Origin: a virus
Virus record (IMG/VR): IMGVR_UViG_3300032315_000202
Coordinates: 3,502 to 67,501 of that record
Length of the DNA: 64,000 bases
Strand: one strand, 5' to 3'
Part shown: one piece after another, positions 1 through 64,000 of the stretch
Layout of the letters: every line of letters starts with the position of its first letter
How positions within the stretch are numbered: position 1 is the first letter of the stretch
Notes under the pieces: model-generated
The model's input: the letters and a program-made list of their open reading frames with translations, nothing else
Told to the model about the DNA's origin: nothing
Databases searched by the model: none
Translations under genes and position numbers: made by a program

Positions 1-870
1 TGTTGCGCCAATGTTGCCTACGTTAGCATTACCTGTTCCAGTATTCAATGTACCTGCAACATTGACACCTGTTCCCGTAACAACTACGACATTAGAATTG
101 CCTGCTACTGAGATTCCTATGTTTCCTGAAGCAACAGGGATGTTGATATTTGATGTGCCATTCGCAAGAGTAGGACCAGGAACAGCGATAACACCGGTCA
201 ATAAACTACCATTACCTGAGAAAAAGTTAGCTACTGCTAGGTTACCAAGATCGGCATTGCCTGATCTAAGATTTGCAATAATGTTAGCGTTAGCCGTGAC
301 ATTCAAGTTACCAGTAACGTTTGCGTTTGCACCCACTGTTAATAGATTTCCAGCCGATACGTTGTTAGCATTTAGATTTGCAGTAACGTTAGCATTCCCG
401 GTAACGCTTAGTACTCCGGAAGTTATAAGATTTCCACCTGTAATATTTCCGACTGCGGTAATAGTATTAGATGACGCAATAGTTAGATTGGCAGTGATGG
501 AATTAGCAGTAAAAGTGTTTCCTATAGTGATGTTTGAAACACCGGTGATATTAGCCGGCAAGTCGATGAATAGAGTTTGTGAAGAATTAGTTAGAGTAGC
601 ATATTGTCCACCGTTGGCACTCACCCCAATACTTAATGTATTAGTGTAAACTTGGACGTTTGAAATATTCGCATTGACTACTACGTTGCCAAACGGAGAA
701 CTGACAGTAATACCCAGACCGGGTGTTCTGTTAACCGAAACAACTCTCTGTGCAGCGATTCCGGAGAATAGTTCTGTAAAGTTTTCCTGAACCTTTTGGA
801 ATGCGGCGCGAATTGCATCTGCATTTGGATCATTGGGAAACGTACCGAAATCAATATTTTGCTGTGCCAG
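1..870 (-). CDS. Virion fibre/baseplate protein with T4 gp9/gp10-like N-terminal motif and long Asn/Ala/Gly/Val-rich repeats; runs off the left edge; apparent CTG start
   Basis: Minus frame reads (L)AQQNIDFGTFPNDPNADAIRAAFQKVQENFTELF...NANVGNIGAT to base 1. AGGAG at 883-879, in-frame TAG at 898-900. Missing from the ORF track. Confidence 0.8.
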   Translation of the reverse strand, partial: MAQQNIDFGTFPNDPNADAIRAAFQKVQENFTELFSGIAAQRVVSVNRTPGLGITVSSPFGNVVVNANISNVQVYTNTLSIGVSANGGQYATLTNSSQTLFIDLPANITGVSNITIGNTFTANSITANLTIASSNTITAVGNITGGNLITSGVLSVTGNANVTANLNANNVSAGNLLTVGANANVTGNLNVTANANIIANLRSGNADLGNLAVANFFSGNGSLLTGVIAVPGPTLANGTSNINIPVASGNIGISVAGNSNVVVVTGTGVNVAGTLNTGTGNANVGNIGAT

Positions 871-906
871 GGGAAATTCTCCTATAGGTTTACTATTCTA
901 CCACAG

Positions 907-914
907 TATTTATC
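907..914 (-). promoter_or_regulatory. T4-like late promoter GATAAATA
   Basis: TAAATA motif recurring upstream of most virion genes in the window. Confidence 0.7.
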
Positions 915-944
915 TTTTCAGCGCAGTTCTCCGTATGGCAATGC

Positions 945-983
945 AGGGAAAACAAAAGCGGGTAGTAGTTTCCCACAGCCCGC
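945..983 (-). terminator. Probable intrinsic terminator after the 1630-aa gene
   Basis: GCGGG-CTGTGG-GAAA-CTACTA-CCCGC hairpin followed by TTTTGTTTT. Confidence 0.55.
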
Positions 984-1075
984 CTCGTTTAGTTTAGTTG
1001 TCTTCGTCACTTGGGCTTTCGCCTGAGATCATCCGGCACACCCCTTGTAAGAGGGTCGCATGGTGCGCCGGTGTG

Positions 1076-4000
1076 TTATTCGCCGTAGAAACTGGGTACA
1101 CTAGGAGGTGTAAGCATAGCCGCAAGTTCGAAGCCGATATGTGCTAGGTCAGGGTGAGGGATGCCAAAGTGGTTCAAAACATGCCTGTATAAGAGTTCAT
1201 ACTTACCAAGAAACTCGGCCGCTGTCCAGAACGCCTTTTTTGCATCGCGCACTAGTTTATCCAAACTTTCATCTAAAGCCTCTGCGTTTGAGTTTCCTGT
1301 CTTTGAGAATTCAGGAGCGATCTGCCCGTTAGCATCAAGAATCTCATAAGCCCTTATGAACTTATCAACGTTTGCTGCGATCTCTTCGGCTGATGGGGCG
1401 GGTAATCCCTTAGCAGCAGCCTCCTGTGCGGCTATACTAACCGCGTCAACGCCGGGAAGGCCGTCACCGTCATCGTCTTCAGTTAGACCTGCTAGCCTTC
1501 TTATCTCGTTCAAGTCGCGCGACTCGTAGGTATCAAAGACCGGCTGGGTACCCAATAGTGGGAAGGCCCTGCCGTAATAGCCCGGCGCACCGGGTTCTGG
1601 GTTTCCGAAGAGGGTCTCCCAAGGGTGGTACAGCATAGGAACATCAAAGCCTAACAGGTTAGCCAGCGCTCCCGCCAAAAGATACGCCCCAAACCATTTG
1701 GCTCCTTTACTAAAATTTCTTTTTGCCTGGTCGATCTTGGAACCCAAACTTTCATCTATGGCTTCTGCGTTTCCTGCCTTTGAGTTTCCTGTCTTTGAGA
1801 ATTCAGGAGCGATCTGCCCGTGAGCATCAAGAAAATCAAAAAGCTGTTTCATCTCAGCAACTTTTTTTGCAATCTCTTCGGCTGATGGAGCGGGTAATCC
1901 CTTAGCAGCAGCGGCTTTCGCAGCTATGCTAACCGCATCAACGCCGGGAAGGCCATCGCCGTCGTCGTCTTCATTGAGACCTGCTAACCTTTTCATTTCT
2001 GAGATTGACTCGCTCCAGAACGCCGACGGCTTTTCGCGATAAAACCACCGGTTAAAAGCCTTATGGGAAGAGCAATAGCGTACGATGCTAAAAGCACTGA
2101 AGCCGGTGTCGGCAGCAATTCTTAAGGCGATGTTATCGGCTTCGCCGACAAGCGTATTATATCTGGCACCGTCTTCTTCGTCTTCCTTCTTGCTTACTAT
2201 TGATGTTAGATCATCATAGAGAGGATGGCTGTCGATTTCGGGATGGTCCCGACCGTCGTCTGCGTTTCGACCTCCGCGAAGTGATTTAATATGCGATTCA
2301 ATATTCTCATTAATACTAGTAGTATTGCGTGAAGCTAGTCTGTTAAGCTGTGAAGCGACAACAGGAATAGTAGCCTGCCCTGTTGACTTCCGCTTATTCA
2401 ACCCACCCGAGATATCGTTAACCATGAAGTCAATACTTTGTTGAAACGAAGCATCAGTTCCCTTACCAGGACCTTTACCTACTTGGTTTGCCCACTCATC
2501 AACTTTTTCTTTATTGCCGGGAGCTGGATTGGCTGTCGTTTTTGTATACTGACGCTGTCTTGCCGGACTCATGTAAGGAGGCGGAGCTTGTAACCGTTTA
2601 GCCATCGCCTGCTCGGCGCCTTGATTAAACTTATCTTGCTTGCTCTTATTAAAGTTATACTGTTGGTCTCTAGCCTTGATGACCATTGCTAATTCAGGAA
2701 TATCGCTGACCTTGATAAGGCTCGTCTGAGCTGGATCGGAGGAAACTTCGTCGTCTATACTAAGATATGTCGCTGCATGGTCAGGATTTTTAATCGAAAT
2801 AGGTTTCCCCCCACCGCTGCGCCGATAATAGTAGGTTTTACCGCTCATGAATTTAACATCATTCGGAGCCTGATATTTTCGTTTATCCGGTGAAGAAGCT
2901 GTTGCTGCTCTTTTTAATAATTCAGGTGACAACTCGTCAAGCTGTTCGGCTTCTTCCGACAACATTGCTAACTTCTTATATAGGTTAACAAATGATTCTT
3001 TTACATCTTTATCTTTCACATCATTTTCCTTTTCTTCGGGTTCGTCCTTGACTCTACGCAGAGCCGGTGGGCCTATCTCATCTCGCATGTTCTTTTCATA
3101 TTCTTGCTTACGCAAGAATGCAGGCTTGTCTGAACCATCCATCCAAGGTTCTAAATCTTCTTCAACAGCTTGATCTTGCATTCCATCTTCGATATCTTGA
3201 CCTGCATCTGCCCTTGCTAATGCTGAGTTAGCTGCTGCATTGCCCTGCATATCGTTTGATGAGTTATGAGCACCGCTGTCTGGAGCATTAGCTTCAGCGA
3301 CCTTGAATTCCATTTGATCTTCTGATTCAACTTCATCCAATACTTCGTCGTGGCCACCGCATTTTGATTCCATCATGCCGCATTCATTACAACGTGCCTC
3401 TGACATTTTTTCGTCATCACAACCACAAGGACTGTTCCCGCATTCTTCGCAACCGCAGTCTTCTTCTTCGTAGTCAGCATTAGTACCTTCGATGCCTGAC
3501 AGCTTCTTCATAAGACCTAACATACCGTCGTGGTCATCAACAACTTCAATTCCGCCCGGAGAGTTGATTTCTGAACGGCCACCTACTTCAGGTGACCCGT
3601 AATCAGAGCCATCATCTCCGCCGAAGATTCCCATGCCTGCTTGCTTTACGAGAGAAAGCAACATGTCTGCTTCAGCATCAGTCGCATTTACATTTACTGA
3701 ATCCGGTGAATTTGGTTCACCCTTAGAGATTGAAACAGAAAATCCTTCGTTGATAAGAGAATTAAGCTGTCTGTCCCATGCTTCAAATGCGAAGTCGCCT
3801 TCTCCTAAATTAGAAGTATCAGTGTATGACCTTCCGCCCATTGAGAACTTACCACCCTTTGGAGTTCTCGCAAGTGCGCCAGTGAATGCATTGCCTTCTT
3901 GAGTGAAGTCCGAGAATCCCTGACCAATACCCGGTCTATTGTTATTTTTGAAATCAGCAGAAGCTTCAGCTTGTGTTTTTTCCTGACCAGTCATTACAAC

Positions 4001-5968
4001 TTTGCCTTTAGCGTCAACAACATCGTACCTGTTCCCCATGTAGTTCCCTTTTGCTGGAACGGCTCGATAGGGTCCTCTTGAAGAGCCTGCTTCATCGAAC
4101 ATCTCATCTTCAGGTAACACGCCTTTTGGTTTACCTAATGGATATTGGTCAGGATAATAACCTGGCTCTCCCTTTTTCATTGCTTTGTAGTCATTTGGAG
4201 ACTTAGCAATCTCACCTGGTCTGCGACGACCTAATACGTCTTGTGGCCTTGAGTTATCAGGTTTATAAGAGAACATTTCATCCATGTCGATCATCTCATC
4301 GAGCGGAGTGTCTAGAGAGTTTTGGGCCATTCCACGAGTTGTAGCTGGCATACGAGCTTCTCTCTTAAGACCTACGATTGGAGACATGCCGTAGCATTCA
4401 TCAAGACCTTCTTTGTAACCTTCGTGATATGCTCTGCCTTCTTCCATGTCTTCGTAGTGCTTACCGTTGTGAGCGTGGCCCTTGAGACCGTGTGCTTTAC
4501 CCTCTAGGCGGGCAGCCTGAATGCGATTGTTCATATTTTCTTTAACTGCCTTTTTCTTTTTATCGACTGCTGCCTTCTTCATTGGTTCTTTCCTATTACC
4601 GTCTTTGTCGAGGTCTAAGAAGTCTGGCTTCTTACCTTCACTAAGTTCTTTTATTCTTGCATATGCAGGAGCTTTTGATTTGGGATATTTCTTACCAATC
4701 AAATCTTTATAGTTTTCTCTGTTGAAGGCATTATCAATAACTTCAACTTGAGGTTCTTTTGCTTCTAATGTTGTCATACTACGACCGGCACCTAAACCAG
4801 CACCTCTAGTATCAATTCCTGATGTAGGAGCGATGTCACCTTCTTTAACTTTTTTCTTGTTCTTATTGTCAAGCATACCGCGCTTGTTAGCAGTTGCCCA
4901 TGCAATGTCTTGTGCTTCGCCTTTTGATTTGCCTGATTTCTTTTCAGACTTTTCAATGTGCTTGACCATGCGATCAACTTTTGCGCCTTCTTCAAGATTC
5001 TCGTCCGAAGGCTGAGCCACGTACGGGTATTTTTTTCGTATCATGAGGTTGTAAGCTGCATCCTTAGCTTGTCCGGCTCTCATTTGCTTACGTGCATCGC
5101 CTGGCTTAGACTTAAAAGCTGCTCTATCTAGCATGTAATCAAGTTCTTTAGCATTGTACTTTTTGAATTTTTCTTCAGCTTCATCGCCGGTGTTTGCTTC
5201 ATCAAGATCAACTTTTGCGCCTTCTTTGATCGGCGAATCAAAGGTCCATCCATTTCGCTCGGCAATTTTGATGACATCGGGCAGTAGATCCTTGACCATT
5301 TCGTCATCTAGATCATAATAATCACGGTCGAGAAGTTCAGCTACCTGTGCGCCTAAATACGCATTAAGTTCACCTTGAACTTCACTAGTCGAAAGGGCTT
5401 CCTCTTGGTCGCAAGGCTGATTGAACTCTGGGAACTTTTCAGCCACGAATGCTTCAGCCCCGCCCTTCTCGAAATCGTGGAAAACTTCAGCCTCTGCATT
5501 TTCTTCAGCATCCGCCGCACGGCCGGCCTCATAACTGGTAGGATCGCCATATTCTACGAGGTCGTCATCTTCTTGCACCGGTTGATTTGGCTGATTGCTA
5601 GTCTGCATTTGATTTGGGTTGGGTTGACCAGCAGCAGTAGGTTGAGATTGTCCTGGTTGCGTTTGCCCGGGAGCTTGAACGATTTGAACGTCCTTTTGAT
5701 CAAATGTATTTAGTAGATCGGCTACAGCAGGATTAGTGCTTGTTAAAAACCCCATACCAGCTTGCTTGTTATTTGGATCCATTACTGGAAGTGGCTTCGC
5801 ACCGGCGGGAATAGATTCGCTCAATTCACGGAACACATCTTTCAGTGATCTCTTTGATGTGGTAGTTGCTACAGGAGCAGGTGAAGACTCATTAAGTACC
5901 TGCCTAGCTTTTGGAGCAGGCAATGCTTCTAGCTGGCTCATTTTGTTTAATAAGTCTTTCATGCTCAT
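1076..5968 (-). CDS. Large modular internal-head/prohead-core-like polyprotein (1630 aa)
   Basis: Acidic, low-complexity protein with many [LIV]-x-E sites (LNE, LVE, IKE, LDE, LEE, VKE, LSE), a DLDKDG motif, repeated RLAGL motif and internal duplications. Confidence 0.7.
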   Translation of the reverse strand: MSMKDLLNKMSQLEALPAPKARQVLNESSPAPVATTTSKRSLKDVFRELSESIPAGAKPLPVMDPNNKQAGMGFLTSTNPAVADLLNTFDQKDVQIVQAPGQTQPGQSQPTAAGQPNPNQMQTSNQPNQPVQEDDDLVEYGDPTSYEAGRAADAEENAEAEVFHDFEKGGAEAFVAEKFPEFNQPCDQEEALSTSEVQGELNAYLGAQVAELLDRDYYDLDDEMVKDLLPDVIKIAERNGWTFDSPIKEGAKVDLDEANTGDEAEEKFKKYNAKELDYMLDRAAFKSKPGDARKQMRAGQAKDAAYNLMIRKKYPYVAQPSDENLEEGAKVDRMVKHIEKSEKKSGKSKGEAQDIAWATANKRGMLDNKNKKKVKEGDIAPTSGIDTRGAGLGAGRSMTTLEAKEPQVEVIDNAFNRENYKDLIGKKYPKSKAPAYARIKELSEGKKPDFLDLDKDGNRKEPMKKAAVDKKKKAVKENMNNRIQAARLEGKAHGLKGHAHNGKHYEDMEEGRAYHEGYKEGLDECYGMSPIVGLKREARMPATTRGMAQNSLDTPLDEMIDMDEMFSYKPDNSRPQDVLGRRRPGEIAKSPNDYKAMKKGEPGYYPDQYPLGKPKGVLPEDEMFDEAGSSRGPYRAVPAKGNYMGNRYDVVDAKGKVVMTGQEKTQAEASADFKNNNRPGIGQGFSDFTQEGNAFTGALARTPKGGKFSMGGRSYTDTSNLGEGDFAFEAWDRQLNSLINEGFSVSISKGEPNSPDSVNVNATDAEADMLLSLVKQAGMGIFGGDDGSDYGSPEVGGRSEINSPGGIEVVDDHDGMLGLMKKLSGIEGTNADYEEEDCGCEECGNSPCGCDDEKMSEARCNECGMMESKCGGHDEVLDEVESEDQMEFKVAEANAPDSGAHNSSNDMQGNAAANSALARADAGQDIEDGMQDQAVEEDLEPWMDGSDKPAFLRKQEYEKNMRDEIGPPALRRVKDEPEEKENDVKDKDVKESFVNLYKKLAMLSEEAEQLDELSPELLKRAATASSPDKRKYQAPNDVKFMSGKTYYYRRSGGGKPISIKNPDHAATYLSIDDEVSSDPAQTSLIKVSDIPELAMVIKARDQQYNFNKSKQDKFNQGAEQAMAKRLQAPPPYMSPARQRQYTKTTANPAPGNKEKVDEWANQVGKGPGKGTDASFQQSIDFMVNDISGGLNKRKSTGQATIPVVASQLNRLASRNTTSINENIESHIKSLRGGRNADDGRDHPEIDSHPLYDDLTSIVSKKEDEEDGARYNTLVGEADNIALRIAADTGFSAFSIVRYCSSHKAFNRWFYREKPSAFWSESISEMKRLAGLNEDDDGDGLPGVDAVSIAAKAAAAKGLPAPSAEEIAKKVAEMKQLFDFLDAHGQIAPEFSKTGNSKAGNAEAIDESLGSKIDQAKRNFSKGAKWFGAYLLAGALANLLGFDVPMLYHPWETLFGNPEPGAPGYYGRAFPLLGTQPVFDTYESRDLNEIRRLAGLTEDDDGDGLPGVDAVSIAAQEAAAKGLPAPSAEEIAANVDKFIRAYEILDANGQIAPEFSKTGNSNAEALDESLDKLVRDAKKAFWTAAEFLGKYELLYRHVLNHFGIPHPDLAHIGFELAAMLTPPSVPSFYGE
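1267..1991 (-). repeat. Two diverged copies of a ~230-bp coding unit (about 1267-1499 and 1749-1991)
   Basis: Both encode RLAGLxEDDDGDGLPGVDAVSIAA...KGLPAPSAEEIA...GQIAPEFSKTGNS...DES. Confidence 0.9.
4972..5226. repeat. Perfect 21-bp direct repeat (4972-4992 and 5206-5226)
   Basis: GATCAACTTTTGCGCCTTCTT occurs twice, 234 nt apart; encodes E-G-A-K-V-D. Confidence 0.9.
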
Positions 5969-5972
5969 TGTC

Positions 5973-6599
5973 TTATCCTTTATTTGCGCCAGTTTGTGGC
6001 TTTGCCGGTCTTGAAATCTTACTCATCGGGCTATCTTTGCCCATTGACGCAAACTGAGTTTCTGGTTTGAACGGATCAAACGCATTCTTTGTCTTAGCTC
6101 CTGCATAAGGAATATCCATCTTGTCATCTTTAGTTTGCTCTTTGATGCTGTCTAAATATGAATTACCGTATGCTTTGGCTGCGTCTTTAGCACCAGGCTG
6201 TTCTTCCATTTCTTCATGTGTAAGAACAGGGCTGTGCTTCATCTCGTTCTCATAACCATCTAATTCACTATTAATGCTATCGTCATACGAAGTCTTGACA
6301 ACACGAACATAGTCTACATTATGTCCAAGCAACTGTGCCATTTGCTGAATCATTGGCTCATTTGCAGGGTAACGGAACTTACCCTTGATGATTGTGACCG
6401 ATTGGTTAGCTAGATTCGGAAAGCCATACGGGTCCTTCTGAATCGGAGTTGATTTTGGATTTGAGAGTTCAACAGGATCAAACTTCTTGAGATTGAAAAG
6501 GAAAAGTTCTAAGAAATTCTTAGTAACGTCTCCGGCAATCTTAATCGTGTAATCATATGTATGAACACTTTCAGCAATGTAATGTCTTAAACTACGCAT
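5973..6599 (-). CDS. Hypothetical late protein (start MRSLRHYIAES)
   Basis: Start moved to ATG 6599, downstream of late promoter GATAAATA at 6625-6632. Confidence 0.7.
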   Translation of the reverse strand: MRSLRHYIAESVHTYDYTIKIAGDVTKNFLELFLFNLKKFDPVELSNPKSTPIQKDPYGFPNLANQSVTIIKGKFRYPANEPMIQQMAQLLGHNVDYVRVVKTSYDDSINSELDGYENEMKHSPVLTHEEMEEQPGAKDAAKAYGNSYLDSIKEQTKDDKMDIPYAGAKTKNAFDPFKPETQFASMGKDSPMSKISRPAKPQTGANKG

Positions 6600-6630
6600 A
6601 TGGATCCCTGCTATTCTTATATTATATTTA

Positions 6631-7116
6631 TCATTGATCGTTATTTTTGCGAGTAAAGGCCTTGAGTAGTTCATTGCGATCCAATGACTGACCTTCTCCT
6701 AACGGAATACTATCAATTTCTTCATTTTTACTTGCAGTCTTTTGATCTAAGGCAGCTTTCTTTAACTGTAAGTCGAGCATCTTTAACTTCTTGTTGATCT
6801 TAGCTGTCTTCGCAGTGATCGCATGACCGAGCATTGTCCCCGCACTGTTGAATATTTCTGAACTAAATCGTGCTTCAACTTGCATACCTAAATCCATCAA
6901 GTCTTTGTAGCTGTTCGTAGCTAATTCAGCTAGATCATCCATCTCGTTATCGGCAGCTTCTAGCCCCCTGACTTGCGGAAGGGCAGCTTCAATCTTTTCT
7001 AGATTGCTTAAAGCTGTTTCTGTTACTTCTTGAGTTTGTTCAGGTAGAGGCTCAGTTAGGTAATTGCCCTCATTAGACGAGGCCAGTTCAAACAGGTCTT
7101 CAAGTTTTTTGCTCAT
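6631..7116 (-). CDS. Helical protein, possible terminase small subunit (gp16-like)
   Basis: Size, helical pattern and C-terminal LDRNELLK loosely resemble T4 gp16; late promoter at 7122-7128. Confidence 0.4.
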   Translation of the reverse strand: MSKKLEDLFELASSNEGNYLTEPLPEQTQEVTETALSNLEKIEAALPQVRGLEAADNEMDDLAELATNSYKDLMDLGMQVEARFSSEIFNSAGTMLGHAITAKTAKINKKLKMLDLQLKKAALDQKTASKNEEIDSIPLGEGQSLDRNELLKAFTRKNNDQ

Positions 7117-7128
7117 GCAACTATTTAG

Positions 7129-7563
7129 TTACTTGCGCCCATTATAGAACAAATCATCTTCCGTAATTACGCGAAAGGTTAGTCCTTGTGCCTTACAGTA
7201 AGCATTAGCAGCAGCCCATTTGGCGTGGTTAATCGCTACTACTACACGATCTCGTGCGCTTGCTACCTTGCTCTCAATGATACTTTGTTTTTTGGGCTTG
7301 ATCTCTACGATCTCGGCTACTTTCTGACCGCGCTTGTTTTCATATAGCACGAAAAAATCTGGAATGTAATTAGTTGGTTTGCCAGTCAACGGATGACGAT
7401 ATTTGATAACAAGTGATTCACTGGCCCACTGCAATACGCTGGTGTTATTATCACAAAATTGCATGAACGCTAGTTCCCAACCTGAACGATACTTAGGTTT
7501 GTGGTTGCCTACATACTTCTGGGGGTTTTTGGGGATGAATATACCTTGCGCCCACTTAGCCAT
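7129..7563 (-). CDS. gp4: Head completion nuclease (T4 gp4-like, TnsA-type PD-(D/E)XK)
   Basis: PKNPQKYVG..YRSGWELAFMQFCD..WASE..YIPDF..EIKP..NHAKW motifs. Confidence 0.85.
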   Translation of the reverse strand: MAKWAQGIFIPKNPQKYVGNHKPKYRSGWELAFMQFCDNNTSVLQWASESLVIKYRHPLTGKPTNYIPDFFVLYENKRGQKVAEIVEIKPKKQSIIESKVASARDRVVVAINHAKWAAANAYCKAQGLTFRVITEDDLFYNGRK

Positions 7564-7564
7564 T

Positions 7565-7921
7565 TTATAGGACGACGTTGCGTTGCACTGCCTGATTTGG
7601 ATTAGGAATCTGGCTTATACCATACAGAGATGCTTTTGATTTGAAGGTGTTTAGATAATAACAAATAGTTGCATTCATCTCAAGTTGGTTGTTAGTACCC
7701 TTCAATGCTCCGAGCATGTCGACCACATTGTATCTACCGTCTTGTGCAATTCTAAATAGTATTGCTGTAAAATTACCTGCGATGTTTGGATTATCACTAA
7801 CACCAAGGAAGTAAGAATACACTATATCGTATTCTGAAGCATTTACAACAAGATTGATGTTGTAAAAACTATCGAATACTGTCACTGTTTGGTTAGTTGA
7901 GTTTTTATTTGCTGTTGCCAT
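7565..7921 (-). CDS. Hypothetical protein
   Basis: 118-aa ORF in the operon; late promoter at 7927-7933. Confidence 0.7.
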   Translation of the reverse strand: MATANKNSTNQTVTVFDSFYNINLVVNASEYDIVYSYFLGVSDNPNIAGNFTAILFRIAQDGRYNVVDMLGALKGTNNQLEMNATICYYLNTFKSKASLYGISQIPNPNQAVQRNVVL

Positions 7922-7929
7922 AGCACTAT

Positions 7930-9261
7930 TTATCCCCCTGTGAGTTGGGGGTTAAAAGGTGTATCAGCAGCTAATCCTCTAGCAAAAGGACCCGTTAAAC
8001 TGTTTCCTGTAAATTGCTGTCCAACCGGAGCGTTGACTTGATTCTCTAAGCCAATAGTGGTCGGAACCGGCGCGCCGCCCGGGGTAGTCGCCTGATAGGT
8101 GACTCCGTCTGAAGTGACTGACCCCTGAGAAGTAACCGTCTTGGGACCAAACGCCACTCCGATTGTCGCCGCGCTGGCTGTACCAACGAAGCTCGGGGAC
8201 GATGCTGCTGATGGAAGATTGAATAGACCAGGTCTGTTTATCGGAGAATTTTGAATAGCACTACGCAATCCTGCGTTCAGTATAGCATTTGCTATACCGC
8301 TATTTCTTCCTGCCGAAGTTAAATCATTCACCGTGTTCACGACTGCGCTTGCATTTGCAATCGCACCTAACACATTTCCGCTCGTCAGGCTACGGATGGC
8401 ACCGCCCGCTGCTTGTATCAGCCCACCTTGACCTAATACAACTCCGTTTGAACCGCCGACCGCGATAGGACTCACTTGTCTATCGTAGGTAGCGTTGTCG
8501 CCAAAACCAGTAACAATATCACCTGGACTTCTACCATCTAAATTACCGTAGTTATAAACTACAGTCTCGTAGTCAATCGACATTCTGTTAGTCATGACTC
8601 CACCGCCTTCAGCATAGTTGTAAGTGTCATGCCCGAAACTAGTAATAACAGGATTCACTAGGGTGTATGCAGTGAAGTTGTGTTGATTGAATCCGAATAC
8701 GGTGATGTTCTTGAAGAACGGTTTCTTGATTCCAGTCGAGGTTGTTTGTCCGCCGTTGAAGCCCCAGTCGAGATTTTCCGAAAGATCACGGTTGTAAATA
8801 TTTCTACTGTTGTAATCCTGAGTGTTGTCATCTACAGGTGTATTTGCGTTTCCGGGCAGCACGTTTCCTGTTTTAAATGCGTCATTGTAGTAGTATCTGT
8901 AGTATGATTCCCAAAGCTGAGTTACCTGATTAGCATTATCATCATGGAATGTGATGTCGATTGGTTCATATTTAATTTTAGTTTGAATAATTCTCTTTCT
9001 ATTGTACTGATTCATAGTTAGATTATTAAACGAAAACTGCGGAAGTTTTACTTCTTTGACAAGTAAACCAAAATTAGCGTTAGTCGGATATCCAACGGGA
9101 TTTATACTAAAGTAAGTATGAAAGAGAAACTTTAGCTTAGGGGCGTTCTGGTACGAATTAGTACGAAACGTTTTTGATGCGTGAGTGTAGTCCCTAAGGA
9201 TGGCGTTGCCGAAGAAAGCTTCGGCAACGTCATTTAGTAGGTTTTGATTAAAGCCCGACAC
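7930..9261 (-). CDS. Tail-tube-like/baseplate tube initiator protein
   Basis: gp19/gp54-like pattern (VKEVKLPQF..NQYNRK..YEPIDITFHDD..MSIDYE); adjacent to the tube gene. Confidence 0.65.
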   Translation of the reverse strand: MSGFNQNLLNDVAEAFFGNAILRDYTHASKTFRTNSYQNAPKLKFLFHTYFSINPVGYPTNANFGLLVKEVKLPQFSFNNLTMNQYNRKRIIQTKIKYEPIDITFHDDNANQVTQLWESYYRYYYNDAFKTGNVLPGNANTPVDDNTQDYNSRNIYNRDLSENLDWGFNGGQTTSTGIKKPFFKNITVFGFNQHNFTAYTLVNPVITSFGHDTYNYAEGGGVMTNRMSIDYETVVYNYGNLDGRSPGDIVTGFGDNATYDRQVSPIAVGGSNGVVLGQGGLIQAAGGAIRSLTSGNVLGAIANASAVVNTVNDLTSAGRNSGIANAILNAGLRSAIQNSPINRPGLFNLPSAASSPSFVGTASAATIGVAFGPKTVTSQGSVTSDGVTYQATTPGGAPVPTTIGLENQVNAPVGQQFTGNSLTGPFARGLAADTPFNPQLTGG

Positions 9262-9285
9262 TGGAACCTGTTAATCTAAAATCAA

Positions 9286-9933
9286 TTACGATGTCGTGCC
9301 GCCGATACCTGTCACGGAACCAGTTGAACCACTTGCGATACGATTGATTGGTGAACCAACGCCTGATCCAAGCGGTGCTTGAATTGCATTGTCGTAGCGC
9401 AGAGTTAGTGAAATTTTTACTACTTCGTTGCCACCGTAGTTTAGAGTGTCGTAGTTCGCAGTCTGTACGAAGCAACCATATAGTTCCCAAGTTTCAAGCA
9501 CTACTGGAGCAGCAGTACCGTTACCACCGTCTAGAATCTGAATGTTAGTTTGGAACTTGTAGTCTTGACCAGTTGCAGCAGATGCCTGCTCAACGAAGTC
9601 AAGCTGCTTCTGAAGCTGCTGACCAACTGCTTTCGAAACGCTGCCTGATGCATCGTCACGGATGTTGACTGCAAGTGTCTGCCACTGATGCTTGCCTGCA
9701 AGATATAGAGTAGAGTTATAAACAGGAAGCGTGATTTCCTGAAACTGTACCTGAGGTCTTGCACAGTCGATTACTTGCTTAGTTAATGCTAGACCTGCAG
9801 TTGACCCAACACCAAAGTTCAAGAAGTTGACTCTGAATCTGAACTGTAGCTTTGGCATCAACAGGCCCTGATTACCACCTGCGTTGTCAGACGCGACAGT
9901 CATGTTGAACAATGATTGTGAGGCTGTTGCCAT
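9286..9933 (-). CDS. gp19: Tail tube protein
   Basis: FRFRV..RPQVQFQEI..GKHQWQTL..IRDD..WELYGCF..LTLRYD; follows the sheath gene. Confidence 0.8.
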   Translation of the reverse strand: MATASQSLFNMTVASDNAGGNQGLLMPKLQFRFRVNFLNFGVGSTAGLALTKQVIDCARPQVQFQEITLPVYNSTLYLAGKHQWQTLAVNIRDDASGSVSKAVGQQLQKQLDFVEQASAATGQDYKFQTNIQILDGGNGTAAPVVLETWELYGCFVQTANYDTLNYGGNEVVKISLTLRYDNAIQAPLGSGVGSPINRIASGSTGSVTGIGGTTS

Positions 9934-9965
9934 TTTAATTTCTCCTGTTATAAGTATTTATCTTT

Positions 9966-9997
9966 TAGAGTGAGTGTCTCGGAAGACACTCACTCTA
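9966..9997. terminator. 14-bp perfect inverted repeat between sheath and tube genes
   Basis: TAGAGTGAGTGTCT-CGGA-AGACACTCACTCTA; late promoter for the tube gene at 9955-9961. Confidence 0.6.
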
Positions 9998-10004
9998 ATT
10001 ATAG

Positions 10005-13000
10005 TTAAGCCTGATTGCCTAGTTCACCGGTGTTCAGAATACGAACTGGGATATAGATGAACTCGACAGCCTTAACAGGCTCGATAGCACAGTCTACCCA
10101 AAGCTCATTTCGGTCGATTCTCGCTGGGGTATTGTTTGACTCATCACAGACGACCAAGAAGTCGTAAACTCCGCGCTTCGCAACAAGATCAACAAAGAGT
10201 GATTGGATAACACCAGTAATCTGTTGACGAGTTAATGCATCGTTGGGTTCGAATACGAATGGTCTTGCAGCGATTGTCAATTGACGACGAATGTAAGCTA
10301 CAAGTCTTGCTACGTTAATTCGATCAAGCGCAGATTGTGATGCAAAGCTTGACTTATTACCATAGTTCAACAATCCGTTACCAGTGAAGAACACTAGTGG
10401 GTTGATTTCATTAGTGTAGAGTACGTCACGCAGACCGATGTTGGTCTTGAATGATTGGAACTCACCAGTTACTGAGTTAATGTAGCCGATGTTCGTTGCG
10501 TTGTCAATGATACCGCGACGAGTTCCTGCTGGTGCAAACCAAGGGAAAGCAACAGTGTCGTTACGCAGAATAGTTCTGATCATCATGTGCGATGGGGGAA
10601 CTGCAACAAGATTTCCGCTCAAGTCTGAAGTGATACCTGATGGGTAGAACAAGCCCATATAACTATTGCGGCTGACGAGACCTAGTTCACCGGTTGCATC
10701 AGCATTTGCATCGTTGTTTGCCCATGCAGTGATTGCAGTTGCATCAGGTGGAAGTCTCATCGGAGTATCACCGACGATGAAGCCAGTGTCGCCCCTATCA
10801 TTGTTGAGTACAATCATGTTAGGCTGTAGCTCAGCATAGTTTGGTGTAGCAATCAAGTTGAACTCGTTGTCTTCATCACGAATTGCAGTATTGGTATCAA
10901 TTACTTCTCTCAGTGCCTTAACAACCATATTGCGTTGTGCTTGACGACCCATATAAGGTGAACCGTTGCCCTTCAGTCCCGATACACTCAACCATGTGTC
11001 AGTTTCAGTTGGTAAGACCATGTCAGGGAAGCGAATGCTGTTGAAGTAGTTAACACGGTACTGCTTGACATTATATCCTGAGCGACGAGTGTTGAACAAC
11101 AACATACCTACTGGGTAGATTGAGTTCTCCGGAGCGTCGGGGTCAAGATAATTGCTAGATAGCAAACTCTTGATGCTTGGGATAGGATCGTTCGCTGGAT
11201 TCGTTGTGCCATTAGTTGCCCAACGTGCATCTGCAAACAATACACCAGACGGTGAAGTTTGATCAGCGTTGTCGATCAACACCCACTGATCTGTACCGTC
11301 CCTGAACTGCCAACGATTGATCAATGGATAGTTCTCAAGATCAGAAGTGTTGATCCAAATGTCACCGTATACTAGAGCAGTACCATCTGATTGCACGGTT
11401 GGTGCGGTTGAAGCAACCAACGGGCCGTTAGGGTCAGTCGCAGGTGATCCGGATGGTGCAGGGAAGCCATTTGAATCGTAGCTTACAGTTCTGTAACCCT
11501 GCCAACCTGATGAGGTGTTTACCATGATATCTACTTCATCAACAACTGAATAGAACCAGTTAGTGAGGTCTGTTGGTGCTACAGTAGGAGCACCTTCGTT
11601 AGCAGTCATGTTAAATTCTACCCAGTTAGAAAGCTGAGTAGTGTACATCAACGAGCCTGCGCCTGCGAAATATTGAATTGAAGTTACAACGCCACCTGCG
11701 CTTACGCTCAATACTTTAACTTGTAAGTTATTTGCAGGGGTAGCGCCGCCCAAAGAAGCACCGGGGAATGTGACGACCTCACCTACTACATAACCGGTTC
11801 CTGCAGCATCGAAGGCAAGACTGTCTACTTGGTAGTTTTGGTAGCTGTTAGTTACATTTGGAATCAAGCCAGTGCCTGATCCTGTAGTAGCACTCTGTAC
11901 TGGGTTGAAAACAAGATCGTAGAAGAATGGACCTTCTTTAACTCCTTGGGTAACACCGATATCGAACCCTGCTTCTGACATCAAGCCCGTGCTGAAGCCA
12001 GTTGCTTGATTCAGATCGTTAACAACAATCACACCGCCTTCAGTATGCTGGATTTGAAGCTCACCGGTATCTAGAACGACTGCACTAGTGAAGGGTGCAC
12101 CTGCTGCTGCCCATGCTGTGACAAAATCAGTTGCGTCTGTGTTATCGGCTAGCGTCATCGTATAAGCTGAGCTTAGTGAGCTTGAGCCAGGAATCGAAGT
12201 TTGAATAGTTACTGTGTACGGTCCTTCCGTGAATGAAGGATTAGTATTAGTGCCGGTCACGATAGTTGCACCTGCTGCAATGCGTTCCCAATAATAGATC
12301 GGCGCGCCGGGTGCAGTTGATGGCATTGAATTAGCAGGGTTGTAATTAAAGTTGTACTGTGCATAGACACTTCCTGCAGGAATTGCCTTCCCGCCTGTTG
12401 CATCTATAGCACCAATTGCTTGCCAGTCGCTGTTTGCAAAGCTAACAGTTTCTGGAACCCAAACTGAACTTAATCCGCTCCACTGTGAAATTACAGGGTT
12501 GTAACCATTACCCGCCGCGCCAATCTTGATCCAAACTGAACCAGATGGTCTTGGGTAAGTCTGACCGGCTTGCCATAGCGGCTGTTGTGAAGAAGTACCA
12601 TAAAACACTGCAGGCTGATAGTAAGTACCTGCTGCGATTCCTAAATCAGCTAGAACGGTGCCTGTGCCAGCAGCAATAGTGATATAGGGAGGAGTAGTTT
12701 TAGTAAAAGCCTGACCTGTCTGCGCTGAATAAATCTGCAACTTGCCACCGACTACTTCTGCTGATAGATATGGAATACCCAAATTGTTGATCGATGCAGC
12801 AACGATTGAAACTACGTTATTTGGATTTCCTTGGATAGTGATAGTTTGCGCGGCTGACCCGTTGACTGAAATAGTGAAAGTGTCGGTAGCTGTCAACGTT
12901 GGGTTTGCATTTGAACCTTGAATGGTTGGATTTGCATTTAACCAATCCGAATCTCCGACTCTTGTCCAAGTGTTATCAGATGCCTTGAAGAAGTACATGC

Positions 13001-13604
13001 CCGAAGTTGAAGCACTCGCGTAATCGTAAGTCGGGATTGCGATAACTGCATATTGCCCGATTGACCCGATACTCGCTAGAGGATAACCAGCAGACAACTG
13101 GTTAGGGTCAGTAATTACGATTGGAGTCTGAAGTGCGAACTGACCAGTTGAAGCATTAAATGCAAAGATACCCCAAGTTGAAGTAGCTGAGTCTAACCAC
13201 CAAGTGCCATCTGCAGGTGAACCAGTTGGACGACCTGTCTCACCAACTAAAGCTGCAAGATCAATGTCTGCTCTCAAAGTGTAAACACGATTAGTCACAC
13301 CGAGTGCAGAATAAGCAGCAAGAAGTCCGTATTCATTGAGTTCATAACCCTGAATAGGAGTACCAGCAGAAGTGGTATAGAAGAATGGATTACCGTATAG
13401 AGTGACAAGGTCACGCTGGCTAGTAACTTGATAAAGCTTACCGGCATTAGCAGGAAGTGTTCCTGCTGCTACAGCAGTTCCGGTAGGATCGGCTTTGTTG
13501 CTTGCCGTAGCAAGAACAATGAGTGGGATAGAGTTAGTTGGGGCCGGAAGATACTGACTCTGATCAATGATCGTAACTTCTACACCTGGTGAATTTAATG
13601 GCAT
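10005..13604 (-). CDS. gp18: Contractile tail sheath protein with a large central insertion
   Basis: N-terminus LNSPGVEVTIIDQS; C-terminus PWFAPAG.RRG, LDRINVARL, FVFEPND, VVCDESNNTP, IEPVKAVEFIYI. Start set at ATG 13604 with SD AAGGA. Confidence 0.95.
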   Translation of the reverse strand: MPLNSPGVEVTIIDQSQYLPAPTNSIPLIVLATASNKADPTGTAVAAGTLPANAGKLYQVTSQRDLVTLYGNPFFYTTSAGTPIQGYELNEYGLLAAYSALGVTNRVYTLRADIDLAALVGETGRPTGSPADGTWWLDSATSTWGIFAFNASTGQFALQTPIVITDPNQLSAGYPLASIGSIGQYAVIAIPTYDYASASTSGMYFFKASDNTWTRVGDSDWLNANPTIQGSNANPTLTATDTFTISVNGSAAQTITIQGNPNNVVSIVAASINNLGIPYLSAEVVGGKLQIYSAQTGQAFTKTTPPYITIAAGTGTVLADLGIAAGTYYQPAVFYGTSSQQPLWQAGQTYPRPSGSVWIKIGAAGNGYNPVISQWSGLSSVWVPETVSFANSDWQAIGAIDATGGKAIPAGSVYAQYNFNYNPANSMPSTAPGAPIYYWERIAAGATIVTGTNTNPSFTEGPYTVTIQTSIPGSSSLSSAYTMTLADNTDATDFVTAWAAAGAPFTSAVVLDTGELQIQHTEGGVIVVNDLNQATGFSTGLMSEAGFDIGVTQGVKEGPFFYDLVFNPVQSATTGSGTGLIPNVTNSYQNYQVDSLAFDAAGTGYVVGEVVTFPGASLGGATPANNLQVKVLSVSAGGVVTSIQYFAGAGSLMYTTQLSNWVEFNMTANEGAPTVAPTDLTNWFYSVVDEVDIMVNTSSGWQGYRTVSYDSNGFPAPSGSPATDPNGPLVASTAPTVQSDGTALVYGDIWINTSDLENYPLINRWQFRDGTDQWVLIDNADQTSPSGVLFADARWATNGTTNPANDPIPSIKSLLSSNYLDPDAPENSIYPVGMLLFNTRRSGYNVKQYRVNYFNSIRFPDMVLPTETDTWLSVSGLKGNGSPYMGRQAQRNMVVKALREVIDTNTAIRDEDNEFNLIATPNYAELQPNMIVLNNDRGDTGFIVGDTPMRLPPDATAITAWANNDANADATGELGLVSRNSYMGLFYPSGITSDLSGNLVAVPPSHMMIRTILRNDTVAFPWFAPAGTRRGIIDNATNIGYINSVTGEFQSFKTNIGLRDVLYTNEINPLVFFTGNGLLNYGNKSSFASQSALDRINVARLVAYIRRQLTIAARPFVFEPNDALTRQQITGVIQSLFVDLVAKRGVYDFLVVCDESNNTPARIDRNELWVDCAIEPVKAVEFIYIPVRILNTGELGNQA

Positions 13605-13673
13605 GTCATTTTTCCTTTGTATGATTTTGAGGTTTACCACCTGCCTAGTAATGATTACTAAGTTTCTAATGAT

Positions 13674-13737
13674 TATTTAGCATAGAACTTAAAAAAGCAG
13701 GTGCAGGCGTGCCTTTAAAGGTAAATATGCATAAATA
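13674..13737. promoter_or_regulatory. Divergent late promoters (CTAAATA minus 13674-13680; ATAAATA plus 13731-13737)
   Basis: TAAATA motifs facing the sheath gene and the HNH gene. Confidence 0.7.
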
Positions 13738-13742
13738 CTCGT

Positions 13743-14093
13743 ATGCTGAAAAGACCTATATGCAAAGACTGTAATAAGAACTACTCTGCGATAAACTATA
13801 TCCGCAAAGGTAAGACCTATTACCGTCGCCTGTGTGATAGTTGCGGGAAATTAAAAGCCAAGAAAAAACCCAGAGTTTTGCTCTGGGAGAAAGCAGGCTA
13901 TAAAAAGAAACCGCAATGTGACTTGTGCGGCTTCAAGAGTCTATATGCTAGCCAGATGACCGTCTTTCATATTGACGGTGATTTGAATAATGTAGCGTTT
14001 AGTAATCTCAGAACGATCTGCCTAAATTGTGTTGAGATCGTGAAGCGCAAGGAAGTTACCTGGCGTCGGGGAGATTTAACTGTTGATTACTGA
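13743..14093 (+). CDS. Zn-finger/HNH-like protein
   Basis: Four CxxC pairs and HIDGDLNN..NLRTICLNC. Confidence 0.7.
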   Translation: MLKRPICKDCNKNYSAINYIRKGKTYYRRLCDSCGKLKAKKKPRVLLWEKAGYKKKPQCDLCGFKSLYASQMTVFHIDGDLNNVAFSNLRTICLNCVEIVKRKEVTWRRGDLTVDY

Positions 14094-14708
14094 CGCAATC
14101 TGCTTGTGTAGATCATCAATCGTGCTGTTGTTGTCAAGATGATGGTCATAGTCCAACCCCACGCTGCTATACTCGCTAGCATGAACGTTATAATACTTCA
14201 GCTTTGATATATACAGTTCACGCTGTCCAGCATTCTGCGTTGTATTGTATCGTTCAGCATAGTAATACCATTCAGGATTCTCGCCACGATGACAACGCAT
14301 GGTGATACCACCTGCACCCTTGATAGCAGCAATTTCGTTGGGGAATCGACAATCGGTTATCACGATATTATCCTTGATGCCGCGCAGTCGATTCTCCACG
14401 TTTGCTACCCAAATATCGTTGTGAAAGTGCTTACGAGCAACATCAGTTCCCCACTGTTGCAATACCCAACGAGGAGTAAGATCGGGAATTCCTAGACGAT
14501 CTGCCCACCAAGTGTCAACTTCTTCTCGCCATTCTCGGCTAGTCTTAGTTGAACCTTCAAGAAGTTCACGGTCCCAATTAAAGATGACTGCCACAGCATC
14601 TTTAAGCGCACCAGCAAAGCTCATACGCTTGAATCCATGAAACGTGCAGAGATAATCAGCGGCAGTATCTTTGCCGCTACCGATGAGTCCTGTAATTCCT
14701 ATGATCAT
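14076..14708 (-). CDS. Deoxynucleoside monophosphate kinase (T4 gp1-like)
   Basis: IIGITGLIGSGKDTAA, FAGALKD, TPRWVLQQWGT, ITDCRFPNE; start moved to ATG 14708. Confidence 0.9.
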   Translation of the reverse strand: MIIGITGLIGSGKDTAADYLCTFHGFKRMSFAGALKDAVAVIFNWDRELLEGSTKTSREWREEVDTWWADRLGIPDLTPRWVLQQWGTDVARKHFHNDIWVANVENRLRGIKDNIVITDCRFPNEIAAIKGAGGITMRCHRGENPEWYYYAERYNTTQNAGQRELYISKLKYYNVHASEYSSVGLDYDHHLDNNSTIDDLHKQIASVINS

Positions 14709-14714
14709 TCTTAT

Positions 14715-14743
14715 AATATAACACAAGAAGTGTGTGTTGTCAA
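14715..14743 (-). promoter_or_regulatory. sigma70-type promoter TTGACA-17-TATATT
   Basis: Canonical spacing; the -10 box ends 6 nt before ATG 14708. Confidence 0.7.
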
Positions 14744-14750
14744 GCCTTAA

Positions 14751-15536
14751 TTAGCCTTGAACCCAAGTCAGAGGCTGCGAGCCATCTACGTAGTTCTTGA
14801 GTTCCAGTAGTAACTGTTCTTGAAGTGCCTTAGATTCAGCTTTCATTGCAGTACCGTTCAATGTAGTGCCGCCGCCTGGACCGGCTATGGTTCCAAACTT
14901 TTCACGAGCTTCGCCGATGATGCCCTTTAGAATAGCGATGATAAAGTCAGCGATCCATACCCCGGCGTAAGGGTCTTGCAGCAAGATTGCTTCCGGTCGC
15001 TGAATATCAGCCCAGATCAGAATACGCTCACCTGTTCCTTTAAAGTCACGGACGACACGTAGAACCTTAGTGACTGGGTCAAACGTATAAGTGACGTAGC
15101 CACCGAACATACGAGCAGCCAGTTCAACGTAACCGGCATAAAAGTCGTATGTTGCCATACCACCTGTGTAGTTATAGTTCAACAGATAGGTGTTGAGAAT
15201 AGCACTTGAGAATGGGTCGAATGATGATGATGAAGGGCCCGTCTCAAGTCCCACTGTGCGTCTGAACAACGCACGAACGTTGATGAAGTCCGAAGGAAGT
15301 GTGTATGTATCTACGTTCTTAACGACAGTCAACAGTGTGTATGACTCTTGCGTGGCGTTCTGCGCTCTCTGTCGATAGATTTTGATAGCGTAGTTGTACG
15401 CAGCCTCATAGTGTTGAGGGTCAAGTTCTAGATCAATGATATCGCCGCCCATACGCAAACGGACGTTCTCAAACAGAGCCTGCTTGAGTTCTTCTAGGTT
15501 AAGACTGGTAGGCGTTGATAGAATATCTGCGGTCAT
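14751..15536 (-). CDS. gp13: Neck protein (T4 gp13-like)
   Basis: LRMGGDIIDLELD; KGIIGEAREKFGTIAGPGGGTTLNG. Confidence 0.75.
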   Translation of the reverse strand: MTADILSTPTSLNLEELKQALFENVRLRMGGDIIDLELDPQHYEAAYNYAIKIYRQRAQNATQESYTLLTVVKNVDTYTLPSDFINVRALFRRTVGLETGPSSSSFDPFSSAILNTYLLNYNYTGGMATYDFYAGYVELAARMFGGYVTYTFDPVTKVLRVVRDFKGTGERILIWADIQRPEAILLQDPYAGVWIADFIIAILKGIIGEAREKFGTIAGPGGGTTLNGTAMKAESKALQEQLLLELKNYVDGSQPLTWVQG

Positions 15537-15587
15537 GTGCGTTTCCTTGCTATATCTATTTAGTCAGGAAACACTTGACCTCAATAG

Positions 15588-16001
15588 TTAAAGATCGCCA
15601 TCCTTGCGGTTCTCACTATAGTGAGCATCAAACTTACCGCCAGGATATCGGTCTTGTAGCTTATGCACGTTTTCTGCAAGCACTTCGTTAGGATCAAGCC
15701 CAAGTGCGTTACAAGCATTAACCCAGTACCAAGCAATGTCACCGAGTTCACGCTTCATATGGAAGATGTTGTCTTCGTTAAGCGGTTTGCCTTGGAACAA
15801 TACCTTCTTCACGATTTCCTGAAACTCGCCACCTTCACTACCGAGTCCGGTGCTTGCAGTCATAAGCAATGCAAGATTGACATTGGTGCTAGCGTCAAGC
15901 TCTTGTAGACGCTCGATAAGTGCAGAAAGGTCCTTGCTTGGTCCAGAGCATACAGTAAGAACGAAGTCTGCGTATTTGTTTAGATCAATTTGGTTTGTCA
16001 T
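15588..16001 (-). CDS. mazG: MazG-like nucleotide pyrophosphohydrolase
   Basis: GLGSEGGEFQEIVKK..RELGDIAWY..NVHKLQDRYP. Confidence 0.85.
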   Translation of the reverse strand: MTNQIDLNKYADFVLTVCSGPSKDLSALIERLQELDASTNVNLALLMTASTGLGSEGGEFQEIVKKVLFQGKPLNEDNIFHMKRELGDIAWYWVNACNALGLDPNEVLAENVHKLQDRYPGGKFDAHYSENRKDGDL

Positions 16002-16012
16002 ATAGGTTCCTT

Positions 16013-17263
16013 TTAAAATGCCTTGAGAATGATGAGGTCAGCGTTGAAGCGTCCGTTCGGCACAGCTTCAACAGCCTTGATCTCCTTGAAATACTTACGT
16101 GCAGCGGGCCTGCTGCCGGTGAGAGCCTTGATTTGTTCAACGGGCTTACGCAGCGTCTTAATGCTGCTCTCGCGTGTGTCAAATCCAAGAAGTGTGTTAC
16201 CCTTAACGATCAGGCAGTTGCTGTACTGATCTGCAACGTAATGGTGCATCTTGCGCTTACGAGTGTCGTAGACCCAAGCTTCCTGCGCATTGTGCAGCTT
16301 CTCGGGGGACAGTCCCACAAGATCCAGTTTGAGAACTTCATCCTTGAAGGACCGAAGATGCTTCAACTTAGAAACGACCTTAGCAACCGGAACTGCTTTG
16401 CGAACACGCGGGGCGCGAGTTGCTTGCTTGATCGCAACGTATGCAGTCAAGTTTTCAATGATCTGATCGGCAAACTTAATCATGCTATTAAGCTGGGTGC
16501 GAGTGTACTTCGCGTATCCCTCGCTCAATTGAGGGCACTTACCTTCTTTAGCTTCCTCATATTCAGCCTTGAGAGCTTCCCAGTGCTTGACGTAACTGTT
16601 GAGGTGTTGAGGGAGAACTTTCTGCTCGCTCAGAAAACCCATCACCGCGTCCTTAGTTGCATACTCCTTAGGATAGCCTGCAATCATGAAGTCGTCGGCG
16701 ATACCTTCAATCTCCCCGAAAGCGTCACTAGCCCGTTCACGCATCCGCTCTTGGATGTTCTGACGGAACACGGGCTTCGCAATCTTATCAGCTTCTACTT
16801 TATTTTCTTCTTCGACGATTTTAGCACCGTCTGAGATCGCTGCCGCGACACGGTCCTTGATGAACGTAGTCATAGGATTCAGAACGGGACCTGTGCCCGA
16901 AAGTGCTTCCCAATAGTCCGCTTCTGCCTGATTGTGATCGGGGCAACCAGTGTGCAACAGCTTGCAAGTGATAGCATGCCAGACATTGAGAGAATGAAGA
17001 CCCTTCGAGGCTTTAGCGTTGCGAATGTCTTGAGCGGAGTAGTTGTTGTCCTTCATCCACTTCCAAATCTCAGGGAGCAGATCGGCTTCCTGAAAATTCT
17101 CATAGTAAAAATACTTTGCGTTGGTCTTGAACTTGTTGAACTGCTGGCCAGTCATTTTCTCCCAGCCAGTGAAGTCAGGACCAGTCATCTTCCGCCCGCG
17201 ACGAATCGGGGCAGCACGAGCGACTTTCTTTTTGGTATTAACAAGAGAGGGACGACGAGCCAT
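16013..17263 (-). CDS. Hypothetical early protein
   Basis: 416-aa ORF with SD AGGAG; upstream TTGACT-17-TATATT promoter at 17295-17323. Confidence 0.75.
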   Translation of the reverse strand: MARRPSLVNTKKKVARAAPIRRGRKMTGPDFTGWEKMTGQQFNKFKTNAKYFYYENFQEADLLPEIWKWMKDNNYSAQDIRNAKASKGLHSLNVWHAITCKLLHTGCPDHNQAEADYWEALSGTGPVLNPMTTFIKDRVAAAISDGAKIVEEENKVEADKIAKPVFRQNIQERMRERASDAFGEIEGIADDFMIAGYPKEYATKDAVMGFLSEQKVLPQHLNSYVKHWEALKAEYEEAKEGKCPQLSEGYAKYTRTQLNSMIKFADQIIENLTAYVAIKQATRAPRVRKAVPVAKVVSKLKHLRSFKDEVLKLDLVGLSPEKLHNAQEAWVYDTRKRKMHHYVADQYSNCLIVKGNTLLGFDTRESSIKTLRKPVEQIKALTGSRPAARKYFKEIKAVEAVPNGRFNADLIILKAF

Positions 17264-17352
17264 ATGAGTCTCCTAAATTTCAGATTACTTATATAATATA
17301 CAAAAAGGCCCGACAAAAGTCAAGCCTTTTATTTCCTATTGAAAACAACAAA

Positions 17353-17472
17353 TTATACTGAGACGAGAATTTTGCGGCAGGAAAGCTTTTGCTCCTGCTT
17401 CTTTTTATCAGGCATGACCCTAGGCTTGTTGAACTTGAACATGTTCTTGTGAACGTGATTACGAGTTTTCAT
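17353..17472 (-). CDS. 39-aa basic peptide MKTRNHVHKNMFKFNKPRVMPDKKKQEQKLSCRKILVSV
   Basis: SD GAGGAG; preceded by overlapping TATAAATA and TTGACT-17-TATTAT promoters; below the ORF-track size cutoff. Confidence 0.65.
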   Translation of the reverse strand: MKTRNHVHKNMFKFNKPRVMPDKKKQEQKLSCRKILVSV

Positions 17473-17521
17473 TGCCTTGCTCCTCATCATGTATTTATAA
17501 TAGCATGACTCTTATCCAAAG

Positions 17522-17800
17522 TCAACCAAATTTCACCGGCTCTAGTGAAAGAATACAATAATCTCGGTCAAGTGCCGCAGACGAGAATGCACATGGCGTA
17601 TCACGAGACGTAATGTAGGTAATCTTCATACACATCTCGTCCCCGGTGTACTTGCCTGCGAACGGGTCGTATTCCTGTAGTGTGAGAATATCGCCAACCT
17701 TATACTGGCGATCCTTGAGGTCTCGCATATCGTGCTTTTTCTCCCCGCGCTTGAACGCTTGAAAGAAAGGAATCCAACTTTTTACATTATGTTCAGTCAT
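17522..17800 (-). CDS. ASCH/DUF3850-like protein
   Basis: HNVKSWIPFFQA..GEKKHDMR..DRQYKVGDILTLQEYD. Confidence 0.75.
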   Translation of the reverse strand: MTEHNVKSWIPFFQAFKRGEKKHDMRDLKDRQYKVGDILTLQEYDPFAGKYTGDEMCMKITYITSRDTPCAFSSAALDRDYCILSLEPVKFG

Positions 17801-17861
17801 ACTTTAACTAATAACACCGTCCGTTGAGAGTGTCAACCTATTTCGTACGATAAATAAAGAT

Positions 17862-19619
17862 ATGCCACGTTTGTCACTTTATCGTCCGAATAAACAGAAC
17901 GATTATCGCTTCTTTGATAGAACGATATCAGAACAATTCACTGTGGGCGGAACTGACTTGTATATTCACAAATATGCGGGTGTAACTAATCAGGGACCGT
18001 CGATTGACCCTACTCAACCACAGTATCTAGAACCCAATCCTACACAAATTCAAGACTTGCTGTTTTTAGAAAACAGAGATAGAAAGTATGATACTAACAT
18101 CTATCGTTTGAGAGGGCATTATAACGTTCAGAATTTAGACTTCGATCTAAGTCAATTTGGGTTGTTCCTAAATAACGATATCATCTTTGTTACTGTACAC
18201 TACAATGATATGATTGACATCATTGGTAGAAAGTTAATGGTGGGTGACGTTCTCGAACTTCCTCATAGGATTGACTACAATCCATTAGATGAGACTATTC
18301 CAATAGCATTAAAGCATTTCATGCAAATCACAGATGCTAACTACGCGAGTGAAGGTTTTTCTCAAACCTGGTACCCGCATCTGTGGCGTATCAAGTGCGA
18401 ACCTCTCGTCAACAGCGAAGAATTTGCAGATATTCTTAATGCTCCTACTAACCAGGACAACTATCTTGGTGATTTTGATCCTGCTAAGACTTATCCTCCT
18501 GGCTACACAGTCACTTATGGTGGTAAAATTTACAAGTCAATCATCGAGGTTCCTCCTGGAATCACTCCACCAGACGCAACTTACTGGCAGGTAGAGGCGA
18601 ACAGTAGTATTGCAGATATTCTTTCTACATACAACAAGAATATTGAGATCAACAATGCTGCTCTACGTGAAGCACAGCGGTTAGTTCCTCTTTCGGGATA
18701 CGACACTAGTAAGCTGTATATTGTTCCTACATATGGTACATTTCAATCTAACGGTGTTCCGTCTGGTAAGTTGAATCAACCTGCCCCGCCGATAGGCATC
18801 AACACACAACCCGGAACTACTCCCGGTCCTCCTGCAGTTGGTACGGTTATGATGATTAAAAATCCTCGTTACAGAAATACTGCTTCCGGAATCAAAATCA
18901 AGAAGTCAGTTCTTGAAAGCATCTGGGACATGACTGCCGATTCTATCGGCTTCAATGACAAGATTGATAAGTTTGTCCAAGCTCAGCTTTCAGTCATTGA
19001 GCAAGCACCTCAAAAAACAGACGGTGGTTCAGGTTCAGTAGAAACAGACAAGATTCTAAACGTACAATCATTTGGCATCGTGACTGGTCCGTACGGGACC
19101 GCGGATAACACCTATGCAACTGCGGATCAGAATCCAGAAGCTCCTGGCTTCATCGGAGATATCACGATTAACATGGACTATCGTGCTGACTGTATCCCAG
19201 GCTTTCAGTACATTGCTCGTGCAAGTCCACGCTCATTTGGCTACACCACTGGATATATGTCAGGCGACGGTCAACCACCAAACGGCTTCCCGCTAGGAAC
19301 AGCAGGTTTAGAAGAAGGAAGGCTATCAACAACAGGTGCAGGTATCACTTTCCCGGAAAATCCACAAGTAGGTGAATACTTCTTACGTATTGACTATCTA
19401 CCTCAATTATTGTATCGCTGGGACGGCTTGATGTGGATCAGGATCAGTGATAAAGTCAGGACTGATACAGGCTTTGGCATCGAAGACCGCTCGTTGAAAT
19501 CGTTATTTATTAATGATAGCGATCAAATCTATCTAAATAGTGAAGAGAAACTGGTTCCCGAAGCTCAGCCGTTGTCATCGATATTGCAGCCTAAGCCAGA
19601 CGTTCTACCACCGGAGTAA
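17862..19619 (+). CDS. Putative neck/head-closure protein (gp14-like) with an inserted carbohydrate-binding-like module
   Basis: Lies between gp13-like and gp15-like genes; LSQFGLFL..GDVLELP motif; late promoter at 17850-17856. Confidence 0.55.
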   Translation: MPRLSLYRPNKQNDYRFFDRTISEQFTVGGTDLYIHKYAGVTNQGPSIDPTQPQYLEPNPTQIQDLLFLENRDRKYDTNIYRLRGHYNVQNLDFDLSQFGLFLNNDIIFVTVHYNDMIDIIGRKLMVGDVLELPHRIDYNPLDETIPIALKHFMQITDANYASEGFSQTWYPHLWRIKCEPLVNSEEFADILNAPTNQDNYLGDFDPAKTYPPGYTVTYGGKIYKSIIEVPPGITPPDATYWQVEANSSIADILSTYNKNIEINNAALREAQRLVPLSGYDTSKLYIVPTYGTFQSNGVPSGKLNQPAPPIGINTQPGTTPGPPAVGTVMMIKNPRYRNTASGIKIKKSVLESIWDMTADSIGFNDKIDKFVQAQLSVIEQAPQKTDGGSGSVETDKILNVQSFGIVTGPYGTADNTYATADQNPEAPGFIGDITINMDYRADCIPGFQYIARASPRSFGYTTGYMSGDGQPPNGFPLGTAGLEEGRLSTTGAGITFPENPQVGEYFLRIDYLPQLLYRWDGLMWIRISDKVRTDTGFGIEDRSLKSLFINDSDQIYLNSEEKLVPEAQPLSSILQPKPDVLPPE

Positions 19620-19628
19620 TATCAAACT

Positions 19629-21005
19629 ATGGCCCAATTTTTCTACGACAATCAGGTCCGTCGTTTTCTGATTCAATTTGCCAAGATATTTTCAAACTGG
19701 TATGTCACCAGAGGCAAGGATCCCAACGGTAATGAAATCCTAGTACGTATACCAATCATGTACGGTGATTCAAGCAGACAAGCAGCTACTATCATTGCTA
19801 ACAACTCTGCTAGTAATCTTCCATCAGCACCTTTGATCACATATTATATCACCGGGATTGAGTATAATCAGAAATGGACACAGGATCCTACGTTCGTCGA
19901 TAAACTAAACGTTAGACAACGTGCATATAATCAAGATACACAAAGCTATGAGACTACACAAGGACAAGCGTTTACAGTTGAACGCTTGATGCCTGTTCCT
20001 TATACGTTAAGAGTTAATGTAGACTTTTGGACTACTAACTATCAGCAGAAGCTAGAAATCTTCGAACAGCTAGCGACTCTATTCAACCCTGCTCTTGAAA
20101 TACAAAGCACTGATAACTTTATCGACTGGACTTCGTTGTCCGCAGTATTTCAAGACGGCATAACATTCTCAAGCAGAACTATTCCAGTTGGAACTAACAA
20201 CCCGATCGATGTCATGACTTGGAAGTTCTATATGCCTATCTGGATCAGCACTAGTTCTAAGCTCAAGAAGATGGGAGTCATCCAAAAGATCATCGCCTCT
20301 ATCTACAAAGGTTCTGCTCTACTGGATGTCCAAGACGATCAGTTGTTGCTTGGCACTAGACAAAAGATTACACCTTATGGTTATAAAGTATTGTTGTTAG
20401 GTAATAGACTACAATTACTTCCTGCCAATGAAGCATTTAACCCATCCAACGACGCATTAGCGTTACCCGATAGTCCTAATACTAACCTATATTGGTCTGC
20501 GCTGCTGAACGTATACGGCGCCATCAAGCCCGGCATCTCTCAGATTTGGCTACAGAATCCATACATGAATGACGACATTGTAGGTACCATTGTTCCTGAT
20601 CCAACGGATGATAGATTCTTGATCTACAATATCGACCAAGACACCCTACCTCAAAACACGCTAGCTCCCGTGAACAGTATCATTAACCCCCAATTAACCG
20701 GGCCCAATGCAGGATTGCCAGGCCCGATGCCAGGAGTACGGTATCTAATTGTAGAAGATATCGGCAGTGCGGGTGCTACCACTGTTTCATGGGGAGGACT
20801 AGTCGCAAATGCTAATGACATTGTTCAGTTTAACGCCAACACCGGACAGTGGTTTGTATCTTTTGACTCTCAAGCTTCAACTACTGTGCAGTTTGTCACT
20901 AATTTAACGACTAGTGTGCAGTATCGCTACGTGAATGCCGATGGAATGTGGATGAAGTCATACGAAGGTTGGTATGATCAGGGCGATTATAGTATCGTCA
21001 TCTAA
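19629..21005 (+). CDS. gp15: Tail sheath terminator/stabiliser (T4 gp15-like)
   Basis: FFYDNQVRRFLIQFAKIFSN..RIPIMYG..MPVPYTL..QKLEIFEQLATLFNP. Confidence 0.75.
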   Translation: MAQFFYDNQVRRFLIQFAKIFSNWYVTRGKDPNGNEILVRIPIMYGDSSRQAATIIANNSASNLPSAPLITYYITGIEYNQKWTQDPTFVDKLNVRQRAYNQDTQSYETTQGQAFTVERLMPVPYTLRVNVDFWTTNYQQKLEIFEQLATLFNPALEIQSTDNFIDWTSLSAVFQDGITFSSRTIPVGTNNPIDVMTWKFYMPIWISTSSKLKKMGVIQKIIASIYKGSALLDVQDDQLLLGTRQKITPYGYKVLLLGNRLQLLPANEAFNPSNDALALPDSPNTNLYWSALLNVYGAIKPGISQIWLQNPYMNDDIVGTIVPDPTDDRFLIYNIDQDTLPQNTLAPVNSIINPQLTGPNAGLPGPMPGVRYLIVEDIGSAGATTVSWGGLVANANDIVQFNANTGQWFVSFDSQASTTVQFVTNLTTSVQYRYVNADGMWMKSYEGWYDQGDYSIVI

Positions 21006-21006
21006 A

Positions 21007-21411
21007 ATGTCTCATCAAGCAGTCGGCGTCTTCTTCTATAGCAAATCTAGTGCTAGATATCTGTATCTACTCAGGTCGGATATGAGAAATCCAACGTGGA
21101 GTATTCCCGGAGGAAAACTTGAGGATAACGAAACATTACTAGATGGGATTCAAAGAGAATGCACTGAAGAAATAGGGTTCTTCGATCCCACTCTAAAATT
21201 TGTTCCTATTCAAAAATTCGTGAATAATACGTTCGTGTATCATACGTTCTTCTGCGAAGTGGGAGATGAATTCATTCCTAAATTAAACGATGAACATGTG
21301 GGTTATGCTTGGGTAGGAGATGGATTATATCCCAAGCCATTACACCCCGGATTGTTTAGTACTGTCAACATTGACGTTGTTCAAGAAAAGCTAGATATAT
21401 TAACTGGTTAA
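21007..21411 (+). CDS. NUDIX hydrolase
   Basis: WSIPGGKLEDNETLLDGIQRECTEEIG Nudix box. Confidence 0.9.
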   Translation: MSHQAVGVFFYSKSSARYLYLLRSDMRNPTWSIPGGKLEDNETLLDGIQRECTEEIGFFDPTLKFVPIQKFVNNTFVYHTFFCEVGDEFIPKLNDEHVGYAWVGDGLYPKPLHPGLFSTVNIDVVQEKLDILTG

Positions 21412-21419
21412 TAACCGTA

Positions 21420-21743
21420 TCACATTCCAACTAGTTTTTGTATTGTGTCGAAACCTAATGCGCCTGCTAACACACCTGCACCCATAAGCATCCAGCGCCA
21501 TTTTTCTAGCGCAGAAATCTTCTTATTAACCTCGTCGTGCTGGGCGTTGTTTTCATCCTGAAACCCTTTGATTAGATCATGTGTTTCTTGTATTTGCGTT
21601 TTGATCTCATTGCGAAAGTCCTTCAGGTCAGCCTTTAGATCATCAACTTTTTCATTGATATTTCCATACTGAACCTGAAGGACCGCAATTTCGGTCTCAG
21701 CTTGCTTGAGTTGTTGAACGGAAGAAGTCTGAGCCATAGTCAT
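21420..21743 (-). CDS. Coiled-coil protein with C-terminal transmembrane helix (XhlA/holin-like)
   Basis: Heptad pattern followed by LEKWRWMLMGAGVLAGALG. Confidence 0.55.
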   Translation of the reverse strand: MTMAQTSSVQQLKQAETEIAVLQVQYGNINEKVDDLKADLKDFRNEIKTQIQETHDLIKGFQDENNAQHDEVNKKISALEKWRWMLMGAGVLAGALGFDTIQKLVGM

Positions 21744-21748
21744 CTACC

Positions 21749-23131
21749 TTATGCGTTGTTGATAGTTACGATTGGGTTCGGCTGACCATTGTCTACGTTC
21801 GCAACAGCGGCTGCGTTGAACGATGAAATGACATCCGGGTTAACGTTAGCCAATACCGCAAGACCTGTACCGGAAGCAGTTCCAGTAGCAGTGAATGTGA
21901 TACCAGTCATGTTAGCCATAGCACCGACCGAAGTCCAGTTTGTTGTACCTGCGCTGTAAATTGTGTATACAGTACCGATTACTAGTGAACCAGGAGCAAC
22001 TGTTGCTGGGAATAGTTCACTATCATAGTTGTTGATGCTTGAAACATACTGTGTACCGGAAGCTGCATTAGTTGCGATGATAGACATCGTGTTTGGTGTC
22101 AATGCAGTGTTCGCAACGTTAGCAGTATAAGCTGCACCAGTGATGTTAGTTACTGCACCAGTTACGAGATACTTTGTCTTTCCCTTTTGACGGACAATAT
22201 AGCCCGCTTCTGGAAGTGCCTGAATGAATGGATCACCTAGACCAGTTGGTCCTGTTGCGTTGTTTGCTGATACAGCACCTAAAACAACACGGTTCTGAAC
22301 AGCGTTTGGTGTACCTGTAGCATCTGATAAATCTACTTCTGCGCCACCGCGTGTTGCAGAAACAGTAAAGGCAGCTGCGTTAGCAATTGCCTTAACAAAG
22401 TATGTAGTACCTGTTACTAGACCACCTAAGTTAGCAGTAAATGCAACTGGTGTATTTACTGTCAATGTTTGTGAATTGCCACTTGTACCGATGATGTTAC
22501 CGGTGTTAGCTGTGTTAGCAACTGCAATAGTCAAGTTACCTTTTGTTGCTGTACCGGTACCTAATAGATTTACGTTATTACTTGCATCAATTGCAAACAA
22601 GATAGAACCTGTTGCCAAATTTGCGAAGTCAGTACCAAGACCAACTACAACGTTGCTCCCAGTGTCAGCATAGACTGTACCGGTGCCATTGACACCAAAT
22701 GCCACGTTACAAAGAACTTGCTTACCGTAGATACCTGTGTTGCCACCGACTACGCCGTATGTGTTAGAGTTCGTTGCCGGGAAACCTGCGCCGCCGACTG
22801 GGTTGTTGAAGTATGCATCAACTACTGCGACTGATGCAGCTACAGAACCACCTGATGAGTCTGTTAGTGTTGCCATGACTTGAGGCTGAACACTTAGCTC
22901 TGTTGCAGAAACGTCAAATGTGTTGTTGGATAGAATTGAATTGATATAATAAATTGTACCGGCTACAAGTCCACCGACTGTAGTAGCAACGATGAATGGC
23001 ATACCAGCGGCTACGCCGACAGTAGGTGAAGTAGTTAAATTATCTGATACTGTTACGATACTGCCTGCTTCGGCTGTATCAGTGATGGTCAAGATTGCTT
23101 GAGCCTTCGCGATTTTTAGTGGGCGTCCCAT
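21749..23131 (-). CDS. Virion structural protein (beta-rich, T/G/A/N-rich)
   Basis: MGRPLK start; repeated GGLVxGTxYxI motif; late promoter at 23212-23218. Confidence 0.65.
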   Translation of the reverse strand: MGRPLKIAKAQAILTITDTAEAGSIVTVSDNLTTSPTVGVAAGMPFIVATTVGGLVAGTIYYINSILSNNTFDVSATELSVQPQVMATLTDSSGGSVAASVAVVDAYFNNPVGGAGFPATNSNTYGVVGGNTGIYGKQVLCNVAFGVNGTGTVYADTGSNVVVGLGTDFANLATGSILFAIDASNNVNLLGTGTATKGNLTIAVANTANTGNIIGTSGNSQTLTVNTPVAFTANLGGLVTGTTYFVKAIANAAAFTVSATRGGAEVDLSDATGTPNAVQNRVVLGAVSANNATGPTGLGDPFIQALPEAGYIVRQKGKTKYLVTGAVTNITGAAYTANVANTALTPNTMSIIATNAASGTQYVSSINNYDSELFPATVAPGSLVIGTVYTIYSAGTTNWTSVGAMANMTGITFTATGTASGTGLAVLANVNPDVISSFNAAAVANVDNGQPNPIVTINNA

Positions 23132-23235
23132 TTGTTTTCTCCTTATGGTTGCGAGTTCTAGTCGCTACGCAGTGGGTGCTGCATAAGTTCTCCTTGTGAG
23201 AACGTATGATGTATTTAGCTTTATTGCGTAAAAAC

Positions 23236-23793
23236 TTATTGAGTTGGTCCCCCGTTTGCCGGAGTCGCGAGAACACCAGAAGTACCGGTATTAGCATGAG
23301 GAGCACCAAGTTCAGTGATGGTAAACAAACTATTTGCACCTGCAACAGATAGATATGATACCACGTTTCCCTGTCCAACAATCACGCTATTGAGAGTAGT
23401 GTTGGGTGGAACAAACTGACTATTAGCGTTTGCTACACTATAAGCAACACCGTATGGGTTATATCTTGCATTAGCTCCGCTGATCGCTACTAAAGCGTTA
23501 GCAGCTAGTACTAAGCTAGTGTTGTTAGCAATTGATTGTACGATACCCACCGAGTTACCACCTGTGTTTCCGATCCATGCACCCACATTTAACTCAGTAG
23601 TGAACGATGTACCTGACCCTGTAATTACGTTGCTGTTTGTAGCGCAAGTGACTGTACCAGTCAGTGCTACGTTCGGGAAACTAGTAGTGTACTGAATCCC
23701 AACATTTGATGTAGCAATCCTCACCCTATCCGTAGCAATGTTTGCTGATGCTGACGGCGAAGCTGAGTTTGCTGTATATGCGTATGATGCCAT
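23236..23793 (-). CDS. Virion structural protein
   Basis: GTVT..SNVITGSGTSFTTEL fibre-type motif. Confidence 0.6.
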   Translation of the reverse strand: MASYAYTANSASPSASANIATDRVRIATSNVGIQYTTSFPNVALTGTVTCATNSNVITGSGTSFTTELNVGAWIGNTGGNSVGIVQSIANNTSLVLAANALVAISGANARYNPYGVAYSVANANSQFVPPNTTLNSVIVGQGNVVSYLSVAGANSLFTITELGAPHANTGTSGVLATPANGGPTQ

Positions 23794-23810
23794 TTTATTA
23801 TCCTTTTAAA

Positions 23811-25505
23811 TTAAGCGAACGTTGCGCCAACAGTGTACCATTGAGTGCCACTAGTCGCGTAATATTGTATACTTGCACCCGAAACGTGTGAATATGCAGC
23901 ATTCGTTGAACCGCTATTAACGGCTCCACCTGTTGCCGGGTAAACATTAAGAGTATTAGCACTGGTATTATTAACAATTAATACTATACCGGCGACTGCG
24001 GTTGGAAGCAATACTCCGTTTGCCCCAGAAGAAACTGTACTGACAACATTAATCTCTTTGGTCAATGCTGTTGCAGTACCCTGTGTTGAGCCTGCTGCCG
24101 TAATGCCAGTTGTGATCGAACGAATATGATAAGAAGTCGCTACTAGGTTACCGCCTGTTATGTTGCCGTTCACTGCTAACGTTTGGGTGGTCAAAAGTCC
24201 AGTTGCTGCATTGAAAGAAATGTTAGCGTTAGATGCAAGTGCGTAGTTTGCACTAGTGTTGGCGCTCACAAATACCGGGTAGAAGGTACCGGTTGTCTGC
24301 GTAGTCACTGCGCCGAAATCTGAAACATTTGCATGTGCGACATTGAGGTTCGCTACACGAGTAGTTGACACGACTTGAATAGGGGCAGTACCAGTATCTG
24401 CAATGTTTGAAAATAACCTAGTTCCAGTCACGAGACCGGCTGAGTTCAAGTTGCCAACGTTTGCATTGCCGTTAACAGTTAATAATGTTGCAACGCTATC
24501 ATACGTGAGAGCAGCACTACCTGCCAAAGTTCCCCCGCTGTTAAACTGAATCGCGTTAGCAGGAGGGGAAGCAGCAAGAACTCCGCCGGACCCACCCACG
24601 TTAGCGATAGCTCTACCCCCTTGTTGATAAACATTGGCTGTTAAACCGCTGGTAGTTTGTAAAGAAAGGATGTTTGAAGCATTCCCGTCAGCAGACGTTG
24701 CGATTCTTATTGTAGTTCCGGTTGGCTTGTCATACACATAGTATGTGGTGTTTGCGGTAATACCGCTAGTTGACATGTTGCCGATGAAGGACACTGCTGC
24801 ATTAGCAGTGAACTGTGTTGAATTTCCTATTGTAACTCGATTAGTAGTTACTGTTGTTGCACTGACGTTAGTATATGCATATGCAGAGTATGCGGACGAG
24901 TCTACCGGAGTGCTTAATCCAGAGTCAGAATAGAGTGAGAATGTGTTTGAAGTAAGCACATTGGCGTAATAAGAATTACCATTTAGTTCAACCATTCCCT
25001 GTGCATCGGTGATCGTTACCCTAGAACCATCAGTGAAGAAGTTGTTTCCTGTCGTGGTAACAACAGCGGGGTTAGCTTTTGTTACGTTCTCGATGCCGGC
25101 AGTGATTGTTGCTTTGGGCGTCCAAGAAAGATTACCTGTACCGTCAGTCTGCAACACATAGCCACTGGCGCCGCCGTCGAGCTTAACATTACTCGCATCA
25201 CCTAGTGTGATCAGCCCGCCGGCGTTCCCGCCGCGATTTACCCAATTGGTGCCGTCGAACGCTAGGACTTCTCCGTTAGCAAGAGAAGATGCAGTAATGT
25301 TGATATTTCCTACAGCACCGTCAATCTGGCTAAAACTGATAGCGGAATACCCAGTAAGTACTTCAACGTTTTCATTCGGTGTTATCTTACCGATGAAAAG
25401 GCGTTTCTGGTCTGACGCCCAACCAAATTCGGCTTCATCTAATTGCGGTAGGTCTACTAAGTTACCCGACCGCTGCTGTATCTTCGAAATTTGTAAAATC
25501 GCCAT
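23811..25505 (-). CDS. Tail fibre/spike-like protein
   Basis: QISKIQQRSG..LPQL..AEFGW..D..RLFIG N-terminal domain; GASGYVLQTDGTGNLSW; late promoter at 25536-25542. Confidence 0.7.
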   Translation of the reverse strand: MAILQISKIQQRSGNLVDLPQLDEAEFGWASDQKRLFIGKITPNENVEVLTGYSAISFSQIDGAVGNINITASSLANGEVLAFDGTNWVNRGGNAGGLITLGDASNVKLDGGASGYVLQTDGTGNLSWTPKATITAGIENVTKANPAVVTTTGNNFFTDGSRVTITDAQGMVELNGNSYYANVLTSNTFSLYSDSGLSTPVDSSAYSAYAYTNVSATTVTTNRVTIGNSTQFTANAAVSFIGNMSTSGITANTTYYVYDKPTGTTIRIATSADGNASNILSLQTTSGLTANVYQQGGRAIANVGGSGGVLAASPPANAIQFNSGGTLAGSAALTYDSVATLLTVNGNANVGNLNSAGLVTGTRLFSNIADTGTAPIQVVSTTRVANLNVAHANVSDFGAVTTQTTGTFYPVFVSANTSANYALASNANISFNAATGLLTTQTLAVNGNITGGNLVATSYHIRSITTGITAAGSTQGTATALTKEINVVSTVSSGANGVLLPTAVAGIVLIVNNTSANTLNVYPATGGAVNSGSTNAAYSHVSGASIQYYATSGTQWYTVGATFA

Positions 25506-25562
25506 AAGAGTAATCTTCGTCCATTGATATACTCTTATTTATGCTTTACGTATTCGAAATCC

Positions 25563-26276
25563 TCATAAGAATTTGGTGTAGTATTGTTCTAATCTTTTGT
25601 ACCACATGTCAGTGTACTTGTCAAACTCGTTGCCCTCAACGATGAACTCTAAGTATTCAGGTTTAGTCAACAAACCGGCTACTAGTTCGGGCTTGACACA
25701 CATAAAGATAACGCCCTTGCGTATCTTCGTGTTGTAGACTTCGTTGTGTGCTAGAGCATATGCACAGGTCTGAACAAAGTAGTCATCGATCCATTCTCGC
25801 TTCTTTACTTTGTTTGATTGCTTGTGGTCCATAATGGCTTCATCGCCGTCATGTATTCCACACAAGTCTGTGGTTCCTGCATAGACTTCGGGAAAATACA
25901 AAGAGACTTCAGTACCCCAAAACTCATCGCACTTAGTCAACCCCTGTTCGATGATTTGAGTAGCCATCAGATGACTCTGCTGACTGTAAGGATTGCTGCC
26001 GGGTTCGCCGCGTTTGTCTTCTCTGATGAAGTCTTCGATCCACTTATGCATACGAGTCCCCCTGCCCGCTGCTTCAGTGGTGATCTCCTGCGCTTTTTTG
26101 TGACCAACTCGCTTTCGCCAGTTTTCTAATGCTTGCTTAGATTCTTCTGACTTAGTTGCGTCTAGGATAGTCGTTACGCTGGGAACTTTAAACCCGTCGG
26201 GAGTGATATATCTGCGAGAGCCGTCGATGTTTACTTTGTTTAATTGTTGATACGGGAACTTATTTGTTATTGCCAT
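25563..26276 (-). CDS. PD-(D/E)XK exonuclease (MGME1-like)
   Basis: PSVTTIL..GTRMH..E..YAGTTD..IMDHKQ..Q..AYA. Confidence 0.85.
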   Translation of the reverse strand: MAITNKFPYQQLNKVNIDGSRRYITPDGFKVPSVTTILDATKSEESKQALENWRKRVGHKKAQEITTEAAGRGTRMHKWIEDFIREDKRGEPGSNPYSQQSHLMATQIIEQGLTKCDEFWGTEVSLYFPEVYAGTTDLCGIHDGDEAIMDHKQSNKVKKREWIDDYFVQTCAYALAHNEVYNTKIRKGVIFMCVKPELVAGLLTKPEYLEFIVEGNEFDKYTDMWYKRLEQYYTKFL

Positions 26277-26318
26277 GTGTTATTATATCACAGCTAGTTA
26301 AAAAATCAACTGAATTGG

Positions 26319-26651
26319 TTAAGTTTTCATCGCGCGTTTAGCCATATTTGCAACTATCTTATCGTTGTCTGGAGTGGCTGGTTTATCTATAGTGTCTTCT
26401 TTTTGGCCTTTGAATACCACGCGGTCACCTTGAATATTCTTAATCAACCCTTTGAGCGGGGGAGTCTTGATCATGTTGTATAGATCGTTGACATCTAGAA
26501 TAACGTCGTAATCCTGAAAGTAATCCAAAAGCTCATCCACGGTGTAATCGTCTCCGATCTCGCCGTTGTCCAAATCATCTTTTAATTGATTGGTAAGAGC
26601 GACGATCTTCGCCACAGTAGCGTTGTCTTCGTCGAATTCAAAGAGGCGCAT
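26319..26651 (-). CDS. Hypothetical protein (N-terminus MRLFEFDE)
   Basis: 110-aa ORF in the operon. Confidence 0.7.
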   Translation of the reverse strand: MRLFEFDEDNATVAKIVALTNQLKDDLDNGEIGDDYTVDELLDYFQDYDVILDVNDLYNMIKTPPLKGLIKNIQGDRVVFKGQKEDTIDKPATPDNDKIVANMAKRAMKT

Positions 26652-26653
26652 TG

Positions 26654-27361
26654 TTATCGCTTTGCGCGGCCAACATTACCTGTCTGCATGTCTGGCTCTT
26701 CTTCCGGAACAGGTGGAAGTTCTTCCGGAGCAGGCGGAAGTTCAGCCATTGCATCAGCACCCGCTGCTGCATCTACATCCATCTCGTCTTCTACGCTATC
26801 TAAGCCTGAATCGAAGCCGGAATCGAAGCCAGCATCGGCTTGGCCTGTGAGGCCGTTCAACGCAGATTGTAGTGCATTCTTAGTTTCCAATAGTGTAGTG
26901 TTAAGAGTAGCCAGAGAACCTGACACTTGTCCGTTGAATTGAGTGCTTTCGTTGGCACCGATTTCTGATTGAATCGAATCGACAAGAGCAGGAAGTTCCT
27001 TAACAAGCATGTCATTGGTGTCTTCGTACATCTTCTGAATTGAGTCAACCATGTCTTGAGCAGCAAGGATGACCTGTGATCTTTCTACTTCTTCGTTTTC
27101 GAAAACAATGCGAGGAGTCTTGATAGTTCTGAGATATTGAGTTAGAGCCTGTTCCATGAACAATGCCTTCAGATATGCGGGATTATTCTGAGTCTTATAG
27201 AAGTTTGCTGACTTCTTTGACTCTCTGAGCAAGTTGGTTACTTTGTTCAGCATAGCGCGGGCGCGAGGTCCGTTCAATGCAGATACGTCAACTCCAAGAG
27301 CAAAGTTTTCCTTCAGTGCCCTTGCTGCAACATTCTTGTTATCTAAATCATTAAGTTTCAT
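26654..27361 (-). CDS. Hypothetical late protein, possibly head core
   Basis: 235 aa with an acidic Pro-rich tail; late promoter at 27387-27393. Confidence 0.65.
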   Translation of the reverse strand: MKLNDLDNKNVAARALKENFALGVDVSALNGPRARAMLNKVTNLLRESKKSANFYKTQNNPAYLKALFMEQALTQYLRTIKTPRIVFENEEVERSQVILAAQDMVDSIQKMYEDTNDMLVKELPALVDSIQSEIGANESTQFNGQVSGSLATLNTTLLETKNALQSALNGLTGQADAGFDSGFDSGLDSVEDEMDVDAAAGADAMAELPPAPEELPPVPEEEPDMQTGNVGRAKR

Positions 27362-27392
27362 GGTTGGCTCTTCCGTTTTGATAATGTATTTA

Positions 27393-27875
27393 TCACAGAC
27401 ATCTAAGTTTTGTTTGGTTAGTCCGATTAAACTTGCTAGTCTGTATCATCTTAGAACTATTTATATAAGATTTGATCTCGTCTAGGATTTGCCTTCTTTT
27501 TCGAGTACCCTCTTGCAACTTGACCACGTAAAGCCATTTAGAATCTTGGCCCAAATGCTTACGCAACAGTTGTCTATGTATTAGCAACTCAGTATAAATG
27601 CTAGACAACTGTAAGTCTAAGGCTTGCACCCTGTTAGCTTCTCGTGTCTTGCCCGCATGATGCAAGGTGCACCAGGCTACTGCATTACGTATAGTTTCAA
27701 ACTCAATCGTGACACCTTTACTAAAAACTTTAAGCCATCCTTGATTAGTAGGTACAATAGTGTATTTTCCAAACAGAGAATATCTGCCGGTTTGATCCTT
27801 AGTAATCAATACTTCTTTAAGATCAGACTTCAACTCGTCTTCGAAAAATTGATTTAGCTTGATTTCAGTTTTCAT
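27393..27875 (-). CDS. Hypothetical protein
   Basis: 160-aa ORF coupled to the upstream gene. Confidence 0.65.
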   Translation of the reverse strand: MKTEIKLNQFFEDELKSDLKEVLITKDQTGRYSLFGKYTIVPTNQGWLKVFSKGVTIEFETIRNAVAWCTLHHAGKTREANRVQALDLQLSSIYTELLIHRQLLRKHLGQDSKWLYVVKLQEGTRKRRQILDEIKSYINSSKMIQTSKFNRTNQTKLRCL

Positions 27876-28318
27876 TACCTTACCTCAAAATAAATGTTTT
27901 TTAGCTCTTCGGTAGTATCCATATAAGTAGGTAAATTACCTACTTGATTTGGACAGAGTATCATAGGAACACCGTTGCAGTCACTATACAGTGACCCTAA
28001 GGGTTCTGTCCCTTTATCAAATACGCTAGTGTGTTGAACTTCAAATTCAAAATTCCAGCAATAGCTAATGGTATCTTCGTTTGGAGTGTAGAGAAATCCA
28101 AAGAGATTGAATTCATGATCAGTCATTTCTATTCTAGCAGGAAATCTAACGACTTCAGGCTGAGAACGCATAGAAACGACTTGTAATATGGTATCAAAAT
28201 TACACTGAGTGTTGCGCTTTCGCAACCATCCCTCAATATCATCCTGATTTGGTTTGGAACGATTCATCACCCCAGTCTGGGTTATGTCAAAAAGAGTATA
28301 ACAACACAGGCGATGCAT
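27875..28318 (-). CDS. Hypothetical protein (start MHRLCCYTLFDIT)
   Basis: ATG 28318 lies 5 nt after late promoter 28324-28330. Confidence 0.7.
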   Translation of the reverse strand: MHRLCCYTLFDITQTGVMNRSKPNQDDIEGWLRKRNTQCNFDTILQVVSMRSQPEVVRFPARIEMTDHEFNLFGFLYTPNEDTISYCWNFEFEVQHTSVFDKGTEPLGSLYSDCNGVPMILCPNQVGNLPTYMDTTEELKNIYFEVR

Positions 28319-28334
28319 TTTAGTATTTAGAGCC

Positions 28335-28369
28335 AAAAAAACCCGGGGATAAATTAATACCCCCGGGTC
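28335..28369 (-). terminator. Intrinsic terminator
   Basis: ACCCGGGG..CCCCGGGT stem followed by a T run on the minus strand. Confidence 0.7.
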
Positions 28370-28393
28370 TTATTGTAGTAGATGTACTAACTA

Positions 28394-28804
28394 TTAGTTA
28401 GTGAAAGCTGCGGTAGCTGAACCAGTTGTTGTGTTTGCGACACCGGCTGCTGTCAATGCTGCATTGATAGCAGCAACAACGTTTGAGCTTGCACCGAGTG
28501 AGTTGTCTACTGCCCATGAACCAGTTGGGTAAACAGCGAATGCAACAGTATCAGTAGAAGTGTCAGTATACTCATAGATGTAAACAGTTGCAAGCTGCTG
28601 AACTGTTTGAACCATTACGTTCACTTGTGCGCCAGTGAAACCAGATCCGCTCGCTGCTGAGATCGTGAAGAAGTCGAGCTTTGGACCCTGCGGCTGAACA
28701 GTTGCGCCGGATTGAACTGCGTTTAGACCTGAGTTAGTGTATGATGCTGCGTCTAAGCGTAGAACTGGTAGATAGTCACCGTTTGTTTTTGTAAATTGTG
28801 CCAT
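28394..28804 (-). CDS. Probable virion protein (start MAQFTK)
   Basis: SD AAGGA, late promoter at 28848-28854, own terminator. Confidence 0.65.
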   Translation of the reverse strand: MAQFTKTNGDYLPVLRLDAASYTNSGLNAVQSGATVQPQGPKLDFFTISAASGSGFTGAQVNVMVQTVQQLATVYIYEYTDTSTDTVAFAVYPTGSWAVDNSLGASSNVVAAINAALTAAGVANTTTGSATAAFTN

Positions 28805-28891
28805 TTTAATTTTCCTTTTAATGTGTGAGATCATTGTCTCATACATTTATTTATGCTAGGATGAAAAAAAGTCGGTTTTGGGCGCTAGTCT

Positions 28892-30106
28892 CTATGGTTT
28901 AATATTATATTTCTGTGCTAATTTTGGATTAGCCTTAGCTAGAGCTTTTAGTTTTTCTTCTGCTGTATCGGCGCCTTTCGCCGCCGATGTTTGTCCTGTC
29001 TTAGATGCGCCGCTGCCGGATACACCAAAGTCTGTTATACCGTCGGCTGCGACTGGGTTGCCGGCGGGCTGCTGGTTCGTCGCATTAGCTAAGCCTTCTG
29101 GTGAAGTTGATCCTGCAGCCGAGATTGCGTATGCTGCCTTAGCTAACTGCTGGATTGCTCCCTTCCAGTTACCCTTTGGGTAATTAGTTTCAATGGCGCT
29201 AATCAAAGATTTAACTTGTTGCTCTCTCCCGCTCCAGTTAACTCCTTTCATCCATTTCCCAAACCAAGTCATCAAATAGGTAGAAATACTTTGATCAGCT
29301 TCACCGGATTGACTCTCAAATAGTTCAGTAATAATTCCTTCAAAAACAAGGTCCATTTTCTTGAATTCGGTGGTCGCAACTGGGATTGGATTACAACGAC
29401 TTAAGAATACACCTGAGTTCCTAGCACCTTCGTAAAGACGAATTCGAAGACCTAAATTGTCCCATGTTAGCCCGTGTTCTCTGAGCATGTTAGTAATTGC
29501 ACGATATACGCTCTGCGTTAAGAATCTTTCGCCAGCTTTACTACTTGCATTCCAAGTAGGAGCGAGTTCACTTACGTCATATCCAGCGTTAGCAAACTTA
29601 AGAATCTTGTTTGCAGCATGAGTCCCGCTCTCTTTATCACCTTTAGCTAGTTTAGCCATGTCACTGTTCAGTTCTGTAGCAAAATTAGCTGGAAGAGGCT
29701 TTGCTCCGGGTTTCGGTTGGAGCCGACGCATTTGTCCTTTAAGATTTTCATAAGGATCAGTTGCGGCTGCATTTTTACCACCGGCAGGAGCAGCAGGGGG
29801 AGCACCGGCAGGAGCAGCAGGGGGAGCCGTGGGCGCTACTTTGGCGGCAGTGTCAGCGTTGTTAGCGGTGTCGGCAGGCGGTGCCTTCGTTGCGGTACCC
29901 GGAACAACTATACCTGATTTAACTGCATTTTGCAAGGAAACAATTGCATCAGCAACAAAGTCTTTAAGGAACAGATCAGACTGTAGTTGAGCTTGTTGAG
30001 TCACCCCCGGCTGGAACATGCTCTTAAGACCGGCCGAGTACACATCAAGGTCTTCGCCCAGAGCTCCTTCATTAAGTTGTGGGTTTTTGAGTTCACTAAT
30101 CTTCAT
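28892..30106 (-). CDS. Probable internal head protein (N-terminus MKISELKNPQLNEG)
   Basis: IP-like N-terminal peptide; Ala/Pro-rich linkers. Confidence 0.6.
   Translation of the reverse strand: MKISELKNPQLNEGALGEDLDVYSAGLKSMFQPGVTQQAQLQSDLFLKDFVADAIVSLQNAVKSGIVVPGTATKAPPADTANNADTAAKVAPTAPPAAPAGAPPAAPAGGKNAAATDPYENLKGQMRRLQPKPGAKPLPANFATELNSDMAKLAKGDKESGTHAANKILKFANAGYDVSELAPTWNASSKAGERFLTQSVYRAITNMLREHGLTWDNLGLRIRLYEGARNSGVFLSRCNPIPVATTEFKKMDLVFEGIITELFESQSGEADQSISTYLMTWFGKWMKGVNWSGREQQVKSLISAIETNYPKGNWKGAIQQLAKAAYAISAAGSTSPEGLANATNQQPAGNPVAADGITDFGVSGSGASKTGQTSAAKGADTAEEKLKALAKANPKLAQKYNIKP
29779..29826. repeat. Perfect 24-bp tandem duplication (APPAAPAG x2)
   Basis: CACCGGCAGGAGCAGCAGGGGGAG occurs twice in tandem. 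Confidence 0.9.
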
Positions 30107-30341
30107 GTTTTTTCCTCAAGCTCTTAGAAAATCTTGCTTGGTCCTTGCTCTTGATAGCACTCAAGAGTTTCTTTTCAAGAAGCTCGGCCTTTTCGGAAGA
30201 ATAGTGTTTTTGCATCAACTCAATAAGATGAATTGCACTGGCAATGACATTCGACGCCCGGCTCTCAATGACATGGGAAATGTCACGAGTATCACCGTAC
30301 GCTTGTAGTTCTTCTAAAAGGCTCTTAGTCTTTTTTTGCAT
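30096..30341 (-). CDS. Hypothetical late protein
   Basis: 81-aa ORF; late promoter at 30363-30369. Confidence 0.7.
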   Translation of the reverse strand: MQKKTKSLLEELQAYGDTRDISHVIESRASNVIASAIHLIELMQKHYSSEKAELLEKKLLSAIKSKDQARFSKSLRKKHED

Positions 30342-30384
30342 AGTTTAAGGATCCTATAGTCTTATTTAGTCTAAGAACTTAAAA

Positions 30385-31788
30385 TTATTTCTTTAGAGAG
30401 TTCAACAATGACTTGAGTTTAGCTGATTGTGCATCTACTACTGGTCTTTCTGTCTGTTCTATCGCATCCTGCACAGCATTGTTCACTGCTCCTACCTGAC
30501 TAGTAGTCCTGATCTTATCCATTATTTGAGAAGGAGTTGCTTGAGTGTTCTTGTCCCCGTCTGGATCATCGTCTGTAATACGCATAGTCTCGATGTTATA
30601 TTCTAGATCGATCTTCATACCTACACCCGTAGAACTACGAGACTTCATACACTGAATCTGATACTTACCTCTCTCCTTCATAGAGCGTGAAGTAAAGATA
30701 CCGAACACGTAGTCAGCAGTATTGATCTTAGAGATACCACCTGCGATGTGACTGTGGTCGAACTCGATTTCCTCGACTGCTGAACGATTCAACTGAGATG
30801 CAGTAATCATTAGAACACCTAGCTCTTTAGAAAGATTTCGGAGTTCTTCTGAAACATACTTGTCCTTGATGAACTGATCGCTCGGATTGACCTTGATACT
30901 GACCGGCATGACCAGATCAAGATAGTCAATCATCACAAAGTCAATCTTGATGCCAGTCTGAATCTGTACTTCCTTGATGTATGCCCGAATCGCATTCACG
31001 TTAGACTGTGCTGGAAGACCCTTCACACGATACTGACCCATCTTCTTACCAGCCATCTTTACCTTCAGTTCAGCATCGTCAAGGTTCTTACGAATATCCT
31101 TCGTACTCATGCTAGTAAGCATGGCGTCAGTACGCAGAGAAGTCAATTCTTCTGAAAGTTCTAGAGTAACATAGACTCCACTCAAGCCCTGCTTCAACCA
31201 GTTAAGTGCGATGTTCATCATGACCAACGACTTACCAGAACCCGAACCACCTGCAAAGATATTCAGTTCGCCACGGGACATGCCACCATACATAACACGA
31301 TCAAGCTGTGGCCAACCAGTTGACACCTGTCCGCCTTGATTGAAGTACTTGTTGAGACGTTCCTTAGGATCAGCAAAGTAGTCTGTGCCCATGTCACGTT
31401 GTAGCGAGATTTGAACAGCGTCCTTGATCAGCTTTTCAACTGGATCGAAGTCACCCTTCTCAAGCAAATCTGCTGCTTTGAGAATAGCTCGTTCAAGTTC
31501 CTGACGTTTAGTGAACTGTTCAAATTCTTCCAAGAACCAGTCATAATGCCCTTCATCAAGTTCAGGGATAGCTTCAACTTCGACTCCGGTCGTCGCTTTG
31601 ATCTGGATCGGATCAGGCATAATACTATATTTTGTAGTATGCTCTACCATAAACTCCGCGACTGGACGAAGCGTTCTATCAAAGTTTTCCGCATTCATGA
31701 TGTTCATAACACGAGTATACAACTCCGCGTTAGTTACCATCATTCTCAAGAATAGCGCCTGTACGTCTGTATTATATTCTTTTATCAA
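30385..31788 (-). CDS. gp41: DnaB-family replicative helicase (T4 gp41-like)
   Basis: GGSGSGKS Walker A, TLELSE, IDYLD, TASQLNR, MKSR. Confidence 0.95.
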   Translation of the reverse strand: MIKEYNTDVQALFLRMMVTNAELYTRVMNIMNAENFDRTLRPVAEFMVEHTTKYSIMPDPIQIKATTGVEVEAIPELDEGHYDWFLEEFEQFTKRQELERAILKAADLLEKGDFDPVEKLIKDAVQISLQRDMGTDYFADPKERLNKYFNQGGQVSTGWPQLDRVMYGGMSRGELNIFAGGSGSGKSLVMMNIALNWLKQGLSGVYVTLELSEELTSLRTDAMLTSMSTKDIRKNLDDAELKVKMAGKKMGQYRVKGLPAQSNVNAIRAYIKEVQIQTGIKIDFVMIDYLDLVMPVSIKVNPSDQFIKDKYVSEELRNLSKELGVLMITASQLNRSAVEEIEFDHSHIAGGISKINTADYVFGIFTSRSMKERGKYQIQCMKSRSSTGVGMKIDLEYNIETMRITDDDPDGDKNTQATPSQIMDKIRTTSQVGAVNNAVQDAIEQTERPVVDAQSAKLKSLLNSLKK

Positions 31789-32743
31789 GTTTAGTTCTCG
31801 CTATCTGAATTTTAATCTTACTGTTCGTCGCTGCTTGCAATATACTTAGTAGCGTCGGGAGTCTGCCGTATTTTACTACAGCATCGTTAACGTCTTTTAC
31901 GTCTGGCCCCCAGTCAGGTAAGCTGACCTGAAATCCTAATTCCAGAGCCTGATCACATATTGCTAATCCAGTCTTATCTTGATCGGGAACAACGATGATC
32001 GTCTTATTTAGGTTTCTCAATAAGTCAGCTTGTGTCTCACCTATCGTATTCGTAGTCAACGCACACCCATTGATACTCAGCGCATCAAATATGCCTTCTA
32101 CTACGATACAGCACTCCCACTCCGGCTTTTGAAAATCATAACCGAATATATAACCGGACTGTTGATCCGATATGAACTTCGGGGTCCGATTGTCTAGATA
32201 CCTGCTCGTGCTTCCTACTATCTTATTGTTGAATGTAAAAGGTATGATGACCCTGTTAGAGTTTCTACCTTCTTCATTCGGTGTTACCATATAGGGATAG
32301 TCGGTGTAATTTAACCCACGCGCCGCTAGATAGTCTATGAATACTTTATGATCAGGATTACTCGCATCGATTAGATCAGCCTCAGGAAGTTCTACTTCTT
32401 CAAACTTGACCTTCTTCTTTTGCTTGATCACCCTAGTCAAGTCTAGCAAGTCTTTATGTTGTAGACTTTCTAGATTCCACTTGTTTATCTGGTTCTCGTC
32501 GATACCTATCCATTTCAATAGCAGCTTAGTGTTGCCGGTAAGCGGTCTACCCAAAGCGAAGCCGCACTTGAAGTTGCAGTTGAAGCAGTGATAAGACCAA
32601 TTTTCCCCGTTCGACTTGACACCGCCGCGCATACGCTTGTCTTGCTTATGCCCGCGATGATGGCAGCACGGGGCGTTGAAACTAATCCAACCGCTGCTCG
32701 TGCTTTTCTTCTTTCCCGGAATGATAGATAGGATATCAAACAT
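31772..32743 (-). CDS. DNA primase (Zn finger plus TOPRIM)
   Basis: YHCFNC; VVEGIFDALS; PDQDKTG; KDVND. Confidence 0.85.
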   Translation of the reverse strand: MFDILSIIPGKKKSTSSGWISFNAPCCHHRGHKQDKRMRGGVKSNGENWSYHCFNCNFKCGFALGRPLTGNTKLLLKWIGIDENQINKWNLESLQHKDLLDLTRVIKQKKKVKFEEVELPEADLIDASNPDHKVFIDYLAARGLNYTDYPYMVTPNEEGRNSNRVIIPFTFNNKIVGSTSRYLDNRTPKFISDQQSGYIFGYDFQKPEWECCIVVEGIFDALSINGCALTTNTIGETQADLLRNLNKTIIVVPDQDKTGLAICDQALELGFQVSLPDWGPDVKDVNDAVVKYGRLPTLLSILQAATNSKIKIQIARTKLDKRI

Positions 32744-32789
32744 GAGTCATTATAACATGCTTGACATAAAAATCAAGTGTTACGGTTAA

Positions 32790-33575
32790 TTAACGGGACA
32801 ATATGTTTGTAACGGCGCCGGCATTGCTAGTGAATGTCATGCGAACGAAGGGGTGAAACCCTCTGACGACATATCCTATAGTTTCAGTTACATTAGCTAG
32901 ATCAACCTGTGCCTCGATAGGATACCAGTCTACGTCAGGCTGACAAGAACCTTCGATCAACACATTACCGTAATAATCAGTATAACGAGCTTGAATGCTC
33001 AACACAGGATTGTTGTTAGTGTAGATAGGACTCGTGTGATATTCCATATACTGTCCGTTACCGAAATAGTCTAGGTTAGCTTGACTCAGATTAGGGAAAG
33101 CCTGTCCAGTAGGAATAGTAACAGTAGAAGAAGGTACGAAGGAAGGAAGGACCGAATTAACGATATTCATATCGCCTCTTGCACCTGCATTTTGATCAAC
33201 GAACACAGGATAGTCGAATTCTTGTACTGGAATTTCAAGAGAGTAATGTGCTTTTTGGGGGTCAATGCCTTCAATCTCAGCAGGACTTACGTTCAATACA
33301 GCAATACCGGTGAGCGGTAACTGCAAGGTTAATGCCTTGTTCAGTAAGACCTCAGACCCGTCATAATTGATAAGTCTGAAAGTGATGACCTTTCCAGTAA
33401 TGTCCACTGGCTTCTGCTCTTGATTTAAGAACTGAAACTGAATCTGATTGTCTACGCCCTTATTTAGGGTTAGTGTTTTAGCATACTGTGGCATATAGGC
33501 TCTCGGTGAATATCCTGAAAGGAGAACAACAATCTGACGCTGCGTGTAAATGAAAACTTGTGTACTGTAAGCCAT
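32790..33575 (-). CDS. Hypothetical late (virion) protein
   Basis: 261-aa ORF; late promoter at 33602-33608. Confidence 0.7.
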   Translation of the reverse strand: MAYSTQVFIYTQRQIVVLLSGYSPRAYMPQYAKTLTLNKGVDNQIQFQFLNQEQKPVDITGKVITFRLINYDGSEVLLNKALTLQLPLTGIAVLNVSPAEIEGIDPQKAHYSLEIPVQEFDYPVFVDQNAGARGDMNIVNSVLPSFVPSSTVTIPTGQAFPNLSQANLDYFGNGQYMEYHTSPIYTNNNPVLSIQARYTDYYGNVLIEGSCQPDVDWYPIEAQVDLANVTETIGYVVRGFHPFVRMTFTSNAGAVTNILSR

Positions 33576-33678
33576 GCAATGCTGCTGTCCCTATTATCTT
33601 GTATTTATCATCCTATCGCATCTTGTTGACTAATATTAAAAATTACCTTTGGGTTTCCAAAACTAAATAAAGTAAGAT

Positions 33679-34056
33679 ATGCACAACGAATTTTTCAGAA
33701 AACTTAGTGAGAATCACCCTTTCATTTCTATATGTTCCTATGCCAGTCAAGACTACGTGGGTATCATTCAAAACCGAGACGACCTAGTTACTACTATGTA
33801 CGATTACGGTGCGATTGTTCCTGCTGAGCTTAAGGCTAGGTTCTTAGAATTGGGAGAGGTATGGTGGTGGGAATCTAATAGAACAATACCCATCAATTTG
33901 TTTCTAAAAGATGACTGGGCCGTATTCAAGCCCTTTATCAGGACCTTCAACAATAAGAGTTTAGCCGTGCTTCATGGACCAGTCGTAAGTATGACAGACT
34001 TTACTAAGAAGAGAACAAAGCGAAGATCAATTACTCTAGTTAAGCGGATGCCCTAG
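33679..34056 (+). CDS. Hypothetical protein
   Basis: 125-aa ORF with WWWESNR motif; late promoter at 33663-33669. Confidence 0.7.
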   Translation: MHNEFFRKLSENHPFISICSYASQDYVGIIQNRDDLVTTMYDYGAIVPAELKARFLELGEVWWWESNRTIPINLFLKDDWAVFKPFIRTFNNKSLAVLHGPVVSMTDFTKKRTKRRSITLVKRMP

Positions 34057-34549
34057 ACTTCTTCTTTAGTTCTTTCTTCCGTTTTTCTTTAGCCATCATC
34101 AATGTAGTATCACCTGCTCGTTGATCAAATGTTACGCCCATTAAATGATCAAACTCGTGTAAGAATACCCGAGATTCCATTCCAGTCAATTCACGCTCAA
34201 ACTTGATCCCTTCGGTGCTATAGTATTGAACTATGCAAGAAGACGAACGCTTGACCTTCATAAACAAATCGGGGAACGAAAGACATCCTTCAAGATCAGT
34301 CAATCTATCTTCTGATAGCGACACGATCATAGGATTGATACAAGCTACCAACTTCATGAAATTACCCATGATGAAGATGCGCTTCTTGATACCGACCTGA
34401 GGTGCAGCAAGCCCAACGCCGCCGTTAGCAGTCATAAATTTTGCCATAGCTGTGACAAGTTCAGTAGGATCACCGTCGACCTCAAAATCCCAGAGGTCGG
34501 AAACTTCTAGTAACTGTGGGTCGTTTTCTTTGAGTAATTCTAAATTCAT
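34040..34549 (-). CDS. def: Peptide deformylase
   Basis: GVGLAAPQVG, EGCLSFP, HEFDHL. Confidence 0.95.
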   Translation of the reverse strand: MNLELLKENDPQLLEVSDLWDFEVDGDPTELVTAMAKFMTANGGVGLAAPQVGIKKRIFIMGNFMKLVACINPMIVSLSEDRLTDLEGCLSFPDLFMKVKRSSSCIVQYYSTEGIKFERELTGMESRVFLHEFDHLMGVTFDQRAGDTTLMMAKEKRKKELKKKSRASA

Positions 34550-34791
34550 GTAGTCCTCACTTCTTTGAATGTCATTTCGTCTACTAGTTCAATGTCACTG
34601 TCGGTTTCAATCCACGCTCTTGCGCCGCACTTCAATTGATCACCGGTGTAGACTAGCTTACTAGGGCCATTGATAATGACCTCACGGGCATACAAGGTCT
34701 TCCCCTTGTTTTTGATAGTATAGACAGGACGATTCTTACCATCCTTTGCGTTCATAGCAATGTGCTGTCGATTAACATGGATAATTTTCAC
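34546..34791 (-). CDS. Hypothetical protein
   Basis: 81-aa ORF, translationally coupled. Confidence 0.7.
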   Translation of the reverse strand: MKIIHVNRQHIAMNAKDGKNRPVYTIKNKGKTLYAREVIINGPSKLVYTGDQLKCGARAWIETDSDIELVDEMTFKEVRTT

Positions 34792-35060
34792 GCGCCGACC
34801 CCTTTCACAATTCCATAAATTAACACAGTGAGAATAAAGAGATTGCAGGTTAATAGTGCAGTGTCTCTTCCTTTATATGCAGCATACGCCCACAGCGCGG
34901 TTCCCATAGACCCAACAATCATGTCTTCAACATGGTAACCAAACGCACGAAGAATGGCTGCGACAATAACTCCGATCGTTCCTAACCACTTAACTACTGT
35001 CAGTGGCGTCAATGATCTTACCGTAACGTCGATCTTTCCTAGCAACTTAGCTACTTTCAT
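34788..35060 (-). CDS. Small membrane protein
   Basis: Three hydrophobic segments. Confidence 0.65.
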   Translation of the reverse strand: MKVAKLLGKIDVTVRSLTPLTVVKWLGTIGVIVAAILRAFGYHVEDMIVGSMGTALWAYAAYKGRDTALLTCNLFILTVLIYGIVKGVGA

Positions 35061-35631
35061 TGGTGTTCTCTTTTAAAAGATTCATGTGTACTACTACGAG
35101 TTGACTGTAACTAATTGCGTGGCTTTTTTTGAATGTGTACCCGGACTGATCTTTGTCCCATACAGTCTCGTTAATCTCTTTCCACTTCTTGCCGAGAAGA
35201 TGACGTTTGGCAGGACGAATAGCTGCAAGGAACATAGCAAGACGAGGGATACTATCTATGGGTTCTGGCATTCTACGTATTAGATCATACGAGTTGCCCA
35301 AGTGAATCAGTTGCTCTACTATTGCCTTATCTTTCAGCACAGACCAGTCTGGGTCCCGCATCAGACGCAATAGATGTTCTTCATCCTTGACTTGACTATA
35401 GACATGCACGTTCAATAAGTCTAGCTTGAAGTATCCTCTGTTTTCTGCTTCTGCATAGTGCAGAGAAGACATGTCATACATAGGATCGTAGGGTATGTCA
35501 GTAATATAAACACCAGTTGGATGCTTGCGAATTGGATTGACATTCCGCATAGACGCAGGGATATGCTTGATGACCGCTAACAGCTTGTCGCGGTCTCCCA
35601 AATCAATATCAATGTCAGAATCAATTCTCAT
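35047..35631 (-). CDS. Minimal DnaE (Pol III alpha)-like polymerase core
   Basis: DSDIDID, RKHPTG, FKLDLL, LAAIRP and GYTFKKSHAISY motifs within 194 aa. Confidence 0.8.
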   Translation of the reverse strand: MRIDSDIDIDLGDRDKLLAVIKHIPASMRNVNPIRKHPTGVYITDIPYDPMYDMSSLHYAEAENRGYFKLDLLNVHVYSQVKDEEHLLRLMRDPDWSVLKDKAIVEQLIHLGNSYDLIRRMPEPIDSIPRLAMFLAAIRPAKRHLLGKKWKEINETVWDKDQSGYTFKKSHAISYSQLVVVHMNLLKENTNESS

Positions 35632-35901
35632 TCATTTCCACTTTAGTAAGAAGAATGTATATAGCTTTTCATCAACAATGTCAAACTTATCGGATATCGC
35701 ACCGTTAATCGTATGTAGCTTGATGCCATAATTATCTTTCATGTATTCGACAAAATCAAGCTGGCCAGCGACAGGCGGGGAGTTTGCCAAAGCTTCAGTT
35801 CGGATTTTCTTAAGTATACCCCAATATTCCCAACGTGTGTTTCGAAACTCAATATCAGGATCATCTGGATCGAAGTCTTCGAAGCGGTTAGGAACTTTCA
35901 T
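35632..35901 (-). CDS. Small protein, F-x-L-x-W C-terminal family
   Basis: Ends EKLYTFFLLKWK. Confidence 0.65.
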   Translation of the reverse strand: MKVPNRFEDFDPDDPDIEFRNTRWEYWGILKKIRTEALANSPPVAGQLDFVEYMKDNYGIKLHTINGAISDKFDIVDEKLYTFFLLKWK

Positions 35902-36452
35902 CGAAGATGAGTGAATCCAGCTGAGATGAGTTTCTGATAGGCCTTCTGCACAACAATAGCCTGACGCTCTGCGTCTTCAAGTGCTTTGTGTGAGGTCACA
36001 TGTCCGCCGTCTTTCAGAGAGACGCCGGCAAGATCATAGATAGTGCGACAGTCACGGATATTCCAAAACTGCCAAGGATTCTTGATTTCCAATTCTCGGA
36101 AAGCATGTTCGGCAATCATGATGTCAAAGACAGAACCGTTGCTCCAAACCTTATCAGCACGATTCCAGCAGAACTTGTAAAGTTTCTCCATGCATTCCCT
36201 ATAAGAAATGCGATTCTGATCACCCATCGCCTCTTGAATAGCTTCGGGGCTTTGCTCGCTCCACCAGCGGAGAGTATCATCGCTAATGCTACGACCGTAA
36301 ACGTCAGTCTGTTCTTCCATCGTAGGACGAAGTTCGATGCGGTCGATCATGCCTTCCCCTTGTGGATCGAACAAAACTGCACCGATAGTGAGGATCACAG
36401 TTGACGATGAGGTGTCAAGCGTTTCCATGTCGATCATAATATGATTAGCCAT
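35898..36452 (-). CDS. DEDDh 3'-5' exonuclease
   Basis: MIDMET, WSNGSVFD, RDCRT, HKALEDA. Confidence 0.9.
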   Translation of the reverse strand: MANHIMIDMETLDTSSSTVILTIGAVLFDPQGEGMIDRIELRPTMEEQTDVYGRSISDDTLRWWSEQSPEAIQEAMGDQNRISYRECMEKLYKFCWNRADKVWSNGSVFDIMIAEHAFRELEIKNPWQFWNIRDCRTIYDLAGVSLKDGGHVTSHKALEDAERQAIVVQKAYQKLISAGFTHLR

Positions 36453-36570
36453 TAGAACTCCAAATATTGTCTAGCTTTTTAACTTCTTCTACTATATCAC
36501 CGTTTAGGTAATTAAGCAAGGATACGGGTCGTGATTCGGGTAAATAATCTGGTATATTCAGTAAGTTCAT
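36445..36570 (-). CDS. 41-aa hypothetical peptide MNLLNIPDYLPESRPVSLLNYLNG...
   Basis: Fills the gap between neighbours, with an ATGA overlap upstream and an 8-nt overlap downstream. Confidence 0.5.
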   Translation of the reverse strand: MNLLNIPDYLPESRPVSLLNYLNGDIVEEVKKLDNIWSSNG

Positions 36571-36848
36571 TCACATAGCTTCCAAAAAACATAGGTCTTT
36601 TCATCAAGTATGATATAGCCCGCGATCTTGAACCACTTGCCCAAGTACTCAGGATTACCTAATCTTTCGCGGCACCATTTCTCTAATTCGCCTGGGCCTC
36701 GGCTGTCTGGACCAATAGGAATACGGATGAACGTCCTGTCTTCCCAAACATCATTCACAGCAATCTTCTTCTTGATCTTCTGCGTCTGCGGGACTACATC
36801 AATTATTTCGTCTTGATAGGGTCTTAGCCCCATGTTAGCTTGAACCAT
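36567..36848 (-). CDS. Small protein, F-x-L-x-W-related family
   Basis: ELEKWCRERLG...EKTYVFWKLCE. Confidence 0.65.
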   Translation of the reverse strand: MVQANMGLRPYQDEIIDVVPQTQKIKKKIAVNDVWEDRTFIRIPIGPDSRGPGELEKWCRERLGNPEYLGKWFKIAGYIILDEKTYVFWKLCE

Positions 36849-37069
36849 ATAAAATCCCTTTCATATCTAAACTTATAGTGTAGATCATTGTCGCTACAAT
36901 ACCATCTACAGTGGTGTTCACACTTGCCGATGTGACCATAAATCCAGTCAACCATCTCAGTATGTCTTTTTACGCCTTTGAATGGATTAGGTTCGTATAT
37001 ACGAACTTCGTACCAACCCGGTTTAGTTAATTCCCAACCATTTTTTGAGTCATAGTGATTCACATCCAT
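36824..37069 (-). CDS. Small protein, F-x-L-x-W C-terminal family
   Basis: EMVDWIYGHIG...FRYERDFIWFKLTWG. Confidence 0.7.
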   Translation of the reverse strand: MDVNHYDSKNGWELTKPGWYEVRIYEPNPFKGVKRHTEMVDWIYGHIGKCEHHCRWYCSDNDLHYKFRYERDFIWFKLTWG

Positions 37070-37272
37070 CTCAATTTAAACCAGGATACACTTTCCTGTG
37101 TCTCAAAGGAATAGGCATAAATCATATCATCACTCGATGAAACATCAGACACATCAGTCATTGTTAAGCCAATAAAGTCAGGTAGGTTTCTGGCCCATTC
37201 TTCAATCTCTTCCGGATTAGTAGGATCCGAAAGCAGAACAGTATAAGGACTTGAGTATCTAACTGTTGACAC
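37060..37272 (-). CDS. Small protein, F-x-L-x-W C-terminal family
   Basis: EIEEWARN...FETQESVSWFKLRWM. Confidence 0.65.
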   Translation of the reverse strand: MSTVRYSSPYTVLLSDPTNPEEIEEWARNLPDFIGLTMTDVSDVSSSDDMIYAYSFETQESVSWFKLRWM

Positions 37273-37973
37273 TAATATCCAGCCTGATTTAGCAAATCCT
37301 TTACCTGGGTCACGGCGCTCGCACTACGCTTGAACTTGATGGCCCATTGCTCGGGGTTGATGTAATCTATGATCATCTTTTGTTGAGATTCGTCCAAATC
37401 TTCAATCATCTTGATGCCGCTCTCGCTGTGATACAACATCCACGGACTGATCTTACCAGCAGTTATAGAATAGACTAGCCTGTTTCGATTTGCGTATCGT
37501 AGACAGTCTTTCGTTTCGATTCCTGCTGCCTTTGCAAGTTCAATCGTGTTCTCGATACTACGAGCAACAGCATCCATTGGATCTTCATCCTTTAGATACT
37601 GAATGAGAAACTTAGTGTAGTTAGAGTCACTGCACCAGCTGTCGATCTTCACGTTGTTCTTGAGCAACCAGTCAGCATAGCGATTGACATTTAGACAATG
37701 TATGTTCACACAGTAATGCCCGAACTTGACAAATGCAAGGTAATACGCTGACTTACTAAAGTCTAGATATGTCTTCTGCTTTTTGGTTGTAGTGTTCTTT
37801 GCATAAAAGCGAAGCCAAGACTGAAAGCCGATGCGATTGCCTGGCAAGTCTTTATCTTGCCAGCGGCGTTTGTTCTCGCAAAGATGTTTCATCATGGTTG
37901 TCTCACGCTGAAACGATCTGTTGCAAAACTCGCAACTAAATTCTGAGGGCTTAATTTCCCCAGTCTTCTTCAT
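37272..37973 (-). CDS. Hypothetical protein with N-terminal C2HC/C2H2-type zinc finger
   Basis: FSCEFCNRSF..MMKHLC; start is uncertain. Confidence 0.7.
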   Translation of the reverse strand: MKKTGEIKPSEFSCEFCNRSFQRETTMMKHLCENKRRWQDKDLPGNRIGFQSWLRFYAKNTTTKKQKTYLDFSKSAYYLAFVKFGHYCVNIHCLNVNRYADWLLKNNVKIDSWCSDSNYTKFLIQYLKDEDPMDAVARSIENTIELAKAAGIETKDCLRYANRNRLVYSITAGKISPWMLYHSESGIKMIEDLDESQQKMIIDYINPEQWAIKFKRSASAVTQVKDLLNQAGY

Positions 37974-38538
37974 ACTGTTTAATATCTTCGTCTGTAGTAA
38001 GGTCACTTAGTAACTCAATCTCATCAAATTTTAACTCGGGAAACTTCTTAGCAAGATACATCTTTTTCTTGTGGGTTTCAACATACACCTCGCTGAGAAG
38101 GGTTAGATCACCGTCATTGGTTTTAGGATATATCTTCTTGAAGTATTCTTTGATTTCTTTTTGCTTTGGGCTATCAAGCAATCGAGTTACACGTTCTCTA
38201 ATATGAGGAATCCACTGATGAAACTGCTTACCCAATCCCGGGCTTGCAGCACACAACATAAGCCATTGCAGCTTGGGATGCTTTTGGACAGCTTCATTGA
38301 ACAGATACTTGTTAGCGTGGTATTCAGTGCTTTGAAGATAATAAGACTGAACGTCTGCGCTAGCCCTCACTGCACTGATCCAATGAATCATCATGAACGG
38401 CACGAACTTCTTCCGCTGTTCGGGAGTCAATCTATCATAGTACGAGTAGTCCTTCTTGTCAATAGCCGCTAAGGCGTCAAACAAATCAAAGTCTTGACCT
38501 GTGAACTTTTCGTCTGCTGATAGTTTCTCTTTAGCCAT
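37951..38538 (-). CDS. Probable clamp-loader small subunit (T4 gp62-like)
   Basis: FVPFMMIHWIS..AN..HPKLQWLML..KQFHQWI pattern. Confidence 0.55.
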   Translation of the reverse strand: MAKEKLSADEKFTGQDFDLFDALAAIDKKDYSYYDRLTPEQRKKFVPFMMIHWISAVRASADVQSYYLQSTEYHANKYLFNEAVQKHPKLQWLMLCAASPGLGKQFHQWIPHIRERVTRLLDSPKQKEIKEYFKKIYPKTNDGDLTLLSEVYVETHKKKMYLAKKFPELKFDEIELLSDLTTDEDIKQYEEDWGN

Positions 38539-38915
38539 TAAGAGCGCAACGCTTCCAAAGTGATAATGTGTTCGACCGTCTTCCCCAAATCATCAAAGTC
38601 AGTGATGATAGTCAGAGTAGGGCCTGGGCCGTCTTTAAACCGATCTAGCTTGTTATGTTCAATGATCCATCCGCCCGAAGCAGGATAGATAGCAAAGCGT
38701 ACACTCGTCTTGGGAAGAGGAGTATCAGACTCTCGTGCCACAATATTTTCGCCGCGACTATTTTCCCAAGCTTCACGGGACCATTCCGCAAACTTTCTCT
38801 TAAACCAACCCATCTTCTTTTCCTTTTTGATATTAGTATATGCAATCTCTCCAGGCATGCTGCCAGCCATTGTTCTGGCGTACTTTGCTGGCGCCGGGGG
38901 CTTACCGTACGACAT
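38538..38915 (-). CDS. Hypothetical protein
   Basis: 125-aa ORF, coupled. Confidence 0.65.
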   Translation of the reverse strand: MSYGKPPAPAKYARTMAGSMPGEIAYTNIKKEKKMGWFKRKFAEWSREAWENSRGENIVARESDTPLPKTSVRFAIYPASGGWIIEHNKLDRFKDGPGPTLTIITDFDDLGKTVEHIITLEALRS

Positions 38916-39037
38916 TACTTCTTTCCTTCCTTAGGAAGAGTGACTTGAACGTTTCGATATAGAGTGCGTATCACGCCCATGATATCTGATTGCTTGTTAT
39001 TTTTCTTAAAAGTCTGGATAGCTACTTCTATGTTCAT
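38915..39037 (-). CDS. 40-aa hypothetical peptide MNIEVAIQTFKKNNKQSDIMGVIRTLYRNVQVTLPKEGKK
   Basis: SD AGGGAG; TAATG coupling to the next gene. Confidence 0.55.
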   Translation of the reverse strand: MNIEVAIQTFKKNNKQSDIMGVIRTLYRNVQVTLPKEGKK

Positions 39038-39047
39038 CGTTCTCTCC

Positions 39048-39548
39048 CTAAAATGCTTGATTGTAGTCTACTACTTCGCAGTTTCTACTGACCTCTTTGA
39101 CGAAATAAACACATCTAGGTTTCTCACTATCATCAATAGGAACGCATAGAAACTGTCCATTGCGAAGTCTCGGGGCATACCAAGTGACATCTGGATAGAT
39201 ATCTAGAATCTCGATTGGTAAGAATGTAGGCGAGGACGAACTCAGTGGATTAAATTGAAAAGCATTGAAGCCTCTGTCATTGAGGCTGGAGAGAGGAAGA
39301 GTTTCAAGATCACCGTGTTCTTGTTCCCCAATGAGTATCTGCCAATCAACGGGCATCTTAATAGACTTGTTACCGATCCTAAGAACTAGCGCAGGACTAT
39401 TGAATGTTTCCAAAAAGATCAGAGGGATATAGTAATAGTCAACGTTTGCGGGCGTTGAGTTGTCGAGAATAGCAAACCTAAGATCATCTATCTCTTCAGG
39501 AAGTGTTTCGAGGTTGTAGTATGTATTCTCTAATGTTAGGATGCGAAT
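39048..39548 (-). CDS. Hypothetical protein with apparent ATT start ((I)RILTLENTYYNLETLPEEIDDLRF...)
   Basis: Frame stays open 45 codons upstream of the track's TTG; AGGAG 7 nt before ATT; in-frame TAG at 39561-39563. Confidence 0.7.
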   Translation of the reverse strand: MRILTLENTYYNLETLPEEIDDLRFAILDNSTPANVDYYYIPLIFLETFNSPALVLRIGNKSIKMPVDWQILIGEQEHGDLETLPLSSLNDRGFNAFQFNPLSSSSPTFLPIEILDIYPDVTWYAPRLRNGQFLCVPIDDSEKPRCVYFVKEVSRNCEVVDYNQAF

Positions 39549-39695
39549 TTTACTTCTCCTCTAATATAATAGTATGTGATCATGAGTTAATCATAGCACT
39601 TACCGTTGTCAAGGTCAATGTAAAAGGGCTAAATAAAGATGTAGTTCGCGGGACGGGAATCCCCAACTACTCTAACGCTTATAGGAGCAATCAGC

Positions 39696-40295
39696 ATGAC
39701 TATTTATTACGTATACGCATACCTACGCAAATCAACTCTTACTCCATATTACATCGGAAAAGGTAAAAATAAACGGGCATACGGTAAGCATCCCGGAATT
39801 GTGGTTCCGAAGGATAGGTCTAGAATTGTATTCTTAGAATGTAATTTGACTGAATTAGGTGCTTTAGCTTTAGAGCGGCGGTACATTCGCTGGTATGGCC
39901 GCAAAAATGACCCCAACAATCTAGGAATACTACGCAACAAAACCGAAGGCGGTGAGGGTGTATCGGGCTTCAAAAGAACTGAAGAAAGTAATAGAAAAGT
40001 AAGCGTAGCAAAAAAAGGTACCACTGCTTGGAACAAAGGCCTAACTGGTGTATATACCCAAACTCCTGAGGCTAATAAAGTCAGATCGGAGAAACTCAAA
40101 GGAAGACCGTGTCCAAACAAAGGTAAGATGTCCGGAGAAAGCAATCCTATGTATGGTAAATCTGTTATAGACTTTATGACTGATGAGGAAATATTAAAAT
40201 GGAAAGAATCTCTCAAGAAACGTGTACCATGGAATAAAGGAAAGAAAGGCGTTCAGGTGGCTTGGAATAAAGGATTACATAGACCTTCTCAATAA
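39696..40295 (+). mobile_element. Free-standing GIY-YIG homing endonuclease gene with NUMOD-type repeats
   Basis: YYVYAYLR..YYIGKG..RA..E..I..YG..LRN.TEGGEG; three WNKG repeats and NPMYGK; opposite strand to neighbours; own late promoter at 39629-39635. Confidence 0.85.
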
Positions 40296-41746
40296 TCTAT
40301 CTTTTCAATTACAAAGGGATATTGAGCTTCTTTGTAGAATTGCTTGCGTTGAGCAAGATGCCTTTTTGCAAACTTGCAAGTACTAGTGAGGTCCCAAATT
40401 TCTACATGGTCCTTGTCTTCTGCTTTTCGCAGACCTCTACCGATTGACTGGATAACTCGTACAAATGATTTTCCAGGTTCAATCAATACTATGTTGAATA
40501 ATCTCGGCACATTGATACCAACTGCGGCCACACCATAGGTGCATATTAGGATCTTGTCATCCATAATGGCGACTTCATCATATTCTTCCTTTCGTTCTGT
40601 AAGCTTCGTGCCACCGTTAACGAAAACAGATCCTGGTATTCTGCTGACCAACTCTTTACCTGCATTGACACGATCAACAAGCACAAGCGTGTTGCCTGTC
40701 TCGTTAACCTTCATGATGAGTGCAGCCATCTTATCAAGGCGGCGATCATCTTCTAGTAGATGCTTCAGTTCACTTTGATAGTTATTGAACTCAACAGTGT
40801 CCTTGAGTTGAACGATGTTCACGTGGCACTTAGCAAGAACGCCCCTGTCTTGTAGTTCACTTGCTGCTAACTTACCGATAACAGGTCCAAGTGAGACTAG
40901 GATGGATATCCGATCCATCTCTGCCTTAGGAATCGTGCCGGTCAGTCCCCAGCGAATAGGAACACATGATAGCACCCCGGTTAGCAACGCCTTTAATACG
41001 TCAGCTTTGGCCATATGAACTTCGTCAACGATGACGCAGCCGACACCTTCGAAAAACGATTCTGCTAGTTCAGGATCACCGTCGTCTCCCTTTGTATTCT
41101 TGAGAAGATTGTTGAGAGATTGCCATGTGCAGATAGTATGTGTCTTGCCATAGTCCTTGCGATCACCGAAGTAGACGCCAACGTCAAGTCCTAGATTTAT
41201 GTAATCTGCTTCTGTCTGTACGACTAGAGACTTGTTAGGAACGATCACAAGCGATCTACCGTAAGGTTCAGCACACAAAGACAGTGCTGCTGTCATCACA
41301 GTCTTGCCTGCCCCTGTTGCGATCTCTTGCAGTGATTGAGGATTAGCTAAGAAATTGTTGATGATTTCAATCTGATAGTCACGAAGCACGACAGGTTGAC
41401 CCTCCCGCTCGTGCCCTTTAGGCCAGCAAATGTGAGAGAATGTGTCTGCTGTTACCTGCTCAAACGTGAGTTCAGCGTGTGCTTGGCGTAAGTCTTGAAG
41501 TTCAATGTCATATCCTTTATCATAGAGATAAGGAATGATCTGATCTAACAGATTAAGATATGTGCTACCAGCTAATGAGAAATAACTGATCTTGCCGTTC
41601 CATCTTCCCAATCGTACTGCCGGAAGATACCGAGCACCTGGCATTTCGTACTCGAACATCTTCATCAATGCACGACGATCACCTACTTCTAAGCCCTCGA
41701 TCTTTGCGTTAACCTCATCTTTAATTATTATTTTTGCTTCACTCAT
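40289..41746 (-). CDS. uvsW: SF2 DNA helicase (UvsW-like)
   Basis: LRDYQ, ATGAGKT, VDEVH, GLTGT, QSIGRGLR. Confidence 0.9.
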   Translation of the reverse strand: MSEAKIIIKDEVNAKIEGLEVGDRRALMKMFEYEMPGARYLPAVRLGRWNGKISYFSLAGSTYLNLLDQIIPYLYDKGYDIELQDLRQAHAELTFEQVTADTFSHICWPKGHEREGQPVVLRDYQIEIINNFLANPQSLQEIATGAGKTVMTAALSLCAEPYGRSLVIVPNKSLVVQTEADYINLGLDVGVYFGDRKDYGKTHTICTWQSLNNLLKNTKGDDGDPELAESFFEGVGCVIVDEVHMAKADVLKALLTGVLSCVPIRWGLTGTIPKAEMDRISILVSLGPVIGKLAASELQDRGVLAKCHVNIVQLKDTVEFNNYQSELKHLLEDDRRLDKMAALIMKVNETGNTLVLVDRVNAGKELVSRIPGSVFVNGGTKLTERKEEYDEVAIMDDKILICTYGVAAVGINVPRLFNIVLIEPGKSFVRVIQSIGRGLRKAEDKDHVEIWDLTSTCKFAKRHLAQRKQFYKEAQYPFVIEKIDY

Positions 41747-42780
41747 TTTACCTCTACTGGTCGTGAATTTTTCAGCACGACGATTTTATCGATATTGTAA
41801 TTTACGTAAGTATTTAAGCGGCTGTTTAAATGACTATGAGCTTGCAGCAAGAAAGACCTGGGAGGCATAGGACTATCACGTTTAAAATCATGGCCCGTTG
41901 ACGGCACTACAGAAATCCCTGTAAATGCTGCTTCAATCTCTGAGCGAAAATTCCTACCCGTAGGCAGCACTCTGTTTAGATCCGTAGACAGCACTCTGTC
42001 TAGCAGGACCCTTTGAACTTTCAACTGTCTCATCCAGTTTGCCACTTGAACAAGGTTATCTACGTCAACTTCAGTCACGTATTCATATGCAAACCTCAAT
42101 TCAGGGGAATCACCGTAAAAATCAGGATGTGCCGGAAACTGGTAGCGAGATAGTTTATAAAGAGTATCAGTAGTAATGTTCAAATCAATGTTACTGATAT
42201 GGTCTATAGCAGCAGGATTAGCTGCGCCCATGACGATCCTGCCGTTGATATTCATCAACGTCGGTTCCCAGATCAACCCTTCATACTGCTTCAAATCGGT
42301 TAATATGCTACCCAGCGTGTCGCAGTACTTTACAATCTTGAAGTATTTGGGTAGAGTATGATACAGCAATTTAAACGCGGCTGTACTGAACGGCGCTCGG
42401 TACAGTTTTTCTTCCTTGATCCACGTAAAGGGATTACCTTTGACCTCACGAAAGAAAGAAATAAACGTCTTGTTGAACGGGACCTTGAGAGTGATAACAT
42501 CTTCGAACAAAGATACATTTGCACCTGTATATTCAGATGTGCTTTCAACGACCATAGTCTTCCAAGGAAGATCCTTCAAGTCTTCCTTGATCGGAACTGT
42601 CTTAGACAGTTGCTTTGCATACTTGCTGATCAACTTATCGAATAAGTCAACCTGATTGGAAGTAACTCTCATCTTGTTTTGGATGATAGTCTGTAGGTTA
42701 GCCATGAACTTGTAGTCATACTGACTCAAGCTAATCTTACCCTGCAGGAAGAAGTGAAGTAGGTGTTCTTTACAATCCAT
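41743..42780 (-). CDS. Hypothetical protein
   Basis: 345-aa ORF; TTGCTA-17-TATGAT promoter at 42786-42814. Confidence 0.7.
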   Translation of the reverse strand: MDCKEHLLHFFLQGKISLSQYDYKFMANLQTIIQNKMRVTSNQVDLFDKLISKYAKQLSKTVPIKEDLKDLPWKTMVVESTSEYTGANVSLFEDVITLKVPFNKTFISFFREVKGNPFTWIKEEKLYRAPFSTAAFKLLYHTLPKYFKIVKYCDTLGSILTDLKQYEGLIWEPTLMNINGRIVMGAANPAAIDHISNIDLNITTDTLYKLSRYQFPAHPDFYGDSPELRFAYEYVTEVDVDNLVQVANWMRQLKVQRVLLDRVLSTDLNRVLPTGRNFRSEIEAAFTGISVVPSTGHDFKRDSPMPPRSFLLQAHSHLNSRLNTYVNYNIDKIVVLKNSRPVEVK

Positions 42781-42824
42781 GTCTTATCATAGTGCCTTAT
42801 GTTGATTTTAGCAATTATAAAGGT

Positions 42825-42848
42825 AAAAAAAGGGGGCCGAAGCCCCCT
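42825..42848 (-). terminator. Intrinsic terminator
   Basis: AGGGGGC-TTCG-GCCCCCT followed by a T run. Confidence 0.8.
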
Positions 42849-42870
42849 AATAGTTTAGGAGAATGTTGAG

Positions 42871-43893
42871 TTACGTGTGCTTCATCACCGTGTTCTCGGC
42901 GAGAGACTGCCACTTCGTCGGAGACATCTTGATAAGATCAGCGATCTTGAGAGCCATACGAATCGACAGTTCACGCAGACGACCGATGTGCTGTTCCATG
43001 TAAGCAAACACCTGATCGCCCTCGTCTTCGGCGAAGCGATAGTCCGCGAACAGACCGCCTTCAGCGTCACGATCAACCTGACGAATGCGAAGCATCTTGT
43101 CACGCTGAGTGTCAATCGTCAAGTCAATGAAGTGACACCGGCTTTCAAGCGCCTCGAGATGATCCTGCAACTTCTTAGAGCGAACGTTCTGGAACTTCAG
43201 GTTAGTGATGAAGATCGCAGAACCGTTGAAGTTGAAGCTGTTCGGAATGCCCTCGTCACGCAGCAGACGAGAATCCGAATTCCAGCAGATGCGACGACGC
43301 TTGCCGCTGTCAAGTGCAGCCTTGAGAATGTTCAGGGTGAGTTCGTCGCCGAACACGCTGTCGCAGTCATCGAACACGAGAATGTTCTTCTTGTCGCTAT
43401 ACTTGTAAAGCAGTGCATACAGACCGAGTGCAGTCATTGCACCCTTGACAACTTCAAAGCGAGGGCGATTGCCGGCAATATGATCGAACATCGCAGCTTT
43501 CTCAAGCTGACGCTCGACACCGAACGACTTGCCAACTCCCGGAGGACCAGAGACGATCATCGCACGAACATCACCGCGAATGCAAGCGGATGCCATCTCG
43601 TCGAGAATCTCGAAACGAGTAGCAATGCGGTCCATCGCTTCTTCATCAGTCTCTGCGACCTTAACAACAGGCGCGACCGGCTCCAACATCGGCTCACCGT
43701 CGACAAATTCAATATCGGAAATGTGGTTCACTTTGATTTTAATCTCATCGATTGCAACAGGGAAATGGCCTTCGTTCTTTACGGTCACGTAGCTGCCCTT
43801 CTTGCCAGTATGAAAGCCTTTTACGAGCTTGAATTGTTTGTTGATGACAGGCTGATTACGATACTCGCCGAACTTGATAATTACTGTAGACAT
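42871..43893 (-). CDS. P-loop AAA-type ATPase
   Basis: GPPGVGKS, LVFDDCD, IFITN, ALESR; start at ATG 43893 with SD GGAG; promoter at 43925-43953. Confidence 0.85.
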   Translation of the reverse strand: MSTVIIKFGEYRNQPVINKQFKLVKGFHTGKKGSYVTVKNEGHFPVAIDEIKIKVNHISDIEFVDGEPMLEPVAPVVKVAETDEEAMDRIATRFEILDEMASACIRGDVRAMIVSGPPGVGKSFGVERQLEKAAMFDHIAGNRPRFEVVKGAMTALGLYALLYKYSDKKNILVFDDCDSVFGDELTLNILKAALDSGKRRRICWNSDSRLLRDEGIPNSFNFNGSAIFITNLKFQNVRSKKLQDHLEALESRCHFIDLTIDTQRDKMLRIRQVDRDAEGGLFADYRFAEDEGDQVFAYMEQHIGRLRELSIRMALKIADLIKMSPTKWQSLAENTVMKHT

Positions 43894-43968
43894 GTGCGCT
43901 CCGTATGTGCGTTTCAATATAGCTACTGTAGCTAGGCTTCAGGTAGAAGTCAAGTCTTATTTTCAAAA

Positions 43969-44205
43969 TTACTTGAACATTCTCTTCTTGGGCTTCACAG
44001 AGTTATTTTCTTTTTTAATTTCTTCCAACTCGGTTTTTAAACGAGAAACCTGTTCTTGAAGGTCGTCTCGCTGAGAAATAACATCTTCAAGTACACTCAC
44101 TGTCATAGAAAGAGAATTCACGAAGGTGTTGTTGCGTTCATTAGCCGAAACTCCGCCGAGAATGCTTTTGATGGAAGTGAGCAGAATACGTTCTACGTTG
44201 GTCAA
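43969..44205 (-). CDS. Hypothetical coiled-coil protein
   Basis: SD AAGGA, TTG start; promoter TTGACA-17-TATATC at 44238-44266. Confidence 0.6.
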   Translation of the reverse strand: MTNVERILLTSIKSILGGVSANERNNTFVNSLSMTVSVLEDVISQRDDLQEQVSRLKTELEEIKKENNSVKPKKRMFK

Positions 44206-44293
44206 AGTATCAATCCTTTGTTCTAGCTAGGTGATTTGATATAATAGATCGGATAGATGATGTCAAGGCACTTTTTCTAAATTTCATAAATTT

Positions 44294-44500
44294 TTATGAA
44301 GTCTTGATCACAGCAAAAACAGAATTTTTTAGTTCTGCGGATTCCTCATACGAGAGGTAGAAGTCAGTAGTCGGGTCCCAATAGGCGCCTTCCTTGGGGT
44401 CATAGTAAGTCACTCGACCGCTGGGGTAGAAGAAAGGACCCTCAAGACCCTTGCGGGGCTGATACTTAGCATCACGCTCACGCAGAATACGATAACCCAT
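44294..44500 (-). CDS. Hypothetical protein
   Basis: GLEGPF..YYDPKEGAYWDPTTDFY. Confidence 0.7.
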   Translation of the reverse strand: MGYRILRERDAKYQPRKGLEGPFFYPSGRVTYYDPKEGAYWDPTTDFYLSYEESAELKNSVFAVIKTS

Positions 44501-44509
44501 GATGAAACC

Positions 44510-44767
44510 TTACTGATTGGCCGTATTAGCAGTTTCGTTATAGCCCTTCGACGCTTCGCCGAGAAGTTGTCCTGCTTCTCGTGCGACAGCATTCGGATCA
44601 GAAATAACACTGTAAAAAGTGTACCCGACCAGGCTGAAAACAGTCAGTACGCCGACAAACACAATAAGGAACCATACCTTGAAGAACAGAGGCATGCTAG
44701 AGAAAAATCCTTCTGGGAGTTCCTTGACGCGATTACGGTAACGGTATTGGTGAGTGCGATTAGTCAT
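44510..44767 (-). CDS. Small membrane protein
   Basis: One transmembrane helix; start at ATG 44767 with SD GGAG. Confidence 0.6.
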   Translation of the reverse strand: MTNRTHQYRYRNRVKELPEGFFSSMPLFFKVWFLIVFVGVLTVFSLVGYTFYSVISDPNAVAREAGQLLGEASKGYNETANTANQ

Positions 44768-44843
44768 AGTGTGTCTCCGTTGTTGTCTATGATTCTTTGT
44801 AGCAAAATGGGTACCCGAAGTCAACCGAAAAATTGCCAAAAAG

Positions 44844-45578
44844 TTAGATAATCAAAGTCCAAGTGTTAGCCCTGTAATATTCTAATGTATCCTTACGTGC
44901 AGCCTTAAAGTAACCCTTGACTGCAATGTTGTTATTACTAGTTAGGTAATGATCGAACAAGTCAGCCAGAGGACTGCGGGCTTCCACACTCAACATAAAG
45001 CGATCATCTTTATGATCACTAAACCAGTACTCATGTGGGTTTCGGGCCTTGCGATAAGACATGATTTTCTTGATGAAGGTTAGCTTCTGCTGTTCAGTTT
45101 CGTAGTTAAGTACATCCCCTTTAAGAGAATGATACTCGCCGTCAAATACTGGCTGAAGTTCCTTATCGTAGTGATAGAAATAAGGCAGCTTGTACAGCAT
45201 GCCAGTATACTTAGAAGAAAATTGGTGTTTTCCATCAACTGTCTTAGTATCGCTGCTCAGGAAGCAAGCCAGGTCTTGGCGAAACGGAGTGATGCGATCA
45301 CCTCTCAATGTAGTCAAAACAATCTTATCATTATAATGTCTACGAATGGTCGCTGCAAGAACTCGATCTTCGTCGGTTATCTGTTTTTGGATTAACGTAG
45401 ACATGAAATCATGTCTAACCGTGGTATCAGGGTCTTGTATAGTTAGTCGATGATGAGCGCAACTAAGAAGCAACGGGTCCTCATCGGTTTTGACGTTTGG
45501 CTCTGCCGCTTTAGCAAAGACATCCGCCCAGTCCGGGGCGACAACGTCAACAGTTTGTAGTTTACTAAGTTGAATCAC
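44844..45578 (-). CDS. Hypothetical protein
   Basis: 244-aa ORF, SD AGGAG, GTG start. Confidence 0.7.
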   Translation of the reverse strand: MIQLSKLQTVDVVAPDWADVFAKAAEPNVKTDEDPLLLSCAHHRLTIQDPDTTVRHDFMSTLIQKQITDEDRVLAATIRRHYNDKIVLTTLRGDRITPFRQDLACFLSSDTKTVDGKHQFSSKYTGMLYKLPYFYHYDKELQPVFDGEYHSLKGDVLNYETEQQKLTFIKKIMSYRKARNPHEYWFSDHKDDRFMLSVEARSPLADLFDHYLTSNNNIAVKGYFKAARKDTLEYYRANTWTLII

Positions 45579-45633
45579 TTGTATCTCCTATGACTTCACA
45601 TTAAAGGATTGTGAGTAGAAAGCAAGCCGCAGC

Positions 45634-46092
45634 TTACCCAATTGTGATATCTTCCATACCAGCAGTTCTTAGACGAACAATGTGACCCAACTGCCACTGC
45701 TTAGTATCAATTCCTTTTAGGATACCCAACCACCTATTACGCACCAGTGCAACTTCGTTAATAAGAACTTCAAAGTCGATAACTTCTTGCTCACCGTCAA
45801 CATACTTTTCGGCGTCTCGTGAGGTTAGGGCACGATTGTAATTTTCTAAATATTTTTGAAAATGCTTCCTACGAATCTTTCTCAATTGAATGTTAAGGAA
45901 GTTGAGTACCGCTTCAATCTCTTGTAATTGATTGAAGCGGTACTCAGTGATACCTGGAAGGGCAGCGATGTTAGCCTCTACCTTTCCGTACACTTTGACT
46001 TCGGCTCTTGCCTTCAGCAACTCACCTTCGTAGTAAGTGATGAAGTCAGGTAGTACCCCTAAATCATCAGTGATTTTGTTGTACCAGGTCAT
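45634..46092 (-). CDS. uvsY: Recombination mediator (UvsY-like)
   Basis: DAEKYVDG..L.GILKGIDTKQWQL..IVRLR..G; downstream of uvsX. Confidence 0.75.
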   Translation of the reverse strand: MTWYNKITDDLGVLPDFITYYEGELLKARAEVKVYGKVEANIAALPGITEYRFNQLQEIEAVLNFLNIQLRKIRRKHFQKYLENYNRALTSRDAEKYVDGEQEVIDFEVLINEVALVRNRWLGILKGIDTKQWQLGHIVRLRTAGMEDITIG

Positions 46093-46361
46093 TCGTAATC
46101 GTCATCGTCGTCATCAAGATCAACGTCAGCATCAAAGAGGTCTTCCTCTTTGTGATAGTGTCCGTCTTCCGGACTTTCTAGGTAAAACTCTAGCGCACCC
46201 TTGATATAAGAATCGCCCTTAAAAGCATTCTTAATCTCATTGGGTGAGTAATCTTCTTCAATCAAATAGTTGACAAGAAGTTCTGCGGCACCATCCGGGT
46301 CACCTATCTCAATGCTTGCTTTGAGTGTCTTCCATACTTCATGAATAAGCCCTACGCTCAT
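46089..46361 (-). CDS. Hypothetical acidic protein
   Basis: 90-aa ORF, coupled. Confidence 0.7.
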   Translation of the reverse strand: MSVGLIHEVWKTLKASIEIGDPDGAAELLVNYLIEEDYSPNEIKNAFKGDSYIKGALEFYLESPEDGHYHKEEDLFDADVDLDDDDDDYE

Positions 46362-47431
46362 TGTTCACCGTTCTCCTGTTCATCAGTAACGATACTTAGC
46401 TCAGGTTCTGGCTTTTTATCAAACTCATTCATCATGATGTCAAGGCAACCATCGGTGTTTGCTTCCCAAGCCTTGCGGAACTTCTTGATGATAGTTCCGT
46501 CTAGCGCGGTGTAAACGAGAGAGTTGCCTTCTTTCTTTAATCGTCCCATACCTTCAAACATGTCAAGCAACCCTGAATAAGGATTCATGCCTGTGCTGTA
46601 TGGGATTTTGACCTGCACCGTTTCAAAGGGCTTTGCATAACGAGTCTTCATGACCTTACACATTGCACGAATGCCTCGCACTTCGCTGATCTTATTGCCG
46701 TCCTCGTCTTCCTTGAGCTTGAGCTTCTTCATGGCAACAACGATACTTGATGCGTACACGAAGCCCTGTCCACCGCTGATCTTATCGTCAGGGTCAAACA
46801 TATCCTGTGAAGCATACGTGTGATTGGTTGCAACAAGCCCTACGTTGTGACTGCCGAACATGTTAACGCAATTACGAACAAGTGCGGTTAGTGCCTTAGG
46901 CTTGCGACCCATGTCACCCTTCATGTCACCTGCTTCAAACTGATTAACGTCAGTGGGCGTCAGCAACATCCCTAGACTGTCAATGACAAAGAGAACCTTA
47001 GGCTTCTCGCCTTCAGGCAGTGTCTTGTACTCTTTCATGAATTCGCTGATAGTCTTAGCAACGTCATCGATCATTGCCATATTCAGCTTGAGCAGCTTGC
47101 TTTCGCTAGTGTCAACGCCGAGAGCATGAAGCCATGATTCATCCAATGCGTTTTCGCTGTCAACTAGAACAACATAGATACCCTGCTCTTGTGCGTGACG
47201 CACTAGATTGCCGGAACAGATATAGGATTTCCCTGAACCCGACTCTCCAGCAAAGACAGTAACTTTACCAAGAGGAATACCTTTGTTAAAGTCGTCACTA
47301 ATACGATAGTTGAGGGCATAATTGCCTGTACTCACCCAGTCTGTCGGGTCATTGAATCCGATGCTAAGACCGTCGATAGCTTTGGTGATGCCGCGACGGA
47401 ACTTGCTGATGTCAAATGGTTTGGTTGTCAT
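46358..47431 (-). CDS. uvsX: RecA-like recombinase (UvsX)
   Basis: STGNYALN, AGESGSGKS, DSENA, IDSLG, SGGQG. Confidence 0.95.
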   Translation of the reverse strand: MTTKPFDISKFRRGITKAIDGLSIGFNDPTDWVSTGNYALNYRISDDFNKGIPLGKVTVFAGESGSGKSYICSGNLVRHAQEQGIYVVLVDSENALDESWLHALGVDTSESKLLKLNMAMIDDVAKTISEFMKEYKTLPEGEKPKVLFVIDSLGMLLTPTDVNQFEAGDMKGDMGRKPKALTALVRNCVNMFGSHNVGLVATNHTYASQDMFDPDDKISGGQGFVYASSIVVAMKKLKLKEDEDGNKISEVRGIRAMCKVMKTRYAKPFETVQVKIPYSTGMNPYSGLLDMFEGMGRLKKEGNSLVYTALDGTIIKKFRKAWEANTDGCLDIMMNEFDKKPEPELSIVTDEQENGEQ

Positions 47432-47438
47432 TATATTC

Positions 47439-47672
47439 CTATCTGTTTACTTGTTTCAAAACTCTATCAGAGAACGCAGCTTTGTCAAGTAATTCGGGAC
47501 TGTTGTTTGCGATCTGATCTAAATCATAATCTGTTGGAAAATGTCTCAGAATCCCACGTGCGCGGTCACGAATGATGCTTGGTGTCCTAGGCGTCTTGCC
47601 CGGATCACAAAGTTCCTCTAGCAACTTCTTGCTTTGCTTTAATGCTCTGAATCTTTCGTCTGGTGATGTCAT
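47439..47672 (-). CDS. Hypothetical protein
   Basis: MTSPDERFRAL..TPRTP..IRDRARGILRHFP. Confidence 0.7.
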   Translation of the reverse strand: MTSPDERFRALKQSKKLLEELCDPGKTPRTPSIIRDRARGILRHFPTDYDLDQIANNSPELLDKAAFSDRVLKQVNR

Positions 47673-47693
47673 GGTTCTACTCCTTGCAAGAAC

Positions 47694-47714
47694 AGGGGGA
47701 GGTTTCCCTCCCCC
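47694..47714 (-). terminator. Hairpin after the SSB gene
   Basis: GGGGAGG-GAAA-CCTCCCC. Confidence 0.55.
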
Positions 47715-47720
47715 GATTCA

Positions 47721-48713
47721 TTAGGCCTTGTTATTCTGTCTAGCCTTGATCATGGCTAGAATGTCGGCGGCCTTGTCACTTGAAGTAGACTGTGCCTTAG
47801 GCACAACTACCGGTTCTGAAGTTTCGAACGGGATATCATCGTCAGGAATAGGTTGTGAATGTGCACCATGAACAGGTTCAGCGTCAACGATTGTCGGCGA
47901 GGCCGACTGGTTAGAAGGAGCAGCAAGGCCGTAAGGACGATAGTATGCACTCCACTTGTCGCTGTCATACGGACGACCATCGACTGATGCTTCAAACATT
48001 TCCTTGATGATGCGGAGTTCAGCCTCAGATGGCTTCTTCGGCAAGAAGTCAGCAAGATTGAAGAGACCATGCGCTTCGATAGCAGCCTGTTCAGCTTCGG
48101 TCAACGGAGACTCTTTGCGTGACCAGTTAGAAGTCGAGTAGTCAGCATAACCGCCCTTGCTAGTCTTCTTGATGCTAAAATCAAGGCCGCGAACATAGTC
48201 AGTCGGCAATTCTTCGATATCCGGATCCATCAAAGAACCCTTGATAACAGTCTGAATCTGAGGGGAGATAATGAAGCGACGGATAGGGTTAGCAGGGGTA
48301 GCATCGTCACCGATAGGATTCTGCCGAACGAAGCCCTGATAGATATAAGAACGCTTCTTCCAATACTTGTTAGCGAGTTCCTTAAGAGTGTCGTCCTTAT
48401 ACCAAGGGCGAACTTCTGCAAGAACTGGACAGTTTTCACCGTACATCTCTACGCAAGGAACCTGAACTGTGATTTGTTTTACGTTAGGATCACCCTTGAT
48501 GCCGTTGAAGGGCAGCTTGATGATTTGACGCTCTACCCAAAAGAACGTGTTCTCTGCGTTACCATCGGGAAGGAAGCGAACTGATGCGCTTGAACCCTCG
48601 TCCATGTTCCAGTGAGCATAGATTGCATTATCTGATTGAGTATTCTGACCCTTGGTCTGGGCCTTATTTTCTTGTTCCGCGATCCGGGCACGGATTTCTG
48701 CTAGACTTGCCAT
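47721..48713 (-). CDS. gp32: Single-stranded DNA-binding protein (T4 gp32-like)
   Basis: VRFLPD, CVEMYGENCPV, KGGYADYSTSNW; start MASLAEIRA with SD AAGGAG. Confidence 0.85.
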   Translation of the reverse strand: MASLAEIRARIAEQENKAQTKGQNTQSDNAIYAHWNMDEGSSASVRFLPDGNAENTFFWVERQIIKLPFNGIKGDPNVKQITVQVPCVEMYGENCPVLAEVRPWYKDDTLKELANKYWKKRSYIYQGFVRQNPIGDDATPANPIRRFIISPQIQTVIKGSLMDPDIEELPTDYVRGLDFSIKKTSKGGYADYSTSNWSRKESPLTEAEQAAIEAHGLFNLADFLPKKPSEAELRIIKEMFEASVDGRPYDSDKWSAYYRPYGLAAPSNQSASPTIVDAEPVHGAHSQPIPDDDIPFETSEPVVVPKAQSTSSDKAADILAMIKARQNNKA

Positions 48714-48882
48714 TGTAAATTCTCCTTTATAAATGTGCCTAAGTTGAGCTTTGTAAGTGTTAAATGTTTCGCTGTCAGGAGACAACTACACATAAGTCGT
48801 AATATAACTCATGTGCAGTGTATTTACAACACAACTGGGCGCATAATATATTATTATATTACGCTACTTACCCAATTTGTTT

Positions 48883-50097
48883 CTATCTTTTGAATTTTGC
48901 CATTTCCATGATACGACCTAGTTCAGGGTCAATTTCATGTGATTCGCTTGCACCAACGAGCTTACCGATGTTGTTGTTCCTTACTTTTTCAGTAGGACCA
49001 AGTTGGCCGACTCGCTTTTGATTGGCGTCTAAATCTTCTTCTAAGTCTTCATCGGCGACGCCAATCTCATCTTCCATCTCTACTAGATTTTCATTGATGA
49101 CACTGTCTGCCCATTCGGCGAGAGCATCAACTTCTTTAACTTCAGAAACATTCTTGCGAAGGCGAGATAGAATTGGCATGACTGATTCGATGCGAGGGTC
49201 TACAGTTTCTTGTACGAACAATTCATTGATAGAATCATCCCCCTCATCTTCCATGAGAGTAGGGGTCCACGATTCAAAATAAGTATTATACCCACGATGA
49301 CCTGTCATTCTGCTAAGTGTTTCACGGAGATTTTTGTAGTGACTAGCACCTTCATTGATGAGTGCTTGAGCAGATTCATTGAACTGCTTGCCGCGAGTAG
49401 CACGAACGAATCCTGCCATCTTGTTATATTCTTCACAGATTGATTTGATATGTCCCCAACGTTCGTCGTTGGGCACTCCGCCTTCTGCAAGATGGCGAGC
49501 GTATACACGAGCAATACCAGGACGAGTTGTAGGAGCAAGGAACCTTTCTCCATCCATGTTCTCTAGGAAAATCTTAGCAACGTTACGATAACGCTGCTCA
49601 CCTTCCTCGATTGCACGACTATGTTGAATGACAATCTTCACATTAGGTACAGCGTCGTTGTAGCTGGCTTTCTTACCCATTGCGTGATAACTCTCTCCGA
49701 GTTTCTCTTTATTTTTGTAGTATGCTCTCTGTTTCATGTCGTCTCCGAGACGGTCTTTGTTCAAGAGGTCGAAACCGAGTTGTCTGCGTCCTCCCCATCG
49801 CTTTAAGTGTTTCAAGAAACCAGTCCAAGTATCATCATATTCCACACCCCGAGTGGGATTGTTAGGACTATCCTCTTGTTCCTCGCCAAAGTAGACTTTA
49901 ATACTTTTGGAACCATCAAGCGTGACATAAGCCTTACCGTAATCTTTTCCGTCTTTAAAAAACGTAAGTTCGAACACATCAGCATTCTGAGAAGCCGCAA
50001 CTCTTTGGTTTTTGTTGTCTAGCGGAATAGGCTTGTACCCTCTCACTTTGAGAAGATCATAAAGTTCCTTATTGAATGATTCTGTGTCAAGTGCCAT
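48883..50097 (-). CDS. Hypothetical late protein with acidic x-x-E-rich C-terminus
   Basis: Late promoter at 50103-50109; LVE/LEE sites; ends ELGRIMEMAKFKR. Confidence 0.7.
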   Translation of the reverse strand: MALDTESFNKELYDLLKVRGYKPIPLDNKNQRVAASQNADVFELTFFKDGKDYGKAYVTLDGSKSIKVYFGEEQEDSPNNPTRGVEYDDTWTGFLKHLKRWGGRRQLGFDLLNKDRLGDDMKQRAYYKNKEKLGESYHAMGKKASYNDAVPNVKIVIQHSRAIEEGEQRYRNVAKIFLENMDGERFLAPTTRPGIARVYARHLAEGGVPNDERWGHIKSICEEYNKMAGFVRATRGKQFNESAQALINEGASHYKNLRETLSRMTGHRGYNTYFESWTPTLMEDEGDDSINELFVQETVDPRIESVMPILSRLRKNVSEVKEVDALAEWADSVINENLVEMEDEIGVADEDLEEDLDANQKRVGQLGPTEKVRNNNIGKLVGASESHEIDPELGRIMEMAKFKR

Positions 50098-50115
50098 GAT
50101 GATATTTATGCCAAC

Positions 50116-51663
50116 CTAGTTAAAGACAGCAAAGAAGGGTAACGGAGCAATCATCTCATCGTGGTCCCTGATCTGGCTTTCAAGGTCACCGTGATAGTCT
50201 GCGAGTTGTGTCATCATTCTTACCGCTAGTAGTGCAGACATGACTAAATCGTCTGTGTCACCTACTTTAGCTGCATAACTGCCCCCGTGTGCGACAAATG
50301 CCTTGAGTTCACTGATCAGGGAGCGACTGTTAACAGTCATCTTTTTTGATTCTAACAATGTCTTGAACTTGACACATGCAGCTAGCTTTGGCTTGTTAGA
50401 GGTATTGAATCCTCTTTTACCTCTTCCCGGCTCGCTAATGAAAATACCTTGAATATTTGACTCCCCGTATTCGTTTAGCGACACGATAGCAGCTTGACCT
50501 ATGCCGTTATTTTCAATAGAATAGTAAAGATTATTAGGTTCACCTGTGATCTCGGTGATATATTTATTGATCTCTGCTAGTAGTTTAATCTGACTAGGAA
50601 TGTCTGTCTTGTTGTGTTTCCATTCACCGATCTGAGTAGTCGTGCTTGCTTCAAAAATCTGAATAGCAGCAGGATCACCCCCAGTACCCAATGAGGGGTC
50701 GAGAGCTACTACGTACAGCTTACCTTTCTCGGGAGTCTTATACCAGCGAACCTGTCCCATACGATGTGTAGGCTCACTGCCGTCAAGCATGATCAACGTG
50801 TTTGGATTGATCAATGTCTCGTCCGCGATGATGAATTCACAGCCGATTTCACGATTGAAACGATCATCACCTAGTTGGGCTTTCATCTGTTCAGCCCAAG
50901 TGTCATCTCTGCCGGGTTGTTCACGCCAGTAAGCACGATAGGCTTTAAAGCCGTTGACCCCTACGTCTGTCGTGTTACCAAATTCATCTTCAGTCTTGTT
51001 AGCCATCTTCCAGATTAGAGCGAACTGATCTTCGTCTGAGTTCGGGGTTGATGTGATGATCGCCTTACCACCAGTTGCTAGGGTGGGCGTGATAGAAGTC
51101 CAAAATTCTTTAGCGATGGAAGGGCGGACGAACGCAAATTCGTCAAGATATAGAAGTGTGATAGACATACCACGACCTGTGTTTTCAGTCGTAGTAGCAG
51201 ACACGATGCGTGATCCGTTTTCAAAGTCAAGCGAACCTTTATTGTACGTGGTCACACCGGCTTTAATGTGGTCAGGGCAATTTTCGTATGCGTATCTGAT
51301 ACGCTGCATGATTTCTTGTGCGCCGGTGTATTTGTGTGCTGCAATTAGAATAGTGGAATCAGGATTGAACATTGCGTACCAAAGAAGATAGCCAGCGGCA
51401 GATGTTGTCTTACCTGACTGTCTAGGCATGAGGCTGATACTAAAGCGATATTTGTGATATGTATCAATTAATCGTTCTTGGAACTCCCACGGGTGATAAT
51501 TCATACTGCCCTTAGTAGGGTGCTGAATCATAAAGAAGTTATCCATAAAATACAGATAACCCGTGTCTGGGTCACAACACTTGAGGAACTCATCAAGTTG
51601 CTGTTGATTCTTGAAGACCGTCTTCTTATACGGATCCTTGATTAGTGTTGGTGTGTTTGCCAT
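50116..51663 (-). CDS. gp17: Terminase large subunit
   Basis: PRQSGKTT, YLDEFAF, ITSTPN, ALDPSLG, IENN, DDLVM. Confidence 0.95.
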   Translation of the reverse strand: MANTPTLIKDPYKKTVFKNQQQLDEFLKCCDPDTGYLYFMDNFFMIQHPTKGSMNYHPWEFQERLIDTYHKYRFSISLMPRQSGKTTSAAGYLLWYAMFNPDSTILIAAHKYTGAQEIMQRIRYAYENCPDHIKAGVTTYNKGSLDFENGSRIVSATTTENTGRGMSITLLYLDEFAFVRPSIAKEFWTSITPTLATGGKAIITSTPNSDEDQFALIWKMANKTEDEFGNTTDVGVNGFKAYRAYWREQPGRDDTWAEQMKAQLGDDRFNREIGCEFIIADETLINPNTLIMLDGSEPTHRMGQVRWYKTPEKGKLYVVALDPSLGTGGDPAAIQIFEASTTTQIGEWKHNKTDIPSQIKLLAEINKYITEITGEPNNLYYSIENNGIGQAAIVSLNEYGESNIQGIFISEPGRGKRGFNTSNKPKLAACVKFKTLLESKKMTVNSRSLISELKAFVAHGGSYAAKVGDTDDLVMSALLAVRMMTQLADYHGDLESQIRDHDEMIAPLPFFAVFN

Positions 51664-51704
51664 AATAGTATTTAGTTTGGGTAGATATTCAAACTACTAT
51701 TTAA

Positions 51705-52625
51705 TTACACCGGAGTCACTGTGACAATGATACTTGGACTTGCCGGATATCCAATTATGGCATTTCCTGCTATGGTTGGAAAGCTAAAAACAGTTGCACT
51801 AGCTGCGTAGGCTATTTCATAATAGTCGCCTACGTTGGCCACATTGGCAAGAATGTTCCAACTTTGAACCACCTGAAGATTTTGATCTAATGTAATAAAG
51901 CCTGCTGTACTAGGAACGGCTGTGCCATTTTTCTTAAACCATATGTATGCCGAGGCAGTGGTACCTCCACCTAGAGCCTTGTCAACTTGTGCGCTGAACT
52001 GAATATTATAAATTCCAGCTTGATTGATGATGATGCGACTATTACTAGCACCTGTTCCTAACGCTACATTGCTATTTGCATCGGCGTTGTTGAATGAAAA
52101 AAGATATTCAGTGTTGGGACTTGCTACAGTTTGTGAGGTATTGCTCCAAAATTGTCCACGTGCTGTAGCACCACTACCCTGAGTAGTCCAACTTAAATTA
52201 CCAGCACCGTCGGTGGTCAACGATTGTCCCGCGCTGCCGCCTGTGATTTTGACATTAGCATTTGAACTTAGATTGCTGATGCCAGATATTGTTATATTAC
52301 CGCCAATGATGTTCCCAGTAACATCGATACCGGTACCTGATACAACCACATTTGCAGTACCACCAAATAGATTGCCACCTGAATTGTATTGGATAGCTCC
52401 CACCGGTCCAGCTGGTTCTGAATTGCCGGAACCACCGCCTATGACTAAGAGGTTCAAGTTGCCATTGGTGTTACCAATGTATACATCGTTGTTATCAAGA
52501 TTAACTACAATTTCACCAGGACGAGCATTACCATCGTAGTTAGCGATAGTCTCTTCCTGATTGTCTTTCATTATTGTTCTGGTAATACCAGTAATGTTTG
52601 CGTACGGTGGGGGTGGGCTAGCCAT
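51705..52625 (-). CDS. Fibre/spike-like virion protein with C1q/BclA-type C-terminus
   Basis: GQSLTTDGAGNLSW; AGIYNIQFSAQ; late promoter at 52655-52661. Confidence 0.6.
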   Translation of the reverse strand: MASPPPPYANITGITRTIMKDNQEETIANYDGNARPGEIVVNLDNNDVYIGNTNGNLNLLVIGGGSGNSEPAGPVGAIQYNSGGNLFGGTANVVVSGTGIDVTGNIIGGNITISGISNLSSNANVKITGGSAGQSLTTDGAGNLSWTTQGSGATARGQFWSNTSQTVASPNTEYLFSFNNADANSNVALGTGASNSRIIINQAGIYNIQFSAQVDKALGGGTTASAYIWFKKNGTAVPSTAGFITLDQNLQVVQSWNILANVANVGDYYEIAYAASATVFSFPTIAGNAIIGYPASPSIIVTVTPV

Positions 52626-52665
52626 AAAAAAATACTCTCACATTTCTATGAGAGTATTTATCTTT

Positions 52666-53373
52666 TTATTTGATATCTAAGGGTCTTGCTTTAGTAGCCA
52701 CGATGCAAAAGTACTTTTCAGTCATCTTCTTTGGTTCTTCATCTGGTTCTTCCGGATTAGGAACTGACAATTCAAACTCTAAATTGTTGAACTGATCGAT
52801 ATTGAACCCACAACGAGTAAGTAACGCACTCAACTGCGTTGAACCAAAAATACTGTAGTGGTTTAGGTTGAACTCGTGTTTTCTTTCCCCGTCAGGAGCA
52901 GGGACTTCAATATAAATCTTAGAACCCTGCTTGAGAATACGATTGTATTCCATCAAGCTAAAGATAGGATACGGACTATGTTCTAGAGCGTGACGCAAGA
53001 AGATGAAGTCAACAGATTCATCATAATATCCATCTTTCTGCGGCAAGAAAGATAAGTCATAGCCCTTGACAGTGTGCCCCTTGCTTCTACAGATTTCCTG
53101 ATCTCCGGGACTGAGTGTTACTCCGGTTAGATTAGTATAGCCCCTAGCAGCCATCTCATCAAGAAAATATCCCGGGCCGCAGCCTAGATCAAGAATGTGT
53201 GCATCTTTGGCAAGATTAAGAGGGTCAACATATGTCTCTACAACCTGAGTAGTCAAGACTTTGTGAAATTGACTGTCACCCTCATCGTGGATGTGGGCAG
53301 TGTAAAGCCATTCATTATAAAACTTGAGTTTAATCAAGTCGAGTGTTTGGTTGATATCGATTAAGTTTTGCAT
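52666..53373 (-). CDS. Class I SAM-dependent methyltransferase
   Basis: ILDLGCGPG, HALEH, RILKQG, IEVP. Confidence 0.9.
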   Translation of the reverse strand: MQNLIDINQTLDLIKLKFYNEWLYTAHIHDEGDSQFHKVLTTQVVETYVDPLNLAKDAHILDLGCGPGYFLDEMAARGYTNLTGVTLSPGDQEICRSKGHTVKGYDLSFLPQKDGYYDESVDFIFLRHALEHSPYPIFSLMEYNRILKQGSKIYIEVPAPDGERKHEFNLNHYSIFGSTQLSALLTRCGFNIDQFNNLEFELSVPNPEEPDEEPKKMTEKYFCIVATKARPLDIK

Positions 53374-53427
53374 GAAATTACTTATGCACTGGCAGAGTGA
53401 AGGAATTATTTTTCTTTTTGCTAGCTC

Positions 53428-53808
53428 TCACTTCTTATAACCCTTAAACGGATTTATCGGGCTTTTAGACTGGGTGCTATCTAACTCTCTACTTACTAGA
53501 TCACCTTTATTCAAATCCTTAAAGGGAACGCCTGCTGCTTTAAATGCTTTTTTTAACATTTTCTGCTCTACCTCAGTATAAGGATGTGCAGTATTTTGCT
53601 TACCTACCCAACTTTCTTGATCTATCTCAGGTTCAATTTCACCGTCAGTTGCTGCAACTGCCATCATAACTCTATTCAGGTCATACGTTCTATCGTACTG
53701 ACTAATAGCAAAGACGTTTAAACCAACGGTGGATTGCTGTTGGCGTTTGGATAATTTGCCAGAAACAGAGCCGTTGTCCTGTTCCGTGATGAACTCGTAT
53801 GCTCTCAT
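53428..53808 (-). CDS. Probable internal head protein, paralog A (MRAYEFITEQ)
   Basis: T4 IP-like N-terminus; ends SPINPFKGYKK. Confidence 0.65.
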   Translation of the reverse strand: MRAYEFITEQDNGSVSGKLSKRQQQSTVGLNVFAISQYDRTYDLNRVMMAVAATDGEIEPEIDQESWVGKQNTAHPYTEVEQKMLKKAFKAAGVPFKDLNKGDLVSRELDSTQSKSPINPFKGYKK

Positions 53809-54209
53809 CTTTTATAACCCTTAAAAGGCTTCATAGGTGAACCAGTACCCGTATCATCCATTTCATCGCTGCCCGAAGAGCTTACCTCTTTTTTACCACT
53901 CTTACCTACTTTAGCTAATGCTTTATCGATTATCTTTCCCACATTAGGATCAAACGAACTCACAATCTGCTGTTCTCCCCAAGAAGTTTCCGCCCTAAAC
54001 TCTGGTTCATCTCCACTCATCACACCATCGTCAAGTCCCTGTTCACCGCGAACTGCCGCGATTGCAACACCAAAACGATACAACTCATAGAAATCATTGT
54101 TTTTCAATTCAGGAATGACATAGGTATTAGGCAAAGATTTATTTGCCACATCAAGTGCATCATGCACTTGATCTAACCGTTGTTCAGTAATGAATTCGTA
54201 AGCTCTCAT
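53805..54209 (-). CDS. Probable internal head protein, paralog B (MRAYEFITEQ)
   Basis: Same N-terminus; ends SPMKPFKGYKR. Confidence 0.65.
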   Translation of the reverse strand: MRAYEFITEQRLDQVHDALDVANKSLPNTYVIPELKNNDFYELYRFGVAIAAVRGEQGLDDGVMSGDEPEFRAETSWGEQQIVSSFDPNVGKIIDKALAKVGKSGKKEVSSSGSDEMDDTGTGSPMKPFKGYKR

Positions 54210-54769
54210 GCGGATTGTTCAGTTGTGATAGGAACTGTTGTTTCTGTAACCAATGCAGAATTTGCACCGTATCCGTCTGGTGATATATACATTCCCATAA
54301 CGCTAGGACCCTCCCACATGATTTGTGAAGCAACGTAGTGAGTTAGGTCGTCAGAAGTCAAAGGATTGACTAAAATTTCGACATTACCTGTGAGATTGTT
54401 CACACTCATATCATATCTTGAGATTGCGTTGCCAAAGAAAGTTGAACCATATCCAGTAAACTTAATGTCTGTCTGATCGTTGTTGATCTGTGCGAACAAC
54501 TGAATAGACTGACTAACTAGTGTCCCGCCGTTCGTAGACTTGATGTAGAATTGTCCTTGGGTAAACGTATCTGCAGGGGTTTCGAAGATTACCTGTCCAG
54601 CAGTGTTACCAAATGAGTACGAAACAGTGGAGTTAAGAAACGTCTGAAATAGATTAGAGAAGTTATTGTTGACTTTGCTAAACGCAACACGTAATGGATC
54701 GCCCTCGCCGTCGTTGGGATTGGCTCCGATATTGATAACTTCTTGTGAATAAAGTGGGGTTGTACTCAT
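54206..54769 (-). CDS. Virion protein with T4 gp9/gp10-like N-terminal motif
   Basis: INIGANPNDGEGDPLRVAFSKVNNNF. Confidence 0.7.
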   Translation of the reverse strand: MSTTPLYSQEVINIGANPNDGEGDPLRVAFSKVNNNFSNLFQTFLNSTVSYSFGNTAGQVIFETPADTFTQGQFYIKSTNGGTLVSQSIQLFAQINNDQTDIKFTGYGSTFFGNAISRYDMSVNNLTGNVEILVNPLTSDDLTHYVASQIMWEGPSVMGMYISPDGYGANSALVTETTVPITTEQSA

Positions 54770-54814
54770 GTTAGCCTTCCATCTTGTTAAGTATTTATCA
54801 GCGGAAGACCCAAT

Positions 54815-55090
54815 TCACTTTTTGGTGGCGGCCTCGAATATTTCTTTTTGCCTAATATACCACTCGTTCCAACCTTCAACCTTGCGGCTGCATTCGTGAT
54901 AGAGCATGTAGTTGTCAACTACAGTCCTAGTGTATTGACTAAGTGTCATGTCTTCGGTAGCCTCCTGAAGGACAGCGCATCTTTCTTGTAAGGTCGCCGG
55001 AGCTTCTGGAAAAGTAGCAGTGACCGGAGCAGTGTGAATGGCACAGCCGGATAAAGCAAGAATCATAGGAAGAGCTACTAATTTCTTCAT
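54815..55090 (-). CDS. Outer-membrane spanin (Rz1-like lipoprotein)
   Basis: Lipobox LSGC, Pro-rich stretch, NYMLYHEC. Confidence 0.75.
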   Translation of the reverse strand: MKKLVALPMILALSGCAIHTAPVTATFPEAPATLQERCAVLQEATEDMTLSQYTRTVVDNYMLYHECSRKVEGWNEWYIRQKEIFEAATKK

Positions 55091-55548
55091 TCAGGTTCTC
55101 CGTCTAATCTAGCAGGGTCTAGCGTTGCTGCTGCATTATGAGCGCGAATGACTTCAGCAGGAACTTCACAGGTGTTATCATACTTGACAACTTCACGATC
55201 AACATACTGAACGATAGTTTCGCCCTGCTGGCGAATTACACGAGTATCTTGTACGATTCTCTCGACTATTTCAGTATTTGTTTTCGCTGATCTTGCTTCA
55301 GCTTGGGCTAGCCTTACTTGTAGTTCCGACACCGATTTGGCAGTAGCTGCTTTGTAGTCTGATGCGCCCTGAAGATAGATACCGCACACGAGTAGAACCA
55401 AAGAAACAAGCTTGATTGGAAGATTGTATTGAGCGATGAGCGGAACCTTGCTCATAAACGAAGCTGCTAACAGCCCTACGATGCCAGCTACGATTAGCAG
55501 CGGGATGACGAAGTGTGGTAGAAATGCGATGATCCAAAGTACATTCAT
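55087..55548 (-). CDS. Inner-membrane spanin (Rz-like)
   Basis: N-terminal hydrophobic segments, coiled coil, C-terminal Cys; 4-nt overlap with the lipoprotein gene; late promoter at 55591-55597. Confidence 0.7.
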   Translation of the reverse strand: MNVLWIIAFLPHFVIPLLIVAGIVGLLAASFMSKVPLIAQYNLPIKLVSLVLLVCGIYLQGASDYKAATAKSVSELQVRLAQAEARSAKTNTEIVERIVQDTRVIRQQGETIVQYVDREVVKYDNTCEVPAEVIRAHNAAATLDPARLDGEPE

Positions 55549-55621
55549 GATATTAGTTATGCCCCTTTTGTACGTAAAAAGTATTAACTTTATTTATCAT
55601 GGACTCCGTTTAGATCAAAGT

Positions 55622-55813
55622 TTACACTTTAAATTCCATATAAGGAGCAACATCATTGTCAAATATCTGCGCCATCGTGTTATACAAGGCTTCGCGCTCA
55701 CGCTTAGTCATGCCTGACATAAGAGTGTAAATTCTATCGTCTTCACTAATTTCAAGTCCATAGTCATGACGAAAGGTCATGCACATGTTGTTGATAACTT
55801 GTTCACGGTTCAT
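55622..55813 (-). CDS. Hypothetical protein
   Basis: 63-aa ORF coupled to thyA. Confidence 0.65.
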   Translation of the reverse strand: MNREQVINNMCMTFRHDYGLEISEDDRIYTLMSGMTKREREALYNTMAQIFDNDVAPYMEFKV

Positions 55814-56724
55814 ACTGCCATCTCTGCCTTGATTGCTGCGTGACTCTTATAGTCAACTAGCATGATGTCAGTCATCGAGAATTTGTCAATATCTTTTATC
55901 TCAGGATTTAGGGAAAGTGCAGGTAATGGGTATTCTTCTCTGCTCAACTGCTCTTGAACCTGATCAACATGGTTCTTATAGATATGAGTGTCACCGGTAG
56001 AGATAATTAACTCACCTACTTGCAAATCACATACCTGAGCAATCAGGTGAGTAAGCAAAGCATAAGATGCGATGTTGAACGGCAGGCCTAAGAACACATC
56101 AACGCTGCGCTGATACATATGACAGCTTAACTTTCCATTACTCACATAGAATTGACTCATAACGTGGCACGGAGGTAAGGCCATCTGATCTAATTCACCG
56201 ACGTTCCATGCAGTAAGGATGTGTCTACGTCCGTTCGGATCAGTCTTGAGTCCTTCAATCAGATTTGCAATCTGATCAATGTCGTTCATGATCTCAATTG
56301 GAGTAGAAAACCACGCTCCAAATTCATCCAGATGGACTACATCTTCGGCTGTGACGTTAGGTCCCTGTCTCCAATGCCGCCACTGTACCCCATACACCCT
56401 TCCCAAATCTCCGGAAAACTTTGCTTTAGGAGTCCAATAGTCTGCTGTAGCGTTTCCTGTCCAGATCGTACTACGCTCTATGTCTCTTGATCCGTGTAGA
56501 ATTTCAGCAAGCCTTCTCTCATCACCGGTTCCTTCTAAAAACCACAACAGTTCACTAACGACGGATTTCCAAGCTAGCTTCTTAGTAGTAACAGCCGGGA
56601 AGCCTTTCGTCAAGTCAAATCGCAACTGACGGGCAAAGACGCTGATAGTACCTACGCCGGTGCGATCATCCTTCTCTTCACCGTTAGTTAAGATGTCTTG
56701 CAGTAAGGCATGATACTGTTTCAT
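55810..56724 (-). CDS. thyA: Thymidylate synthase
   Basis: DRTGVGT, TTKK, ELLWFL, MALPPCH, YQRSVD, PFNIASY, DTHIY. Confidence 0.97.
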   Translation of the reverse strand: MKQYHALLQDILTNGEEKDDRTGVGTISVFARQLRFDLTKGFPAVTTKKLAWKSVVSELLWFLEGTGDERRLAEILHGSRDIERSTIWTGNATADYWTPKAKFSGDLGRVYGVQWRHWRQGPNVTAEDVVHLDEFGAWFSTPIEIMNDIDQIANLIEGLKTDPNGRRHILTAWNVGELDQMALPPCHVMSQFYVSNGKLSCHMYQRSVDVFLGLPFNIASYALLTHLIAQVCDLQVGELIISTGDTHIYKNHVDQVQEQLSREEYPLPALSLNPEIKDIDKFSMTDIMLVDYKSHAAIKAEMAV

Positions 56725-57182
56725 TTTCTTTTCCAAATCTGATATTCGTGATCAGGGAACATCTCACTGTATGTCTGATCAAAGTTAGCTTCAATATATA
56801 GCAAATCCACAAACGTATCACAAGTGTAATGGTCATGTACCTTAGTCAAGTGAACTTCATTGATCAAGTCCCGGCAACTTTCAATAAGTTTAGCGCCGCC
56901 TATCAGCCAAAACTCCACATCATCAGGACGGTTGAAACTCATATCCGGAGCACGAATCACATTATGATGTTCCTCGTCTAGTGGTCTAGAAGATACGACA
57001 ATGTTTATTCTTCCGGGCAGCGGTTTCTTTGGTAAGCTATCCCAAGTATTACGTCCCATGATAACTGTCTGTCCATCAGTGAGACGCTTGAATCTTGGCA
57101 AATCGCCCTGGATATTATTCCAGGGCAATCTGTTCTGATGTCCTATCCCACCGTTCGGATCGGTTGCAATGATAAGCCTCAT
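56721..57182 (-). CDS. folA: Dihydrofolate reductase
   Basis: GIG..LPW..D..F..VIMGRNTWDSL..LPGR..IGG. Confidence 0.92.
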   Translation of the reverse strand: MRLIIATDPNGGIGHQNRLPWNNIQGDLPRFKRLTDGQTVIMGRNTWDSLPKKPLPGRINIVVSSRPLDEEHHNVIRAPDMSFNRPDDVEFWLIGGAKLIESCRDLINEVHLTKVHDHYTCDTFVDLLYIEANFDQTYSEMFPDHEYQIWKRK

Positions 57183-57475
57183 AGCCCTTTCAATAACTGA
57201 TCGGTTTCTGGTTGCACTGTTTCTGCTATACATTGCACGTTGAGAACAAACTCGATACCTGTTACCTCATCATCTAGGTCAGTAAGTACTTTACTTACTG
57301 CATCTTCTACCTGATCAGGATCAAGGCCGTCTTTCAAGAGACGTTCAATGTTGATAGTTCGTTGTCGTTTCCGTTCGAGTTTAAGAACTAACTTCTTGAT
57401 AAATTCGACTGGAATCTTTTGCTTATCAACACCCTCTAGTAAACGTTCCCATTTACTCATAAACTCGGGTGACAT
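57179..57475 (-). CDS. Hypothetical protein
   Basis: 98-aa ORF, coupled. Confidence 0.7.
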   Translation of the reverse strand: MSPEFMSKWERLLEGVDKQKIPVEFIKKLVLKLERKRQRTINIERLLKDGLDPDQVEDAVSKVLTDLDDEVTGIEFVLNVQCIAETVQPETDQLLKGL

Positions 57476-57487
57476 TCACTCTTTACC

Positions 57488-58162
57488 TTACGCTGCTACT
57501 ACTGGAGTTTTCTTAGTACGACCTTTTGTCTTAACAGGGGCAGCGACCACAGGATCAAGACTACGTGCTTGCTCTACCAGCCGCTGTGCTTCTACTAGAA
57601 GTCCGTTTGCCTCACGACTCATACGGTCGGCTTGCTGTCGTAGATTAGCAGCAAGTGCAGTGTCGCCTAATACGTCACCCGACGCTGCTTGAATTGGTGC
57701 GGCGTCTAGACTAGGAACTGCGTCGCCGCGCATACGTCTTGCTACAGCAGCAGGGTCTTGCATTCCCATCTGACTATCCATGTCAGCCAACTTCTTGACT
57801 GCTTCCTCACCCATCTTCATTTCATCAAGAATCTTGTTAAGTTCATTCAACTTGATGCGAGTATTTGGAGCAGGGGTCATTACGATGAGTTCAGTCTGAA
57901 CCTTCTTTAACATGCCTTCAGCGTGAAGCTTTTGAAGGATAATTTGTCCGTCTGTAGTATAAGTACGGTTGAGAGCTTCGGCTAGATTTTCACTGCTCTG
58001 GCCGATGTCACTTTCAATACATTTTACAAGCGGGTCGTGAATGTTGCGATTTAGCGTTTCAGTGTAAACAACCAAGGCCATGTGCGGTTCGCCGGGAACT
58101 TCGCGGAATACTACCGCTACTTTGCGGTCTCCTTGCTTACCTACGTGTCTTAAAAAAGCCAT
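57488..58162 (-). CDS. Hypothetical protein
   Basis: 224-aa ORF, SD AAGGAG, late promoter at 58196-58202. Confidence 0.75.
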   Translation of the reverse strand: MAFLRHVGKQGDRKVAVVFREVPGEPHMALVVYTETLNRNIHDPLVKCIESDIGQSSENLAEALNRTYTTDGQIILQKLHAEGMLKKVQTELIVMTPAPNTRIKLNELNKILDEMKMGEEAVKKLADMDSQMGMQDPAAVARRMRGDAVPSLDAAPIQAASGDVLGDTALAANLRQQADRMSREANGLLVEAQRLVEQARSLDPVVAAPVKTKGRTKKTPVVAA

Positions 58163-58227
58163 TGTGTTTTCTCCTTAAGGTTTTTATAGCACAAGTATTT
58201 AACAGGAGAAAACGATGCTAAAATATT

Positions 58228-58527
58228 TTATGACCAACGCAATATGAATAGCATCAAGTGTTTCTCTTCACCAAACCAAAATACGTAGTCCGGCTCAGCC
58301 TGATAATTCCAAATCGTTTCCATACTGCTGATTCGATACCCGCGATCACCGAACGTAGCATAACACCAGTCGACCATTTCTTCCAACTCTGCAAACGAGT
58401 ACATGATTGGATTGGCAAAATGTAAAGGTGTCCTTTTGTGGTCTAGGACAAATGTGCCTATACGTTTGGGCGTCGGTTCAACATCATCTATAATGATTGC
58501 AGTTGCTTTAACCCCACGTAAGTTCAT
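58228..58527 (-). CDS. Small protein, F-x-L-x-W C-terminal family
   Basis: EEMVDWCYATFG...FGEEKHLMLFILRWS; start is uncertain. Confidence 0.65.
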   Translation of the reverse strand: MNLRGVKATAIIIDDVEPTPKRIGTFVLDHKRTPLHFANPIMYSFAELEEMVDWCYATFGDRGYRISSMETIWNYQAEPDYVFWFGEEKHLMLFILRWS

Positions 58528-58756
58528 AGAACATTGCTTCCTTTGGATCCTCAAATGTAGGAGTGTACTCGGTTTCAAAGACTGTACGGCGTTTGATATG
58601 TGTAGAAAAGCGTCCACGCAGCCTTTCTAGAATCCATATCGTTGATTCAGGGGTAAGAGGAGTGGAAGTCTTGATGAAATGTTCGGGGTTTACCGCCAAC
58701 TCACGTTCAGTGAACCAAGTTTGTAGATTAATATTTTCAATTGTCTTCGTCATCAC
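58508..58756 (-). CDS. Small protein, F-x-L-x-W C-terminal family
   Basis: WILERLRGRF...FEDPKEAMFYELTWG. Confidence 0.7.
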   Translation of the reverse strand: MMTKTIENINLQTWFTERELAVNPEHFIKTSTPLTPESTIWILERLRGRFSTHIKRRTVFETEYTPTFEDPKEAMFYELTWG

Positions 58757-58973
58757 ACACTAATATGTAAAGTTCTTCCAGCTTAAGTAGCTGGTCATTA
58801 AGAGTAGGATTTGTTTCTGCTAGTTTGCAGATTTTTAGCAGGCGTTCTTTACGCTTCGCTAGACGATTGGCCTTCTCTAACCATTCATGCGTGTTAGGAA
58901 GGGCGCGGGATGACGATCCATGCCCTATTATTGCATAGACCATCATTCCCTTATCAGGCGAGTCGTTAGTCAC
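58737..58973 (-). CDS. Hypothetical protein
   Basis: 78-aa ORF, coupled. Confidence 0.6.
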   Translation of the reverse strand: MTNDSPDKGMMVYAIIGHGSSSRALPNTHEWLEKANRLAKRKERLLKICKLAETNPTLNDQLLKLEELYILVCDDEDN

Positions 58974-60298
58974 TTACCCTTCCGGTGATCCGAATAGATT
59001 GCGTAAGTACCGAAGGGCGGGTTCGGGTTCGGGTCACCGTGAATGATCCAAGTCGTATCACAGTATTCCGGATCACCCCAGCTACCAAACGGATACCCGT
59101 CAGTGAAGACGATCAGCCGATTGGGAACGATAGTTTCTTCCTTGAGATACCTGAAGATGCAGTCAAAGTCGGTGCCACCGCCGCCAGCCAGTTCGTAATC
59201 ATCAATCGTGTCAAGGTTCTCCGAAGTATAATCCTTCGCATTGTAAACCCGAGTGTCAAAGCAAGCGATATGGATCTTGAAACCATCAAAGATATCCATC
59301 ATACCGGCAACTTCGCTGATGAACTGCATACCCTGCTTGTTCGAGATAGAACCCGACATGTCGATCATGATAGTGACATCAATCTCTTCACCGGGGTTCA
59401 TGCCGGGCATGACAGCATCCATGTGCCAACCTCGACGAGAAGGACGCATCCAAGAGTAGTCTGACCTGATAGCAGAGGTCAGATTAGTCTGGATCAGTTC
59501 ACGCCAGGGCATGACAGGATCAGTCATCTGCTTGATCATACGCTGAACGCCTGCGGGGATAGAACCCGCATCAGCTTGTTGTGCAGCGTTGATGATAGAC
59601 TGCTTCACTTCCTGACGGATTTGTTCCTTCTCGGCTTCTGACAGTTTCGGACGACCTTTGCCCTTCTTGTCGCTGCCTTCACCATCTTCGCCATCTTCAC
59701 CATCACCATCGCCCTCACCATCAAGGTGATCATCGAGCATCTTGTCGATGAGATCATCGATGCTGATATGCTGTGCATTCTTCATGAGGTCATCGTAGAT
59801 TTCCTCAGAAGGTACGCTGTCATACTTTGCTTCGAACAACGCAGGGACAGTAGTGATGAACTCGCCAATCTTGTGACGCTTCAAGTCAGCGTTTACAGCA
59901 TAGTCAACCGCGATGTTCCAGACTTGAGGATCACGATGATCACGGCGACCCATGTGATCATAGACAACGTGAAGTACCTCGTGACCGACAAGGAAGTCAA
60001 CTTCCTTCGGACGAAGCATCATGATGAAACGAGAGTTGTAGTAGAAGTTAAGACCGTCAGTAGCAGCGGTCGTGCACCACTCATCAGCGTTGATCAGCTT
60101 GAGGCGAGTAGCGAGGTTGCCGAAGAACGAGTGCTTGAGCAACAGGCTGATACGAGAAGTGATGATGCGTTCACGAGCGTCATTGTCAATCTTCGGATCA
60201 GTAGGACCCAAAAGGTTCTCGAACTTTTTGCTGCGAGAACGCTTTTTCTTATCGGGGGAAATAACACTGCTCATTGGGATAGCCTTTTGTTTGATCAT
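58970..60298 (-). CDS. Metallopeptidase-like (HExxH) plus VWA domain protein (DUF2201-type)
   Basis: TAATDG, HEVLH, WNIAVD..VN; MIDAS DMSGS, GGGGTDF, FTDG. Confidence 0.9.
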   Translation of the reverse strand: MIKQKAIPMSSVISPDKKKRSRSKKFENLLGPTDPKIDNDARERIITSRISLLLKHSFFGNLATRLKLINADEWCTTAATDGLNFYYNSRFIMMLRPKEVDFLVGHEVLHVVYDHMGRRDHRDPQVWNIAVDYAVNADLKRHKIGEFITTVPALFEAKYDSVPSEEIYDDLMKNAQHISIDDLIDKMLDDHLDGEGDGDGEDGEDGEGSDKKGKGRPKLSEAEKEQIRQEVKQSIINAAQQADAGSIPAGVQRMIKQMTDPVMPWRELIQTNLTSAIRSDYSWMRPSRRGWHMDAVMPGMNPGEEIDVTIMIDMSGSISNKQGMQFISEVAGMMDIFDGFKIHIACFDTRVYNAKDYTSENLDTIDDYELAGGGGTDFDCIFRYLKEETIVPNRLIVFTDGYPFGSWGDPEYCDTTWIIHGDPNPNPPFGTYAIYSDHRKGK

Positions 60299-60336
60299 GT
60301 TGCTAATATAGTGTGAAGCAGGACCGAAGTCAAGCC

Positions 60337-60567
60337 TCAATGTCGGGTATTCTTCGGGGAGAAGGCGTCGTCTTCAAGCCATTCAATCATATCGTCAGGA
60401 AGTTCATCAAGGTCCAACTCACCTAGCGGTACGGCATTCTCTAGCATCTCACCGCTGTCTACCATGCGGTTGATTTCCGCAAGGAGTTCGTCCATTTCTT
60501 CCTGTGTCATGTCGAGGTTGTCAAAACAACCCGGAGCAAAGATAATATTCATTTTCTTTTCAGTCAT
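60337..60567 (-). CDS. Small acidic hypothetical protein
   Basis: FAPGCFD motif, 76 aa. Confidence 0.65.
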   Translation of the reverse strand: MTEKKMNIIFAPGCFDNLDMTQEEMDELLAEINRMVDSGEMLENAVPLGELDLDELPDDMIEWLEDDAFSPKNTRH

Positions 60568-60577
60568 TTTTTCCTAC

Positions 60578-60865
60578 TTAGATCGATGGCCGATCACGGT
60601 TTTCGTTCATTTCTTTTGCCATTGCTTTAGCTTCCTCGTCCTTCTCATATTGAGTAAGGACACGACCTTCATAGGTCTGCATTTCTGCCAAATCTGACGC
60701 CGAAATACGGGTGAGAATGTCAGCACGGGCCGCGATGCAATGAGCAAGTTCAGCTTGATATGGACTTCCAGACTTTACAGCCGCAGTGAGTCCGTTGATG
60801 CGTGACTGACAGTGCCGAAGATGTTGCTGTTCTACAGTATAGGTAAAGAATTTCTTATTAGACAT
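60578..60865 (-). CDS. Hypothetical protein
   Basis: 95-aa ORF, SD AAGGA. Confidence 0.65.
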   Translation of the reverse strand: MSNKKFFTYTVEQQHLRHCQSRINGLTAAVKSGSPYQAELAHCIAARADILTRISASDLAEMQTYEGRVLTQYEKDEEAKAMAKEMNENRDRPSI

Positions 60866-60895
60866 TCGGTCAGTCCTTTCAAAGAGACATGTAAT

Positions 60896-60928
60896 AAAAG
60901 GGGAGGGGCTGTCTCGAACCCCTCCCCT
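60896..60928 (-). terminator. Intrinsic terminator
   Basis: AGGGGAGGGG..CCCCTCCCCT followed by TTTT. Confidence 0.75.
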
Positions 60929-60941
60929 AGGAGCTCAGGCT

Positions 60942-62042
60942 TTACTCGCCTGCTGCCACAATGTACTTACCGTACTTCTTGTGGAAGTCGTCGAACGTCT
61001 TAAGCTGAGAAGGCTCGATCGGCAGCTTATACGTCTTGAGAGCAATCTTCGAACCCATGACGATCAGTTCAGTTTCGAAGTTCTTCATCATGTATTCGAA
61101 GAAGTTGTCGCACATTTCGTGGAACTTCTTCGTATCGACCCGCTTGTTATCAAGCACGTCCTTCAGTTCGTAGCACATAGAAATCGTGAGCGAATACATC
61201 GCAGAGATTTCCTTGACATTGAGGTCCTTCACCTTGCCCTCAAGAATAGAGAGGGGGTCGGGCATACGACCAGCAACCTTGCGGTGTGCCATGAACTTCG
61301 TAGCGAGACCGTCGCCGACCGAACCTGCGACGAGGTTGAACAGCGTGTCATTATCGATGTTTTCTTCATCAGCGAGCAGATCGCTCACGAAGACCCACGA
61401 ACGCGGAGTAGCGAATGCACGAGACGAACCCTTAGCGTCGAAGTCATAACCGTCCTGTTTAGCGAACGAGAGATAACCAACAACGTCACGGTGAACGCCC
61501 TTGTTGACAGCCCAAGTCTGCCAAGCATTGAAGTCGTAACGCATTTCAAGGTGAATGAAGCGGTTAGCGAGCGGCATCGGCATGCGATACGTGACACCCT
61601 TGTCACTGTCGCGGTTACCAGCAGCAACGATAACGACGTTATCAGGCAGCTTGTATTTACCAACACGACGGTTCAGGATAAGCTGATAACCAGCAGCTTG
61701 AACTGCGGGCGGGGCCGAGTTCATTTCGTCAAGAAAGAGAACGACGATGGGGTATTGCGAAGCAAGTTCTTCGCTGGGAAGATCGACCGGTTCAGCCCAG
61801 TCCATCTTGCTGATGTCTTTGTTGAAGAAGGGAATACCGCGAATATCAGTCGGTTCCATCTGCGCCATACGCAGATCAACCATATAACCACCGAGTTCAT
61901 CAGTGATATCTTGAACGCATTCGGACTTGCCGATGCCCGGAGGGCCCCACAAGAAGACAGGACGTTTTGCCTTAAACGCAGTGAGAATAGCCCGACGAGC
62001 CTGAATAGAAGTGACAGTCAGGGTATCAGAAACATGAGACAT
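60942..62042 (-). CDS. MoxR-type AAA+ ATPase
   Basis: WGPPGIGKS, LFLDEMN, VAAGN, PLANRF, TPRSW. Confidence 0.9.
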   Translation of the reverse strand: MSHVSDTLTVTSIQARRAILTAFKAKRPVFLWGPPGIGKSECVQDITDELGGYMVDLRMAQMEPTDIRGIPFFNKDISKMDWAEPVDLPSEELASQYPIVVLFLDEMNSAPPAVQAAGYQLILNRRVGKYKLPDNVVIVAAGNRDSDKGVTYRMPMPLANRFIHLEMRYDFNAWQTWAVNKGVHRDVVGYLSFAKQDGYDFDAKGSSRAFATPRSWVFVSDLLADEENIDNDTLFNLVAGSVGDGLATKFMAHRKVAGRMPDPLSILEGKVKDLNVKEISAMYSLTISMCYELKDVLDNKRVDTKKFHEMCDNFFEYMMKNFETELIVMGSKIALKTYKLPIEPSQLKTFDDFHKKYGKYIVAAGE

Positions 62043-62144
62043 ATAATTTAGCTCCTTTAAAAAAAATCAAAAATCAAAGAGAGAGTCCGTTACTCGCTCT
62101 TGATGTTTACAATATAGCTACTCTGAATTCACAAGTCAATCACT

Positions 62145-62408
62145 TTAACTCATAAGCTGGTGTATAAGCATGAGTTGTTGCAGATGTGCAACAGCCTTTT
62201 CCAGCTTGGCCGCCTGCATCTTATACTTTTCAACCTTGCGGGACCTGCGGGCTTCCACTTCTAGAGAGCTAAGGGTCGAGACCATTTTGTCCAAATTGTC
62301 ACAATACCGCTTCAAGTCAGGATTGTAGGGCATTCTTTTTAACCTGTCACGCAGTTCTGTGACAAGTTTGCGGGCTTCGATTGAATTATGAAAGCGTGAC
62401 TCAGACAT
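62145..62408 (-). CDS. Hypothetical protein
   Basis: 87-aa ORF; promoter TTGACA-17-TAGACT at 62415-62443. Confidence 0.7.
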   Translation of the reverse strand: MSESRFHNSIEARKLVTELRDRLKRMPYNPDLKRYCDNLDKMVSTLSSLEVEARRSRKVEKYKMQAAKLEKAVAHLQQLMLIHQLMS

Positions 62409-62448
62409 ACCCGTAGTCTACAAAAAGTTTGGGCATATGTCAACCTGT

Positions 62449-62790
62449 TTATGCTTTAAAACTAATACTTTCGCCGCAGCCGCAACTGCTAGCTGCTAAA
62501 GGTGATTTGATTTCAATCACGCTGCCTGTGATGTCTACTTTTTTATCTACCGTGCTTCCAATCAAAAATAGTTCAGAAGTCTTGTCTAGCCAAAATGTCC
62601 AATCATCATACGCTTTGCAGTAGTCGTGTGAGGAAATCTCATCAGCAGAATTGACTAGCTCCCACTTGTAACTGAATCCGGCACAGCCTCCGCCGGCAAG
62701 CGATAGGCGAACCCCAAGTGCTTTGGAGTTATCACAAATATGCTTAAAGTGTTCTTTAGCAATGTCCGTGAAGTAAATTGCGTCTTTCAT
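62449..62790 (-). CDS. iscA: A-type Fe-S cluster carrier (IscA/HesB family)
   Basis: GGGCAGFSY and SSCGCGESISF. Confidence 0.9.
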   Translation of the reverse strand: MKDAIYFTDIAKEHFKHICDNSKALGVRLSLAGGGCAGFSYKWELVNSADEISSHDYCKAYDDWTFWLDKTSELFLIGSTVDKKVDITGSVIEIKSPLAASSCGCGESISFKA

Positions 62791-62826
62791 TTTATCTTTC
62801 TATCTGTTTATGATCGAGAGGCGAGG

Positions 62827-63381
62827 TTAACCCCAGCCTATGCTCGTATTGTTTTTTTGTGCGAACTGTATGATCTCGATTAATCTATCTATATAACGAT
62901 CAACTTGTGACTGACTCCGACCTGCATCATACATAGTGGGGCCTCTACCAATACGAGCAACTCCTTGATCGTCGCTCTGTCGGCGCATTACACCCCTGTC
63001 CACGCTGGCATCTTGGGTGTGCTGTTGGCTACCTTTGTTTTTTAACATTATTAATCTACGCATGACATCAGGCAAGTCTTTGTTATGTATGATTCCTGAA
63101 TAATCCGGATCTAGTCCTAGCATCCGTTGAATCTCTTCGCCGTTAGCATTGCTTACTTGAAGTTCCGGAGCATCTGAAACTCTATCTTCTTCTTTGCCTG
63201 TTCCCCCGCAGTAAACGCATAGTTGCGTCCTATCTTTTCCAGTACCATCACAATCTCGGCAGTCTATTGTTATCTTGCGTTCCCAATCGGAACCGGTCCA
63301 GTATTTTTCACCGGTGCTGAATTCCTTTTCTACGACTGGGTTAAATGTCATCCCCTCGTTTAGTAATTCTTTTATTTTCAT
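62827..63381 (-). CDS. Probable internal head protein with a DnaJ-type zinc-binding pair
   Basis: MKIKELLNEG N-terminus; CRDCDGTG..CVYCGGTG. Confidence 0.65.
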   Translation of the reverse strand: MKIKELLNEGMTFNPVVEKEFSTGEKYWTGSDWERKITIDCRDCDGTGKDRTQLCVYCGGTGKEEDRVSDAPELQVSNANGEEIQRMLGLDPDYSGIIHNKDLPDVMRRLIMLKNKGSQQHTQDASVDRGVMRRQSDDQGVARIGRGPTMYDAGRSQSQVDRYIDRLIEIIQFAQKNNTSIGWG

Positions 63382-64000
63382 TTTATCTTTCCATCTGCTC
63401 TGGCCTGGGGAGGGATGCCTGCTCTGGAAGTCTTGAAGCCGAATGCCTTAGCGTTCTTCTTGATTGCGTCTGGCTTTACATCTACAGTGAGTGCAGTCTT
63501 GAAGCGAGGATCGTTCTTTTCTTTTGCAGATGGAATGTATCCTGAGGCTTCGTCTATTTTAGGATTCTTGTATGGCTCAGAATTGTCAAACACTGCATAT
63601 ATGATAGGGTAGTCGTCATCGCCGGCAAAATTAACTTCAATAGGCTCCTTGCCGCCTTCTCGTTTCACGAAATCTCTGATGACCTCGTCGTATACATCAT
63701 CATAATCTGCTAAATATTGTGGATCATCGGATGGTAGTTTGCAGCGTCTTTCTGCATCTTCTTGGCACTCATCCGTAAACCCTTCGAAGTGAACGCGGTA
63801 CGGACCAAACTCCTCTACCCCAACCTCGTCAGGACTCAATGACTGTACGAAATCATCTATTTCATCTTCATATTGACTGTATCCTGAGGCTTCGTCTAGA
63901 TTGCTTCTAGCTTTCCAAAACTCTTGGCCATCTGGCTTAACATCATCAGACGGGTGTAGTTTATAATTGAATTTGCGCTCTATCTCGTTATAGATTTTAG
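63378..64000 (-). CDS. C-terminal part of a modular polyprotein; runs off the right edge
   Basis: Frame is open upstream of the track's TTG to the window end: ...KIYNEIERKFNYKLHPSDDVKPDGQEFWKARSNLDEASGYSQYE... Confidence 0.8.
   Translation of the reverse strand, partial: KIYNEIERKFNYKLHPSDDVKPDGQEFWKARSNLDEASGYSQYEDEIDDFVQSLSPDEVGVEEFGPYRVHFEGFTDECQEDAERRCKLPSDDPQYLADYDDVYDEVIRDFVKREGGKEPIEVNFAGDDDYPIIYAVFDNSEPYKNPKIDEASGYIPSAKEKNDPRFKTALTVDVKPDAIKKNAKAFGFKTSRAGIPPQARADGKIK
63536..63898. repeat. Perfect 21-bp direct repeat (63536-63556 and 63878-63898)
   Basis: TGTATCCTGAGGCTTCGTCTA occurs twice, 342 nt apart; encodes D-E-A-S-G-Y. Confidence 0.9.

Follow-up and report, generated by a model that had tools for sequence, protein, structure and literature searches.

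A repeated junction sequence encoding a putative head-protease site bounds a module that is present or absent in a polyvalent protein gene of a T4-related freshwater phage

In an uncultured T4-related myovirus from freshwater (genome size about 350 kb), we found that a 21-nt direct repeat exactly bounds a presence/absence polymorphism of an acidic module, and that both forms coexist in the contigs of run X1. The repeat lies at the 3' end of the gene of a polyvalent (multi-effector) protein, which is built from a constant nucleotidyltransferase head, variable self-folding cassettes and a constant basic tail. The repeat encodes the junction peptide (L/I)-D-E|A-S-G-Y. This peptide is one case of a more general motif, [LIVM]-x-E|(A/S/N/G), which recurs at almost all module borders of the family and flanks the acidic domain in all of its settings; to judge from its sequence, the peptide looks like a putative cut site for the phage head protease. 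We favor, with a probability of roughly 60%, the reading that the protein is packaged into the head as a polyprotein, is cut at its junctions, and has its cassettes swapped by recombination in the junction DNA; the packaging and the cutting are what we infer from motifs and from relatives.

The window, that is, the whole stretch of 64,000 nt that was analyzed (G000:C1:3502-67501), closes with the last nucleotide of its contig (record IMGVR_UViG_3300032315_000202, 67,501 nt), which leaves no sequence for an extension to the right. The features discussed below are listed in Table 1. The exact repeat, TGTATCCTGAGGCTTCGTCTA on the + strand, occurs in two copies spaced by 342 nt, or 114 codons. A search allowing up to 3 mismatches gave 2 matches versus 0.01 expected, and at least two matches were obtained in 0 of 100 shuffles. 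Beyond the exact copies, the likeness continues in one direction only and then covers 39 nt at 85% (repeat family D3). Both copies lie in an open frame of 206 aa (63378..63998, - strand, 5' end open) that reads ...KIYNEIERKFNYKLHPSDDVKPDGQEFWKARSN-LDE|ASGY...NPK-IDE|ASGYIPS..., and the 114 aa between them contain 33 D+E versus 10 K+R. The first-pass annotation, which had described 21-bp repeats encoding [LI]DE|ASGY on both sides of an acidic 114-codon module, was thus accurate on this point. The six shared residues (D, E, A, S, G and Y) have identical codons in both copies; with the phage's own codon usage, six identical codons have a p of 0.0031 if the peptides were encoded independently, which indicates common descent of the two copies at the DNA level.

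Table 1. Features at the 3' end of the polyvalent-protein gene and two leader-bearing genes of the window
Feature	Position	Strand	Basis
Polyvalent-protein gene, 3' end (206 codons + stop)	63378..64000	-	Gene cut by contig end
GNAT module 2, C-terminal end (KIYNEIERKF...KARSNLDE)	63891..63998	-	PF00583 match on P0002
Upstream 21-nt junction copy, encodes (L)DE|ASGY	63878..63898	.	Exact repeat
Acidic cassette, 114 codons (ASGYSQYEDE...NPKIDE), predicted alpha/beta domain	63549..63890	-	139 clusters; model
Downstream 21-nt junction copy, encodes (I)DE|ASGY	63536..63556	.	Exact repeat
Constant basic tail module (ASGYIPSAKEKNDPRFKTALTVDVKPDAIKKNAKAFGFKTSRAGIPPQARADGKIK)	63381..63548	-	13 K+R, 5 D+E; widespread in family
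Next gene, 184 aa, begins MKIKELLNE	62827..63381	-	ORF list
Two adjacent small genes (126, 134 aa), both starting MRAYEFITEQ	53428..54209	-	Leader resembles MKTYQEFIAE

The full-length form of the protein, P0002 (877 aa), is encoded on another contig of 174,620 nt, and its residues 672-877 match the 206 aa of the window exactly. P0002 consists of the nucleotidyltransferase head, a helical part, a first GNAT-like domain, a helical module, a peptidoglycan-binding-like module, a second GNAT domain, the acidic module and the basic tail, in this order. The GNAT-like tail that had been proposed upstream of the module was confirmed in P0002, where PF00583 matched residues 614-680 with 58.2 bits (cut-off 20.7); the window fragment starts at residue 672, contains only the last residues of this match and by itself gives no Pfam hit. 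PF00583 also scored 34.4 bits in L017 and 32.7 in P0010, and a second GNAT-like stretch in the family, in L003, reached 21.4 bits against the same cut-off. The acetyl-CoA binding loop of GNAT enzymes reads Q/R-x-x-G-x-G/A, and the stretch YRRKGFATKIY just ahead of the window fragment in P0002 fits this pattern, as judged only by eye. Assignment of the head as nucleotidyltransferase-like comes from weak Pfam hints (NTP_transf_2, E = 0.003, in L023) and from a GS...DxD motif seen by eye, and a comparison of the head with solved structures gave nothing at E <= 1. The chains of relatives contain a ParB-like module as well as ART-PolyVal (PF18760; 57-68 bits in L004, L012, L018, L022 and L023, cut-off 31.2), which a Pfam search did not find in P0002, the window's own allele. 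The earlier suggestion that enzymatic effectors are among the cargo is strengthened by the nucleotidyltransferase, the two GNAT-like domains and these ART-PolyVal and ParB-like modules as far as the domains go, while the words polyprotein and cargo stand for a predicted role.

The head motif was present in 62 of the 85 loci examined, 56 of which had complete ORFs, 37 of them unique. These 37 proteins range from 302 to 1450 aa; all have the head and 35 have the tail, and two (L155, 302 aa; L114, 304 aa) consist of head and tail only. The automatic module segmentation is rough, and we relied on it only to score whether head, tail and acidic module are present. Searching 50,697 deposited phage records with the window fragment by tblastn yielded no match, and no family was found for it in Pfam and PHROGs at E <= 0.1. 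The structural model of full-length P0002 was poor (mean pLDDT 54.3), and its low-confidence stretches at residues 701-709 and 813-851 hold both junctions, Glu707|Ala708 and Glu821|Ala822.

We then compared alleles with and without the module. Two relatives, L017 and L021, are identical to the window over the 102 nt upstream (0/102 differences each) and differ from it at 4/158 and 9/158 positions in the tail; both are missing the 342 nt and keep one 21-mer. Orthologs devoid of the insert, which the first-pass annotation had proposed to look for, therefore exist, and the opposite outcome it had envisaged, the module in all orthologs, is not what was found. The 21-mer is likewise present once in L003, where the module (5/321 differences) stands behind a different upstream module, a peptidoglycan-binding-like one. 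In run X1, a module-bearing contig (depth 40.7) and a module-free contig (depth 19.7) were found together with a common upstream contig (depth 60); the module-free contig leads from the tail through one 21-mer to GATTGCTTC, which equals window positions 63899-63907. Runs X2 and X3 showed a junction of the L003 type. The module-free forms have different flanks, with 1 difference in L017 and 7 in the X1 contig over the same 112 nt, and these unlike flanks point to repeated recombination and not to one event.

Repeat and insert could also stem from misassembly, with sequences of two strains fused at a common 21-mer: the contig end is 102 nt from the repeat, the assembly graph branches there, and the window's two exact repeats have the same length of exactly 21 nt. 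We consider such an assembly artefact extremely improbable, since the order of second GNAT domain, module and tail is repeated in P0002 on its separate contig, the order of second GNAT domain and module is also found in L008 and L009, and a single 463-nt contig of X1 spans 63445-63907, including both repeats, and shows 0 differences from the window. In L008 and L009 the likeness breaks within the module and the frame ends early; thus, not every recombination took place at a junction.

The acidic module belongs to a family of 139 representative clusters (E <= 1e-3), and 35 of these clusters hold it as a free-standing protein of at most 130 aa. Its occurrence in other genes, which had also been anticipated, was seen: it follows a third unnamed module in L004-L006, stands straight after LKE in L022 and L025, occurs in many unrelated proteins, and is also found behind a leader that resembles the T4 capsid-targeting sequence. 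The AlphaFold model of the module had a pLDDT of 91.4, with low confidence at the junction end (residues 103-114). According to this model, the module is a self-contained alpha/beta domain, and its family is unnamed, with invariant E-G-F...C residues and no Pfam family or known fold. Indeed, 26 aligned module sequences gave scattered single Pfam hits only and none in PHROGs, the module profile reached a best E of 0.12 against Protein Data Bank sequences, and Foldseek against solved structures a best E of 0.1. VIA-align against 48,161 chains gave a best Z of 5.3, which is under the tool's stated noise level, and the ESM Atlas contained nothing scoring above 0.80. Among predicted viral structures, one uncharacterised haloarchaeal-virus protein matched (E = 5.8e-4). 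A single free-standing homolog, P0026, had no relative in the genome collection searched.

An in-frame insert between direct repeats could in principle have arisen by ancient tandem duplication of the domain next to it, or be selfish DNA, for example an intein or a transposon flanked by a target-site duplication; we give these explanations next to no credence. Tandem duplication, which the first-pass annotation had raised for the downstream domain, is refuted by the module's lack of likeness to the tail or to the GNAT end (best BLASTP E = 16). Against a selfish element stand the prediction that the module folds as an independent domain, its free-standing relatives, and the fact that it encodes no recombinase or nuclease. 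Inteins begin with Cys, Ser or Thr and end with His-Asn, and the extein behind them again opens with Cys, Ser or Thr. The module starts with Ala, ends with Ile-Asp-Glu and is followed by Ala, and is thus without intein end residues; its free-standing occurrence also speaks against an intein.

The junction peptide was next considered as a motif. Of 47 non-redundant homology breakpoints, 28 hold [LIVM]xE, against 6.3 +/- 2.2 in the null and a maximum of 14 in 2000 trials; the other 19 are without it. Ahead of the tail, 25 of 31 distinct sequences end in [LIVM]-x-E, and 6 have no Glu at P1. The motif was also present at the start of the acidic module in 63 of 71 representative proteins and at its end in 54 of 69, at tightly clustered offsets; with a chance of 0.31 for a flank motif this corresponds to p = 2e-24 (start) and 4e-16 (end), values that overstate independence because representative proteins share ancestry. 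Both flanks of the window's module, LDE|A and IDE|A, fit the motif. The end of the head often reads LSIEG, LSIEN or LSLNN, and [LIVM]xE is found inside folded modules too, with 15 sites in P0002. A second modular protein of the window (1076..5968, - strand, 1630 aa) has its own exact 21-nt repeat (4972-4992 and 5206-5226), which encodes (K/E)EGAKVD directly after I-K-E and L-E-E, and alignments with its relatives set in at one or the other of its two junctions, query residues 98-99 or 169-171.

At the DNA level, the junction varied silently across 22 loci (GAC/GAT, GCC/GCA, GGA/GGT/GGG and TAC/TAT), indicating that it is not a fixed DNA recombination signal. An integron-like site-specific cassette system was rejected on the grounds that the junction DNA varies and that the flanking genes examined contain no recombinase family.

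The motif coincides with the known specificity of a phage enzyme: T4 gp21 cleaves L/I-X-E sites behind the Glu, and in gp22 the bond that is cut joins Glu to Ala (PMC9026906). Close relatives of the window phage encode a T4-type prohead protease, a capsid protein and a scaffold. Peptidase_S77 was found in 5/5 related genomes with 89-98 bits (cut-off 27), and Gp23 capsid protein in 4/4 genomes searched; TerL identity to the window phage is 81-84% in four of the relatives and 65% in the fifth. Four of these five genomes are 98-100% complete and one is 67% complete. One gp21-type protease of a relative is encoded by an ORF in L109. In G005, the ORF between the protease and capsid genes encodes 366 aa with 28 motifs. 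The window's contig, which covers 19% of a genome, has no prohead protease or capsid gene, and a Peptidase_S77 search of this contig and 4 other partial contigs gave 0 matches; all of these are fragments, and the result is hence uninformative.

The same lineage carries leaders that resemble the T4 capsid-targeting sequence, MKTYQEFIAE (PMC8442874). Among M-starting proteins that bear the acidic module, 22 of 132 have an MRAKEFIIE-like start, compared with 3/701 in an internal-M control; 13 of the 22 are at least 250 aa long and several are multi-module. The leader pattern occurs at 2 to 6 sites per related genome and at 0 in the control.

Could the polyvalent protein nonetheless act as one uncut multidomain chain, with [LIVM]-x-E|A as flexible linkers that were passed on and copied together with the modules, the repeat as a neutral scar of recombination or slippage, and no protease involved? 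Several observations agree with this. The protein starts with MDISELEDF, which does not fit the capsid-targeting leader pattern; its gene is surrounded by auxiliary genes and lies outside the head module; the junction DNA varies at silent sites; and, among polyvalent proteins, transfer without cutting is described for the N4 virion RNA polymerase, ArdC and TraC1 (PMC5512222). However, nothing in a mere linker calls for an invariant Glu with an aliphatic residue at P3. A dozen or more unrelated upstream sequences are nevertheless joined to the tail by this motif, and distant proteins with the acidic module have it on either side of the module. Moreover, the lineage possesses a protease of the type with exactly that cutting rule and puts T4-like leaders on module proteins, multi-module ones included. 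We therefore regard an uncut chain as unlikely, if still a reading of some weight.

Cutting by another enzyme, either a host protease or an embedded peptidase module, before packaging or after injection, was also considered. Embedded peptidase domains have been proposed to release the domains of polyvalent proteins by Iyer et al. (PMC5512222), and L023 contains a HELQH stretch that, by eye, is zinc-peptidase-like. Yet Pfam detected no peptidase family in P0002 (E <= 1e-5) or in about 9-10 other family proteins (E <= 0.01), the two shortest members, with head and tail only, are too small to hold a peptidase, and the motif is the published gp21 rule. We judge this alternative to be quite improbable.

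In the reading that we favor, the polyprotein would be built into the prohead, where a gp21-type protease would cut it after each junction Glu. The freed small proteins would remain in the head and enter the host along with the DNA. Cassettes would be gained, lost and moved via recombination inside the short common sequence that encodes the junction, and the only recombinants to survive would be those with whole domains and intact cut sites.

Polyvalent proteins of phages and conjugative elements were described by Iyer, Burroughs, Anand, de Souza and Aravind in 2017 as having 2 to 15 unrelated conflict-type domains per polypeptide, ART-PolyVal being typical of the class, and a frequent, not universal, embedded peptidase; they are encoded by elements with a portal-terminase or a conjugation system, and they were predicted to be packaged and delivered with DNA (PMC5512222). 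The protein studied here resembles them in combining unrelated Pol-beta nucleotidyltransferase, GNAT, ART-PolyVal and ParB-like domains in one chain, in being carried by a phage with a terminase, whose large-subunit gene lies in the window along with those for tail sheath, tail tube and neck, and in architectures that are strongly unlike between relatives. In contrast to that class, it has no Pfam peptidase, its borders match the specificity of a prohead protease that has a gene of its own, and the variable cassettes are set between a head and a tail that stay constant; the cited part of the survey describes no junction motif, and it places nucleotidyltransferase-bearing forms mainly in mobile elements of Firmicutes, not in giant T4-like phages (PMC5512222).

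T4 itself offers another parallel. IPI, IPII, IPIII and Alt have a capsid-targeting sequence and are processed by gp21, and the T4 internal proteins are diverse small anti-host proteins, common only in the short address and cut signal, that remain inside the head and are injected into the host (PMC9026906, PMC9958956, PMC3012670, PMC8442874). The lineage studied here has Peptidase_S77, Gp23 and the leaders MRAYEFITE and MRAKEFIIE, resembling MKTYQEFIAE. T4 internal proteins are described in these sources as separate genes with one cut each beside the N-terminal leader, whereas here up to about eight modules share one frame, the cut-type motif stands at their borders, and the chain is without leader. 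In phiKZ, 201phi2-1 and SPN3US, many head-internal proteins are cut by the prohead protease after Glu in a three-residue motif (A-X-E, S/A/G-X-E), and cut proteins enter the host (PMC5694885, PMC10052503). Unlike this type, the junctions studied here favor an aliphatic residue at P3, as T4 sites do; phiKZ-type cargo consists mostly of single proteins that shed a propeptide, and the cited part of that work describes no cassette swapping at cut sites (PMC5694885). Polymorphic toxin loci, as cited in PMC5512222, similarly recombine alternative modules behind a constant part. There, the C-terminal toxin tip is swapped from silent downstream cassettes, whereas here internal modules, several per chain, are exchanged between phage genomes in the population.

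A broader possibility, which taken as a whole we put at somewhat less than even odds, is that giant T4-related freshwater phages possess a plug-and-play system for cargo. With [LIVM]-x-E on both sides, any small domain would fit between the constant head and the basic tail or, alternatively, behind an MRAxEFIxE leader, and would then be loaded into the prohead, released by the protease and injected. The DNA of the cut site, being common to all cassettes, would double as the crossover point, and the population would keep and reshuffle a library of anti-host cargo, with several alleles in one lake sample.

If the junctions are real protease sites, the loading of a few small proteins into the T4 head would turn, in giant relatives, into a general means of loading whole strings of enzymes. 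This would also account for the disassembly of polyvalent proteins that have no peptidase themselves, and would provide a simple rule, [LIVM]-x-E between compact domains, to spot injected phage proteins in metagenomes. The acidic domain is a candidate new injected anti-host factor; our guess that it is injected to bind or inhibit a host defence protein that binds nucleic acids is doubtful and of low confidence. The clean presence/absence alleles in one sample make evolutionary turnover directly measurable. Downstream, the start of the 184-aa gene overlaps the stop of the polyvalent gene (ATGA), and its product shows a weak match to the DnaJ-type CxxCxGxG zinc finger.

The polyvalent gene runs into the end of the window with its frame open (Table). 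The first-pass annotation had proposed a 114-codon module between 21-bp repeats, and this arrangement was confirmed: the 21-mer TGTATCCTGAGGCTTCGTCTA is present in two exact copies spaced by 342 nt (114 codons), and these are its only matches across the 64 kb even with 3 mismatches (0.01 expected; two or more in 0/100 shuffles). Similarity between the copies reaches only 39 nt at 85%. With junctions marked by a slash, the frame reads KIYNEIERKF...KARSN-LDE/ASGY-SQYEDE...NPK-IDE/ASGY-IPSAKEKN...GKIK*. All six shared codons of the junction peptide are identical in the two copies (6/6; p = 0.0031 for independently encoded peptide copies, given this phage's codon usage). As judged from sequence, this perfect identity points to a recent event. 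The window stops at the end of its 67,501-nt contig, which CheckV rated as 19% of a genome.

Table. Coordinates of features in the window, in the full-length polyvalent protein P0002 (residues) and in one related genome
Feature	Position	Strand	Description
Second modular protein	1076-5968	-	1630 aa; own exact 21-nt repeat at 4972/5206
Direct repeat	1282-1507 and 1774-1999		226 nt, 84% identity; 3' part of the 1630-aa gene
Tandem duplication	29779-29826		perfect, 24 nt; within ORF 28892..30106
Repeat D4	53424/53801		37 nt
Two adjacent small genes	53428..53808 and 53805..54209	-	126 and 134 aa; both start MRAYEFITEQ
MoxR-type AAA ATPase and DUF2201 genes	58970-62042	-	366 aa and 456 aa
IscA-type Fe-S protein	62449-62790
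184-aa gene	62827-63381	-	starts MKIKELLNE; ATG overlaps the polyvalent-gene stop (ATGA)
3' end of polyvalent gene	63378..63998	-	206 aa; frame open at 5' end
21-mer copies	63536-63556 and 63878-63898
P0002 module 1			nucleotidyltransferase head
P0002 module 2			helical part
P0002 module 3			GNAT-like module
P0002 module 4			helical "YTTKQ" module
P0002 module 5			peptidoglycan-binding-like module, named by eye only
P0002 module 6	614-680		GNAT 2; PF00583, 58.2 bits vs cut-off 20.7
P0002 module 7	708-821		acidic module
P0002 module 8	822-877		basic tail
Leader genes in G006	121024-122275		three MRAxEFxxE-leader genes in a row

The 206-aa fragment alone matched no Pfam family, no PHROG family and no deposited phage. 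Using the 114-aa module as a query against 1.84 billion representative proteins, we recovered P0002 (877 aa), encoded on a separate contig of 174,620 nt, whose C-terminal 206 residues reproduce the window fragment exactly. P0002 carries a PF00583 domain ahead of the acidic module, so the "GNAT-like tail" previously noted upstream of the repeat was read correctly. A scan of viral contigs yielded 23 loci whose open frames encode proteins of 540 to 1170 aa. These share an N-terminal domain with a Pol-beta-type nucleotidyltransferase signature (...SGSNAAYSYTPHSDLDLH...) and the basic segment ASGYIPSAKEKNDPRFKTALTVDVKPDAIKKNAKAFGFKTSRAGIPPQARADGK, between which the modules vary. Among ten family proteins, Pfam identified GNAT above cut-off, ART-PolyVal ("ADP-ribosyltransferase in polyvalent proteins") in five (57-68 bits vs cut-off 31.2) and ParB_N slightly below cut-off in two. 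This modular family belongs to the polyvalent proteins described by Iyer et al. 2017 (PMC5512222). In a wider set of 85 loci, the head motif was found in the open frames of 62, 56 of them complete, giving 37 unique proteins of 302 to 1450 aa; rough automatic segmentation placed the head in 37/37, the tail in 35/37 and the acidic module in 5/37. In the shortest members, L155 (302 aa) and L114 (304 aa, from the related genome G007), the head is joined almost directly to the tail with zero cassettes, and they look like the empty frame of the family. The polyvalent gene thus looks like a constant frame in which the number of cassettes ranges from none to about eight; in some members ART-PolyVal follows.

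The acidic cassette is bounded by a shared junction, and its presence and position change among near-identical phages and within one sequencing run. The loci L017 and L021 match the window at every one of the 102 nt ahead of the repeat and differ from it at 4/158 and 9/158 nt of the tail, respectively; exactly the 342 nt are missing, with a single 21-mer kept. L012-L016 have the same GNAT/tail join in a more distant variant. In L003, the module (5/321 differences) and tail follow a peptidoglycan-binding-like module (...GKKLKE/ASDYSQYE), and in L004-L006 the module follows a third one without a Pfam name (...KLLE/ASDY). It stands directly after LKE and before a ParB-like module in L022 and L025, and a ParB-like module occupies its place in L010 and L011. 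Overall, it was present in 9 of the 23 scanned loci and absent from 14. Both searches suggested by the first-pass annotation, for orthologs without the insert and for the same module in other contexts, were thus successful. An origin of the module as a copy of neighbouring domains was ruled out (best BLASTP E = 16).

When public contigs of sequencing runs were aligned with the window, both forms were found in run X1, possibly the sample that the window came from: a 463-nt contig (depth 40.7) covers both repeats, and a 121-nt contig (depth 19.7) passes from the tail through one 21-mer directly into GATTGCTTC, the letters after the second repeat. The depth of the shared upstream contig, 60, is the sum of the two. 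Over the same 112 tail positions, the 121-nt contig has 7 differences and L017 has 1, indicating that the module-free forms are not one clone. In runs X2 and X3, the L003-type sequence TTAVQGKKLK precedes the acidic module. The window contig, L003, L007, L019 and L021 all end inside the polyvalent gene, probably because assemblies branch at the module junction. One counter-example to junction-bounded exchange comes from L008/L009 (P0010, 804 aa), in which GNAT2 and the acidic module meet at an ASDY junction. Their match to the window is lost about 210 nt into the module and the reading frame closes prematurely, so that this may be a damaged allele.

Throughout the family, homology breaks directly after Glu (LSIEE/, LDE/AYTTKQ, YIDE/, LKE/, NLDE/, KIDE/, VNE/, LYE/, ISE/, KIAE/, LAE/, VRE/). 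The motif [LIVM]-x-E was found in 28/47 non-redundant breakpoint clusters, compared with 6.3 ± 2.2 (maximum 14) for random intervals in 2000 trials, and several clusters without it are near misses from alignment ends. Of 31 distinct decapeptides upstream of the tail, 25 end in the motif and 29 have Ala next. The pattern extends far beyond this family: among representatives of 50%-identity protein clusters with an embedded acidic module, a 21-residue window contained the motif at the module start in 63/71 and at its end in 54/69, with tightly clustered offsets; relative to a chance expectation of 0.31, p = 2e-24 and 4e-16, respectively, values that common ancestry makes generous. T4 gp21 is reported to cut after Glu in L/I-X-E, as first seen at the Glu-Ala bond of gp22 (PMC9026906), and the proteases of phiKZ, 201phi2-1 and SPN3US also to cut after Glu (PMC5694885). 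At the level of primary structure, the junction motif therefore matches the T4 prohead protease specificity. Junction DNA differs at silent sites across the family, indicating short homology and not a fixed recombination signal.

The same junction logic applies to the 1630-aa protein, whose repeat geometry the first-pass annotation had likened to that of the polyvalent gene. Its repeat encodes (K/E)EGAKVD directly after I-K-E and L-E-E, and the matches of relatives begin exactly at these junctions, the second of which also opens a widely conserved module. Further along this gene, the 226-nt direct repeat encodes two copies of a ...RLAGL(N/T)EDDDGDGLPGVDAVSIAA... segment.

Both a prohead protease and T4-like leaders are present in the lineage. 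The window carries genes for UvsX, UvsY, a gp32-type single-strand DNA-binding protein, sheath, tube, neck and large terminase. Through its other modular gene we found five related genomes as large contigs, with TerL 81-84% identical in four close relatives and 65% identical in the fifth; four are rated 98-100% complete (349-364 kb) and the remaining one 67% (250 kb). Peptidase_S77 was detected in 5/5 (89-98 bits vs cut-off 27), a Gp23-type capsid protein in 4/4 searched and a head-tail family member in 4/5. The ORF that separates the protease and capsid genes of G005 contains 28 [LIVM]xE in 366 aa, compared with 5 in the 398-aa capsid protein, as would be expected of a scaffold degraded by the protease. 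The window's contig carries none of the head genes (protease, capsid, scaffold), and those of its phage are thus inferred from the relatives.

The leader MKTYQEFIAE is described as the sole feature common to T4 internal proteins (PMC8442874), which are cut once after it (PMC8442874, PMC3012670). Leaders such as MRAKEFIIE, MRAREFILE or MRASEFITE were found on 22/132 Met-starting acidic-module proteins, compared with 3/701 for an internal-Met control. Thirteen of the 22 are at least 250 aa long and are thus multi-module chains; in P0009 and P0005, the acidic module follows the leader directly. The start of the window's two adjacent small genes closely resembles the T4 capsid-targeting sequence. 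Each of five genomes has 2 to 6 matches to the leader DNA pattern, which within a genome all lie on the same strand (reversed control, 0). The 184-aa gene has a leader-like start and a weak match to a DnaJ-type CxxCxGxG zinc finger (18.7 bits, below cut-off). The polyvalent protein start, MDISELEDF, does not fit the leader pattern; its route to the prohead might instead depend on the constant head or on the basic tail. More MRAxEFxxE-leader genes occur near the polyvalent gene in G005, G006 and G007, at distances of up to about 5-8 kb, which suggests a cargo-gene neighbourhood. The 3' ends of the window's small genes share repeat D4, and four related genomes have a comparable pair a few kb away from the terminase gene.

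We propose that the polyvalent chain would be packaged and cut at its junctions, that the pieces would be injected, and that cassettes would be swapped through recombination in junction DNA. Both polyvalent proteins and the leader-and-protease system of T4 are already known; among the matches examined in a full-text literature search, no paper linking them was found, and in Iyer et al. (PMC5512222) "prohead" appears once only, in the reference list.

The acidic module (114 aa) has a net charge of -23. At E<=1e-3 it matched 139 representative clusters; 35 of these are at most 130 aa long and the others embed it at varied positions. In 26 aligned sequences, E-G-F and a Cys four residues on are invariant. 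Its AlphaFold model (pLDDT 91.4) consists of a helix, two strands, two helices and two strands, with lower confidence in the C-terminal 12 residues, up to and including the junction. The model had no convincing match among solved folds; among predicted viral structures, it matched one uncharacterised haloarchaeal-virus protein (E = 5.8e-4). In 91 acidic-module proteins longer than 180 aa, Pfam named as partners ART-PolyVal (4), GNAT (5), Cu/Zn superoxide dismutase (5), DUF5661 (2) and DUF5872 (1), two matches (P0086, P0108) looking spurious, and no domain in 73. The superoxide dismutase fusions are P0044, P0117, P0121, P0133 and P0140. From its charge and its partner domains one can only guess that the module might be injected and bind a host nucleic-acid-binding defence protein.

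Near the polyvalent gene, the MoxR-type ATPase gene is separated by small genes from that of the DUF2201 putative metallopeptidase with a VWA-like domain, and the IscA-type gene lies beyond; all three are syntenic in L017 and L025. Elsewhere in the window, one ORF contains a perfect 24-nt tandem duplication.
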